64,000 bases of DNA. Origin: Podarcis bocagei (lineage: Eukaryota). Within the stretch, counting starts at the first letter, position 1. Every line of letters begins with the position of its first letter. The stretch is taken from NCBI GenBank assembly GCA_964188305.1, contig OZ076888.1; one strand, given 5' to 3'. Made by a program: the position numbers and the translations under genes. Of the stretch, positions 1 through 64,000 are shown piece by piece. The notes beneath the pieces were generated by a model. The model searched no databases. It saw nothing but the letters and a program-made list of their open reading frames with translations, and was not told where the DNA came from.

Positions 1-118
1 AAGGAATCTAACTTTAGGTGATTAAGTGAACAGCAAAGGCTTTGCTTTACCTCAAGCACTGGGAGCCTCAGGAGCAGAGATTCTCTTTTTTTTTAATTGA
101 AAGTCTGCCTTTTAGCTG

Positions 119-125
119 ATGATAA

Positions 126-172
<47 letters not shown>

Positions 173-568
173 ATATATTATTTATACCCCACCCATCTGG
201 CTGGGTTTCCCCAGCCACTCTGGGCAGCTTCCAACAAAAGATTAAAAATACCGTACATTAAGACATCAGACATTGAAAACTTCCCTAAACAGGGCTGCCT
301 TCAGATGTCTTCTAAACGTGAGATAGTTGTTTATTTCTTTGACATCTGGTGGGAGGGCCTTCCACAGGGCAGGCACCACCACTGAGAAGGCCCTCTGCCT
401 GGTTCCCTGTAACTTCACTTTTCGCAGTGAGGGAACCACCAGAAGGCCCTCAGCACTGGACCTCAGTGTCTGGGCTGAACGATTGGGGTGGAGATGCTCT
501 TTCAAGTATACTGGGCGGGCTTTAAAGGTCAGCACCAACACTCTGAATTGTGCTCGGAAACATACTGG
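119..568 (-). mobile_element. L2-clade LINE 3' fragment with a microsatellite tail
   Basis: Minus ORF ending RAFSVVVPALWKALP...FRRHLKAALFREVF, typical of an L2/CR1-group ORF2 C-terminus; (TAG)n at ~125-171. Confidence 0.75.
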
Positions 569-3500
569 TCAAGTGTCCAGATTGATTTATTCTTAACTAG
601 GTGCTTTCCTTCCCAGGAGATGTGGAATAAGCAAACATGCAACAAGTGAAATGATCCCTATTCACTGCATCCCTGTGCTTGGGAAGGGCACTGATCGGAA
701 AGATTCAGAAGGCTGGTAGTAACGTTAAGTCAAAAGAGATGCTTTTCCTTTGACTTTTACTAAACATTTCCATCTATCTCTGCAAGTAAACAGAGAAAAG
801 ACCCCAAGAATGAGAGATGGGCCCAGATTTCCCCCAACCTGATGTTCTCCACATGTTATTATTGGCTCAGCCTATCCCATCAAAATGGACTTTTGCCAGG
901 CTGCTTCCTCTTGTCCTGCTACGCCAGACCCTCACACCTGCACATGAGCAAGAATAATTCCTCCTCCCTAAGTCTCCAAGCAGGCCCAGCATCACTGAGA
1001 GCTCACCTCCAAGCTCAGCTAGAGACTTCCCCTCCCCACACAGGGCAAAGTCCGCAGCAGGAGGGAAATGACTAATTGATACTCAGGAGTTAGCAGAGGT
1101 CCCCTCACAAGGGTTGGGCCACTGACAGCCCAGATAAACCCTGGATAATAATCTCTTTCTAATGGTGCCTGCCCTCAGGAGGGGCACCCGCTGCAGCCGA
1201 GCCTGTTTCCAGGGACTCAAAGGCATGTACAACCATTGCAGAACTACAAGGAAAACAATGAGGTAGGAAAAACTCCTCCTTTTGTGAACTGCCCTGCCTT
1301 TTCCAAGCTGAAAAACATAGGGCGTTTTCTCTGCGGGTGTATTCATGCCTTTGATGCAATATTAGTGGATTTCTACTGGACCGTCCACACATCACTCTGC
1401 TGTATTAATTGTTCTATGGTGTTCTCCAATATTAGCGCATTATTGCCATCTGAAAGGGCACTAAAGAACAACAAAAGCTGGACAAAAAAAACGTTACAGG
1501 ATTTCAGTAGGAAGTTACAGGACATGGAAATGAAGCAGCGTGTGTCCAGTCCTGGTGCCTTCAAGGGGCAAACAGTAATGAAAGTGGGATCACGTCTATC
1601 TGCCATGATGGCACCATGAGCACAAATCATCATGCATGCACAATAAAAAGGACATGTGGAGGGGGCCATAGATAGACCAGCAGAAAAGCATTTCACTGTC
1701 TATCTCAGATCCTGGGGGGTGCTTATATGGCAGAGTTTAAATTCATGGATTTCAGTGAGCTCAAATGTGCTTCGCTCCATAGCCCAATTCACCCATCACA
1801 TGGACATGCTAGCTGGGACTGAAGTCCATAACATTTGGAAGGCATCAAGTTGGTGACGGCTGCTATAGTTACTGGCTTACCATGAACAAGGATATGCTTC
1901 CTGCTTTGCTTCTCCACTAGTTGAAACAACAAACCACGATCCCTGGCTTAGTCCTACGAGGGATTACAGCTCAAACAAACCACATTCAGGAAGTCAAGAA
2001 CAAACCTTGACATTACATGGTTATTTGTCTGGAGCAAAACAAACCATGACCCCTCACAGAGCTAAGCCAGGGACTGTGGTTTTTTGTTTTCCCTAGGGAG
2101 GAGAAAAGTGACAGACACCTGCACATTCATGGTAAACAATTAACTATGGTTTACCATGATGGGTGAGTGCAGACTATATTGGAATGCTGCTGCTTCGTTT
2201 TTCTTAAGGCTTGAAGCGGAACTTGGTGTTTGTTCTGGCACTAGAATACACAATGTCTCTGTCTTTTGAATGTGTACTGCATTCAAATATGTATACTGTT
2301 CCTGTAATCAACATGTAAGGCTACCAAATTTATTACTTGCTCCTGGTTCTCTGCTTTCAACAGCACTTTGATCTTTAGAGTTTACCCAGTACCAATCCTC
2401 ACCTCCTGTCCATAATAAGCTTCTTGTACTGGTTTCTGCAGATCAGGTTTTTGTTAAAGAAACAATAACTCACAAGGATGGGGGGAGAGTTCCTGACATT
2501 TGACAACCCTAATTTCCTTTAGCTTTAGACATAATCTTGTTGACTTGGTTTTGAATGTTAATGTACCCAGGTGTATGCACTTGCAACCTTCATTCAACCA
2601 GTGATGTTGTAGAATATGGTTCATAGCTAGGCAGTCTTCAGTGATCCAAGTTTCTCACTTGGTCAGCTTAGGATCATTGATAGCTTTCTGCCAAAGCTTC
2701 TGAGTCTCCATCCCAGAATACTTTATTTAATTTAATGTGGCATTTGGTTGATTTAATGTGGTAAGTATAATGTTCCTTTATACTTGCCACATTAAATCAT
2801 CTCGTCAATTAAACTTCAGGCATTTACTGGGCACCCACCTGGTATCCAACATTGGCCCTTGTAATGCCCTATATTCCCATATAAACCTATCCCCTTCTAC
2901 AAATGTACCAAAGCCCAATGGCAAATTCAAGTTTCTTTTTCTGACATTTCCTTCTCTCGAGCCCTAGTTGCAAAAGGGATTGTTGGGCTTCCACACTAAC
3001 ATCATTCATCTGTATAACCCGGTCATCAAAATCAATAGATGGTCATTTCCATGTATAGAGGATCATTTAAACATTTAGTTAGTAGTGGTGAGTTGGATAT
3101 TATTCAGCCATCTCAGAGAGTCTATTGAATGCAATGAGCAGGTATTGCAAATGTGTTTATCATTCCTGGCCACAGATATTTTTATGCTCGAAGCAAAACA
3201 GGCACACACATGCACACCACATAGCTGAGAGCCTGCTCTGGACAGGAGTTCGTTATTAAGAGCACTTCAGATATGAGGCAGGAAAATTGCACCCTTCCTG
3301 AAAGCTACTGCCCAACGCCGACTGCTTCATGGCATTTCATAGCCCTGCCAGCTGGGCCCTGATGCCTGTGTGTGCAGGGAATGGGAACAAGGGGGGAGGG
3401 AGAGAGAGCTGGAAAGCAGGAGGGGGAGGAAGAAACAGAGAGGGCTGGAGGAGCGGCCCAGACTGGGAGGTGGGGACATCCTTGTGGCTGGCTCCCAACT

Positions 3501-3868
3501 CAATCCTGGGAGGGGGGGAGCATGCCTGGTGAAGATTGGCTGCCGGTTCCCCCCAAGAGGCTGCTTTGGAAACCTAGAGGGGGTGGTGCTAAACAGCCCA
3601 GAGCAGAGACTTCAACTTAATCTAGCTTCAGCTCACTCCATCCCACCGATAGTGCCAGATACAACCTTGGGGGAGAATGCTTTTGCTTGCCTAGGCGCAG
3701 GCACACCCGTTTTAAGAGGCAGGTGTTGGCTCCTTGGCTGGACTTGGCCCAGGCAGTGCCCTTCATTCAGCTTGGCTCCCATCGGCGCTCGTGGCAACCA
3801 GAGTCCCACGTTCTCTCCCTCTCTCTCCCCTGCAGCTCAGGGAGTCCTGAGGGGAGTGTCTCTGAGCC

Positions 3869-4391
3869 ATGATGTCACCCTGCCCATGGAATGCCATGGG
3901 CACTGTGCTGCTGGTTCTGGTGCAGGGCTGGGCGCTGTCCGTGAGTCAGGAGTACGACTACTACAGCTGGCAATCCGACAACTTCCAGCATGGACGCTTC
4001 TACACTAAGCAGCCCCAGTGCGTGGACATCCCGGCCGACCTGCAGCTCTGCCACAACGTGGGCTACAAGCGCATGCGTCTCCCTAACCTGCTGGAACACG
4101 AATCCATGCCAGAGGTAAAGCAGCAAGCCAGCAGCTGGGTGCCCCTGCTGGCCAAGCGGTGCCATTCCGACACACAGCTTTTCCTGTGCTCCCTCTTTGC
4201 ACCTGTCTGCCTGGACCGGCCCATCTACCCCTGCAGGTCACTGTGCGAGGTGGTGCGCGACTCGTGCGCTCCTGTCATGGAATCCTACGGCTTCCCTTGG
4301 CCTGACATGCTCAACTGCAACAAGTTCCCCTTCGACAATGACCTGTGCATCGCTGTGCAGTTTGGAAACAGTCAGGCAACTCAGCCACCAG
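3869..4391 (+). CDS. SFRP5: Secreted frizzled-related protein 5, coding exon 1 (signal peptide + Frizzled CRD)
   Basis: ORF MMSPCPWNAMGTVLLVLVQGWALSVSQEYDYYSWQ...CVDIPADLQLCHNVGYKRMRLPNLLEHESMPEVKQQASSWVPLLAKRCHSDTQLFLCSLFAPVCLDRPIYPCRSLCEVVRDSC; donor CCAG|gtaact after 4391 (phase 1). A second in-frame ATG at 3896 has the stronger Kozak context (gccATGg). Confidence 0.96.
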
Positions 4392-5112
4392 GTAACTGCA
4401 TGGGGAGACTGTGATGGGGGGAAAGGACCTGTGCTAAGAGATTGTTTGGGAGGCAATGTCTCTCTTACAGAACCCCACACTCATCCTGCCCATTAGACTT
4501 GGGTCCTAGGGTAAGAGGCTCAGACATGCATCCAGCTCTGCTCTCGCTGCTCCTGGCTCAGGTTATCGTTCAAAGCTCTGCTGGTATTGCAAAGTGTGCA
4601 AGAGACTGCCAGTCTATCAGGGCATAGTCCAGAAGGGTGGATGGAGCACAAAGCATGTAGGCTAGGCCCAGAATTGGAGTTTGTCCCCATGTTCATTGCT
4701 TATCCAAGCCTTTTCCTGAACTGGTAGTGGCAAGTGGTTTCAAAGCTGAAAATCATCTCTCCTTTCTCTTCATGTCCCAAGACCAGGAAGTTTCTCATTA
4801 CGTTTACTGTGAGACATTATACAGTACTTGAGGCTCTAAGAAAATATCCTGTCACAGTTGCGAAATGAGAGTAGTAAGTGGCTTTCTCAACACTCACAAT
4901 ATTTGCGGTGTTTATCCCTCTCCTTTCGTGAAGTTTACATAATTTCCCATTTCATTATGTTGAAATAGCATACTGCAACGATGAGCTTGGTGCATATGTT
5001 GATCTTTTGATTCTTCCTGCCAGCTTGAATGAGGCTATGTGGCAGGGACAGGGTCCTAAATTACAACTCCCATCATCTCTACCCATTGGCTCTGCTGAGT
5101 GGGGGCTGATCT

Positions 5113-5482
5113 TAGAATAGAATCATAGAATCATAGAGTTGGAAGAGACCACAAGGGCCATCGAGTCCAACCCCCTGCCAAGCAGGAAACACCATCAGAG
5201 CACTCCTGACATATGGTTGTCAAGCCTCTGCTTAAAGACCTCCAAAGTAGGAGACTCCACCACACTCCTTGGCAGCAAATTCCACTGTCGAACAGCTCTT
5301 ACTGTCAGGAAGTTCTTCCTAATGTTTAGGTGGAATCTTCTTTCTTGTAGTTTGGATCCATTGCTCCGTGTCCGCTTCTCTGGAGCAGCAGAAAACAACC
5401 TTTCTCTCTCCTCTATGTGACATCCTTTTATATATTTGAACATGGCTATCATATCACCCTTAACCTCCTCTTCTCCAGGCTA
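5113..5482 (-). mobile_element. CR1 LINE 3' fragment
   Basis: MIAMFKYIKGCH...RTRSNGSKLQERRFHLNIRKNFLTVRAVRQWNLLP...FKQRLD; (ATTCTATG)n 3' terminus. Confidence 0.9.
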
Positions 5483-7303
5483 ATGGGAGATGGAGTCCGA
5501 TAACGCCTGAAGGGCCACAGGTTCCCCACCCAGCTCTATATAGGGCTTTCCTTGTCCTTGAGATACCACCTCCAAAAGTCCCTTTTCATAAGAAGCATCT
5601 TTACAAAAGCAGCAGCATCCCAACACAGGGCAAACCATCCATCTGACCATTTGCCCTATATCTGTTCCCTTGCAGAGGCACAGCCTTCTACATGGCATAC
5701 TCCCAGTGGGACAGCTTCCTATCAGTTTCTAGGACAGCCTCTGCTGAAGATTTCAAATCTGTAAAAATATTCCTTAATTGGATTAAACCAGGTTACAGTC
5801 ATGGGAATAGGGTGGAACCATGAAAACACACTGCTAGAACCCTAATTTGGGGGGGGGGGTCAGAAGCAGGTTACAGGGCTTAAAGCATGGGATGGAAGAG
5901 CAAGTGCAGCAAACACACATATCTACCTATGTGTGATCAATAGCAAATTCTTTAGCTCAGCAACCACTGGGAGGCAGTGTCCAATTGAACAGAGAATATC
6001 CAAAGAGACGTACAGCAAAGGACACTTGGTTAGATTGGAAACAGGAGCCAGAATCCATGACTTCTCTATAGCTTATCCTACTAGTCAGTGGAATAGGGTA
6101 CCTTACAAACCCCCACTAAGTGCATATGGCAACCTTGTTTTGTGCACACTGGGTGAGGTAGAAGGCATCTCCCAAAATCCATGGTCACATATTTCAACAC
6201 TCCTCTCCTAGTTTGATGAGCAACATTTTTCATGGATGAGTTTCCACCAGGCTCATTTTGAATTCAGGAGTATCCTTGGAGGCGCAGTATATTATTTCAC
6301 TCCCCAAACAAGTGGGAAATTCAGAGGAGCCTTTGCAGGATCATTTTCCTAGGAGGATCGCTGCTTGGAGGAGTGAGCAGCAGAGATTTATGGTGCGGCT
6401 GTGAAAATCTGTTTATTTACAAATGAACAGGCAGGGAACCAGGAGTAGCACAAATATTGCCTGTTAGCACAGACCTTGGAATCCAAAGTCTAGCAAGCTC
6501 CAAGCACACTTCCTGCTTCTTCCTAGTCATCACTTCCAGCATCTAACTTAACACCATCCGTTGAAAAATTGCCCTCCTAAACAACCCTGTCTCTGATCTC
6601 CAAGGAAGTCCTATGGGCTTGACTCTCAAAACTTCAGGATAGCTGACGGGGGTGGGAGACCCTGGAAAAGGGATGCAAAGTCTAAAACAGCAATAGAGCC
6701 TAAGGCAGGCATTTTAAGAACTTTATTGACTTGCTGGTTTTACGGTTAATTTTCACAATTTTATCATTTTATAGTTTCGCAACACACTGGTTAGACGTTA
6801 CAGTGCTAGGCGATAACTTGTTGAAATGAAAATGAACTCTCACTCACCCACACCAGGTAGAATACCCTGAGCGACGGCACCCCAAGATTGATCATCCATA
6901 CCAGATCTGGGATGCTAAGGAACACCTACCAACTTGTTATAATGACATTTCTCTGTGTGCGGCTTCAGGAGGGCGCCAGAGATGTCCTGTTCTATTCCTT
7001 GTTTCATGCCAGTATTAAATTAGTGACCCAACTTACAGACTCTCCTGAGTAAGGATCTCAACATGCTCACCTATAGAGCAGATGGCTGGGTTGTGTGTCC
7101 TATAAAGTTAGGGGCAAGTTTGAAAAGGCTAAAGAAACAGTGTCTTCATGCAAATGTCAGGTCACACTCAGCATTCATACTTTTTGTTTTTTGTAGCATA
7201 TATATATATATATATATATGCTTTCGTAGATTTTCACGGGTACAGGAATGTAGGTTTTGGTGTCTTCGGGTGTCTTCCCGTGTAAGAGTTGGGGTGTCTA
7301 GGC

Positions 7304-7337
7304 GACGTTTCGACGAGGTCTCACTCGTCATCTTCAG
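7304..7337 (-). ncRNA. Minimal type I hammerhead ribozyme core (left PLE arm, element 3' end)
   Basis: Exact reverse complement of 10098-10131. Confidence 0.7.
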
Positions 7338-7574
7338 GCTGGTGCTTTCGGCTTCTTGTTACTAGAACAGAGCAGGATCTCAGTGTTTGAGTTCCTATAA
7401 ATACTGTTGAGGGGGTGTGGTGTATAGCCTCCAACGTTCTGGGCAGAGAGGAAGTTCCTAGGTTAATGTGCCTTTTCTTCTTTTGTTCATTAATTACTTG
7501 AGGGATATCTTGAGTGATTACTTGAGTGATATTCTGAGTACCACTTAGGAGGGTCATTAGGTGTGGATTAGTTG

Positions 7575-9707
7575 CTAAAGCTTTCGTGTCTTGACCTCTT
7601 GACCTTGTAAAGAGTTTTTCTGAGAAGATGGCTGTACTGCACTTAGTTGTGCTCTGGCTTGGCTTCGTGTATAGGGGCGAGCTGTGGTTTTGTGCCCTGT
7701 GCCAGCCAGATCTGTGTAGGGATTGCAGGGGGGTGCAGCATCCGGAGGTGCCACTATGGTTTGGCTACTGGATGGTGTCTGTAATTTATCTGTGGAGAGG
7801 GTCTGGGTTTGGGTCTGGTGTGGTTGATTGGAGATGGCGTTCTGTGTGCCTCTGGTTCTGGTGTCGGTTTTTGTGGGGAGGGCTAATTTCCAGATGTCTG
7901 GCAGGCGGGACGTGTCGTCACGCTTGTTCATGTTGTGAGGGTGTTTCTCTATCTCGATGGCTTCCATGATTATTCTCTTGTGGTGATGTTCCATGTTAAA
8001 GAGCAATTTGGAATCTGCAAAATTAATTTCGTGTCCTGTTTCTTTCATGTGTTGGTAAAGAGAGGAAGTTTTTTCTTCTTTTTTGACGGCATTCTTGTGT
8101 TCTGCGATACGTGCATTTATTCGTCTGTTTGTTTGTCCAATGTACGTGGCTGGGCAGACTTTGCAGGGTATTTCATAGACCCCTTGGTTTTCTAACTGGA
8201 TTTTATCTTTTGGGTTTCTGAGGATATTGGCTATTTTTTGGTTGGTGCAAAAGGCTGTTTTGATATTGTGTTTATGGAGGATTTTGCTAATTTTATCTGT
8301 AGTGCCCTTGATATAAGGAAGGAGGGCCATGCCATTGTTTTCTTCTGTGTCTTGGTTTTTGGGGGGTGTTTCTTTTTGGATTAGCTTCGTAACCCTGTTT
8401 TGCTGGTATCCGTTGGCGATTAACACATTTGAGAGATTCTGTAACTCAGTTGTCAAGTGGTCTTTGTCAGCCAGGCGTTTGGTTCTGGAGATGAGAGTCT
8501 TGGCTACGGAGTTTATTTGTGCAGGGTGGTGGTGTGATTGTGCATGTAAGTAGCGGTTGGTGTGTTTTTTTTTCCGGTAGATAGTGTGTCCTAGGGAGCC
8601 ATCAGGTTTTTTGTAGATTAGGACGTCAAGGAAGGGAAGTTGGTTGTTGGCTTCTATTTCCATAGTGAATTGTATTTTGGGGTGTAGGCTGTTGAGATGT
8701 GTGAGGAAGCTATCTAGTTTTTCTTTCCCGTGTGGCCAAATTACAAAGGTGTCGTCAACATATCTGAGCCAAAGTTTGGGTTTGTGTTCTGACTTGTCTA
8801 AAGCATTGGTTTCAAAGTGTTCCATGTACAGATTTGCGATGACCGGTGAGAGGGGTGATCCCATAGGTGCTCCTTCTATCTGTTTGTATCTTTGTCCATT
8901 GTGGATGAAGTACGTGTTGGTTAGGCAGTGGTTGGTCAGGTCCAGGATGTATTCGGGGGGATTGTATTTGTTTTGAATGGCTGTCAAGGCTTCATTAATG
9001 GGCACTTGTGTGAAGAGAGATACAACATCGAAGCTCACAAGTAGGTCATCGGGATGTAGGTTTTGCTTCTTTATTGTTTCTATGAACTGGAAGGAGTTTG
9101 TAACGTGTGAAGCGATAGATTCTGCATAGGGCTGAAGTTGCTTAGCGAGAAATTTAGCGAGATTTTGTAGAGGTGAGCCTATGGAGCTGACTATTGGTCT
9201 GAGTGGTGTTCCTTCTTTGTGTATCTTGGGGAGACCGTAGAGTTTGGGGCATCTGGATGATTTTTCTCTGGGGATGATTCTTAGCTGGATTTCTTCACTG
9301 ATAGGAGAGGCTTTTATTTTGGATTTGGTGGTTTTTTCCAGATAGGTGGTGGGATCTGTTTTTATAGGTTGGTAGGTAGGGTCTTGGAGTAGATTTGATA
9401 GTTTTGCTTGGTAGTCCGATGTGTTCATCACAACAGTGGCATTACCTTTGTCTGCTGGGAGAATGATTATGTTGTTGTCTTTCCTCAGGTTGGTGAGTGC
9501 TTTCTGTTCTTCTTTGTGTAAATTGCTTCTGGGTGGTTTGCTGGAGCAGAGGATGTTGGTGACTTCAAGTCTGATTTTATTGGCTTCATCTGGGTTGATT
9601 TTGGTTAGGCTAGCTTCGACTCCGCATATGATGTTTTCCGTGGGGATGCGTCTCGGGGCGACTGCAAAGTTGAAACCTTTGGAGAGTACTTTGGTTTCAG
9701 TTGAGGT
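7575..9707 (-). CDS. PLE polyprotein (reverse transcriptase + GIY-YIG endonuclease), open but N-terminally truncated
   Basis: LSKGFNF, ADKGNATVV, KLYGLPKIHK..PLRPIVS, SFDVVSLFT, GAPMGSPLSP, RYVDD, LPFLDV, GVYEIPCKVC...YIGQT..R..EH, EAIEI, N; no stops over ~710 codons. The ORF track's GTG start at 9719 lies in the inverted-arm duplicate. Confidence 0.92.
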   Translation of the reverse strand, partial: TSTETKVLSKGFNFAVAPRRIPTENIICGVEASLTKINPDEANKIRLEVTNILCSSKPPRSNLHKEEQKALTNLRKDNNIIILPADKGNATVVMNTSDYQAKLSNLLQDPTYQPIKTDPTTYLEKTTKSKIKASPISEEIQLRIIPREKSSRCPKLYGLPKIHKEGTPLRPIVSSIGSPLQNLAKFLAKQLQPYAESIASHVTNSFQFIETIKKQNLHPDDLLVSFDVVSLFTQVPINEALTAIQNKYNPPEYILDLTNHCLTNTYFIHNGQRYKQIEGAPMGSPLSPVIANLYMEHFETNALDKSEHKPKLWLRYVDDTFVIWPHGKEKLDSFLTHLNSLHPKIQFTMEIEANNQLPFLDVLIYKKPDGSLGHTIYRKKKHTNRYLHAQSHHHPAQINSVAKTLISRTKRLADKDHLTTELQNLSNVLIANGYQQNRVTKLIQKETPPKNQDTEENNGMALLPYIKGTTDKISKILHKHNIKTAFCTNQKIANILRNPKDKIQLENQGVYEIPCKVCPATYIGQTNRRINARIAEHKNAVKKEEKTSSLYQHMKETGHEINFADSKLLFNMEHHHKRIIMEAIEIEKHPHNMNKRDDTSRLPDIWKLALPTKTDTRTRGTQNAISNQPHQTQTQTLSTDKLQTPSSSQTIVAPPDAAPPCNPYTDLAGTGHKTTARPYTRSQARAQLSAVQPSSQKNSLQGQEVKTRKL

Positions 9708-10097
9708 GCACAAAACCACAGCTCGCCCCTATACACAGGGCACAAAACCACAGCTCGCCCCTATACACGAAGCCAAGCCAGAGCACAACTAAGTGCAGTA
9801 CAGCCATCTTCTCAGAAAAACTCTTTACAAGGTCAAGAGGTCAAGACACGAAAGCTTTAGCAACTAATCCACACCTAATGACCCTCCTAAGTGGTACTCA
9901 GAATATCACTCAAGTAATCACTCAAGATATCCCTCAAGTAATTAATGAACAAAAGAAGAAAAGGCACATTAACCTAGGAACTTCCTCTCTGCCCAGAACG
10001 TTGGAGGCTATACACCACACCCCCTCAACAGTATTTATAGGAACTCAAACACTGAGATCCTGCTCTGTTCTAGTAACAAGAAGCCGAAAGCACCAGC

Positions 10098-10131
10098 CTG
10101 AAGATGACGAGTGAGACCTCGTCGAAACGTC
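10098..10131 (+). ncRNA. Minimal type I hammerhead ribozyme core (right PLE arm)
   Basis: CTGAAGA-T-GACGAG-tgagac-CTCGTC-GAAA-CG-TC; palindromic ACGT helix III; helix I only ~2 bp (GC/GC). Confidence 0.7.
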
Positions 10132-10182
10132 GCCTAGACACCCCAACTCTTACACGGGAAGACACCCGAAGACACCAAAACC

Positions 10183-10185
<3 letters not shown>

Positions 10186-10265
<80 letters not shown>
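10186..10265. repeat. (AT)n microsatellite at the right PLE flank; shorter (AT)n at 7198-7219 on the left flank
   Basis: Direct reading. Confidence 0.95.
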
Positions 10266-10267
<2 letters not shown>

Positions 10268-10439
10268 TGGAGTAACTGTAGGCAAAGGATGTCAGAGGTA
10301 TTGTACTTTTAATGTTGGTATAAAGCTGGGAGCCTTGTAAGGATCAGCTTCACACATTAAATACCTTTTCTACCTAACTATTAAAAGATAAAGGAGCTCT
10401 GTCCTTCTTTACATCTAGGCCAACCCTTGTCTCCTTACT

Positions 10440-10505
10440 CATAGAATCATAGAATCATAGAGTTGGAAGAGACCACAAGGGCCATCGAGTCCAACCCCCT
10501 GCCAA
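10440..10505 (-). mobile_element. Extremely truncated CR1 3' end
   Basis: catagaatcatagaatcatagagttggaagagaccacaagggccatcgagtccaaccccctgccaa; matches 5124-5181 exactly. Confidence 0.85.
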
Positions 10506-11716
10506 CCCACTCTCTCTGCTTTTCTTTCTTCTTCTCTGAAGAGAGGCAGAGTGGTGCTACATCTCATTTAACCCACCCTAGGACACAGAATGGCCCGGGA
10601 GTGGGTCCCACCATGTCCTCATGCATTCCACCAGGATGGATAGCCAAAAGAGGCTCCATAGCTTCCCATGGAGCATTTCATCTGCCTGGATTAATAGTAA
10701 GCATTCCCCTCAATACATAGCTAAAAGTCCAAGGAGAAGGCTAGTCCTCAGCTTCATTCATCACTGCTGTAGTCACGACATGACCATTCTTAGCCCAGGG
10801 GATCCCCAACTGTGGCTCATGGATCATCAGAGGCCCCCAAGATTCATTCAGGTGATCCATGGCATGTTCATATTAAATGCTCACAGCAATTTTTAATTGT
10901 ATTTTTAATTGCTTCTTTTATTTATTGCATTGTAAGTTATTATACTTATTATTCCATAGAATTCAAATATATAAAAAAGAAGCAATAGAAAATACTATAC
11001 AAAACCATGCAGCGTATAGCCCAGCACATTACAATTGTTACAACAAGCAGAAAAATCATTAACTGGTCCGCCAAGACCCTCAGCAATTTCCAAGTGGTCC
11101 ATGGGGAGAAACGTTTGAGCATCACTGGCTTAGCCTACACTTCAGGCTATTCCCTCCAGTCAGCCCAGACCACCAGAATGTTGTTTTGCCATTGACTGAC
11201 AGGTTCGCATCATACAACACAGAGCCTTGGTTTCCCTCATCCTCTCCCATCAAATATCTCCTTTGATTTATATCATTTTAACCCTCACGCGTGAACTTTT
11301 AGGGGGCGGGAAGATAGCAAAATTAAATGGAATGTTATTTAACTGGGGCAAGGATAGGGGTTTGTATAATGGGGGAAATTAAGAGGTGGATAAAGAATCA
11401 GTTAAACAAGAAACAAATATTCCCCCCTCAAAAAAAGAAGAAGAAGAAGCCTTCTCCAGCTGTTCAAAAGGCTTTCCAATAAGGATTACGGGCTTCCTGT
11501 TTGGGTGAGCCAAACTCCCAAACCTTCTGTTAGTTCAAGATACTTCATGACAGGCCAAAGAAAGTTCGTGACGAGGCAGATGATCTGGGATTGAGAATAA
11601 TCATTATTAGATGTGGGCTGCCCATGAGAATACAGCCAGGAAGTTGCAGGGCCAGAGCTGTGAGCAATGTCCCAAACATTTGGCAGGTGAGGACTCACTT
11701 TTTTCCCATCTTGCAG

Positions 11717-11794
11717 TGTCAAAGATCTGCACCCAATGCGAGATGGAGCACAAGGCAGATGGCATCATGGAGCAAATGTGTTCCAGTGACTTTG
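11717..11794 (+). CDS. SFRP5: SFRP5 coding exon 2 (78 nt)
   Basis: ttgcag|TGTCAAAG...GACTTTG|gtgagt; encodes (V)SKICTQCEMEHKADGIMEQMCSSDF; phase 1-1. Confidence 0.95.
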
Positions 11795-12659
11795 GTGAGT
11801 CATCCGTTCAAAGCGGCAGGGATTGGGGAGTCTCCGCTTGGGGCATCTGAGAGTGAAGCTGAAGCTCTGCAGAACAACTGTTGAGAATGTGTTGCAAATT
11901 CTTTACTTGCATTCCCCTATCTTCTACAACTTACTGGGATTCAAGGTTCCCTTTGAACCCCCGTCTTTGCCATCAGACCTCCAACAACTTCCAGCTTGTT
12001 TCTGGCCCAAAGCAAGGTACTGTTTTCGACCTAGAAAGCCTTACAACTCCACTCCATTGCTTAGGACAGAGCTTGTATTATGCTGGCAGAAGGTGGAATG
12101 GGAAAAACCACTGTCCAAAGCTCTGCAGAGTCACTATCTACCACTGTCAATCAGGAGTGGCTATGGCCCATGTTGCTCCAGATATTATTGGACTCCATCA
12201 TCCCTGATGACTGACCAAGGCTGGTGAGAGTTTGAGTCCAACATCGGAAGGGCCACGTGGTTAGTCACCCCTGGTGTGTAGACAATATTGAACTGTTAGT
12301 ATGACTCAGTGTATGGCATCTTCTTATGTTTAGGAGCAGACTGAGTCCAAGGTATCTGAAGAACCACCCTCTGAACCTGCATGCTATGCAAGACCCTTTG
12401 AGTATTTCCACACCTGGAAATTAGGGAAGAGGCCCTTTTAGGTGGAAAGACCCCGGATGTGGATTGCCTCCCCACGTAGATTAGCTTGGCACAAACAATA
12501 TCGTTTAGACGGTAGGCCTATGATTAGAGTGTTGAACTAGGACCCCCCCAGACATCTATTTAATTGTGCAATCTTGATTTGTTCTCATTATGTTATTCGG
12601 GTGGTTATGGTAGATCCCACTTTCAATAGTGTCTCTGCATACGAAGGTTTTAAGGCACC

Positions 12660-12690
12660 TATGGTCAAGGGTCCCTTTACCTTTACCTTT
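12660..12690 (+). mobile_element. Possible Sauria-SINE/BovB-type 3' tail remnant
   Basis: ggtcaagggtccCTTTACCTTTACCTTT; (ACCTTT)n is the Sauria SINE tail; very short. Confidence 0.45.
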
Positions 12691-15290
12691 TTACAGTTTG
12701 TTTGCCAGTCCATGAATGTCCTGTAGCTTCCTGCTGAGTTCCTGTAACTTTCCATGCAGCAAATGTTCAAGTGTTCCTTGGTTGGTTTTGCACTACAGTG
12801 CAAGGTATCCCTGCAGATGGCAATAATGTGGTAACATCAGGGAAGCACTGCAGAACCATTAGTAAAGCGGAACAATGTGTGAGTGGTCCGGTCTAAACCC
12901 ATAATTAATGCACTATTATTGTGCGAATGCCATGCTACAGAAATATATAAATAAAAGTTAAGACCAGCATTCTGGAGACAGGGCTCCAGGTCTGAAGAAT
13001 CCAAGATACAAATCCCCACTTGGCCATAGAACTCACTGGGTGACCTTAGCCTAGTCCAACTAACTTTATAGGGTTATTATGAGGGCAGAAGATTGGCGGG
13101 AGGGAGAGAGACACATACACATGGACCTGTGTTCCTAGTAGGAAACAAGGATAAACATGCAAAATAAGCAAAGAAAGCATGTCAGGCCTGCTTGTCTGTT
13201 TGCTTAAGCTATTAACTAGTTGTAACTATTTCATTAGTATTATTTCTGCTGGTGTTTTTTATATCATCTGTATTTTTTTAATCTATGTTAAATTTGGCTT
13301 AATTAGGCTTAACACCATGCAAAATCTGTTCATTGCCCTGAAGACTGTTTATACTGGAAAATCAACATACACATTTTTAAAACAAATCATCATAAAAATA
13401 AAACGTGATGTGCCTCATTCCAGAAGAAAGGAGGCCGGTCTGCTACTTCAGATGATAATCCCAGAAAAACAGTTAAACGCTGAAAATAGGAGGCAAGGAT
13501 CAGAGAGGTTTGTCAGATCTGTCTCCCAGCAACTCCCCTTTGAGGCATCCATCTCTTTGATGAACTCTTGGCTTCAACAGCGATGTTCCCAGTTGACCAT
13601 GGCAAAGAGGGTTCAGGCTGACACAGTGTGGTTTTTAAAAAAAAAGTTAAAACAAAGCAGTGCAGTATCCACCCAGCAGCTCTTTTTGCTTCAGATTTCA
13701 GCATGACCAGTAAGGCAGTTTATACTGGGGCTAACAAGATAGACACAGGAGAGACCTGTCCAGAAAGTGGTCAGAAATCAACACCTTTACCTTCTTTCCT
13801 TGACACACGTCATACAAGCTGGTTCCAGGGAAGACCACTTTTTCTCCACACACATGACCAGGCAATTTGGATCATCAGCATCTTGGGCATGATGTGTGGG
13901 AGGCCAAGAACCACTTCACATGAGATATTTCCCCTACATATGATCTGGCTCCCAGCCATCTATAGGATCCTCTTCACATAGAAAATCAGTGCATGGATAA
14001 AATCACAGTGATTTTCACCATTATGCAGCAGCTGCAAAGTCCTGCTGTAGTCAACAAAATTGTTCCTTGATGTAACCAACCCTGTACTTCCAAAAAAAAG
14101 CTATTAAGATATACTGCATTTTCCATCTTTTTATGAAGCCGACCTACTTGCTATTGTAAATGCTATTGTAAATAGCACTATATGTATACACACATGTGTT
14201 GAGAATAGAATTTGACCTTATCCTAAACACACAGATTAAAAACAAGGATGGAAAAATAATTAACCTTAAAGCTTAGAAAATATCACCAACCAATTCATAG
14301 CAATCCAAGACATATGGTTAGATTTTTATTTATTTTTAAATGGTATTTAGAACTCCTGCATACGGAGCTTCTGTACAAGAATATGTCACTGCATCTGACC
14401 AAGTTGAGAAGCATTTGGGATTCAAGAGGGTCACAGAACTTCACTAAATAATATTGATTATATTTTATTGATTGCACTGAGTTTCCCCATGTTTTTCTAC
14501 ATGTTGTTGCCATATGACTCTTACTACAATCGTGGATTCAGCCATCTGAAGTTTTTTAATTGCACAGGTTCTGTGCAAGGTTGTACTTCCTAAGCTTTTT
14601 GATTGTTGTAACCTTGTTTTCAAATCATTTATAAGGTCAAATTCTATTATTATCACATGCTTGCATAAATGCGTTTTTTGGCCCTATAGTTATTACGTTG
14701 ACATTATAGAAAGGTGGAAAATACACTACTGTGTATTATTTATTTATAGCTTTTTTAACCTTGATTTTTGTGTTGTTTATTTCTGGCATGCAGTCAGATA
14801 TTTTCTTTCATTTCTGGTTTTTGTAGGAGTAGCCTGGAGTATACTTCACTCCACTCTTGGACTAAGGACAAAAACCTGGACGACTCGCACCTGTTGAGGA
14901 ACCTTCCTCCAATGAACCTGTGATGGGTTTATAGAGAACCAGGGTGCCCAAAGCTTAATAGATGGTGGCTTGTCTTTTTGTCAAATACAAATCTATCATT
15001 TACAAACAAATATACTTAATAGGAAGTTGAAGAGGAATTCCATGACCTCTCATTCAGTCAGAGGAGACAAACCAGATCCTGACAGTCTGTGTGTCCCAAC
15101 TCTATTACCTACTCCTCATCTCCCCTTGGTGACTTTTTTTAACAGGGCCAAATACATAGCTCTCAAACAAGTCAGTCCTCCTAATCCCTGTCCTTATGGA
15201 CTCACACCCCCTCTTCTTGTTCCTTCACTTTGACTTCACCCAACTGCCTGTAAGCTCCTAACACAGTCTGCTTCCCATTTACCCCTACAG

Positions 15291-15634
15291 TGGTGAAGAT
15301 GCGCATCAAGGAGATCAAGAAAGAGAATGGGGAGAGGCGATTGGTGGCTGCGCAGAAGAAGAAAAAGCTGCTCAAAGTGGGGCCGTTGAAGCGCAAGGAC
15401 ACCAAGAAGCTGGTGCTGCACATGAAGAATGCAGGTGCCTGCCCCTGCCCCCAGCTTGATGACCTCAGTGGCAGCTTTCTGGTGATGGGGCGAAAGGTGG
15501 GTGGGCGGTTGCTAGTCTTGGCCATTTACCGCTGGGAGAAGAAGAATAAGGAGATGAAATTTGCTGTCAAATTCATGTTCTCCTACCCTTGTTCCATGCA
15601 CTACCCCTTCTTCTATGGGGCAGACCCCCACTGA
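15291..15634 (+). CDS. SFRP5: SFRP5 coding exon 3 (netrin/NTR domain, stop); joined CDS 945 nt = 314 aa from ATG 3869
   Basis: ctacag|TGGTGAAGATG; VKMRIKEIKKENGERRLVAAQKKKKLLKVGPLKRKDTKKL...KFMFSYPCSMHYPFFYGADPH*; the C-terminus is SFRP5-type. Confidence 0.96.
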
Positions 15635-18600
15635 ATCCCCACTCATTCCAAGAACCCTGCTCACTCTTCTTCACAGCACTCCTCACACTTTTTGGTTCCC
15701 CACTCTTAGCCCACAGAATACCCTTTTTTATATGGGCTGACCTACACAAAGCCACATACTGTTGGGAGCCCATCCCTGCAACAGGACTCTTTCTTCTAAA
15801 GCACAAACTCCATTAGGACCAGCTCCATTAAGTTCCAGGTCAGAGTTCTGCCCATCTTGGAACCTTTGGAGAACATGCAGAAATCCACCTCATTCCCAAC
15901 ACACCTTCACTAGAAGAATAAGTCTTAGCACCTGCAGCAAACATCTCTTATCAATCCCAGTAGACTCAAGCTCCAATAGAGGCTGAATCACACAGAATTT
16001 TAGTTGCAACCTTTAGTGGAACATTTAAGGAAAATCCCAGTCCATTCTTAATTCCTACTAGTGAGAAGCCAAAGATTTTGAAACATTATGAGCAGGGCAA
16101 CCAATGCTTTCCAATCGCAACCTTTCATTTTCATAGTGCATTGAACTACTTAGTTACAGGGATGGGAAACCTGCAGCCCACTAGATATTGTCAGACTCCA
16201 AATCCCACATCCCCAGCTAGCAAACCTAATGGGCAGGGATAATGAGTGCTGTGGTCCAGCAACATCTGGAGAGTCTAACATCCCCATCCCATCCCTGACT
16301 TAGTAGGAGTTGGCCAGGCGCAGTATGAAGCTCTAAACATCTCAGACTGCCAGACACCAGATGCGTTGTACAAGCTACAGTGTCCCAACTAATACTTCAC
16401 TGGACTGACAATCCCCAGTTCTGGCCTCCTCTCCTAGGTTCTGCATAGCATCTTCTCAGGCCATGTAGAACCTTAAGTAGACACCAAGCAAGGCCTCCCT
16501 AGAAGCCTCCCCCGATTTCCAGCTCGCATGACCATTGGCTACTTCTCTGGCTGGGGCTGATGAGAGTTGTTGTCCAGGTTGCAGGAGGCTGCTGGTCTGT
16601 TATATGATTGTGATGCTTGAAGGCGGGTGACACCCCTCAACTAAAAAGTCCAGGTCTTCTGTCATCACATGGTCATTATTGCATCAGCATCTTTTGAGGC
16701 ACAGATCTGTACAGCATCCTTAAACATCGTGGGGCAGATCCACCCCATAGATTTTGAACACATTCAACACATATCTAAAGCACATGACTTCCTTCCCCCC
16801 CCCCAAAAAAAATTAATAATCCTGGTCATGTGCTTTAAATGTGCACCGAATGTGCTTTGAATGTATGGTGGGGATCTGTGTGTGGCAATACCAAGCGAGG
16901 TATGAGGCAGTGACTTGGAACTGTTCCTCATACAAACACTCTGCCTGAGGCCTTCATGGTCCCTTACAGAGTAATAGACATCAAGTAATCTATAGGTTTA
17001 ATTATTCAAGACCATTTGTAATTGGGGATGGGCGGACCACTTTGCTATATGAAGCCGTTTATGTGAAGTTTCACTGAAAAATATGCCCAACACCAATTCC
17101 GTCTCCTTCCCCTCTCCATGTTTACTTGCCTATGGCCAGTAGAAATATCATGACTATACCAAGTAGGTTAGTGCGCCAACCCCAGAGGAGCACATCAGAC
17201 CTGTGGATGCACCAGTGAGGAACCAAACCACCAACTGGGCCTGCCGGGTGGCTGTGTCCACCACACAGGATGCCAGACCACCAACTGAGCCTGCCCGACA
17301 GATGGCAAACACAGGACGAATGTGTCTCCCTGGGGCCCTTCCATCTGGCAGTTTTCCAGACTCCTGAATGGTCAAGACCAGCTGGCAAGTTAATCCTGGA
17401 GCGAATATTTATAGCATCAGCACTGCCAGTTTCACCGCTCCCCACACCAGCTGTGGGGGAGTGGGGGCTGCCCAACACAAAGCAAGCTGTAGGAATTGAG
17501 TCTGGCTCCCACACACAGAGGGGTTTTTCACTGGGGCTCATTCCCAGCCAAAGTTTGCTGAGGAAGAGAGGGTGGTAGCTGAGGAGCTCTTGAAAGAACC
17601 TCTCTTCCACTCAGGGAATCCTCCGCCCTCAGATTTTCCAGATGAGCTGCTTTGCAAATCATACAGCATGTCACACACACAACTTACTATTGAGTTCATG
17701 GTTTTTGGCCACAACTGTGTGTCATGACTCACTTTTCCCTGCACACTACTGAGAGGATGTTGTTGAAGATTCAGCCACCAGTTCGATCGGTTTTTGTACA
17801 CTGAAGTGGTGGTGGTTGGGTGTTGCCATCTTGTCCTTTGCCTCAAACCGCTAAGTGTCTTTGGCTAGCCTTGCCTTTTGTCATGGCAAACTTGCCATCC
17901 TGCTGGAGGGTGCTGAGGGAAAACGACGGGGCTGGTAACTTCTCACACACTGTCCCCTCAAAAATGTGAGCTATTTTGTTCCCCCTAGGACTTCAATCCC
18001 CTTCAGATTGAAAACTGGGATATATTTACGAGCTAGGCCATTCCCCACTGTTCTTACATTTTGATTTATATGGCCTGCACATCACTTGGACACTGACAGA
18101 TTCTCATGGCACCTGACAGCTTCAGAGCCATCATTGCTTGACTTCAGGGGAAGAATGCAAACACCGCTAGCTCCGTAAATACCCTTCTGTGACTTACAAA
18201 AGGAACACTTTCCACTTCTTTGAATCAGATCATAGAGATGGATTAACAGTGCATTTACTTTTGTCCAAGAATTTCGTGCTACATCTAGTTAGCAAATTAG
18301 GTAGAAAATAAAGTGCCCACCTGATCAACACTCACATGGGACTAGTCCTCAAGGCCTTAGCAACCTGAAACATTTACTGACCCAAGTCCACTGAGTAGGA
18401 GCATCCCTAGCTTGGGGTTGCTTTTGTTCATGGAGCAGCCTTTTATTAAAAATACCATACTTGGGGATGCAGTCATCTGCATTCAATTTTCTTCACTGAA
18501 AATGCCATTTTAAGCTATTAAATTTGGTCCTTTTTTAAAAAAAACAAAACAGGTCTTCCATCTTCTATGCTGTCCAATATCCACTCTAATAAATCCCATA

Positions 18601-21600
18601 GAACCTATCCTGATCACCATCTTGCCTGCTTGGTTTTGCCACCATTTTAGCTGAATTTTTCATTGACCCTCGTTTCATCTTGGGGACATGCATGCAGAAC
18701 TTAAGATAGCTCTTGCTCTTGCTGTGTTCTCTATCATTCAGGATTTTTTCATTATTTTTATTAATTCCAAGTCTTTCATTTAAAAAGTGTTCCAGCTTCA
18801 TTTTATGAGGTGCTTTTTTAAAAAAATAAAAAATGAATCTTTCACAAAATGAAGTTGGAGCACTCATGTTGTGGCATCTGCATAACATTTCCAGCTCAGC
18901 CAAGTATTCATAAAATATTTATTTTCTGCTTATGGCAGATCCAAACTCAAAATTAATTCCCATTGATATCATAACTAACTTGCCCCATTGATTTCAGTGG
19001 GAACTAGGTCTGGCCCAGCCTCAGTGTTTTGAGTCATATGATGTATTCATGCTGCATTTATTTCATGTCAAGGTCATCAGGGACACTGAATTCTGGCACC
19101 ATTGTTGTGTTTAGAGTACTGCCATTATCATTCTGGTAACGGCAGGCTTTAATCATGAATGTAGCACTCCATTTTCAGTTCCCCTAATCAACAGATAATC
19201 AATGAGAAAGCTAAGCAAGGTCTTCTGTCTCAAATTTGCTTGCAAAAGCCAACTTATACATTCCGCTCATTTGCCTTTTATCTCAACATTATTATTTATG
19301 GATACTTGTGGATTTTTTAAAAAGGCACTGGGTTTATCAAATTAATGTTAATTTTTTTCAGAAGCATCCTTCATAATTTAATTTGAAACGACACTTCTTT
19401 TTGATGCAGAAATACTAATAAGCTACAGGAAAAAACCTGCAACTTTAGCATCTGATTTCATTGCAGCACTAAACTCCCCTCTTCACTTCCCTCACTGCCA
19501 GGTCCATACAGGCCCTGTTAAGAGTTCCTCCACAGCAGCACAGTGGTTCTTGGGTCTTCCTTACATCTGCGATCACACGGCAATAAATAGAACAAAAGCT
19601 TTTGCATTATCTTAGCAGGAGAGTCTGCAAAGATCTCTCAATATACCGGAAGCTGCATATTGAGCCACAGCCGCTGCACTCTTTATCATATGCTCAGTTC
19701 TGTATGAAAACCACCATCCAGCGAAGCTTAAAATGTCACACTGCGCTAACAATACAGGAAATTTTAAGAAATACTGTTTATTGAGCGAGTATTGGGAGTA
19801 CCATCTCCACAATGTAATATTTTGGACCCGAGTTTGGTTTTTTGTACTGCTTAAAGAACTATTTCAGCTGTTTTTACTGTATGTCTGTGAGCTGCCTTGA
19901 GATACATGTAAGAAGCAACTGCACCAGGTAGGCTAATTGCTCCTGAGGAATCATCCTGCTCATGAGTGTTTACCAACCGGCTGAAGACCCAGTTCACCAA
20001 TTGCAGGAGGGTGGCTTCTCAGTTGTGCAAGAGCAAACGAGCTGCTAGCATCCTGCCATGTGGCGCTTTGTCCTCTTGCACATTTCCAACCTTATGACGG
20101 GGAGGTGGCAGCCACATGCTATGACCAGGCAACATGGAGGACCAGCTCTCCGTGTGGTTGCACTTTGTGACTCTACATGGAGCCGCCGTACCAAAATATA
20201 AAATAAAACAACTCATCCCAATCCGTGTTATACCTGTGTAAAATGCCGCCGAGATCTGGCCTTTGGGAGTAAGCTATAGAATCTCAAGCCTTGCTGTAAG
20301 TACCAGAAGGGAACCGAGGAGGATGCGATTCTAAACACAGGGAACATTGTGTGAACTTTAGCTAACAAGGCAGCCTTGTTCTTTCTTTCTATAATCCTTT
20401 CTCCTCATTCATTGTACCCGTGACAGAACCTGACCTTTTCCCTAAGGTTATTTCCAAGAGCAGCGACTGTGTTCATTTGCCAAGGATGGTTTATTTCATA
20501 CTAGAATTCAAATAAATCATCAGTGACATTTCAGCCCCAGATTCGAGCAAAAGCAAGCTGTGACATGGCACTGAGGAGTCTGCCCATGCTTTTTCCTGCT
20601 AAGATGGTTGAGGGGAAAGCAGAGGCTACACTACAACTCAATATTCAAAACCATCTGCAAGAGAAGGTTGTTTTAACCTCCCTTTACAGATTACCTGAAA
20701 GCACCATAGTTCCCTACAGGTTCTCTGCTTACACATAAAACCAACCAGCAAGCAGTACAGAGCGAAGGATCTGTCAATTTCATTCTCCCCGTTTCTCTTT
20801 TTTCCAATTCTTCGCATTGCAGCAATTTGCAATTTTTTAAAATCCTCATGAAAATTCATCAGCCTTTTAGTGCACACTTCTCCTAATAGATGTGTTGTTG
20901 TATGCAATTTTGACTTACGTACACATTTTTGCAAGCTATTTCCCCTAACATAATGTAATTTTGTATGCTATTTTCACAAATAACTTCATTTTTCACACAC
21001 ATACACACACAAAAAAAATGTGCATTTCTGCAAACATTGCTTGGCTGGAGAACTGCATCACAAAATTTGGCTAAGTGTGAATTTCAAAGGATCGCTGTCT
21101 TTCAGTTCATGAATTGTTTTGGAAAGTGTGGATTTGATACCATTTGGCTTCAGATACATATGGAACTGAACTTCTCTTCCACCCCTAGCAAGTGGGAAGA
21201 AAGTGAGCCAAGGCCCATCACTCACACAGAGGGTGAACATCTGATGTGGGGAGACCGCTGTACTTGAGAAGCCTCCCTGCACAATTTTAAAACTATTTAA
21301 ACTACCAGCCATCACATCTCTTAGTGATGAATTCCAGGAGCTGTATTCTATATCATGTCAAAAAGTACCTTTTGTTTGGCCTGAATCCATTTCCAGTCTG
21401 GTTTTGTATCTTGTGTGTGTTCGTGCCACCCACCCCCAATTAAAAATGCTTCACCCCAAAGAGCTGGAAAATGAGTCGCCATGCAATCCCAGTACACCTC
21501 CCCACTTACTGTGGTCCAGGCTGCAACATCAGTCCATCTTTACACACTGTACGGGAACTAGGTCAACATCCATGCCTCCTCTACAGGTCTCCATCCCTCA

Positions 21601-22684
21601 ATAGACTATAGCCTCCATTTCTCAAAACAGAGTGGTCTGCTCCATTCTCCCTTCTGCCCTGCTGCCCCCAGGTGCCTCGTTTAATTTGCTCCATCTAGCA
21701 CCCCCGGATTTGATTATTTCACCTTGCAGATACACTCCTAAGGCTCCACAGCAAGCTTTATGCATAACTAGGACCCCTGTTCCCATTCCACCTTCATCAC
21801 ATCAAAAGCCATTTCAGACACTAGGAGCACTGGCTCCACTTTCCAAGGACGCTATTTATTCGTCATATATATATTTTTATATATGCATGTGTGCGTGTGG
21901 GTAAGTCTGCTAGAGAGCAGGAAAAACAAAAAAAACCTCTCCTCTCCTGTAGAAAAGATCCACATCACATGGCAATTGCCTCAATCCTCCAGCTGGGCTT
22001 TGTGATGAACTCCCGTTGGCTGTAGCAGCTTCTGCTCCCTCCAACACAGCAAAGCGTCAAAGGGAAGGAGAATGCCAGGTCCAGGTTGGGCCAGACTGAA
22101 GAGCTTTGGCTAAAAGCTATCTAGAAAGAGCAAAGTCAATGGTGGGGAGGGAAGAGATGCCGTCCGTATCTGACACAGGGATAGGAAACAGGTCCACCTT
22201 GGGGCCACACACGTCTGCCTTCTTTACACAGCAGAGCCAACTTACAGATGCCACCCAGAGGAAGACCCAGCTTCCCCTTCCAAACAGGCAGCACCTCGCT
22301 CAGTAGTGAAACACAAGACACAGACACATCTGGCAGTCCAGATACCATGAGCCACCTTGCGAGGTGGGGAAGGCCAGCTTCCTGCTAAGGAAAATGGGGG
22401 CAAAGGACTTTTTTGCTTCAAGGTCGAGGAAGGAGGGAGAGCCTACAGTAGTCTAGTGCACGAGTCTCCTACTATGCAGTTAATCATGAGTGCAGGACCT
22501 CTCGCCAGCTGCTCACAGAGGGAGGGGGCACACGTGGCGGCTGCACCAGCCCCTTTCCTATTAGATGTACAGGGAAGAGTGGAAGGAGTGCACGGTGCTG
22601 TTGCTTCGCTCCCCGCAAGTATCAGCAAATACGGGGTGAGACGCAGAGCGAATTCCGCAGAGGGCAGGGCTCCAGATTAGCTTC

Positions 22685-22749
22685 TCACTTGACGAGCGCT
22701 TGGTTGCACTGCCCGCAGACAAAGACGGTCTCCCGCTGGGCATCAGGGG
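22685..22749 (-). CDS. ZFYVE27: Protrudin last coding exon (stop); joined CDS 1248 nt = 415 aa with the microexon
   Basis: ctgcag|CC CCT GAT...AAG TGA; APDAQRETVFVCGQCNQALVK*. Confidence 0.94.
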
Positions 22750-22963
22750 CTGCAGTAGAAAGCACTGGTCAGAGACTCGGCCAAGGACTGTGCAGCTTTC
22801 CACCCACAGAACCCAACAAGTATTTTATTAGCCCTCAGGCACACACCCCAAGAGAGAGAAAGCCTCTGTCCTCTGCTACCTCCCCACTGTAGCATTAATT
22901 AGAAACAGTAAGAATTACACCCAGCCATTCCCCCGGAAGGGAAACAGCAAGTGCACAAAGAAA

Positions 22964-23230
22964 AAAATTCCTTCCAGTAGCACCTTAAAGACCAACTAAG
23001 TTAGTTCTTGGTATGAGCTTTCGTGTGCATGCACACTTCTTCAGATACACTGAAACAGAAGTTGCCAGATCCTTCTATATAGTGAGAAGGTGGGGAGGGG
23101 TGTTACTCAGAAGGGTGGTGGGAATGGGAGATAGGCAGATAGCTGAGATGAGCCTGTTGACGATTCTTAACGACTCTCGTTAAGACTCTCGTTAAGACTC
23201 TCGTGCTACTGGAAGGAATCTTTTTTATTT
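22964..23230 (-). mobile_element. Short PLE-derived insertion (3'-end fragment with an inverted terminus) in the last ZFYVE27 intron
   Basis: 17-bp inverted repeat ATTCCTTCCAGTAGCAC (22967-22983 / 23203-23219); 12-bp direct repeat TGCACAAAGAAA (22952-22963 / 23231-23242); internal hammerhead. Confidence 0.8.
23011..23048 (-). ncRNA. Minimal type I hammerhead ribozyme
   Basis: Minus strand GTAT-CTGAAGA-A-GTGTG-catg-CACAC-GAAA-GC-TC-ATAC: 4-bp helix I, 5-bp helix II, palindromic AGCT helix III, predicted cleavage after C at 23015. Confidence 0.85.
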
Positions 23231-23306
23231 TGCACAAAGAAAGAGGAGCTAACTCCCAAGCTGCCTGCCAGAAAGGCCATCTCTCGCTCTCCCACTCCTC
23301 ACTCAC

Positions 23307-23388
23307 CTGTAGCCCCCATGTAGCTCTTGGGAACTTTGAAGGAACAGCACCTGGAGCAGAAACTGTTCCCACAGTTGCTGCAGCTCCG
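23307..23388 (-). CDS. ZFYVE27: Protrudin coding exon 11 (82 nt, FYVE)
   Basis: RSCSNCGNSFCSRCCSFKVPKSYMGAT; tccag| and G|gtgagt. Confidence 0.94.
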
Positions 23389-23572
23389 CTGGAGGGAAGG
23401 AAAGAGAGACAAACACAGCTAAAGGAACAAGGTCCCTGGAAGCCATTCCTTCAAATGCAAGGATTCAAGAAGGTCATTCACTGCTGACCAGAGGTCAGGC
23501 TTAAGATCCACAAGGCAGGGGAGCAGGAAATGGGAAAGGAGTAGTTGGGGGCATGCTGGGCCAGAGACTCAC

Positions 23573-23619
23573 CCTCTTCTTTAACACAGAGAAAGTGGCT
23601 GAACAGCTTGCACAGTTCC
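23573..23619 (-). CDS. ZFYVE27: Protrudin coding exon 10 (47 nt, FYVE start)
   Basis: GNCASCSATFSVLKKR; ccgcag| and AGG|gtgagt. Confidence 0.93.
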
Positions 23620-24616
23620 CTGCGGAAAACCAGAGAAGAAACATGTAATGGTCTAACCTGGTGCCTCTTCTTCCACCAAATTGCATAGAAATATTGCCCT
23701 GCCCCAACGTCTGCCCACAGTCCTTTCCTACTAAAAGCCCCAACATAACCGACTGCCCCACTAGGCAGTCCACGAGGCTCATCCAGGTGGGACCACATGC
23801 CAATAGGGCATCCCACTGAGGGCTGTCTTCAGGACCCTTGATCAGAGGAAATTTGAAATGGGTCGACACACTGCACCTCCCAGGTGATGCCAATCCTCCA
23901 CTCCGCAAAGTTGCACCAAGAGCAGAGATGGCCGTAACCCATATAAATGTGGAATTTGGCATCATCAGGATGAGATTCCAGTGTGTCATAAGTGATCAAG
24001 TGCTAGACTTGGAATAGGAACAAAGACTTGGGCCTGGTACAAATAACCACTCAGCTCCACTAAGCAGGCTTGCTCATACTTCTCTCTCAGGGCAGAATGA
24101 CATGTTACACTGGCAAGTAGGAACTCACAAGTCCAATTTCCAGAGGTAATGAAAAAAAGGGAGTTAAGGGGCTTTTTGTAAAAATGTTCGTACTTAACCC
24201 CACCCCACCCACACCTTGCCTGTAAAATGATTCTTCTGCAACAATATTTCACAATCAGAAGCGAGCTCAGCACACATATTTTAAAAGCACCAAGAACAAT
24301 GGCATGTTTCTGGCATCTAACATCAGGCAGGCCTCCTCTGTGGCAGCAACTGGGCCAGAGTCTTCCCATTCTGCCACCCCCCTTCCACAACCTGGTGCCC
24401 CCCACCCCCGATGTTTTGGACTACAGCCCCATTAGCCCAAACCAACAAGACCACGCTGACTGGAGCTGAAGGCTAAAGCATCTGAAGGGCACCAGGGTTC
24501 CTCACCAGGTTGAGGAAAGCTCATCTACACAGTTCCCGCTTCAGTCCCAACAAGACGACATGTCCCACGGCACCATCCACTCTTGCCAATTCCACACACC
24601 CTCCCAAATCCTGTAC

Positions 24617-24764
24617 CGAGATTGTTGGTTGGGTAGCGCTTCCGCAGCCGCTCCGTCAGCCGCGACACCCTGCTGCGAATCACCTCATTCTTGCTCATGA
24701 TGAAGGGGTTGTCAGGAAGGCCCATGTCGAATTCTGCTGAGCAGTGGGAGACGTCGTCATCCTC
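24617..24764 (-). CDS. ZFYVE27: Protrudin coding exon 9 (148 nt, coiled coil)
   Basis: EDDDVSHCSAEFDMGLPDNPFIMSKNEVIRSRVSRLTERLRKRYPTNNL; tcccag| and G|gtacag. Confidence 0.94.
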
Positions 24765-25073
24765 CTGGGAAGGTGGAGAGGGAAGCTTGTCAAGGAGCGG
24801 CTGGTTCACACTGTGCCTACTCTGGGGCAGGAGGACAAGGGCGCACAGGGGGGGGGGCACCGCCCACTGACAAAGCGCTGAAGACAAGGAAAGGCTGGGC
24901 TAACCGTGGGCAACACACAAAATGCCAAGCTGGTGGAAGGGTTGCAGCCAGGTTTTCCAGCTTGGGAAGGTGGGCACAATCAGGGCAAAGAACACAGCAA
25001 AGACATCAAGTCTGCATGAGCAACTGAAGTGAGTTTTGGCTCAAAGGCAGGGTGGCCCAGCTCCCACACTCAC

Positions 25074-25094
25074 CATTACTAGCAGCTGGGTCTC
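25074..25094 (-). CDS. ZFYVE27: Protrudin 21-nt alternative microexon (ETQLLVM)
   Basis: tttgctgcgggagcag|GAGACCCAGCTGCTAGTAATG|gtgagt; equivalent to human ETHLVVL; phase 0-0. Confidence 0.85.
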
Positions 25095-25401
25095 CTGCTC
25101 CCGCAGCAAAGAGAAAAGACAAGAGATGGTGTCCAGAAGAGCCCAGCCCAAGCTAGCCTTCACCTTTTATGGTGTACCCATTTCCAGAAAAGCACACTGT
25201 CCCAAGTCCCCTATTTCTCTCTCTTCCCCATACCAACATGTTCACTGCATCACAGACATGGACTCTGATGTGCTGCCACTCATGGCCCTTAAGTGACAGG
25301 ATGAAGGGTGTTCCCTTAAACTTGCTGGCCTAGCAGCATCACCTGACTCCACCACAGCACAGATCAGCCCAAGCCCTAGGAGGCTCTCTCAGGGCACATA
25401 C

Positions 25402-25473
25402 CTCAATAGCATCCTTGAACTCATCATCAGGCTCTGCCTCCTCTGCTTCCTCCACACTGCCAGGGGTCAGATC
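25402..25473 (-). CDS. ZFYVE27: Protrudin coding exon 7 (72 nt, FFAT motif EFKDAIE)
   Basis: ccatag|GAT CTG ACC...ATT GAG|gtatgt; DLTPGSVEEAEEAEPDDEFKDAIE. Confidence 0.95.
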
Positions 25474-26787
25474 CTATGGGGGAAGCAAACGACGTTACAG
25501 CTGGAGGCAGCAATGCTTTTGAATGAAAGTTGCTGGAAACCACAGGAGGGTCAAGTGCTCTTCTGCTCAAATCCTGCTTGCTGACTTCCCACAGTCCTCT
25601 GGTTGGCCACTGTGAGAACAGGATGCCGGACTAGATGGGCCATTGGCCTGATCCAGGAGGCTGTTCTGATGTTACAAGACAAAGGAAGCAAGGCCCACCA
25701 GTCCTTGTAACAGTGGTAAATGAATCCAAGAGGGGTGCTACACAGATGGCCCCATTCCATCCCAGCTACCCCAATGCAAGAGTAACATGGAAGCTATGAG
25801 GATGCATTTCCCCTCCTGACTAGACATAGTTATTTATTACCATGGCAGTCTGTAATACACAAGACCCCAAACAATGCTGGTATGCAGATCCTGAAATGCC
25901 TTAATGGGCAGCACAAAGGGGAAACACAGGGACAAGCAGTGAAGACTGCCTGAAGAGCTGTGTGAAGGGAGAGAAGGACATCGCCCTTTTACATTTTCAT
26001 GTAAACTCGCTAAGTTGTTTAAAAAAAGAGACAGGGACAAGCTGGAAACATTACTATACTTTTAAGCACCAAACTGGAGAAAATTAAGCCAGGTACAATT
26101 TTTGAGGCGCCACATTTCAACAGTAGGTTACAGGTGCACCTCCCCATAACCAGCTGCGACTAAAAAGTTTGGGAACTCTGAAAAGTAGCAAGAAGGGAAC
26201 AGAACAAGGATGGCAGCTGCCCTAAAGAGACGTGCCTGTGTAGGCAAAATTGAGGCCCTACTTCTCCAGGGCCAAGACTGGGAACAGGGTCTGGGAGGTT
26301 TTCATCCATGATGCATAGCATTACCCCTTTCAAAATTTCTCTGCCACTCCCATCGGGACCTTACTTTACACACTATTGCTTGTGGTCCTCCAAGTGTTGT
26401 TGGACAACATCACTGACCAGGCCAGCTGAAGTTGGTGGGGGATCGGAGTCCAACAACATATGGAGGACCGCAGTTTCCATCATTCCATATGCTACAGAAG
26501 ACTGGGAGGTGTGGCGGCGAGATACATGGAACCACAACCAGCAGAAGCAAGATGGAAGTTTGTCTTCTGTGCTCCGGCCTGGGACACATTTCCTAGGACT
26601 GTAGATCTGGAATCAACTATGAAGCCACCAGCTAATAAGACTGTTATGCAGGTCAGGATGAACTATGACCTCAGGCATTTCCAAAAGATAAAACAACACT
26701 CTCTGGGCACTTTGGATGAGCATATCAATTCTCATTCCAGTTGGAAGTGGGCAACACAGACCCGTCTATTCTTCTACCATGCCTTAC

Positions 26788-26930
26788 CTCGGTACTAGTG
26801 GGCGTAGGTGTCCGGTCCGGCAGGGATCCAGACCCAACTTCTCCAGCATCCAGCTCCACTGGCTCTGGAGTCCTAGCAAGAGGCTTGAGGCCCAAACGCT
26901 GCTCTACAGCAGACTTCAGCTCCAGCAACA
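26788..26930 (-). CDS. ZFYVE27: Protrudin coding exon 6 (143 nt)
   Basis: VLLELKSAVEQRLG...DRTPTPTSTE; ccctag| and GAG|gtaagg; phases fit the neighbouring exons. Confidence 0.88.
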
Positions 26931-28023
26931 CTAGGGAGGAAGAGGAAAAGGGTAATGATTGGACATCCATTAGAAGCTCAGGAAAACCTTGCAGTAAACA
27001 GCACAGGCTTTCAGCACTGGAAGAACAGCATGGCATTCAAGCCTATCTCCAACCCAAACACCCAAGAAGTACTGGCACACCAGCGACCAATGTCCAATGT
27101 AGCTAATAGTATTTAAAACACTAGTATGCCTACCTGAATACCCCATGGTTCTCTAGCACTAATCTCACTCCCAGACAGAACTGTCCATAACCCCATAGCT
27201 CCTCAGTAGACAGGGGAAAAGGCTGTCTACCACCCCAGTAAATATTCTCCACCGCAGATTTTCAGCACAAAACTCAGGAGACTGGAGTGTTCCCTGACAT
27301 CCCCCAATCTCCCCACCCAGATTTGTGTTGTTTGGGGGTGGGTTGCAACTGTTTGCTGATATTCACAGCCCCCTGGCCACTCCTCCAGCATCCTCACAAA
27401 ACCCATTCAAAGTGAGGCCAGGAAGCAGTGCCTTCACTCTGAGTGGGCACTGTGAAAAGAGCTGTGCTCTGAATAGGTTCGTGCCTGTTTTCACTCTTCC
27501 CTGCCACCATCCCACACAAACAAAATTCCAGAATGAGATGCATTCAGAGGGCAAATGTTCACAACACACTCCAAAACTGTTTTCCAGCAAAGGACTGTCT
27601 CCCTTGTGATAACCCCCCGTTTTCTGCAAAAGGCAGTTTATCATTAGCATCCCAAGATCTGTTTCCCCACTGGGACACCTCTAAATTGAAAAAGCTTCCA
27701 CTACTAAGCTGTGCCCAAGGAACAGAGTGACTACTCAGGTCTCTTGAATGCTAAAGAGCTTGTTTATGGGACTGGGGCAGCACAGAAGAGATGCATTTTT
27801 TCCTCTCTCATCAAAATTTGCTAGCAGCTACACACTGTTGCCCTAATTTGGAATAAGATAGGGTAGCAACAGGGGTGGGTACAACACAGATCTCTGCCTC
27901 ACACAGATCTACAGCAAAGAAAGCCCTGACCCTGGGCACCCTGTCTCCAGTCAGCTGCTGCAGCTTACTTCCCCAAGGTTCCCATGGAACAGAATGGTAC
28001 AGGAGAGAAGAGCAATCTCTTAC

Positions 28024-28136
28024 CTTGATAAAATGCCACGTTACCCAAGAAAAGGGCATTATTGAGCAGCACAAAGACCCAACATAAGGGCAGCAGGTAG
28101 AGAGCACAAACGGAAGCCATCAGCATCCCATAAAAC
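28024..28136 (-). CDS. ZFYVE27: Protrudin coding exon 5 (113 nt, hydrophobic hairpin)
   Basis: FYGMLMASVCALYLLPLCWVFVLLNNALFLGNVAFYQ; ccag| and G|gtaag. Confidence 0.93.
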
Positions 28137-28299
28137 CTGGGCAAAAAAAGGAGCAGAAGGGGCATGACACACCTGGGCATCAGGATGACAGCCAGGTGCC
28201 TTGAGAGCACATCAAGCCTGTCCAGCCCCCCTTCACTCTTGGATATGGAACAGAGAGCATCTGCTGGGAGCCTGCCTCTCTCCACCTGTCCTAGGGCGG

Positions 28300-28580
28300 G
28301 CCTAACAGGCTTCATAAGAGCTGCTGCTGCTGCCCAGAAAGGACTGGGGTATTTTTATGGAAGTTTTGTCTTGAGTTTTTACTGTTATTGATATGAATTC
28401 TTTGTATCTTTATTTTTATGTGGATTATGTAGTTATGGTTATGTAGTTATTGATGTGTTTTGTTTATTTTTATTACTCCTTTGCTATGTTTGTAATATGT
28501 AAATCTTTTCATACTGTAAGCCGCCTTGAGCATTGTTTTAACTGTGGAAAGGCGGCATACAAATAAGATGATGATGATGA
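28300..28580 (+). mobile_element. LINE (L2-like) 3' UTR remnant
   Basis: T-rich tract, then stem-loop gccgccttgag...aaaggcggc, aaataa and a (GAT)n tail. Confidence 0.55.
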
Positions 28581-29423
28581 CGACGACATCACCACCCTTT
28601 GCATACCTTTCAAGCAAATAACCTCCCCTCAATCTGGACAAACCTGTTCAGCCAGATGCAGCCAGATAGCTTCCCCATGAACACCAGCCACGATATATAT
28701 GGGCATGGACACCTGCCCAATATGAGGTGGAAGGCAGGGACCCCGGATCCCTGTAAAGTGGCTCAGTAAACAAGCCTGCAAACCCCCCAAAGCTGCAAGG
28801 CAGCAATGTTCCAGTGACAGGAGCAAGCTGGCAGCAAATAACACCAAACAAGTTGGAGTTAACTCTTTATTAGCAAAAGCAGGATCTGCCTAATGAGCAA
28901 TGCAACTCATCATCAGGTCTTGCCTCCATGAAGCAGTTGCTAAGACTTAAGGTCCCCATCTGCTCACAACTGCCTTAGTTCCCTCCTCCCCAGGGTTTTC
29001 CCCAAGCAATCTGAGACTGCACCAGCACAAAACTAACTTCTCCTCCACCCTTTTCATACCTCTTTCTGGGAAACCAGGGGGGAGGGGAGCTTGTCGCAGC
29101 AGGAGAGTGAGACACCCTGCCACCTTCCCCAGCCAGACTCTCTCTGCCTCTTGGCTTCCCTCCTCTCCTGCTTCAGCTTCTGCCCCTGATTCTGGATGTC
29201 TGTCTGTCACAGATTCTCCCAGCTCACTAAGCCCTGTTACCTGTTCAGCTTCCAACACCTCCTCCTCCCTCTGACCACTCATCATCATCATCCTACCACC
29301 AATCCCAGGGCTCTGAGCCTCCTTCCCTTGCAGGTTCCCCAGCTGGTTCCTCCCACTATTCCTCTGCATCCAACCTGCCCGTGACACCTAGCTCCCATGA
29401 AGTATTCCTAAGGCAACACTCAC

Positions 29424-29519
29424 TGTGAAGAAAGAGAAGGGTTCTCCCAGTAGATGATGCGATAGACAGCCTCACATCTGCCACACAGTCGGCTCAAGAG
29501 GGCCTCTAATTGGATTAAG
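29424..29519 (-). CDS. ZFYVE27: Protrudin coding exon 4 (96 nt)
   Basis: LIQLEALLSRLCGRCEAVYRIIYWENPSLSS; ttccag| and CA|gtgagt. Confidence 0.93.
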
Positions 29520-31886
29520 CTGGAAAAGGAGATCACAGCAGAATTAAACATGTTCCTCAGGCCCCTCTGCTCACAACCCCACAGCCGCTGCAGCAACCTA
29601 TGCCCAAGCTGCTTCACAAATGGAGAAAAGTGATCCCCAGCCCCTCATTCAGTTCAAGAGAAGGGTTGGAGTGCAAAAGAAGATTCCCTCATCCACACAG
29701 GGCATAATTAGGATGAGCCCTGCATAGGATGAACCTCCTATGCCAGCTAGTTCCAGGCAGGCAAGCTGGATACAGTAAGCACCTGTGTAAGTTTAGCAAG
29801 AGGGATAAAAACCAGCATGATTTGGAGTCCAACACTCTTGTATGTGGAGTATAGGAGACACTGGGTTCAAATCCACTGCTGAGGCAATCTTGGGCATCTC
29901 TTTCCTATAGCTTCAAATCTGAATAATGACAACTAACTTCAGAGTTGCCGCAAAACTAACAGTGCAATCCTAACCACGGCTTGCCTGGACCCTATATACT
30001 AAAGGGGCATGTAGTAACATGCTCTTAACTTTTAGATGAAAGAATGCAGACTCCCATAAAGAAAGAGATTTGAGTTCACTGGCTACAACTCAGCGAGTCA
30101 TATGATGGGTGGGTTGGCCATCAGGCTCCAATGCCTTGTGCAAAATGCTGACGAAGTGCCTACTGGCATGGTCAGCTTTGGGTGGGGAAAAGGAGAACTT
30201 GCCCTTGGATTCCAGCTGCTTCTCCCTATCTAAGTTGCAGGTCTCAAAAAATGAGCCGCTTTCTGAATTCACAGCACTCTGATAAAGTGTTATGTCCTGA
30301 TAAAACATCGATCAGAGTAGTTAACCGTCAGTCCCTGGCATAGGAAAATTCTAATGTCTTCTAAAATTTGACTTGCAAATCCTTGTCTGAAGAGACACGC
30401 TGAAGTAAAACAATATGTTAATAAAAAAACCTATTTTAAAAAAATTATAGTAATCAAAATCCATTATTTCTTAAACAAAAGGATGCACCAGTAGTGTGTC
30501 TTCCTCATAAGTAGGTAATAAATGTAGTAAATCTGAAGTAACGGTTGCATTTAGTTGTGAATCAATATGTTTTAATAGCTCTATCGAGCAGCAAAAACAC
30601 CCATTTCTTGGGGAAAATAACTGTACAAATGGAAAAGTTGATTAAAATCAATGATTTAAAAATGAGGCTTCTTGCCTGGTGATTGAAATCGATCCACTGT
30701 CCTGGAAGCAGGATGCATATTTTGCGGCATGGGCAGGAGAGTCATGTAAATGCTTAGTAACTCTTTCTCCTGGAGCCACAGTCCCAACTAGCAAGGGTGT
30801 GCAATGCCCCCAAAGGGTGAACGGCAGTAGTGCAGTAAGGCACCTTGGAAGGTAGCTAATCTAGAGGAGGAGTCAGCACTGCTCTCCCAGAGTTTCTTAA
30901 AAGTGGGGTCACCATTATCTTCCACACGCACAACGTTACTGTGCAATTATATTTCCCACAGTCATGACACAATTCTTGCCCGACAGCAATGATGAAATGG
31001 GTAGCACCTGCAATATCATATGGACTATCCTTAAATATAGTCCCAACCTTCCCCCTCAACCACTAAGATTTGACACAAATGCCTATGTTGCTGGCCAACT
31101 GTGTAATGCATTTGTTAGAATGCTGTGGGCGGAATCTGTGATAGGGTCCATTTGGGAAGACACTGTCTGCCCACCCCCCAAAAAAGCCTCCATGACACAC
31201 ACTGGCCTGTGCTAGTGCCTGTGCAGCTGTTTACTTAAACATTAAAAGATGAACTCTGTGCAGTTGTGCACAGCTCTTCAGCTGCACAAGTGCATGGTTG
31301 AAGAAGAAGCAGAAGAAGAAATGGATTATTATGCCCTACTGGGCACAGCTTCAGAGCTATGTAGTTGTGCACCTGAAATATCCTTGTGTAAAAAAAACAA
31401 CACACACACACAAATGGATTGGGAGAAATAAAAACTCAAAAGGAAAAATCAGCTGGTAAAAAATAGATGAAAAAGTCATTGTAAGTGAAGAGGCTGAAAT
31501 CATAGAAGACAAAAGAAGGGGAATGGTGGAATACCACACAAATTGTGACACAGAAGGGTCACTAAATGAGTTCTGCAGGCTAAATTGCTCCCACTATTCA
31601 GGGTAACAATTGCACATTACTTATCTACAATGGAAATATCTCCACAAAATACAGAAAAATGGCTACAAAAATCAAGAGAAAAACACAATGAAGAGGTAGA
31701 AATCTCGATCTTGCAACGGGTTGACTATTAAGCCCAGTGGATTCAGAACAACTGCAATATTCACCATCAAGAAAATAATGTGTAGTGTGAACAAGAAACC
31801 CAAGCAGCATCCCTCCAATCACATACTTCAAAGGGATCCACCTACGGGTCAACACATTTTCTCCATCCTTCCCTAAGAGCACTTAC

Positions 31887-32073
31887 AAGCCCTTCACTTC
31901 AGCCACAGCCTCATGTCGTGCAAGCTGAACTTTCCTCACATCTTCACGCCGCACACTGTGGTACCTACGACGTGCCAGCTCTTCTTCACTCAGACGGATG
32001 CGGCATGTCTCCTGCAGGTAGCCCAGCAAGGCTGGCACTGAGACCAGTAGGACGCAAAGCCCATACCATGCAG
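31887..32073 (-). CDS. ZFYVE27: Protrudin coding exon 3 (187 nt)
   Basis: AWYGLCVLLVSVPALLGYLQETCR...HEAVAEVKG; ttgcag| and TT|gtaagt. Confidence 0.93.
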
Positions 32074-32158
32074 CTGCAATGAAAGGTGGAATAGATGCAG
32101 AGATCATTTTACCACCCCACTGTTTGGCCAGTCACAACACACCTGTACCACTATCACC

Positions 32159-32340
32159 TATAGCTCAGTGGTAGAGCGTTTGCTTTGAACAGAGAAGTTC
32201 CCAGTTTCAATCCCTGGTATCTCCAGGTAGGACGGGGAATGTCTTCTTTCTCAACACCTGGAAAATTGCTGCCAGTCACTTTCAACAACGAGCTTGACAT
32301 ACCAATGGTCTGACTTGATATAAGGCAGCTTCCTATGTAC
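32159..32340 (+). mobile_element. tRNA-derived SINE (second family)
   Basis: TAGCTCAGTGGTAGAGC...GTTTCAATCCC...gctgccagtca...aaggcagcttcctatgt; related copies at 34858-34988 (-) and ~55608-55768 (+). Confidence 0.75.
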
Positions 32341-32544
32341 TACCCCATAAACCACCTGAAAGGAGGCCCATCTGCCTGCCAGTCACTCCATTTCCTTACT
32401 ACCTCTCACAGTTGGTACTGCTAGCCCTCATAATCTGCCCCCAATAACACATTCCATTTCCCACAGGATCAATCCCCCAAGGCTCACATCATACCTGAAA
32501 GGAAGCCTATTGGGTCCCCAGCACAAAGGTCCAACATTTCTCAC

Positions 32545-32615
32545 CTTCACTAAGAGTCAGCAGCAGAAAGTTGAGGCCCAGGCAAGTAAGGAGGGAGCAG
32601 AGAGGCATCTGCCAG
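32545..32615 (-). CDS. ZFYVE27: Protrudin coding exon 2 (71 nt)
   Basis: cacag|C TGG CAG ATG CCT...GAA G|gtgaga; WQMPLCSLLTCLGLNFLLLTLSE. Confidence 0.93.
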
Positions 32616-33152
32616 CTGTGAAACATACATGATCAAGCATTTATTGCCACGCCAAAAGGATATTTAGCTGTACAAATGAGGTATGAACATGAGAATGGTG
32701 GAGATGGAAAGGGCAAGCCTAAGTTTAAGTCTCGGGTCATGGAGTACATTAACTTGCCTTGAGCACAGAAAAACGGTATATAAATAAGAAATCAAATTAG
32801 ATTGAATGAGGACAAAAGCAAGGTAAAGGGTAGGGTATTTTTTAAAATGGGGGAATGTTGTAATCAGCCACAGACACTAGCCAAGTCACAAATGCAGCAG
32901 CATATCTTGTTTAAGCCCAACTGCACACAGCGTTTCCCATGCTGAATGCTTGGTGTCTCTTAGAACAAGTGGAATTAAGTATTTGGCCAGGACTCTTCGT
33001 CTTCTCTCTTTTTTCTCCCACTTGCAAAAGTGAGACTCCCAAAGAGCCTGTGCTTTTCTGCCCTCCAACATGACAGGAGACAACAACAAAAATTTCTCTA
33101 GCTCCACCACAACCATCACCCACAAGGTGCAACTAAGTAGTTGGGCACCAAC

Positions 33153-33355
33153 CTGAGGAGGAACCACACCGCTTCCGCAATATCCTGCAGTGGTTCCAAG
33201 TACAGCTCCAGTCGCTTGTAGGATACTACTAGATTGAAGAGATCCAAGGAAGGGGGCTTGGGTGGCAAAGGAGAAACTGGTTGGGAATCGGAAGCCGTGG
33301 GGCTGTCCAGTCCATTCCCTGTGGTCGCTCCACTCTCACGCTCTGGAACCTGCAT
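33153..33355 (-). CDS. ZFYVE27: Protrudin coding exon 1
   Basis: acag|T ATG CAG...; MQVPERES...DLFNLVVSYKRLELYLEPLQD...WFLL; donor CTCAG|gttggt. Confidence 0.93.
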
Positions 33356-34179
33356 ACTGTAGATGTGAAAGTCGAGAGGAATACCAAAAAATGAACAATA
33401 AAAATAGTCAACTCTTCCCCACCCCTAGTGTGAAGGAAACAACAGAGATGACCTTTGGGAAGGGCAGTGCCCACATCCCCCCATGCAAAGGAACTGCATT
33501 CACTATGACTGGGCAAGTCACGAGAAACAGATACCTACAACAGGTGTCACTTTTGCCCCATTCAGGCCCCAGAACCTGCATGAAAGGGAGAGTCAACACA
33601 CAAATTGTCCCATGGGAAAGCTCCTCAAAAGCATCTCCTCCTTTTGCAAACAACAACAACTGCAGCCACCTGGGAGTCAGGGTGGGGAAACATCCCCTGT
33701 AACCCTATGCCATATATACCAAAAGGCATGCAGACAGTCTGTGCTAATTAATCTGGCCTAATAATTTATTTTATACACCCACAATTGCAAGCACATATTA
33801 AAATATATATCCATAAACATGCATCAAAGGCACAGAGAGAATCCATTCTTGTAATCCTCTTTAGCTAATCTAGCAGGATAGGTCCAGGGTGACAAGGGAC
33901 AAGCAGCCCACATTAAGTGATACTCAAAATACAGCATCCAAGAATGTGGGGTGCATCTGCGACACGAGAGGAGCACGTTCAGGTGGAGAGAGGAATGACC
34001 AGATCATATTCTGCAACTTATTTGATATTGGCAATGTCACTACCTGGGTCACTCCGGGTGAATCAAAAGGGGCAAAACAGGACAGCATGGGATGCTCCTG
34101 CCTGCTAGCTCAGTACTTGGGAGGCAGGCAAAATGTCTTCCTCCAGACAAGGAGGTTAAAATAACCAGCCTCTTCTCTC

Positions 34180-34850
34180 TTCCCCCGAAGGGCTCCTGCG
34201 CCATGGCAGGCAGAAATCCAGCAGGTGAAGCGCTCTCTATCAGATCCTCCCAGCGCCGGGTAAGCTTCATCTGCTGCACTTCCGCACATCGCGGCACAGC
34301 AGCCCCTTCCCGGAAAAGAAAAGAAAAACGAGAATTCAGCCCTTGACGAGCTGCACCCCGGAGGCTCCGGCGGAACCACCGCTCAGCTTGCGGGGCAGCC
34401 ACAGAGCTCCGCCGGAGGAGGAGGAGGCGCCGCCGGCTCGTCCCACCTACCTCTACACAAGCGGCCCACAAGCCCTACGGCCCCAAATAGGGCGAAAGGG
34501 CGGAGCCTCCCCTTCCACGTCCAACCTCGACCTCACCCGTCTGGCCAACACCGCCTCGGCCGCCGACACTTCCTGGGCAGAAGGACCCGGCTGTGCCTCA
34601 GCTCCGCTGCGCAGCGCACGCTTCAGGGAAGCGGAGGCCTAATCCGCCCACCTGAGGCAGCCGGCCAATCAGAAGCGCGGGAAGCGGCCGCCGCGCGCGT
34701 CCTCTGCTGGAAAAGCTGCAGCTCCTATTGGACAAGAGCCTCCCGCCGCCAGCCTATGGGAGCATTCGTACTTCTTATTCGCCGCGGGCCGCTTTTTATA
34801 GGCTCTGTGATTCGTCCCTTCCTCGTCTCTGAACCGCTTTTTCCGCCAGT
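34180..34850 (-). promoter_or_regulatory. ZFYVE27: CpG island / promoter and non-coding first exon of ZFYVE27
   Basis: High CpG density; GC-rich boxes, CCAAT (ggccaatcag ~34665; attgg ~34727), GCGC-rich tracts; candidate minus-strand donors GAG|gtaggt (~34450) and CGG|gtgagg (~34536). Confidence 0.75.
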
Positions 34851-34857
34851 CGTTCTG

Positions 34858-34988
34858 CCCACACTGACTGGCAGTGGCTTTCTAGGATTTGAGTCAGGGA
34901 GCTTTTCCCAGCCCCACCTTGAGATGCCAGGGATTGAACCTGGGACTTTTTGCATGCAAAGCAGATGCTCTATCGCTGAGCTACGGCC
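34858..34988 (-). mobile_element. tRNA-derived SINE, 5' part, next to the ZFYVE27 promoter
   Basis: Minus strand GGCCGTAGCTCAGCGATAGAGC...CCCAGGTTCAATCCCTGGCATCTC...ctgccagtcagtgt. Confidence 0.75.
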
Positions 34989-35308
34989 TTTCTGTAATTT
35001 GACATGCCTTGGATGCTATGCACTTTGACTTGGGTGTGGGGATCAACTGCTGTTCCACCTCAGACAGCAAAATGTCTTGGGCTGACCTGAATCTTCCCAG
35101 AGGAACTCGCTGAAGTCCAGAAACTAGCACTAACCAGCCCTGAAGTCTCAAAAGAGCTTCAGTAGCTCATAATATTCACTGAAGGTTATGGTATCCCAGA
35201 GAGCCTATGGCATGGCTTTGTACATGCTCCTGGGAAATGGTGCAGTGACACGGTGTGATTTTTGTGATCAGACTTGTGGGGCACAAAGCAGGCTTCAGTG
35301 GTCCAATA

Positions 35309-35432
35309 CATGGCCATAGCCAGGATTTATGTTAGGGAGGGAAGGCTTTATGTTAGGTGAGGCAGAACCTCAGTTTTTTTATTGATTTATTTGATTTAGG
35401 GGGGCGGCTGTTCCGCCCCAGCTATGCTCATG
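35309..35432. mobile_element. hAT-type MITE
   Basis: CATGGCCATAGC...GCTATGCTCATG; flanks GTCCAATA / GTCCAAGG; shares GGCAGAACCTCAGTT with the 62350 copy. Confidence 0.7.
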
Positions 35433-36028
35433 GTCCAAGGGGAGATTCAAGGAGGGAGGAACTGCAAATTCAAGTATGAATCTAAAAGCAATGATCTGCA
35501 CCACCAAAAGAATGGGAATGGATTAAACACTTGTAAAATTGGGTAGCCTCAAGCCAGCTATCAAGGACCTGCAGGAGACAGTACCATACACCAAAAAGAA
35601 ACCTGATTAATTCTCTGCATAAAGCTGCTGCTAAAATACTTTGACAATACATCCCATCCATTCTTTTTTGTCAAGTGAAATAAGTGGTCTACCTTGAATA
35701 AAAACTAATGCAACATATTTCTGGAGTCGTGTGAAATTTCATTCAGGCAAATTCTTCAGGCTGCTTATTACTCTTTACCTTCTAATTGCATATGTACACA
35801 AATTCTATAAAGTTGCATATAATGGTCCCATTCATACATTAGGCTTTAGGTGCAAAACGGGGACAAAAGGAACTCAAATTAATGTTCATTCTCAACTGCA
35901 ATTTCACTCAAAACCCACAAGGTGGCTGTCCAGATCCGATAACTAATCTCTGCTAAGATGACAACAATAGGAATAGGCAGCTGCTCACACCTCAGTGGGA
36001 TTCTGCTTCTGCAAAAATAACCTATGTA

Positions 36029-36270
36029 CAGTGGTACCCCAGGTTAAGTACTTAATTAGTTCCGGAGGTCCATACTTAACCTGAAACTGTTCTTAACCTG
36101 AAGCTCCACTTTAGCTAATGATGCCTCCCGCTGCTGCTGCACCGCCAGAGCACGATTTCTGTTCTCATCCTGAAGCAAAGTTCTTAACCTGAAGCACTAT
36201 TTCTGGGCTAGCAGAGTCTGTAACCTGAAGCGTATGTAACCTGAAGCATATGTAACCTGAGGTACCACTG
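36029..36270. mobile_element. Tc1/mariner-pogo type MITE
   Basis: TIR CAGTGGTACC(C/T)CAGGTTA matches 17/18; TA duplicated on both sides; internal TAACCTGAA repeats. Confidence 0.9.
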
Positions 36271-36993
36271 TACAACTTTGAGCTGAGAGCATCTGAAACT
36301 ACCTAAGAATACACTGCCTCCCTCAAGTTATTTCTTTACAATGCGCCCTCTCTCACACACACACTCACACACTAATGCCAGTCTGCTACTGCTTTCTCCC
36401 CACAGTGCTTTTCGGTTTTGTATTCACTGTGTGCATTTATCCAGCATGGCTCTACTATTAAACTAGAGGCAGACATTTATGAGCATGTGTTACTGCATGA
36501 TTACATTGCACAAGTACAGAAGAGGCTTTGGCTGTAGAATTTAGCATCTTGAGGAGCACAATGGCCATTGTAAAAAGGACGTTTCAGACTTGAAATTCAC
36601 AAAGTAGGCTTGAAAACAAGTCTGGTGAAATCTCAGAAGGATTTCTAGTGGTTTGGGGTGGGGCTTCTCAAGCTTCCTTCTGCAACTGGAAGAGAAGCAA
36701 AATATGCCTGCACCACAAATTTAAAGCTCGTTTCACTTTTTTGTGTAGAACCTAGGAACTCCTGTTCTTTGAGGGAACTGGTTCTAAGCACTTTACATTT
36801 GCAGTATATGTTTTGTCACAGTTGAACTAAAGTGCTGTGTGGCTAAGGAATGTTATTGATCTGAAGCAAACTTGTTGCTTTGTGTGGAAAATGTTCTTGC
36901 TGTCTAGCAACAGGAACTGATCAGCACAGTCACAAGTTTTGAAGTGCTTGGAAAAGGAGTTGGATCTGGGATTTAGACAGTTGGCACTTCCCA

Positions 36994-37030
36994 TAGGTAG
37001 GTAGGTAGGTAGGTAGGTAGGTAGGTAGGT
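36994..37030. repeat. (GGTA)n microsatellite
   Basis: Direct reading. Confidence 0.95.
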
Positions 37031-38327
37031 GGCAGCTCTTGGAAGAACAAGCTTGGTGTATAATGGGTGCCAGAATCAGGGATTGGATTGCCAGCTTACC
37101 TTGTAACATAGCCAGTTTTCAGTACCAGTGGGTGTGTTTACCATCAGAAGAGCATCACACTAATGCTGCCAGGTTTGTTAGATTAGTTAGCTTAACTTAT
37201 AAAAATGCAGTAATCAGTTAAAATGTGCCCCTGATCAATTGGGTAGCAATTTTTTAAATGAAAGAAATAAACTCATTGTGGTTATTTGTACTAATGTTAC
37301 ATATAATACCAGGGGTGGCATGCACTATCTTAGAAGATGCAATAAAACGTAAAACTAAACAATAAAAACCATTTTAACAAGTTAACAAGAGACAAAAGTT
37401 AACCTTTGTTGAAAGGTGTATTATTAATTGCCTGCATAGGCCTGGGAGAATAAAAAAAATCAGCAGGCATTTAAAAGTTGGCACTTAAAAGTTGAGATAC
37501 TTCGTCCTGGATTTGAACTTACACATGAGAAACCCATGTTGTTTGGGAGTCGCGCTATGGTTCCCAAACAAAGCACCATGCTTCTCCTCCTCCAACTATG
37601 CTATCCAGAGTGTTCTGATGATTCTCTAGGTGGGAGCAATTTGCTGTCTGTGAGACTGAAATCCCTTTTCCTGGGGCGCCTGTGGGTTCTCAATGCATGC
37701 TTCCTACTGAATTGACCAGGGAACTGGCTGACTGTTGGGATCGGAATGTCAGCCTTTCCATGTCTGGGCCTGTCTGTTTGCCTAGCAAAAGACAGTACTG
37801 TGAGTAGGATGCAAACTGCTCTCGGGGGGGGGGGGGAGTCTAAAGCTTGTGGCTGTATGTATTTGACTCTACACTCCTCTTAATTGTGCCACAGTACCTG
37901 ATGACGTAGCAGCGACCTAGTGGACGACTAAGGTGTTGTATAAGTAGTGGGAGTGTACAATGATTAGGGCAATGCCATGAAATTGTTCTACCATTGTCAT
38001 GTGTTGATTGGTGCCTTCCATGTGTGAGTAATGTGAGGCATTGGTGCACAATGCTGTGATTGATGAATTGCTGTTGCTGTGCTACCTTTGGTTTCTGTTT
38101 TGTGTTACTCTTTGTGTTACTGTTTTGTTTTCTGCTTTGCTACTGGGAGTATAGAGGATTGTGGATACAACCTTGGTGGCTGACAATTGAGTGATTTCTT
38201 TAATAAGGCTGTTACCCTGACTGCAACCTCTTGTTCCAGTGTTCACAGAATTTTATTCAGAGAATGACTTTGACTCCAGAAACCTGATCTCTAAGGCTCT
38301 CTAAAGCATCTCTAAGGCTCACTACAC

Positions 38328-38572
38328 TAGTGTAGTGTAGTGGTTAAGAGCGGTAGTCTCATAATCTGGGGAACCGGGTTCGCGTCTCCGCTCCTCCACA
38401 TGCAGCTGCTGGATAACCTTGGGTTAGTCACACTTCTTTGAAGTCTCTCAGCCCCACTCACCCCACAGAGTGTTTGTTGTGGGGGAGGAAGGGAAAGGAG
38501 AATGTTAGCCGCTTTGAGACTCCTGAAGGGGAGTGAAAGGCGGGATATCAAATCCAAACTCTTCTTCTTCTT
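38328..38572 (+). mobile_element. tRNA-derived SINE with an L2-like 3' stem-loop and (CTT)n tail
   Basis: A box TAGTGTAGTGG, B-box-like GGTTCGCGTCTCC; ccgctttgag...aaaggcgg; tail cttcttcttctt. Confidence 0.8.
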
Positions 38573-41500
38573 CCAAAAACAATTGTAGACACCGCTCCAA
38601 AAATTGATCCAATAAACAGCCAACACCTTTCCTGCCTTATACCCCTTCACCTCTCAGTGTTTCCCTCTATCTACCCCCAAAAGGGATGCAATGACCTCTT
38701 GAGTATCAAACAGCTGAGGGAGATACAGTGCCCTGTATTTAGGACTACTCATTCTCTGTCTGTTTTGACTCGCAGGCTGCCCTGCTTCTCTATTCTCAAA
38801 TTCAAAAATTCCCCATTCTTCTTTAAACTGGCTGGCAGGTAATCAGCAGAGTCATTATGGGTTTGTGGATTCCTGGAAGGGCTAGGATTTAAACCTCATA
38901 TTGGCTCATAACCAGCTTGTGCTTGTTTTGAGATGATGAGGGGTCTTACATCATGGACTTCTGCCGCTGCAGCAGCATAGGCTGGTGTGATTCAGAGAAC
39001 TCCCTATATAGAGAGCACCTTTTGCCAGACATGATGGCTGACTGTGAAGTGGACAGATAATCCAAACCAGGGCTGCTGTTCCATTATCTGCTTGTCCAGT
39101 CTCATATCCCAATATAGCAACTGGAGTATGGAACCAAATAATGCCTCAATGTGGCTCCAGTAAGCTGTTCCTCTCTGTGACGGACAGCAGAGCCAGACCA
39201 GAGTCTGGTGATGCAGTCCCCCGGAAATTCCACCAGAGTGCTGGAGCCTCTTGCTGATTGACAGCTAGCCACAGAGTCAGCTAGCCACAGAGGGGAGAGG
39301 AGCAGCACTTTGGAGGGAGAATAAAAGGAGCAGTTTCTGAGGGAGAGAGTTAGACAGGGCTTGATTTGAGATGAGAGATAAGGCTTGATTTGAGTTGAGA
39401 GATAGGGCTCAGATTGAGTGGGAGATAGGGAGTGAGATAGGGATTCCAAACTTCCGCCTACTTAAAATAAATCATTTCAAGAGTAATGAATGCCCTGAAT
39501 TTGTAGGAAACCACATACTTTATCAACCCTTTAGATCAAGGCTGGAGAATCTGTGGCTGTTGCTGAACTACCAAGCTATCAACCCTGACCATCAAGCCAT
39601 ACTTTGGCTGGCACTGATGGGACACAAGTCCAACAACATCTGTCCACACATCCCTGCTTTAGATACATAGAATAACCTTCCATGTTCATGACTGGCTAGC
39701 AGCCAGGGCCCTGGTACTGTACCTATAACTTACATATTATGTGACCGTTTCATATTCAAAAGGTCCCTGACGTCATCTTGATAGATGACGATAGCACAGC
39801 ATCAATGGAATAATTACCCTTTGCTTGCTTCAAATGGAGTAACAGAGATAAGAAAATCAATATCTCTGAGTAAATTAGTAGCAAGAGAGTTGTGAAATAC
39901 ACTGCAGCACATCTCCAGGTTTGCTCTGACGGCTTTCTTAAAACACACACACACATAGCTGGGTTGGTGACAATGAAATTGGTATCTTGTGGTGCCTGGA
40001 ACACACAGTCAAAGGGCAGGGCATGTGATAGGTGTAAGGTTGAGTGAGCAAGGATCAGCAGTGAGAAGTAAAAAGGGTCTGGCCCAGGAGAAAAACCTAC
40101 AACCTTCAAATCCAGAGAGAGAGAATAGGAAAAGGGGGAAGATACAGGGGATCTTTTCTATTCTGATGCTGCAGGGAGCCATAAAATAGGTGATGGATAT
40201 CACAGTTATGCTTTGTTTATGAATGTCCCTATGGTATTCATTAGCCACTTTTGTCAGATTGAATGCTGAGCTAGATAAAGCATTGGTGTCACTATTTTGG
40301 AGAAAAATACACACCATAAATTTAGGTTTGTGCAATTAAAGGGACCTGGCACAACAAATTCACTCTAAAAAACAAAACTTCTATGGCTGGGAAAGCAACA
40401 GGAAAATGCATTAAAAAGTGTGAGATGATGACTGATGAGAAGACATATAGGGTGTTATTTAAGTTTTACTCAGAGTAGACCCAATAAAAATAATGAACAT
40501 GGAAAAGTAGGTCCATTAATTCCAATGGGTCTACTCCGCATAAAACTTCATTGAATACCACACATAATTTCCATGCAACCAAAACAGATAGGACGCTCAT
40601 TGTCGTGACCTTCCTACAAACAAATTTGGAAATGTATAACCTCTTTGTAATCTCTGTGCAAGTAAATAAATGTTCAGTAAATACCCTTGGCAGAGTACAT
40701 TAATGAAGATGAAAACAGCTGGGGAGCAAGGTTTTTATTACATGTAGAATAGAAGGAAGAAAGTCAGGAATGTCCAGAGGTTGGAGGCCAAGGGTTTTTG
40801 GGAAACTCCTGCGGTCCACTCTGAGATATGATTTCTTAAGCATGGTTGAAGTGGGCTTTTTCATTTGGTGTTACTGGAATAGGGTCCATTTATCACAGGG
40901 AAAAGAGGCTCCAACAAGAATGATCCTATTCCTACCATTTGAAAAAAGGTAGGGATATATAGGCACATTAGATGTAGCATCTTAGCAGAAGATAGCTGTG
41001 GTAGCTGCTCTGGGAGTTTAGCACAATTAGGCAAACAGTAGAAGTCAAAGGGGTGAAGGGGTCTCTTATCCAAGGCACTTCTATATTTCAGAGACAGAAA
41101 TCCAGTGGTGGTGAAATCCAATGTGTGACAATCTGTGAGCATGATGAAACCTTCAGTTTACATGGTAGCAACGGGGGGTTGATCCTAGTTCCAAGATTTG
41201 TATGGTTAGTGCTGTCACATTCTTATATTTCATGTAAAGTCATGAGACATGAGGGAGTAGTACCCGACAGCACTGGATCCTGTTTCCCTGCTAAGCACGG
41301 GGAATTCGGGCACTCTGCACCCTGACCCTGTTAGAAGTCTTCCATGTGATGTAACTGTTTCTCTTCACAGTTGCCATAGGAATATTTTCCTCCCCTTTTC
41401 CGGCCCAGAGCCAGCTTTTGCAGTAATTACATTTCCTCCATGGTCGACCATTCAGCTGCAGTGCCTGTCTGCAAATTTTTACCCTGGGGTTCTCTTTCAA

Positions 41501-43129
41501 TTCTTTCTCCCATCCAGGGTAGGATTTATCTTGATGTTTCATGCAGAATAAAATATGCCTCCTTCTCTGGAATATGATGGAAACAGGAGGATACAGACCC
41601 TGCCATAAAAGGGGCTAAGAACAGTCTGGAATCTGGTAGCTCTCTCACACACACACACACTATTAGTCTTCTTCAGCAGGAACCTGAATTTGGGTATCTT
41701 TAGGAAGTCTTTGCAGATCACAGAACTATGGTAATATCCAAGTACTTGCCTCCTAAAGATACCAAATATCAAGGTTTGGCCCCAACCTCATATAGAGCCA
41801 CACTGGGTAGATTCACATCTATGATCCACCTGGATTTCAATCCTGGCCTCAGATGATGACCAGCACCTCACTCCAATTTCTGTGAGAGGGCCCTGCTTTC
41901 TGGCCTCTTTTGTTCCATCACTACATAACCTGTTGCAGAACTCTCCAATGTTTCCTATTATTTATGACCAATTGGTGTGTGGGGTGGCTTGCTCAAATAT
42001 GAGGCAATGGCTCAAGAAGATTTCAAGGAACTGAAGCATTAATTAATTCAGGAAGTTACAAGAGTGACATTTATGGGCACAGTGTGTGTAATTTGAGCTA
42101 GGGATTGCCAGGCCTCAGAAATGGACTCATGAGCTCAGCTCTGGATCCCATTGTTGGTGTCAGTATTTAGCTTACATATCTAATAGTAAGAACAAAGAAA
42201 CTTCATCTGAGCAAAAGCAAAGAGAATGTGCCTCTTGCTTTAATCAGCAAAGCCAATGCCCCACATTTAGGAAATACAGGTTAGGGAGTGCAAATATCCA
42301 AAAGACATGAGCCTCAACACATCCATTTTTAAAAAGTAAAAACTGGTTACTGGAGTTATGCTATGCTATAAATGTCACAATGTCCACATCAGGGTCATAT
42401 CTAAAATAAAAAGTTACTAAGAACCATCATTTATAAATATCTGATTAAAAACAGAATGCTATGGAGGAAGAAAAGAATGCAATGGAAGCTTTTGGGGGTG
42501 GTTTCTAAGCTTATGCTTATATAACTTCTGAAATGGGATAATATTAATAATATACCAACAGAGCACCCTAAAGGGTGGATATTCAGTATTACTAAACATT
42601 AATTAAATGTGAGAGGATGAGATCTTATGTATATGGCATAAAAACATATGGACAAACACTACAAACTAAATTAAATCTGCTCCTATAAGGATTATGAATA
42701 ACACTGAATGATCAAGGGCTTCCAGGGCACCTTATGTCAACCACATATTCTGGAATCATAGACCAGGCCAAACCTTTCTGGACCCCCAGAGACCCACCTG
42801 CCAAGTGAAGGAAGAAAATAAACGGGGAAGACCCACAATCTGGCTCCCACGTTTAATCTGAAGGATATACCATTTCTAGCTTCTGGGTCATGAAAGCATG
42901 CGTCCATCCGTTGATGAAGGGTATAGAGCATCCATCAGTACCATGGACATAGGGGGTTATTCCCCCTCTCCCAATAAAGTCTATTGAAGTTTTCTTCTCT
43001 CCATCAGGAAGGCAACGATGAATCTGGAACAAGGAGCAGTCTGTGGGGACTGTATGTGTACAAGGCTTGTCCATCTGGTTGAAGAAGGGTCTGTCCATCC
43101 CTGCCCATCAGCCTACCTTCTTGCATCTC

Positions 43130-43654
43130 TCAGATATCCTTGTGCCCCTGGAAATGTCGTACCAGGCAGTAGAGTCCTGAAATTAGGTAAAAGAAGGCAG
43201 TGATACCTGCAAAGACGGCAGCAGTCAGGTAGGCTTTGTAACTGCAGGGCCACATGTAGCCTGGCAGGTTGCAGTAGCTGAAACTCTGTGCCTTCTGGCT
43301 CAGGATGCCTGCAGCAGCTGCAGAGAGAATAACCCCAAGCAACAGATCGTGCATTAGGTTCGTCATAAGCCAGCGGGTCCCCAGCACCGGCACCAGAGAC
43401 CAGCGGCCCAGCAGGCTGAGCCCAAAGAGCGCCAAGGTGAGCAACCACAACAGGACCGCTGCAAAGACCGCAAAGTAGGTGGCTCCTTCATACTTGTGCG
43501 CTGCTAAAGTCACCCAGCAGACAGCCCCCGTCAGCAGCTGGGCAATGCGCAGCACTCCCAGCAGACTTCTCAAGAAGGGCCTGTTCAGACTCAGAGTCTC
43601 TCTCGACTGCGGGCAAGGCGGTGGAGGGGAGGACGGAGGTGGTGGAAGAGCCAT
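43130..43654 (-). CDS. MARVELD1: MARVEL domain-containing protein 1 (174 aa, intronless CDS)
   Basis: Pro-rich N-terminus, RPFLRSLLGVLRIAQLL, four hydrophobic segments, VPVLGTRWLMTN..HD, SYCNL.GY..PC.Y.A.L.AAV; expected syntenic position. Confidence 0.94.
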   Translation of the reverse strand: MALPPPPSSPPPPCPQSRETLSLNRPFLRSLLGVLRIAQLLTGAVCWVTLAAHKYEGATYFAVFAAVLLWLLTLALFGLSLLGRWSLVPVLGTRWLMTNLMHDLLLGVILSAAAAGILSQKAQSFSYCNLPGYMWPCSYKAYLTAAVFAGITAFFYLISGLYCLVRHFQGHKDI

Positions 43655-45299
43655 GCTGCAAGACTGCGGCCTCCAGGCGCTTCTGTCCCGTCCAGTTCTG
43701 ACTTCTGGAGCCCAGCGAACTTCACCCCCCTCTCAGGCACTTCCTCTGTCTGCAGCTGCCAAACATCTGCAGCTCAATGGACTTTCCTGTGCAGGGGCCT
43801 CTCAGCTTCCCGCCTCTGTCCCTCCCTGTTCCCCCCTTGCCCCTCCTCTTCTCTGGGTGGTTCTTTCTCCATCCTTCTGCTAACTCCTCACTCCTCTCTC
43901 CTTCACGCCCCTGCAGTCCCAAGCCGAGAGCTCTCAAAACACCCATTAAAGCTGGCTGCTTTAGCATCACAGTTTCCTCAGCTACACACTATGTACTGTT
44001 TCAGCCAACAGTTCTTCCTAAGCAGAAAGGTTGCCTCAACATGTGGGCCCTGCAGGCACAGAGTTTTGCCTCTCCCTTGCAGGAGATGGGTTTGGGCACA
44101 TTGGCTGCGTAGGCATCATGCATTTAAAGCACACCATACATTTAAAGCACATTTCCGTCCCCATCCCCCCATAAGGTGATTGGGAACTATAGTTTATCCC
44201 TCACAGAACTACAATTCTCAGGATCCTTACTTCCCATTCTCAGCCAGTTGCCAGGATTCAGAAGGGGGTAAAGTGCTTGAAGTGTATGGCACATACACAG
44301 CCTCAAAACTCTGCATTGTATTGACTCTCCTGGTAGCCCAGATCCTGGCCAGCACCACTAGATGGTGCAAACAAACTCCAGCCTGCTCTTATCTTGGATG
44401 TCAGAACTCAGGTCAATTTTCTTTCTATGTTCTAAAGAGGCAGATGAGACTAGGAAAAAAAACCAGTTGTGTTTCTTTCCACACTTCTTATTTAACTTGT
44501 GAATATAAAAATAAAAAACTGAGGAGGCTTTAAATGGATAAGCTGTTTCCTTATCTGGTGCCTGTGTCTGCAAACTTCACTCTCTGTCTTTAGAGACCTG
44601 GCTTTATTTTAAAACTGCTGTGAGCTGCCCAGAGGACAGGATGAATAGGTGACCAAGATATGTCATACATGAATGAATCAATAAGCCAAGACCTCTCCTA
44701 AACAGGTTCAAACCAGCTTGTCCTCTAGCAGGGTTGAATGTTCCAAAAGGAAGGTTGTCAACTCACATATAAAGGATCCGTTATTGAAATCACTCTAATT
44801 TTGATCTTAGTGGGTCTCTTGACTTTCATAAGATGCTGCAGGCAATGATTTCTGTGTGACATGCAGGATTTTAAGTTTCACAGCACCACTTCTCACATGG
44901 TATTCTCTAGGAAAAAGTTTACATTCCACTCAGTTATTTGTTTTTCAGAAATTCATTTAAATATGTCTTTTTCCACTATCGCACATTTGGAAGCTCTTCC
45001 TTGTGCTGACGCATTCTTCGGCTTGGAACTACAGCAAGATACACACTTGTGCAATTTTCCCATGTGACATTGTATCCTGAGTGGATGCGACTGTCCCTGG
45101 AAAGGGGTGCAGAGGTCTAAATGAAAACAGGGCATTCATTTAACCCGGATCCCTTTTTTCTCTATGGCAAGTTTGCAAAATTACATCTCCGTGTGCGTCT
45201 TCTTGGGGATCAAAGGGCAAGTCAAATCTCATGGCATCTTTCTACATACTTCCCAGGGAACACGGCGGCAAAAATTCATGCCTGAGGGTTCTGGCTTCC

Positions 45300-46700
45300 T
45301 GGCACGCGGCAGGAGCTGGCTGGGGAGCTCGAGCCTTCCCTCTACGTCGACCCTTAGCACGTGTCTGGCTGAGACTACTTTGCGTGGCTCAGTAGAGCGG
45401 AATAGGCACGTTCCCGGGCGTAGCGGGGGGGGGGGCAGGGAGGAGCAGCTCCCCCCCCCCAATCAATAAAAATACCTAGCTAACTTAGGTTCTACCCCCC
45501 CCACACACAAAAATCCTGGCTACGCCCATGGGCACGCTCCAAACCCTTTCTCGCCTGCTGCCTTGCCAGGCAGGCCCGTAATTGCCCTGACAGGCAAAGG
45601 CGAGCAGGTTGCCGAAGTGGTCTGAGAAGCCAGACGTTACGGGGTCAGGCTAGCGATCCTTTCCAGCAGCAAGTCCTATTTTTCAGGTTGTTGTCAGGGA
45701 GGCCGATCGTGCTTCGCTCCCCTGCGGACCTCCACTCCCTGCCCTGCCAGAACCAGATACTCCGTCCTGACCCTTTATTTGCAAAGAGAGAATTCGGCGC
45801 GAGCCACTGAAGGAAAACAAGCAGAAAATAAAGTGGGGCTAGGGAGAGGAGAGGATGAATTAAGCCTCCACGCCGGTGACATGGCAAGATCGGGTTTCTC
45901 AGAGGGCCAATTAACTCTTTGCTGGAATTAGGTTCAGACTAAGGAAAGGCAGACGCCTCTATGCCTGTGGACAAAACACACAAACACACCCCGCCGTCCC
46001 TGTCAGTCAACAACAGCAGGAAAAAGCAACGCCCCTCTTTCTCCTTGCAGGCTAACGCCCTTCCCAGTGACGTCAAGAAGCCGCCTGCCACGCGTTACCA
46101 GCAGGGACAGCGGAGCCCCGCCTCCCCCCCACCCGATTGGCTGCCTTGGGTATCTTCGGAGTTCGGATTTAGAACCTTGGAGTTAAGAGGCAGATGAAGC
46201 CGATTGGCTGAGATGCAGGTTGCCTGCGCTCTTCAATGGACAAAGGAATCTTCGCCGCGTGAGCTTGCGAATGACGGGAATCGGCTTGGGGAGAGGCAAG
46301 GCGAGAGCAGGGGAACCGCCCGCCCTGGCGGGTCTCCAGGAGCCTTCGAGAGACCCGTGGCCTCAAGGACGACAGCAGCCGCCAGGTCTGTGACTTACCT
46401 GTCCGAGGAGCCCGAATCCACTCAGGTCTGGGCACCGGCCTCGATCTGTTGCTGTAAAATGCCAGATTCCCCCGAGTGGGGGAAGGGACGTGGTTCCTCG
46501 CTCGGCTGGAGAGGGAACAATCCTTGCCAGTATCTCGGGCAGCACAAACCAGAATAATTTTTTGCTGGGCTCCTTTTTGTTCCCTTGACATCATGCTTTT
46601 GCTCGAAGAAGTTCAGAACGACTCCGTGGGGAAGGTTAGATGGACAGTGTAACTTGCCCTAGATCTCCCAGGGCCCCGCGTGAATTATTATTTGGGCATA
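45300..46700 (+). promoter_or_regulatory. AVPI1: CpG-rich promoter / 5' region of AVPI1, with a full CRE and two inverted CCAAT boxes
   Basis: TGACGTCA at 46068-46075; ATTGG at 46136-46140 and 46203-46207; CCCCGCC box ~46116; elevated CpG. Confidence 0.7.
45413..45530. mobile_element. hAT-type MITE (opposite orientation to the other two copies)
   Basis: TIR C(C/A)(C/T)GGGCGTAGC; TSD GGCACGTT / GGCACGCT. Confidence 0.75.
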
Positions 46701-47871
46701 ATAATACTGTAATGCAAACGAGCTGAGGGGTGCATACTTGGGAGTTATCCTCCCAACATCCCGGTAAGGTAGCATAGGCTGAGACCCTGGCCCGTTGTCA
46801 CGCAGTTATCTCTTTGCTGAGCACGGAGATTCAATTTTGCGTCTCCCCGTGGTTCAAGTCAACATCAGCTCTCTCTTTCCATCCAGTCCCAATATCGGTT
46901 CCTGCACAGCAACCGGGCTGAGGGACAAATATGCATGCTGCGTATGTATAATGCCATTTTCGGAGCGATATATAAGTGCACCCTTAGCTCCCGGGAACTG
47001 ACGTATTGGCTCGTCTCTTCGGCTCCCGCATGACCATCTCATGGCTTGAACACCATTATTCATTGGGATCATCTGGCAAGCTGGCAAGCGAGGCTCCAGC
47101 TGTGAGGAGTGGACACTGCCGGGTTAGCTTGCATCGTCTAAGCTTTCCAGAGTTAACCTGTAGCTCATATTTGGGCATGTGGGTCATCAGGCTCTCTTTG
47201 GGAATTAACTGCTGTCCCTAGGCTTTCTCTACCATAAGAGACATCAAGGCATGGGAGGCTGCTGGGAGAAGACAAATGCCAGCCCTTCTGCCTGAGTGCA
47301 AGAATGTGAGCTGTTGCCCCATATGGCCCCACCCTGGCACTCGTCCCAGCTTCTGTGGAATTTCCGTGCATGCAAACCGGCTTTTAGCCTGGAGCTGTTT
47401 TCTGGTATGTAGCTCCTCCCAACTTGAACACACCTGTACTGAGCAAGCAGAGGCCTGGCTTAATACTCTGCTGCCAGAGAATTAAACCACCATCTGGATG
47501 GTGTTGGGGGAGCTCAGAGGCTTGCTTAGAAAAATGGAGGTGCTCTCTTTCTGATGGCCTACACATCCCCCAAGGGCCAGGAGTCAGCTGCAGAATAGGA
47601 ATCCCAATTCCTTCAGTGGGGAAGGAACCAGTTTTGTTCTGTAGGAGGTGGCGGCAGATAAGTTGGGTTGGCAAAAAGGATGGATGCCTTGAGGCATGGC
47701 TGTGGAAAGGTTGTGTCTAGGCAGGCATAGGTGCTAGGCTGGCATAGGTGAAGTTGAGGGTGGCCGGGGAATAGCAGTGGCTGGCAGGATTAGTCATTCT
47801 GCTGTTTCACCCTATTTCCTCTCTCTTTCACAGAACCACCTTCAGCTACAGAGTGGAGGGACCCTAGCATC

Positions 47872-48194
47872 ATGGGAACCCCAGCCTCTATTGCCTGTGA
47901 CTTGCCACAGCATCAGACCCCCAAGGCCTGCACTCGCAAGAGAGCATCTGCCAACATCTTTCAGGGGGTGGGGCTGTTGCAGTTGCGCCGCCTCTTCCAC
48001 AGCAGTGGGGATGCCCAAGCCGAGGAGAGGGCCCAGCTGGTCTGGGAATGTGCAGGGAGCCGGTGCATTGCTCACGCCTTGCAACAGCTCCGAAGGAGGC
48101 AGAGAAAGCTGAGGCTGAGATCACACCTGAGACCTCCTTCAGAAATGAGTGGTGCCACCAGACTCCTAGAGCTTCAACACTTCAGCCGCTTACG
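47872..48194 (+). CDS. AVPI1: Arginine vasopressin-induced protein 1, coding exon 1 (exon acceptor ends at 47833)
   Basis: MGTPASI...RKRASANIFQGV.LLQLRRLF.SSGD.QAEERAQLVWECAG...QHFSRLR; donor CG|gtatgg. Confidence 0.92.
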
Positions 48195-48554
48195 GTATGG
48201 TCTCCATGTTCATGCCACCCTGCTTCTACAGCTCTTGCACTCACCATCTAACAATAAAACCACAAAGATCCCCTCTCCCCTGCTGTTTCTCCAACAGCAG
48301 GTTGTAGGCCAGCGATGGCCCTTCAAATCTCATTGGAGTCTTAACTTCCATTTGTCTTAGCTAGCATGGCCAATGGTAAGAGATAACGGGTTTTCTTCAG
48401 CAACATCTGGAGGACTTCAGGTTCTCAACTCCTGGAGTAAGCAGAATATCTCTACCTAAAACCAGTAACTTCCTACCTACCCACCTTTACAGATGTATTC
48501 TATAAATTGCTGGTTTGTATACTTTTGACCAGCTGCTGTACTTCAGGTCAGGTC

Positions 48555-48870
48555 ACATTCACACCATAAAGCCCTATTAAATATTAAAATTCTTTCCACC
48601 TATTAAAATTATTTCCACCAAAGAATTCTGGGAGTTGTAGTTTAAGGATGCTGAGAGTTGTTAGAGGTCCCTGTTCCCTTTACAGAACTATAGTTTTCAG
48701 GAGTTCCCTGTGACAAGGGATTGCTTGTTAAACTGCTCTGGGGGAAACACAGGGATTTCCTTACAACTCTCAGCATCCTTAGTAAAGTGTAGTTCCTATA
48801 ATTTTTTGGGGGGAAGACATGACTGTTTACATTTAAAGCACTATGATTCCACTTTATAGTGTGAATTCAG
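48555..48870. repeat. Long fold-back (MITE-like) repeat in the AVPI1 intron
   Basis: attcacac...gtgtgaat termini; internal aaggatgctgagagttg / caactctcagcatcctt inverted pair. Confidence 0.55.
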
Positions 48871-49725
48871 CCTCAGCCTCAGAGCTCTTCCGAAGCAGCT
48901 GGTGTTACCTGCTCCTAATGCTGTTGTGCAGATGTAAAATAGTTATGGCCATACGTCATCAACAGTAGTCTCTTAATAAAGCCACGACTTAGAGCATCCT
49001 TTGCTTAAAACTGTGTTCATTGGTTATATTGCAGTGTGTTCAAAACTGGAGCAAATGTGCTTTGTATTGTACTCAGGCATAGCATGTAAACAGAATCTGC
49101 TGACAGGTACAGAGTTTAGCCTCATACCAACCTCAGCTTTCAGCTTATGTAAGTTGTAGCTGTTACAGCTGAAAATATAGATGCAGAAGTATGTGGGTAA
49201 TGTACAGTTTTAGAAACCAGAGGGGCAAAGCTTTCTCTAGTTCCTGCCCTCTGCTCAACAGAAGCAGAATTTATGTATGCAGAGCAAGTAAACATGTAAA
49301 TGTAATTCATTTGCATTATTTGTACAGTTCACACAATTTATTCTCCCTTTGAACAGAATTTTAAATTTTTTAAACTTGGATACAAAGACAGCTAGATCAG
49401 CAGAGTTTGGGAACCTGTGGCCAACCAGATGTTGCCAGACTATAGCTTTCATCACCCCCGATCGTTGCTCGTATGGCTGGGGCTGAGAATTGGGCACGTC
49501 AGTTTTGCTACTGCTGATCTAGAGGAAAAGGAGAGCAAGTGTGCTTCTCACAAACTAGCAAGAGAACTTTCAAGTGCAAGAGTAGCCACACCTGTAAATT
49601 CTTTCCTCCTTTACTTGTATAAAGACACCATAGCAATTCTCTTATTGCCTGTACATATTGCTTACTTCTCCAGAAGAGATAACATACTACTCCATTTCTT
49701 AATGGGTGCCTTTGTTCTCCTATAG

Positions 49726-49888
49726 GATTGAAGACCGCACCACATCATGCGCTGATGTTGATGGCTGCAGCAACAGCAATAAGGAGATAGATGCAGCTGA
49801 TCAAACCAGCCACTACACTGCTTCCCACTACAGGAAGAAAAAAAGTGGAATGGGAACTGCAGACTACCTGCACCAGCTCCGCCGGTGA
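49726..49888 (+). CDS. AVPI1: AVPI1 coding exon 2 (stop); joined CDS 486 nt = 161 aa
   Basis: tatag|G ATT GAA...; ends GTADYLHQLRR* (human SYLHQIRH); AATAAA at 50162-50167. Confidence 0.9.
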
Positions 49889-52800
49889 GCAACTGAACCT
49901 GATGGCAACAGTTGTAGTTAAATGTCACTGTACGGAACAAGGGTAGCCTGAACCCAAGGGGGGTTCGTATGGAAGATGCACTTCTCTCATAGTAAAATGT
50001 TTTCGTATAATATCCTCTGTGCTTCACACTGGCAAAAATGGTGGAGAAACTTGAAACCAACCCTCCTCTTTCAAGCACTACCTGTTCTGGTTCTCAGACT
50101 TGACCACATCCGGCTATGACAAAGCACAAACACTACAGACTGAATGTACCTGGTCATATTTAATAAAGCTTATTATACAGTCTCCTCTATGAAAGCGCTT
50201 TGTGAATGCAAGTAGTAATTGCTTAAATTGCACCAATGTCTCTAGTTCAGCACTGTATTTTGCATAATCAGATACTTCTGAGAAGTCCACAAGGAGGCTG
50301 CATGAAGGTAACAGCTTTCTTGTTGGCTCCCACTCAGTAATTTGTATTTGGAGGCAGGCTGCCCCAGCTGCATGAAAACTATGTGGCACCTTCATGTAAG
50401 TAGCTGGAGGCAGGGCTGTCCCTCATGAGTTTGTCTAGCTGCCTTTTAAGATCAGGTAGTCACATCTTGAAGTGGATTTCCTCAATATGCCAGTGTGTCA
50501 ATTGCCTCTTCTAAATCTGAGGCGAGTCAAGTGTTGGGGTTGAGGAATGGATTATTAAGGGTCTGGGTTTGCACCAAAAGCACTGTCTACAGTGACAGCC
50601 TTAGAAAGTCTCACTTTCTGCAAGACTAGCTGTCTTCGTAAATTCTCTTCACCCACCTAGTTGTGAGGGTGGTCACTCCATCCTATACAAAGAATAATCA
50701 TGGGGCAGGGCAAGTATAATGCTCTTTCACTCTGTAGGTGTGATCATGTTGACTGGGGAGTAGTTCCCATACTGCTATTATACAAGAGGTCAGTCCTTTG
50801 AAAAAGTAAGTGTTCGAAAAAGTTATGAGATGGAGTGTGGGGACATACACAGTCCTGGTAATTCCCAGAGAACAGGAACTAAGGCTGCATTGTGTTTAAA
50901 CAGTATTCTGCCTATATGTACTCACATACCCTTGTTGAACAAACTGAAGTCTGCCCATTTGGGTGCCTAGCTATAATAGTTCTCTCAAGGCAAGAAGAAG
51001 GTCTTGTGCACAATCAGCGTCATACTTGGTGAAGAAGTTGGGCAACTTGTATTTTCTTTCAACTGTACAGATTTTATATTACCAAAATAGAAGTGAATAC
51101 TAACATTAAGGCGATGAAAGGGTATATGTTGTGTTAAATATCACTTCGAGCCAGGGCCATCCAAGCTAACAGGATGAAATGCATGATTCTTTCTCCTAAA
51201 GGCTATAAAAGGATCAGGAATGTTTTTCTGCAGGTGGTAAAGGGGTAGAGAATATGCGGTCCTTCAGATGTTTTTAGACTCTTAACTCCAGTCAGCCCCA
51301 CCTAGCATGGCCAGTAACTGGGATAGTGGAATTTATAGCCTGGAACATCAGGCAGGCAGGCCACAGCTTCCCCACCCCATGGGTTCGGGCCAGCTTCCCA
51401 TCCCATGCTTTGCAATACAAAAAAGTCAGACACAAGGAAGGACTTTCCAATGATGTATGCAGTGTAAGCTTCACCTAGTGGGGAATATTCATACTGCAGG
51501 GGAAGTAGAGAGCAAGTGTGAGCCATGACACAATTGCAAGCAGCAGCACTATTGCAATGAGGAGAGCAGGGAGAAAATTCAGTTCCCATTAACACAAGCA
51601 GACAAAAAAAACCACGCAAGAGACTGGCTCTGCAATTGCAGACCTGTTATGAAGATACTTGCATTGATTTAAATATATTACATACATTTCTACAGTGCAT
51701 AAGAACAATACATTTCAGTTCAGGCTGGCAAAAAGGAAAAGAACCCGTGCCTGGCATCAAGTACATCAGCTTCAGCCTGGCACCTCAGGCATACAGCAGG
51801 GAATTGTCCCCCAAGTGAGAAAGAGGCAGACCCCCCCACATACAGGGTACCAGGCGACTGCTCTGAACAGCAGAGAAGCTGGACTCGATGCAAGGCTTCT
51901 CCTTGCAGGCCTGGGTGGCAGCCAAATTAGCAACACCCAAGGAGAAATCAGGACACTTGTATGGACAATTTCAGAGGGAAACTTGATGCCAGGGATTTAG
52001 CACAGTAGCTTTCAGGAAAGCAGCATTCACTGTACCATTCCATTGCACATGGGGTGTAAAGGGCCTCGGTATGGTAGTGATCCTAATGTGAGTGCTTCCC
52101 CTTATGAGGATGCAGTGAGGACATTTCCCCCATGGCAGCAGGCAACCCCACCCAGAGAACCTCCTCCCCCCTCCCGATTGTCAATGCCCAAACGCAGCCC
52201 AAGGGAGGATTCTGTCTCTGGCAGTGGCCTCTTTTCTGCCTCCTGCTCACCCCAGCATCGGCAGAGAAGAGGCACAGCTATTACTTCCTCTAGGGATCAG
52301 ACTAGATGGGTGTGAAATACTAGCCCAAGGCTAACAGTGCGAGGATATAGTCATCCTCTCAGTTGCACCAGCACTACATGGAGAACAAGTGTGTTCACTT
52401 GGGTTCAATTATTTAAAACCAATGTTAAAATCTACTATTTGAGGCATTTACTCCCTTGCAGAAGGAAGGGAAGGAAGCACAGCAGTTATACTCTTGCAGG
52501 ACCTACCTGCTAATATTACCCCAGGCAGACAAAAGCTGCACCAACAGACTCTAGTCCGACCCTTAAGTTCTTCTTTCCTCTCTATCCCAACTTGCATCCT
52601 CCCAGGAGCAGTCGGTGGCAGCTGTGCTCCTTATGGATGGCCCCAAGACATGACTGGTGCCTACAGCACGAGGGGGAGCTCTGTGGGACCACGGATAACA
52701 GAGCAAGCCTAGTGGAGCAGGGTCCTCCCCCTCCGCTGCAGGATAAAACAGGGTGCAGGGAAGGAGGAAGGAATATCAAGGCTGGGAGTTGCACACAGCA

Positions 52801-53183
52801 GGAGCACTTCTATCCAACTCAGATCATCCCCCTTCATCGCCAGCCTTCCCAGGCAGAGGACCCTGGGGTGTTCTCCACCCAGGTGGACATTAGAGGGACG
52901 GCTTGCAACCAAAGGATGCTGCATGCAGGCACCTGCTGGGAGATGCTGCCATGCTCAGGCTGGGGAGCGGGCGGGCATTTCCAGCCCGCAGCAAGAGGGG
53001 GGGGGGAGCAGTCAGGTCTAAGGAAGGGCCTCCCTTCCTGCTGGGAATGTGCAGAGTTGAGGCTGGCTGGTAGCGCCTGCTTACATCTCCCACTGGCAGC
53101 ATCACAGCGGCCTCAGTCTGGAGGATTGGCTGCCCGCTGTCAAGTGATAACTCGGGTTCCTCGATGAGTCGCAGAGGCCTCTG

Positions 53184-53345
<162 letters not shown>

Positions 53346-53386
53346 CTAGGAAGAGAAGAGGGGGGAAACTTGAGTGCCCGGAGTCA

Positions 53387-53530
<144 letters not shown>

Positions 53531-53663
53531 CTACAAAAGAGACAGCAACAGATAGATAGACGGACACGGTTAGGGTGGGTGCTGCGTACAAATCTCTTCT
53601 TGTCTTCTGTTCTTATGGAGAGGAATAGGTGCAGTTACCCTCCCACAGCATCCACACAAATTA

Positions 53664-53891
<228 letters not shown>

Positions 53892-54080
53892 TTAGCAGGC
53901 TTGTTACGAGGGCAACATCCCATAAAGGACACAGAAGACGACTCAATCTTCGCACTGGAGGCCCTGAACATCCTGGACTCCACATGGAAACACAAGGCAG
54001 TCAGCCCTTAAAGAGCACCCTGGACCAGCCAGAAACACTTGCTTACTGGGAATCTGCTTGGGTTCTAGTGCTTGGGACTA

Positions 54081-54185
<105 letters not shown>

Positions 54186-54959
54186 CTACAGAGAGGGAAG
54201 AATGTTGAACCAGAAAAGGGTACTGTTGTATTTGTTACTTTTTACAGGAAAATGTTTAAAACCAAATATAATAATGAGTAAAACAATATGTAAAATGTTC
54301 ATCCACACACACACACACACACAAACAAGGGGTGCTCTGCCCCAGTGCTCACTGTTTACCAACCGCAACTCCACTTCTCTTCCCACATTAACCCTCTACA
54401 GATTCCCCTTCCCACCCTGTGCAACCACTTAATCCCCTTTGTACCTTCCCACACTAATTTTTGAAGCCATTTGTCTCTTCCATTCTGCAGCTCCTCTTTG
54501 TCCTCGTTTTCAGCATCCCAAAAGCAACACAATGGGCACTGCTTATACTACCAAAAGTTCTCAAATCCTCTGTGCCCCCCCTTCTCCCCCCCCCCAAGGC
54601 CCAAAGGGAGTCCATGCAATGCTAATGGGCAAAGCGAGTCTAGCACTCCTTTGACGCTACCTTCTCCCTCCCAATTTTGCCCCTCTGCAAGCTTGCTGGA
54701 GACATGATGCCAGCTTTCTCTTTTCTGGCACTCACTGGAAAGGGCTCAGCAACTTCTGGACTCTCCCATGTCTTGGTGCCAGGCTATACACTGAAGACCA
54801 ACTTTCTATATCACTCAGAACCAAGGGCTGTCACTCCACAAGCAGCAAGTTGTCAGCTAGTCTACCTGTGCCTAAGATGTGTTCAGCAGTTACGGCGCCT
54901 GATTAGAGACATTCCCTTAAATGTGGCCCTTCCTCAATGCTGCATACCAATTCCTTCTA

Positions 54960-55139
<180 letters not shown>

Positions 55140-55607
55140 TCATCACAGATAGCAAGATCCACATTGTAGTATTAAAAAGTGGCGGTGGGGGGAGAAGTAA
55201 GACACATCATTAGACTATGTAATCTGGCAGCTTACAATCTTTCAGTCGTTCGTCCCCTATTATTTGGAGGAGGCAACCTTATTCCAGCCTTGTCATTACT
55301 GCTCATGGTTTGTCAAGCCACAGAAGAATTTCCCATGCAAAACAGCAAGGCAATCCCCTACTATCCTTCCTTCAGGGGAAGTGGAAGCTGCAGAGCCTGC
55401 ATCCTAGGCTTGGGAAGATGCTGTACAGCCTTCAGGTAAGAGTATCCCAACTCTACGAGGATTTTAGGACAATAAGACTACCTATGGCTACAGCAGGGCT
55501 CCAGGTTGGAACTCTGCATAAATCACTTGCAGGCTATCCATCACGTCTTCGACACAATGGTTTGCCTCAAGAGCCAAGGAGCACCAGCACACAGCTATGT
55601 AGGGCTT

Positions 55608-55768
55608 TAGGTTAGTGGAAGAGCACATGCTCCATATGTAGGAATTTCCAGGCTCAGTCCCTGACATCTACAGATAGGGCTGGAAAAGGCTTTTGAATAA
55701 TCAATGTAGAGAATACTGAGTTAAAGTGAACCAACCATCTGACTTAGTAAAAGGCAGTTTCCTATTAT
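55608..55768 (+). mobile_element. Diverged tRNA-derived SINE (same family as 32159)
   Basis: tagtggaagagcacatgc...ccaggctcagtccctgacatct...aatactgag...aaggcagtttcctat. Confidence 0.6.
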
Positions 55769-56070
55769 TCCCCTCAAATACAGGAGGAAGTCCCCAAATA
55801 TAAATGACAAGGAGACAAGGTCACAGGAACCCAAATGACAATAGAATATAAATTATTGAAACATGAATATAAACATGTGCAAGTATATGTGTGCAGAACA
55901 CAGAAGCACTGTGTAGAAAACAAGGAATTTCCCCCCAATTACTATAAATAGTAATTGATGAGATCCCCAGGACTGTATCATGTTGCATACCTCTTCAAAA
56001 ACAAATTGGGAGAATGATTGTCATTTCATTTTCTTACGATAGTACCTATAGACAACGTTGTGGGACATCA

Positions 56071-56454
<384 letters not shown>

Positions 56455-56485
56455 TCAGTGGCACAAAACATTTCTGGGCACCTTA

Positions 56486-56677
<192 letters not shown>

Positions 56678-57294
56678 CTAGGCATATACAGGTCTGCCTA
56701 CTTTATTAAAAACAAAAAACAAAACCTACACATCTCAAATTCTGAGCATAATTTATTGACCTGAAAAATTACAATGGGGTGGGGAGAGTAAAACCCTATA
56801 CCTTCTAGCAGCTTTGTTAAAAAGTAAATGAAAGTATATAGTACTTTAAAAGTGATATAAACATTCCATGCTTATGGTTACAACTTTTCTACATCTGTAG
56901 TCAGGTTCTTCTAACTACTTCTACATGTAGTTCCTATCCCAAAACTCAAATATGGAGATCAAACTCAAGAATGCAGTAACCAAATTAATGCAAAAACCAG
57001 CAACTCACCACACTTGGCAAAGGGCAATTTTTTTAAAGAACGAATGAATGGAATATAATAATTCTGGGACTACTCCCAGTTGCTTCTTCCCTCAATTGCT
57101 GTTCTGCTTCTAATCCAAAGCCAGAAGTCCTCACTGGGCTAGGAGTGAGAAATATCAATAGATATATAGGAACAAACTATTAAGATAAGAGACAGAAGTG
57201 GGAGCTGGATGAAAGGCAGGATTTTATTATTTAGGAAGTAGGCAGTTCTGGGGATCCCACACAGAAACACACAGGTCTCTATGCAGGCATCCTA

Positions 57295-57570
<276 letters not shown>

Positions 57571-57879
57571 TTAATTCAAGCTGGGCAAGGCAAGGGCAGC
57601 CAACCCCCACAACATATGGCAAAGTACCAGGCTCTTGCCAAACAGATCAATACTGTAGAAAGAGAAGGGGTTAGAGGTCTTCTTTGCTAAGAGCTACACA
57701 TTTACAAGAATGCTTCCAGTTAAAACATACACATCCGTCACAAAGGGACCTGGTGCCCCACTTTTCAAGAGCAGACCTTCAACCAACAGTTCTCATTTTT
57801 CACTCCCAGGAGTTCAGGCAGCCAAGCTGAGTGCGCATTCTCTGAACAAACATATTACCCAAGACAACAGTTCTTAACT

Positions 57880-58014
57880 GCAGTGGGGAAATCTGTGACC
57901 CTGCAGGGGTTGTTGGACCCAACTCCTATCAGCCTCAGCCAGCATGGCCAGTGATCAGGAATGATGGGAGTTGGAGTCCAACAACATATAGAAGGCTACA
58001 GGTTCCCTACCCTG
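57880..58014. repeat. Abundant ~130-bp fold-back repeat (probable MITE); best-preserved copy
   Basis: ggggaaatctgtgaccc...caactcctatca...tgatgggagttggagtccaacaacat...caggttccc. Diverged copies near 5061-5530 (split), 12165-12270, 16158-16298, 24405-24505, 26380-26480, 39545-39655, 49400-49490, 51235-51375, 59095-59212. Confidence 0.7.
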
Positions 58015-58060
58015 TCTTAATCAAATAATTCCAAAATTAAAAACTGGTAAAATTAATCTC

Positions 58061-58431
58061 TTTAGCCTGGAAAAGAGGCGACTGAGAGGACATATGATAG
58101 CCATCTTCCAATATCTAAAGGGCTGCCACATGGAAGATGGAGCAACCTTGTTTTTGCCTGCTCCAGAGGCGAGAATTGGAACTAATGAATTCAAGTTACA
58201 AGTCAGGAGATTCTGACTAAACCTCAGGAAGAATCTTCTGACAGTAAGAGTTGTTCAACAGTGGAACAGATTACCCATGAGAGGTGGTAGGCTCTCCTTC
58301 TTTGGAGGCTTTTAAGCAGAGGTTGGATGGCCATCTGTCATAGACACTTTAGCTAAGATTCCTGCATTGCAGGGGGTTGAACTTGATGATCCTGGGGGGT
58401 CCCTTCCAACTCTACAGTTCTCTGATTCTAT
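58061..58431 (+). mobile_element. CR1 LINE 3' fragment (older, diverged)
   Basis: tttagcctggaaaagaggcgactgagagg...atatctaaagggctgcca...ccttccaactctacagttctctgattctat; homologous to 5113-5482. Confidence 0.85.
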
Positions 58432-61400
58432 AATCCAGGTGCACAATGACCTAAATAAGCAGACTGATCAGTTCCACCTCCTGGGACTGATCGGCTACAC
58501 CTCACTGGTTAGGTAGGTGTAACGAAGTTTATGGCATCTCTAGTTGGGAAATTTACTGGGAGGTTTCACTTCCCTGTCCACATAGTCCCAGTGCTTTAAA
58601 TTGTATGCTGAGAGCTACAATTAGCTGCTGCATTTTCAGCGGGGGAATGGGGCCTTCCACCGTAAAGCAATGTTTCAAACCTTTTGAGTTCTGGTTCCCT
58701 TCTAAAACTTACTCCCCCACCCCACCCCGCCTTCTAAGCCCACTCAACCTCATTGTCAGTGCTCTCTTTAGCTAGGGAGCGCACAGAGGAGTTACTGTGG
58801 CACAAATATCCAGCCTTTCCTACTACAAGACCTTTTGGGTTCTCTATAGAGTCCCACCCATGGGCCTCAGAGAAAGATTGCCATGTCATTTTTTACAACA
58901 GTGAGATGCAGACAAGTCAACCAGCTGCCGCTTCTCATCTCAGGATGACTCTAGCAGGATGACGCTCAGTCAGGAGACAAAGATCCTGGGGAACTCCAGA
59001 AAGGAAGTAAAGTGTACAGAGTGCCACATGTTACCAAAGACTCTTCCCGCCCCTCCTAATACTTTGTAAGCCTGGTAGACTGTGCTCCACAGACAAGAGA
59101 ATCTGTGGCCCTCTAAGATGTTGGACTACAACACCCATCAGCCCCAGTTGGCATGGCCAATAATATGAAATCTGTAGTCAAGCAGCCATTGGAGGGCTAC
59201 AGGTTCTCCACCCCTTCTCTGTCCCCACACCAACAACAATACTAGCATTCCATACAAGGTTACCAAAGCGACAGGCACACAGCTTAGGAAAGGTCCACAC
59301 TGAGAACTCTGGAGCAGCTTCTGGGGACTCAGCTACATTGGCAAAGAAAAAACACTTATGCTTTGTTTATGCATTCTAACACTGTGACACCAGATGGCGC
59401 TGTGGAGTTCTGTTTTTGCTAACCCGATTTCTCATACAAAGTTTGCAACGCGTGAAACGTTTCTTTGATATGTCTATAGCCTGGCCTATTCCACGAATGC
59501 ACCACCAACAGGTCCTGGATTCTGGGTAGCTGAAGCTGCATGACATAAGTCAACATAGGAGGCTACCTTCTACAGAAGATGCTTCATTGAAAAGATTTAT
59601 GAGCATTTGTTTTTTAACAGAACTGCAGGTGAAGTCTCTGAAAATACAACGGGTATTTCTACTAAAAGTTTGAAAATCAAATATAAGGAGTAGGGTTCCT
59701 TCAGTCAGCAGCTCCTTCCCACCCACGGCCTTTTCACTCATACAGCTCTGTCATCAGAACCTTCGAATTTGTGACCAAAAAAAGGACAGATGTGCACACG
59801 AAACACATGCAACGCAAAAGCAAAATTGGCATTTTTTTTCATAAGTTCTGGATTGTATAGTAACAGAAAGTTGGAGCTTCAGCACACAATTCTAGATATA
59901 CCAAATACATTCAAGGCTCTTAGTAAAGGGGAGCTAAGAGTTAAAAAGAATGGGAGCATTGTGGCTGGCATAGAAACCAGGAAAAAAAATGTAATATGTA
60001 ATAAGCCAGCCAGGCTCCTGGATACTAGATATTCCAATGCCACATAGAGCTGGGCCAGGCCTATGCATTGGAAGATGCCATTAAATATGTCTGTTTACCT
60101 GGGTGGGGAAACCCTGGCAATCTACCAGAATCAAAATTCCTCATTCCTGACACCCCTGATTATCATGTATGCTGGCTGCTCTCACTTTCCCTCTCTAGGC
60201 AGCTGCACTGCTGAGGAAGCCATGTCTTCTAGCTGGTCAGTTCCATACTAGATGTTAGATAAATCTCTCTCCCAGCCATGTACCAAGAGATGACTTTTTA
60301 AACCATGAGGTGGAGAGGACACAGAGTTGCCACCACAGTTAGCAGAAAGGCAGGGTCAACAGCGTATCTCCAGTCACACATACAACAGTTATATCCAACC
60401 ATCTACCAATGGCACACACATACACACATATAAAGAGGTCAGGTCTAATTGGCAGCAACTAACCCAGAAACCATAGCCTCCCCCACAAAGCTCTGGCTGA
60501 AATGGCTCCTTTCTAATGAACAAAAACTGAAGGAAGTAGTGCTGCATCGATCCATTTGCCTTCCATCCACCTAGAGCAGCAGCACAAAGACCAGGCTGAC
60601 TCATCCCGGTGGAATCTCCCACAAACTCAGCTAAAAGGGAAGTGATTCCAAAACCCAAACCAGACAGGAAGAAGAAGCTGGATCACTATAACAAAAACTG
60701 ACATGGCCAGCAAATAAGTCATGCTTTTCATACAATCAACACATGCAACTCAGAAAGAGGAAACTAAATTAATCTGGTTAGTTATGACGGGTCACAAGGA
60801 GAGCCACATGGCCATGCACACAGTCAGTCCTCACATAGGCATGAAGAATACACTGCAGCTGACCGGAACCACAGCTCATGCTAATCCATTTATATAGTAG
60901 GATCAGTTATTCGAAAACTCAGCCCACAGATCCCAACACAAGACAGATATGCCCAATTCCTTGTAAGTACAGTGATATAGCAAGCCAGAGGAGAAAGCAA
61001 AGCCTCAGGATTATTCTCTGCTTAGATTTATTCATTTACAATACTTATAGCCTGCTTTATAGTCTCAAAGGCTCTCAAGATGGCTTATGGAAAATAAAAT
61101 CGCACTCAATTCTAGTACAGGAACAGAAATGACATGGTGCCCATATATATCCATGATTATTCAATGTTCCCTGCCTTTTTCATGTTCTTATCAAGTGTCA
61201 TACCAAGCAGCAGCTCCCATGGAAACCCTAAGGCAAGGGAGTAGGGCTCAGAAGCTGGATCTCACTCAGTCCATGATAGAAGCAGTCTTCCCTTCCTAGA
61301 AGCAGGCAAGGGAGTGGAGCAAACAAGAAAATAATGGGCTAGAACTTAAAAGGGGTAACGCTATTGAATCTACCAGACCTCCTCTCTTAAGGCATGGTCA

Positions 61401-62349
61401 AGCATGAATGCATACATCTTGCTTTCATTCAATACCTGCTTACCCAAATCTGCTTGAAAAAAACAACAGCTTTAAAAAAATACACATGCTGTTAACAGCA
61501 GTAACAGAAATGTCTGATACAAAACAATAAAAGATCAGATTTCATCGTACACCATTCACACACCCACACCTACCTAACTCATCTGATGAGGACCTCAGGC
61601 CACCACGAGGTATGAGTGGCAGGCAATCTTACCTCTCCATTACTAGAATTAACAAACTGAATAAGAGGACTCAATCTGCTTTTTAAAAACTTCCAATGAC
61701 ATGAATATCAGTGTTTCCCAGGACAGCCCAAGTATGTTTACTGCATGGAAGGTTTAACGCATTTAAAACCCATAATTGTGCCCTTAATTTCACTATTTAC
61801 ATAGAACTGCTACTAGCAGGCATGCCATTTTATAGTGCAACAAGAAAGAAAATCTTGTTTCAAGGAGTTTGCCATCTAAAATAGGCACAAAGTAGTTGAT
61901 CTACCATTCTTTATAGAATTTTTTATACCCTCTTGACAAATCTGGGTTTCAAACGAGAAGAATTAAGTCACTAGATAAACAGTCATTGATGTCTGCTAAT
62001 GGGGGAATACCCAAAGCAACATATGGTATTCAAAGCTTAGAAAGTAGACTGGGTAAATATTAGCAGTGGTGACCTGGAATTCTTCATAGCAAAGGGCAAT
62101 GAGTAGAGTACATAACCTGAAATTTGAAAGAGGCTAGTCTGAATATTCTTCTACAAATTAGGCATGTATAGTTCTTTTGATTTTTCTCCCAAAATAAAAC
62201 CCGCACCATCTTGATATCTCAGCCAGCTCCTACAGATATTTAAAATGCAGAGATGAGCTTAAAGAACAGAAATTTCAATGCCAGTTTTATCCAAAAGGTC
62301 AAAAAGTTCAGGAAGCACACAATCAGGAAGGGAAGCAGATCAGCTGCTC

Positions 62350-62481
62350 CATGGGAATAGCTAGGATGGGGGGGGGAGAGGCAGAACCTCAGTTAACTAT
62401 GTATTTTTATTGATTTTTATTTATTTATTTATTTATTTATGGGGGGCAGTAGCCCCTTCCTGCCCCCCCACTACATCCATG
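62350..62481. mobile_element. hAT-type MITE
   Basis: CATGG...CCATG termini; perfect 8-bp TSD AGCTGCTC; same family as 35309-35432 and 45413-45530. Confidence 0.8.
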
Positions 62482-62900
62482 AGCTGCTCCCAGACACCAA
62501 CCATCATTCTCTGCAAAAGGGACTATCTGCCTTACAAGCATACAGCTGTTGCATCAGCAAGCACACAAGAACTTCAAGTGAATTTGTTCAGCTCTCCCTC
62601 TAATGGGGTCATATTCAAATGAGCTAGGTTTCTTGAGCCACTTGTAAAGTGGAGCCGCAAGCTGGAAGCAGTATTAGTTGAGTAACTTTTGGTTAAACTG
62701 CACACTCACACTAACAAAACAATACCATATAACCCCTGCTCCAAACCCATCTGAACCCTGGGGAAATCAGCAGGGAGTTTACAATGTCCAACCACATTAA
62801 TAGGAGCCAACTCCTAGGGACCAAGGTACCTTTGCCCCCCCCCAATAAAATATTTGAGGGGCCAGGGCTCCCCAAAGTTGATGGGCATTGCCATTCAAAT

Positions 62901-62901
<1 letters not shown>

Positions 62902-62939
<38 letters not shown>
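62902..62939. repeat. (GT)n microsatellite
   Basis: Direct reading. Confidence 0.95.
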
Positions 62940-62940
<1 letters not shown>

Positions 62941-63103
62941 GTGCCATGTGATCAATTATATGGGGCAGAGCTTACATCCCCCACAATATTTTATTTAAGT
63001 TGGCACCCCTTGCCACACTAAAGTTATTGTTAGCAAAGTATCTATGTCAATCTAATTCCTATCCATATGCCCCCAAGTACAAGAACTGTATGGTATACTC
63101 TAG

Positions 63104-63355
63104 CACGGGTCAGCAAACTTTTTCAGCAGGGGGCCGGTCCACTGTCCCTCAGACCTTGTGGGGGGCCGAACTATATATTTTTTGGGGGGGAATGAACAAA
63201 TTCCTATGCCCCACAAATAACCCAGAGATGCATTTTAAATAAAAGCGCACATTCTACTTATGTAAAAACATGCTGATTCCCGTACCATCTGTGGGCCGGA
63301 TTTAGAAGGCGATTGGGCCGGATCCAGCCCCCGGGCCTTAGTATGCCTGCCCATG
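63104..63355. mobile_element. hAT/Charlie-like MITE
   Basis: Imperfect TIRs CACGGGTCAGCAAACT / CATGGGCAGGCATACT; CTCTAG on both flanks; internal GGGCCG repeats. Confidence 0.6.
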
Positions 63356-64000
63356 CTCTAGAAGCTTACTAAGAAGAATCCTGTGCCAGTAATACCGCCT
63401 CCAGTAATACCGCCTAGGGCAGTCGGGCCACCTGCCTCCTTATTCAAGATCAGAAAGAGACAGATCCAACTAAAGAAACACATTATGAAGATAAGGCCAA
63501 ACTAAATGCCAAGAATGGGTAACAAGCAACAGGTATCCTCCCCTACCCAGACAACCGAACAGAACTAAAAATCCAGGACAGCAACTGACACCAGAATAGC
63601 AGCTACTAAAGCCTTTAACTGGACAAGGCTATGCTGGCCTCTGGAAACAGCCAACCGATACACTCCAAGTCCAAGATAACTTTACCCAATTACAACAGAA
63701 CACCTCAACATGTCAAGCAGTACTGTGCCTCCTCATTGGGTAAGAAGGCCTAAAGCTTCTAGCTTTATTTTTTGTATTATTCCCCAATAACCATAGTATT
63801 ACACTGACAGCAACACTATGAAACAAACATTGGAACTGTGAGATGCTAAAGAGCAAGACCATACCTGTTTGTATTATATTTACAATAATAAAACTGGTTC
63901 TGTTTAAGAATAAGGCCTACACTTGGCTGTTCCTCCTAGGGGAGAAGGGCACAGCTGACAAATCAGCTGTACATGATGGGTTATATTGAGCACTGTCCTT

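Follow-up and report, generated by a model that had tools for sequence, protein, structure and literature searches.

A minimal hammerhead motif in the last coding intron of a lacertid FYVE gene, most likely a silent passenger of a young Penelope-like insertion

The last coding intron of a FYVE-domain gene in Podarcis bocagei contains, in the sense orientation of the gene, a motif with all catalytic positions of a minimal hammerhead ribozyme. The initial annotation of this DNA proposed that the motif constitutes a concentration-dependent switch, which would cut the pre-mRNA after dimerization with other transcripts of the same repeat family and remove the terminal exon. The locus raises the question of whether the host gene is regulated by a ribozyme or whether the motif was brought in by a mobile element and remains without consequence at this site. 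We addressed this question in the whole stretch of DNA analyzed, a window of 64 kb, together with DNA and RNA sequencing reads.

The hammerhead motif and its host intron

On the minus strand, positions 23048..23011 read GUAU / CUGAAGA / A / GUGUG-CAUG-CACAC / GAA / AGCU / C / AUAC, and a core pattern combined with a helix descriptor identified this segment (23011..23048) as a minimal type I hammerhead motif. Helix I comprises 4 bp (GUAU/AUAC, 23048-23045 with 23014-23011) and is followed by the core segment C3-A9 (CUGAAGA, 23044-23038), an extra A between A9 and G10.1 (23037), a 5-bp helix II (GUGUG/CACAC, 23036-23032 with 23027-23023) with the loop CAUG (23031-23028), the GAA of G12-A14 (23022-23020), the palindrome AGCU in the helix III position (23019-23016), and C17 (23015); the predicted cut falls between 23015 and 23014. 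Every invariant hammerhead position was found, namely, C3-A9 (C3 U4 G5 A6 N7 G8 A9), G12, A13, and A14, A15.1 and U16.1, and C as H17, and the G10.1-C11.1 pair is formed by G23036 and C23023. The complete catalytic core on the minus strand, the 4-bp helix I, the 5-bp helix II, and the AGCU replacing helix III, all of which had been described in the initial annotation, are thus present as read in the sequence. Folding indicated that helices I and II can form and that helix III amounts to one A-U pair over a 2-nt GC loop. The monomer consequently lacks the three helices of a hammerhead, and a helix III is possible only as AGCU:AGCU pairing between two copies.

The loose core pattern matched once in the 64-kb window, compared with 0.08 matches expected. 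A purpose-built descriptor comprising helices I and II and the palindrome, which recovers the site at 23011..23048, yielded a mean of 0.003 matches per shuffled window in 1000 dinucleotide-preserving shuffles of the window, with at least one match in 2 of the 1000. A search with the hammerhead models of Rfam 15 gave no match at 23011..23048, either at the gathering threshold or at E values up to 10. The Rfam hammerhead models require a helix III; we ascribe the miss to this limitation of the models and do not count it as evidence against the motif.

The architecture of the motif corresponds to that of the minimal hammerheads carried by the flanking repeats of Penelope-like elements (PLEs), as described by Cervera and de la Pena 2014 (PMC4209133) and, according to its citation in PMC6765202, by Lunse, Weinberg and Breaker 2017. 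The published hallmarks of these motifs are a helix I of 4-5 bp, a helix II of 6-8 bp, a palindrome at 15.x-16.x, and, as conserved features, an unpaired nucleotide separating 9 from 10.1 and the G10.1-C11.1 pair, and the motifs occur in thousands of copies, mostly lone or oppositely oriented (PMC4209133). In line with the PLE-type minimal type I architecture claimed earlier, the intronic motif shares with them the type I topology, the full core, the unpaired nucleotide between A9 and G10.1, the G10.1-C11.1 pair, the loopless 4-bp helix I, and a 4-nt palindrome as helix III. In contrast, its helix II has 5 bp, one fewer than the 6-8 bp found in most PLE hammerheads. A single minimal hammerhead of this type showed no detectable cleavage and dimers showed low activity (PMC4209133), which agrees with the earlier statement that these motifs cleave poorly alone.

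The motif lies in the last coding intron of a minus-strand gene (22750..23306, GT..AG), which measures 557 nt in its filled form and 278 nt in its empty form. The penultimate coding exon (23388..23307 on the minus strand) translates to RSCSNCGNSFCSRCCSFKVPKSYMGAT and encodes the FYVE zinc-finger core, while the start of the terminal exon (22685..22749) holds the last 20 whole codons, translating to PDAQRETVFVCGQCNQALVK, and the stop codon at 22687-22685. The exon pieces were searched singly and unspliced, and the Pfam FYVE model matched the upstream piece with an E value of 0.0028, below the curated cut-off, as is expected for a piece of just 27 residues. Upstream minus-strand open reading frames (ORFs) resemble protrudin exons; on the strength of these and of human protrudin, we take the gene to be ZFYVE27, and as far as seen, the 64-kb window appears to contain the whole of it. 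In stranded RNA sequencing of a related organism, 6 and 12 reads connect 22749 directly with 23307. The joint shows CT..AC on the plus strand, and all of the reads are oriented as the minus-strand gene, which confirms both splice sites of the intron. The coordinates and the RNA joint agree in placing the motif sense to the gene, inside the last intron and within the FYVE-coding part, and the dimensions claimed earlier (an intron of 557 nt with the motif approximately 265 nt upstream of the acceptor) were measured as 557 nt and, from the predicted cut site, 264 nt.

Two further features of the gene region were recorded. In the coding part of the terminal exon, position 22697 shows a C/T difference in about half of the reads of either RNA run, and one DNA contig of the related organism shows it as well; this heterozygous or species-level single-nucleotide polymorphism would be usable for tests of allele-specific expression. 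Near the 5′ end of the gene, the minus strand at 34926-34984 gave the sole Rfam match of the window at the gathering level, a tRNA-like match that covers part of the model (positions 7-64, 38.8 bits) and possibly marks the head of a SINE derived from a tRNA.

A young insertion from a very abundant repeat family

Contigs from two DNA runs join 22951 to 23231 and 22952 to 23232, skipping 279 nt, and 12 letters at the joint fit both sides, corresponding to a single copy of the target. These empty-site joints define an insertion of 267 nt (22964..23230), also marked by a rise in summed word depth, plus a 12-bp target-site duplication, the copies of which (TGCACAAAGAAA on the plus strand at 22952..22963 and its direct repeat at 23231..23242) are 100% identical. 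The insertion appears as a 5′-truncated Penelope-type element end, oriented on the minus strand and hence sense to the gene. One DNA run (X1) yielded an empty-site contig that departs from the window sequence at 5 substituted positions and in a 6-nt deletion, all of them within 22862-22951. A second contig of this run (22862-22984, 123 nt) matches the window at every position and crosses into the insertion, extending just 21 nt beyond the duplication, which is short of the 31 letters that serve as a rule of thumb. As the two contigs have differing flanks, the sample appears to hold both a filled and an empty haplotype. In the other DNA run (X12), which comes from a second organism, the empty-site contig accounts for all of the local depth (12.3). 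With empty-site contigs in both runs and both organisms, the insertion is not conserved at this intronic site; it is young, polymorphic, and not fixed.

At its 5′ end, the insertion carries an inverted copy of the element's 3′-terminal ~28 nt (23203..23230, plus strand). The inverted ends span 33 nt (22951-22983 and 23203-23235) and are 88% complementary, 23203-23230 pairs with 22964-22983 in the predicted RNA fold, and an AATAAA in gene sense (23229-23224) lies inside the inverted end. Three 12-nt tandem units (23165..23204) act as filler that separates the inverted end from the family-homologous sequence, which spans ~23175 to 22964, the family depth collapsing in 23170-23193. A pyrimidine tract ending in AG (23051..23062, minus strand) lies directly 5′ of helix I. 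The 267 nt contain no ORF and hence no reverse transcriptase or GIY-YIG coding. A PLE origin is nevertheless suggested by the type of motif and by the insertion signatures found, which comprise the duplication, AT-rich flanks, alternative 3′ ends, an optional tail, and inverted and tandem repeats.

The summed word depth was 28-30 in the unique flanks versus 1-3.9 million over 22954-23145, with the family depth peaking over the hammerhead and the 3′ end; this measure is not a copy number but shows that the family is very abundant. Within the hammerhead, variants reaching at least 5% of the family were found at 23015 (C17>U, an allowed H), 23022, and 23023 and nowhere else, and family reads contained no indel at the extra A (23037). 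Positions 23022 and 23023 are the two sides of a CpG at C11.1/G12, are changed in 11-18% of the family depth, and look like ordinary CpG decay, including an inactivating change of G12 that accounts for 12-18% of the depth. The copy in the ZFYVE27 intron has the family-majority letters throughout the hammerhead, with the CpG intact. Family copies have 3′ ends at 22957, 22961, and 22973, with AT-rich, poorly agreeing flanks; some copies have a longer optional extension, which is semi-conserved in many RNA reads, and both inverted (opposite-strand) and tandem head-to-tail junctions were found among family reads. The very high copy number and the many lone or inverted copies are again features in common with the known PLE hammerheads, from which the ZFYVE27-intron copy differs in having no adjacent ORF; no described family was matched to the lacertid one.

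Two observations concern the 5′ edge of the hammerhead in the family. About two thirds of the family depth ends at 23048-23050, which is the 5′ edge of helix I, after a ...UUUCAG tract. In addition, both DNA and RNA of the family contain go-back joints from 23048 to 22957-22986, corresponding to head-to-tail units of 63-94 nt.

The window also contains a separate, apparently intact PLE (7248-10187) that belongs to a different family from the intron copy. Its minus-strand ORF (7578-9719) encodes 714 residues with a reverse transcriptase match (RVT_1, 7e-16) and a weak GIY-YIG match, and the element lies between perfect 454-nt inverted arms flanked by (TA)n. Each of its two minimal hammerheads (10096-10133 on the plus strand and 7339-7302 on the minus strand) has an extra U and an ACGU palindrome, and they share the architecture of the intron motif but not its sequence. 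The hammerhead lies ~54 nt from the element end, compared with 51 nt between the cut site and the 3′ end in the intron copy. We considered these hammerheads as partners of the intron motif and rejected them, as ACGU is not complementary to AGCU and the sequences are otherwise unrelated.

A lizard element of this type, the Poseidon PLE of Anolis carolinensis (PAc), was studied by Frangieh et al. 2024 (PMC11167929). In the anole element, both DNA strands are primed and AT-rich targets are used, two internal starts of reverse transcription explain an optional 'tail', the ORF begins within the hammerhead, and the hammerhead cleaves only with the element's protein; among the RNA-seq reads, none stopped at the cut site (PMC11167929). 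PAc and the insertion described here, both lizard elements of the PLE type, have in common an ATG in the helix II/loop region (CAUG here), a hammerhead shortly upstream of the 3′ end of the insertion, alternative 3′ ends ('tail'), AT-rich targets, and, at the threshold applied here, the lack of RNA-seq ends at the cut site, and priming on two strands would explain the inverted ends observed here. They differ in the distance from the cut site to the 3′ end (~51 nt here versus ~85-92 nt in PAc) and in the frame starting from the ATG of the CAUG loop, which, unlike that of PAc, closes after 9 codons in the ZFYVE27-intron copy.

Folding, partners, and transcripts of the family

No second copy of the family, and thus no cis partner for the hammerhead, was found within the 64-kb window. 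The hammerhead monomer folds with -6.8 kcal/mol, which gives -13.6 kcal/mol for two free monomers, compared with -11.1 kcal/mol for a trans double hammerhead held together by AGCU:AGCU pairing and swapped helices I. The best dimer is an extended duplex formed through the 14-nt palindrome of helix II (-30.6 kcal/mol), which has no three-way junction. By these nearest-neighbor energies, which leave out tertiary contacts and protein help, the predicted stability of the trans dimer falls below that of two monomers and far below that of the inactive duplex. Folding also revealed that the catalytic core is complementary to the pyrimidine tract at 23051..23062, with which it can form a competing hairpin. 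In the 311-nt insertion RNA, the terminal stem of the inverted ends is part of the minimum free energy structure (-94 kcal/mol, z of -5.0).

Both RNA runs originate from the second organism, in the DNA of which the empty site alone was seen, and the RNA results that follow apply to the family as a whole and not to this locus. Family transcripts are abundant on both strands (depth 300-470). With depths of 300-420 per strand and a threshold of a fifth of the local depth, below which cleavage of up to ~20% of family transcripts would be invisible, neither run showed molecule ends accumulating at 23014/23015 in the family RNA. The ratio of hammerhead-sense to antisense RNA depth in the bin 22978-23001 was ~0.97 and 0.70 in the two runs, indicating no strong loss of sense transcripts, in a comparison confounded by the element's own transcription.

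The family transcripts further exhibit strand-specific A>G differences (T>C for minus-strand RNA) that are confined to RNA, occur at at least 10 sites in up to 20-40% of reads, and have DNA support below 0.4%. The sites include 22985-22999, 23003, 23005, 23012, and 23013, of which 23012 falls in helix I of the hammerhead. The pattern looks like the ADAR A-to-I hyper-editing signature, probably because inverted copies of the family form long duplexes. As a separate observation, there are two positions at which RNA reads depart from the window sequence and agree well in how they continue, namely, 23110 (70-100 reads, agreement 0.85-0.94) and 23175 (agreement 0.91). These reads point to strong expression of one or a few family members or subfamilies that differ from this copy in their upstream part.

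Passenger, switch, or transposon effect

Taken together, our data make it very probable that the hammerhead is a passenger of a young PLE-type insertion and is most likely catalytically silent at the ZFYVE27 locus. In the course of events that we propose, a lacertid Penelope-like retroelement would recently have placed a 5′-truncated, 267-nt copy of its end, in sense orientation, into the last coding intron, and this end would have brought along the minimal hammerhead of the family ~50 nt before its 3′ terminus. In the life cycle of the element, the hammerhead would belong to tandem, multi-copy transcripts, in which, judging from the literature, two motifs may build a joint helix III from their AGCU palindromes, probably assisted by the element's protein. 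At ZFYVE27, the copy would stand alone without a helix III, its core could pair with the upstream pyrimidine tract, the inverted ends would close the insertion, and the intron would be removed as usual. The combination of a lone copy, a competing pairing of the core, and paired inverted ends makes this hammerhead most likely catalytically silent, and we infer that it has no effect on ZFYVE27.

That the insertion affects ZFYVE27 in carriers in the ordinary, noncatalytic ways of a transposon appears to us rather unlikely. Such an effect could arise from a cryptic acceptor at the AG-ended tract (23062-23051), from the AATAAA at 23229-23224, or from a slowing of splicing by the 33-bp stem or by A-to-I editing. 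The AG-ended tract and the AATAAA are indeed present in the sense strand of the gene, the terminal stem is strong, family transcripts carry the RNA-only A>G changes described above, and retrozyme-type repeats were reported to be depleted in Xenopus introns (bioRxiv 10.64898/2026.07.22.740005). On the other hand, the splice-site strength of the AG at 23051 was judged by eye, and the branch-point region and the true acceptor, more than 200 nt away, are untouched.

The regulatory switch put forward in the initial annotation, in which the sense hammerhead would cleave the ZFYVE27 pre-mRNA before splicing after trans-dimerization, with loss of the terminal exon and the poly(A) site, fares worse, and we regard it as very unlikely. 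The hammerhead core of this copy retains all of its nucleotides, even the C11.1/G12 CpG lost to decay in part of the family, potential partner transcripts are abundant on both strands, the PLE protein can aid cleavage in the anole element (PMC11167929), and an intronic ribozyme is known to tune a mammalian host gene, Cpeb3 (PMC10919898). However, the insertion is polymorphic and absent from the related organism, with no selection visible, and an insertion that is not fixed cannot be an evolved regulator. Nor did the window offer a second family copy as a cis partner, and folding predicts an unstable trans dimer, with the competing inactive duplex 19 kcal/mol better. The family RNA, from the organism without the insertion and at the threshold of a fifth of the depth, revealed no excess of ends at the cut site. 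Furthermore, as far as the summary of Dye 2006 and Fong 2009 in PMC2995048 goes, an intron cut by a slow hammerhead was still spliced efficiently in vivo, and splicing was aborted only by the fast hepatitis delta virus (HDV) ribozyme.

The comparison with conserved intronic ribozymes leads in the same direction. For the mammalian Cpeb3 HDV-like ribozyme, a half-life of 2-3 min and a distance of 9931 nt to the following exon are reported, and RNA polymerase II elongates at 3.5-4.1 knt/min (PMC10919898), a rate that leaves ~4 s for the 264 nt from the cut site to the acceptor in ZFYVE27. Given the lack of detectable monomer activity, we infer that the motif cannot compete on this time scale. Conserved intronic hammerheads of amniotes, HH9 and HH10, are also cited in PMC10919898, and together with the CPEB3 ribozyme they share with the present motif the sense orientation within an intron of a protein-coding gene. 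In contrast to the presence/absence polymorphism observed here, however, they are conserved across orders; they have stable monomer folds, whereas helix III is impossible for the lone ZFYVE27 copy, and kilobases, not 264 nt, separate them from the next exon. The proposition that in carriers the lone hammerhead, aided by Penelope protein or by family transcripts, cuts a measurable share of the ZFYVE27 pre-mRNA has very little probability in our view; if true, the polymorphism would be a natural experiment on the effect of an intronic ribozyme on its host gene.

It is extremely unlikely that the copy is one unit of a non-autonomous element that resembles retrozymes, forms circles, and could be mobilized from the ZFYVE27 locus. 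Animal non-LTR retrozymes (Cervera and de la Pena 2020, PMC7229834; bioRxiv 10.64898/2026.07.22.740005) resemble the motif in their type I topology, short palindromic helix III, and link to PLE pLTRs, they have been proposed to be PLE derivatives, and they share with the family short tandem units, as documented by the head-to-tail junctions of 63-94 nt in family DNA and RNA (23048 back to 22957-22986). The tandem units of the family nevertheless lie elsewhere in the genome. Retrozymes form tandem arrays that give rise to circular RNAs of 170-400 nt, whereas the locus holds a single unit, the one family copy in 64 kb, so that there is no second ribozyme to release a monomer, and no circular junction was seen for the ZFYVE27 locus. 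Finally, an accidental fit of 38 nt to the hammerhead consensus, with which the lack of any score from the Rfam hammerhead models and a local fold no stabler than shuffles (z of 0.02) would accord, is effectively ruled out by the 0.003 matches expected per window and by the fact that a very abundant family has retained the motif, altered at the CpG and at H17 alone, and is further opposed by the nonconsensus hallmarks shared with PLE hammerheads (PMC4209133).

As one copy in a very abundant family, of a motif described since 2014, the hammerhead in ZFYVE27 adds little that is new by itself. Its significance lies in the setting of a passenger that is most likely silent: an insertion that lies in sense in the short terminal intron of a conserved gene and is polymorphic, one haplotype carrying it and another lacking it. 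Since filled and empty haplotypes exist, heterozygotes would allow a clean, allele-specific test of whether a lone PLE hammerhead cleaves in vivo.
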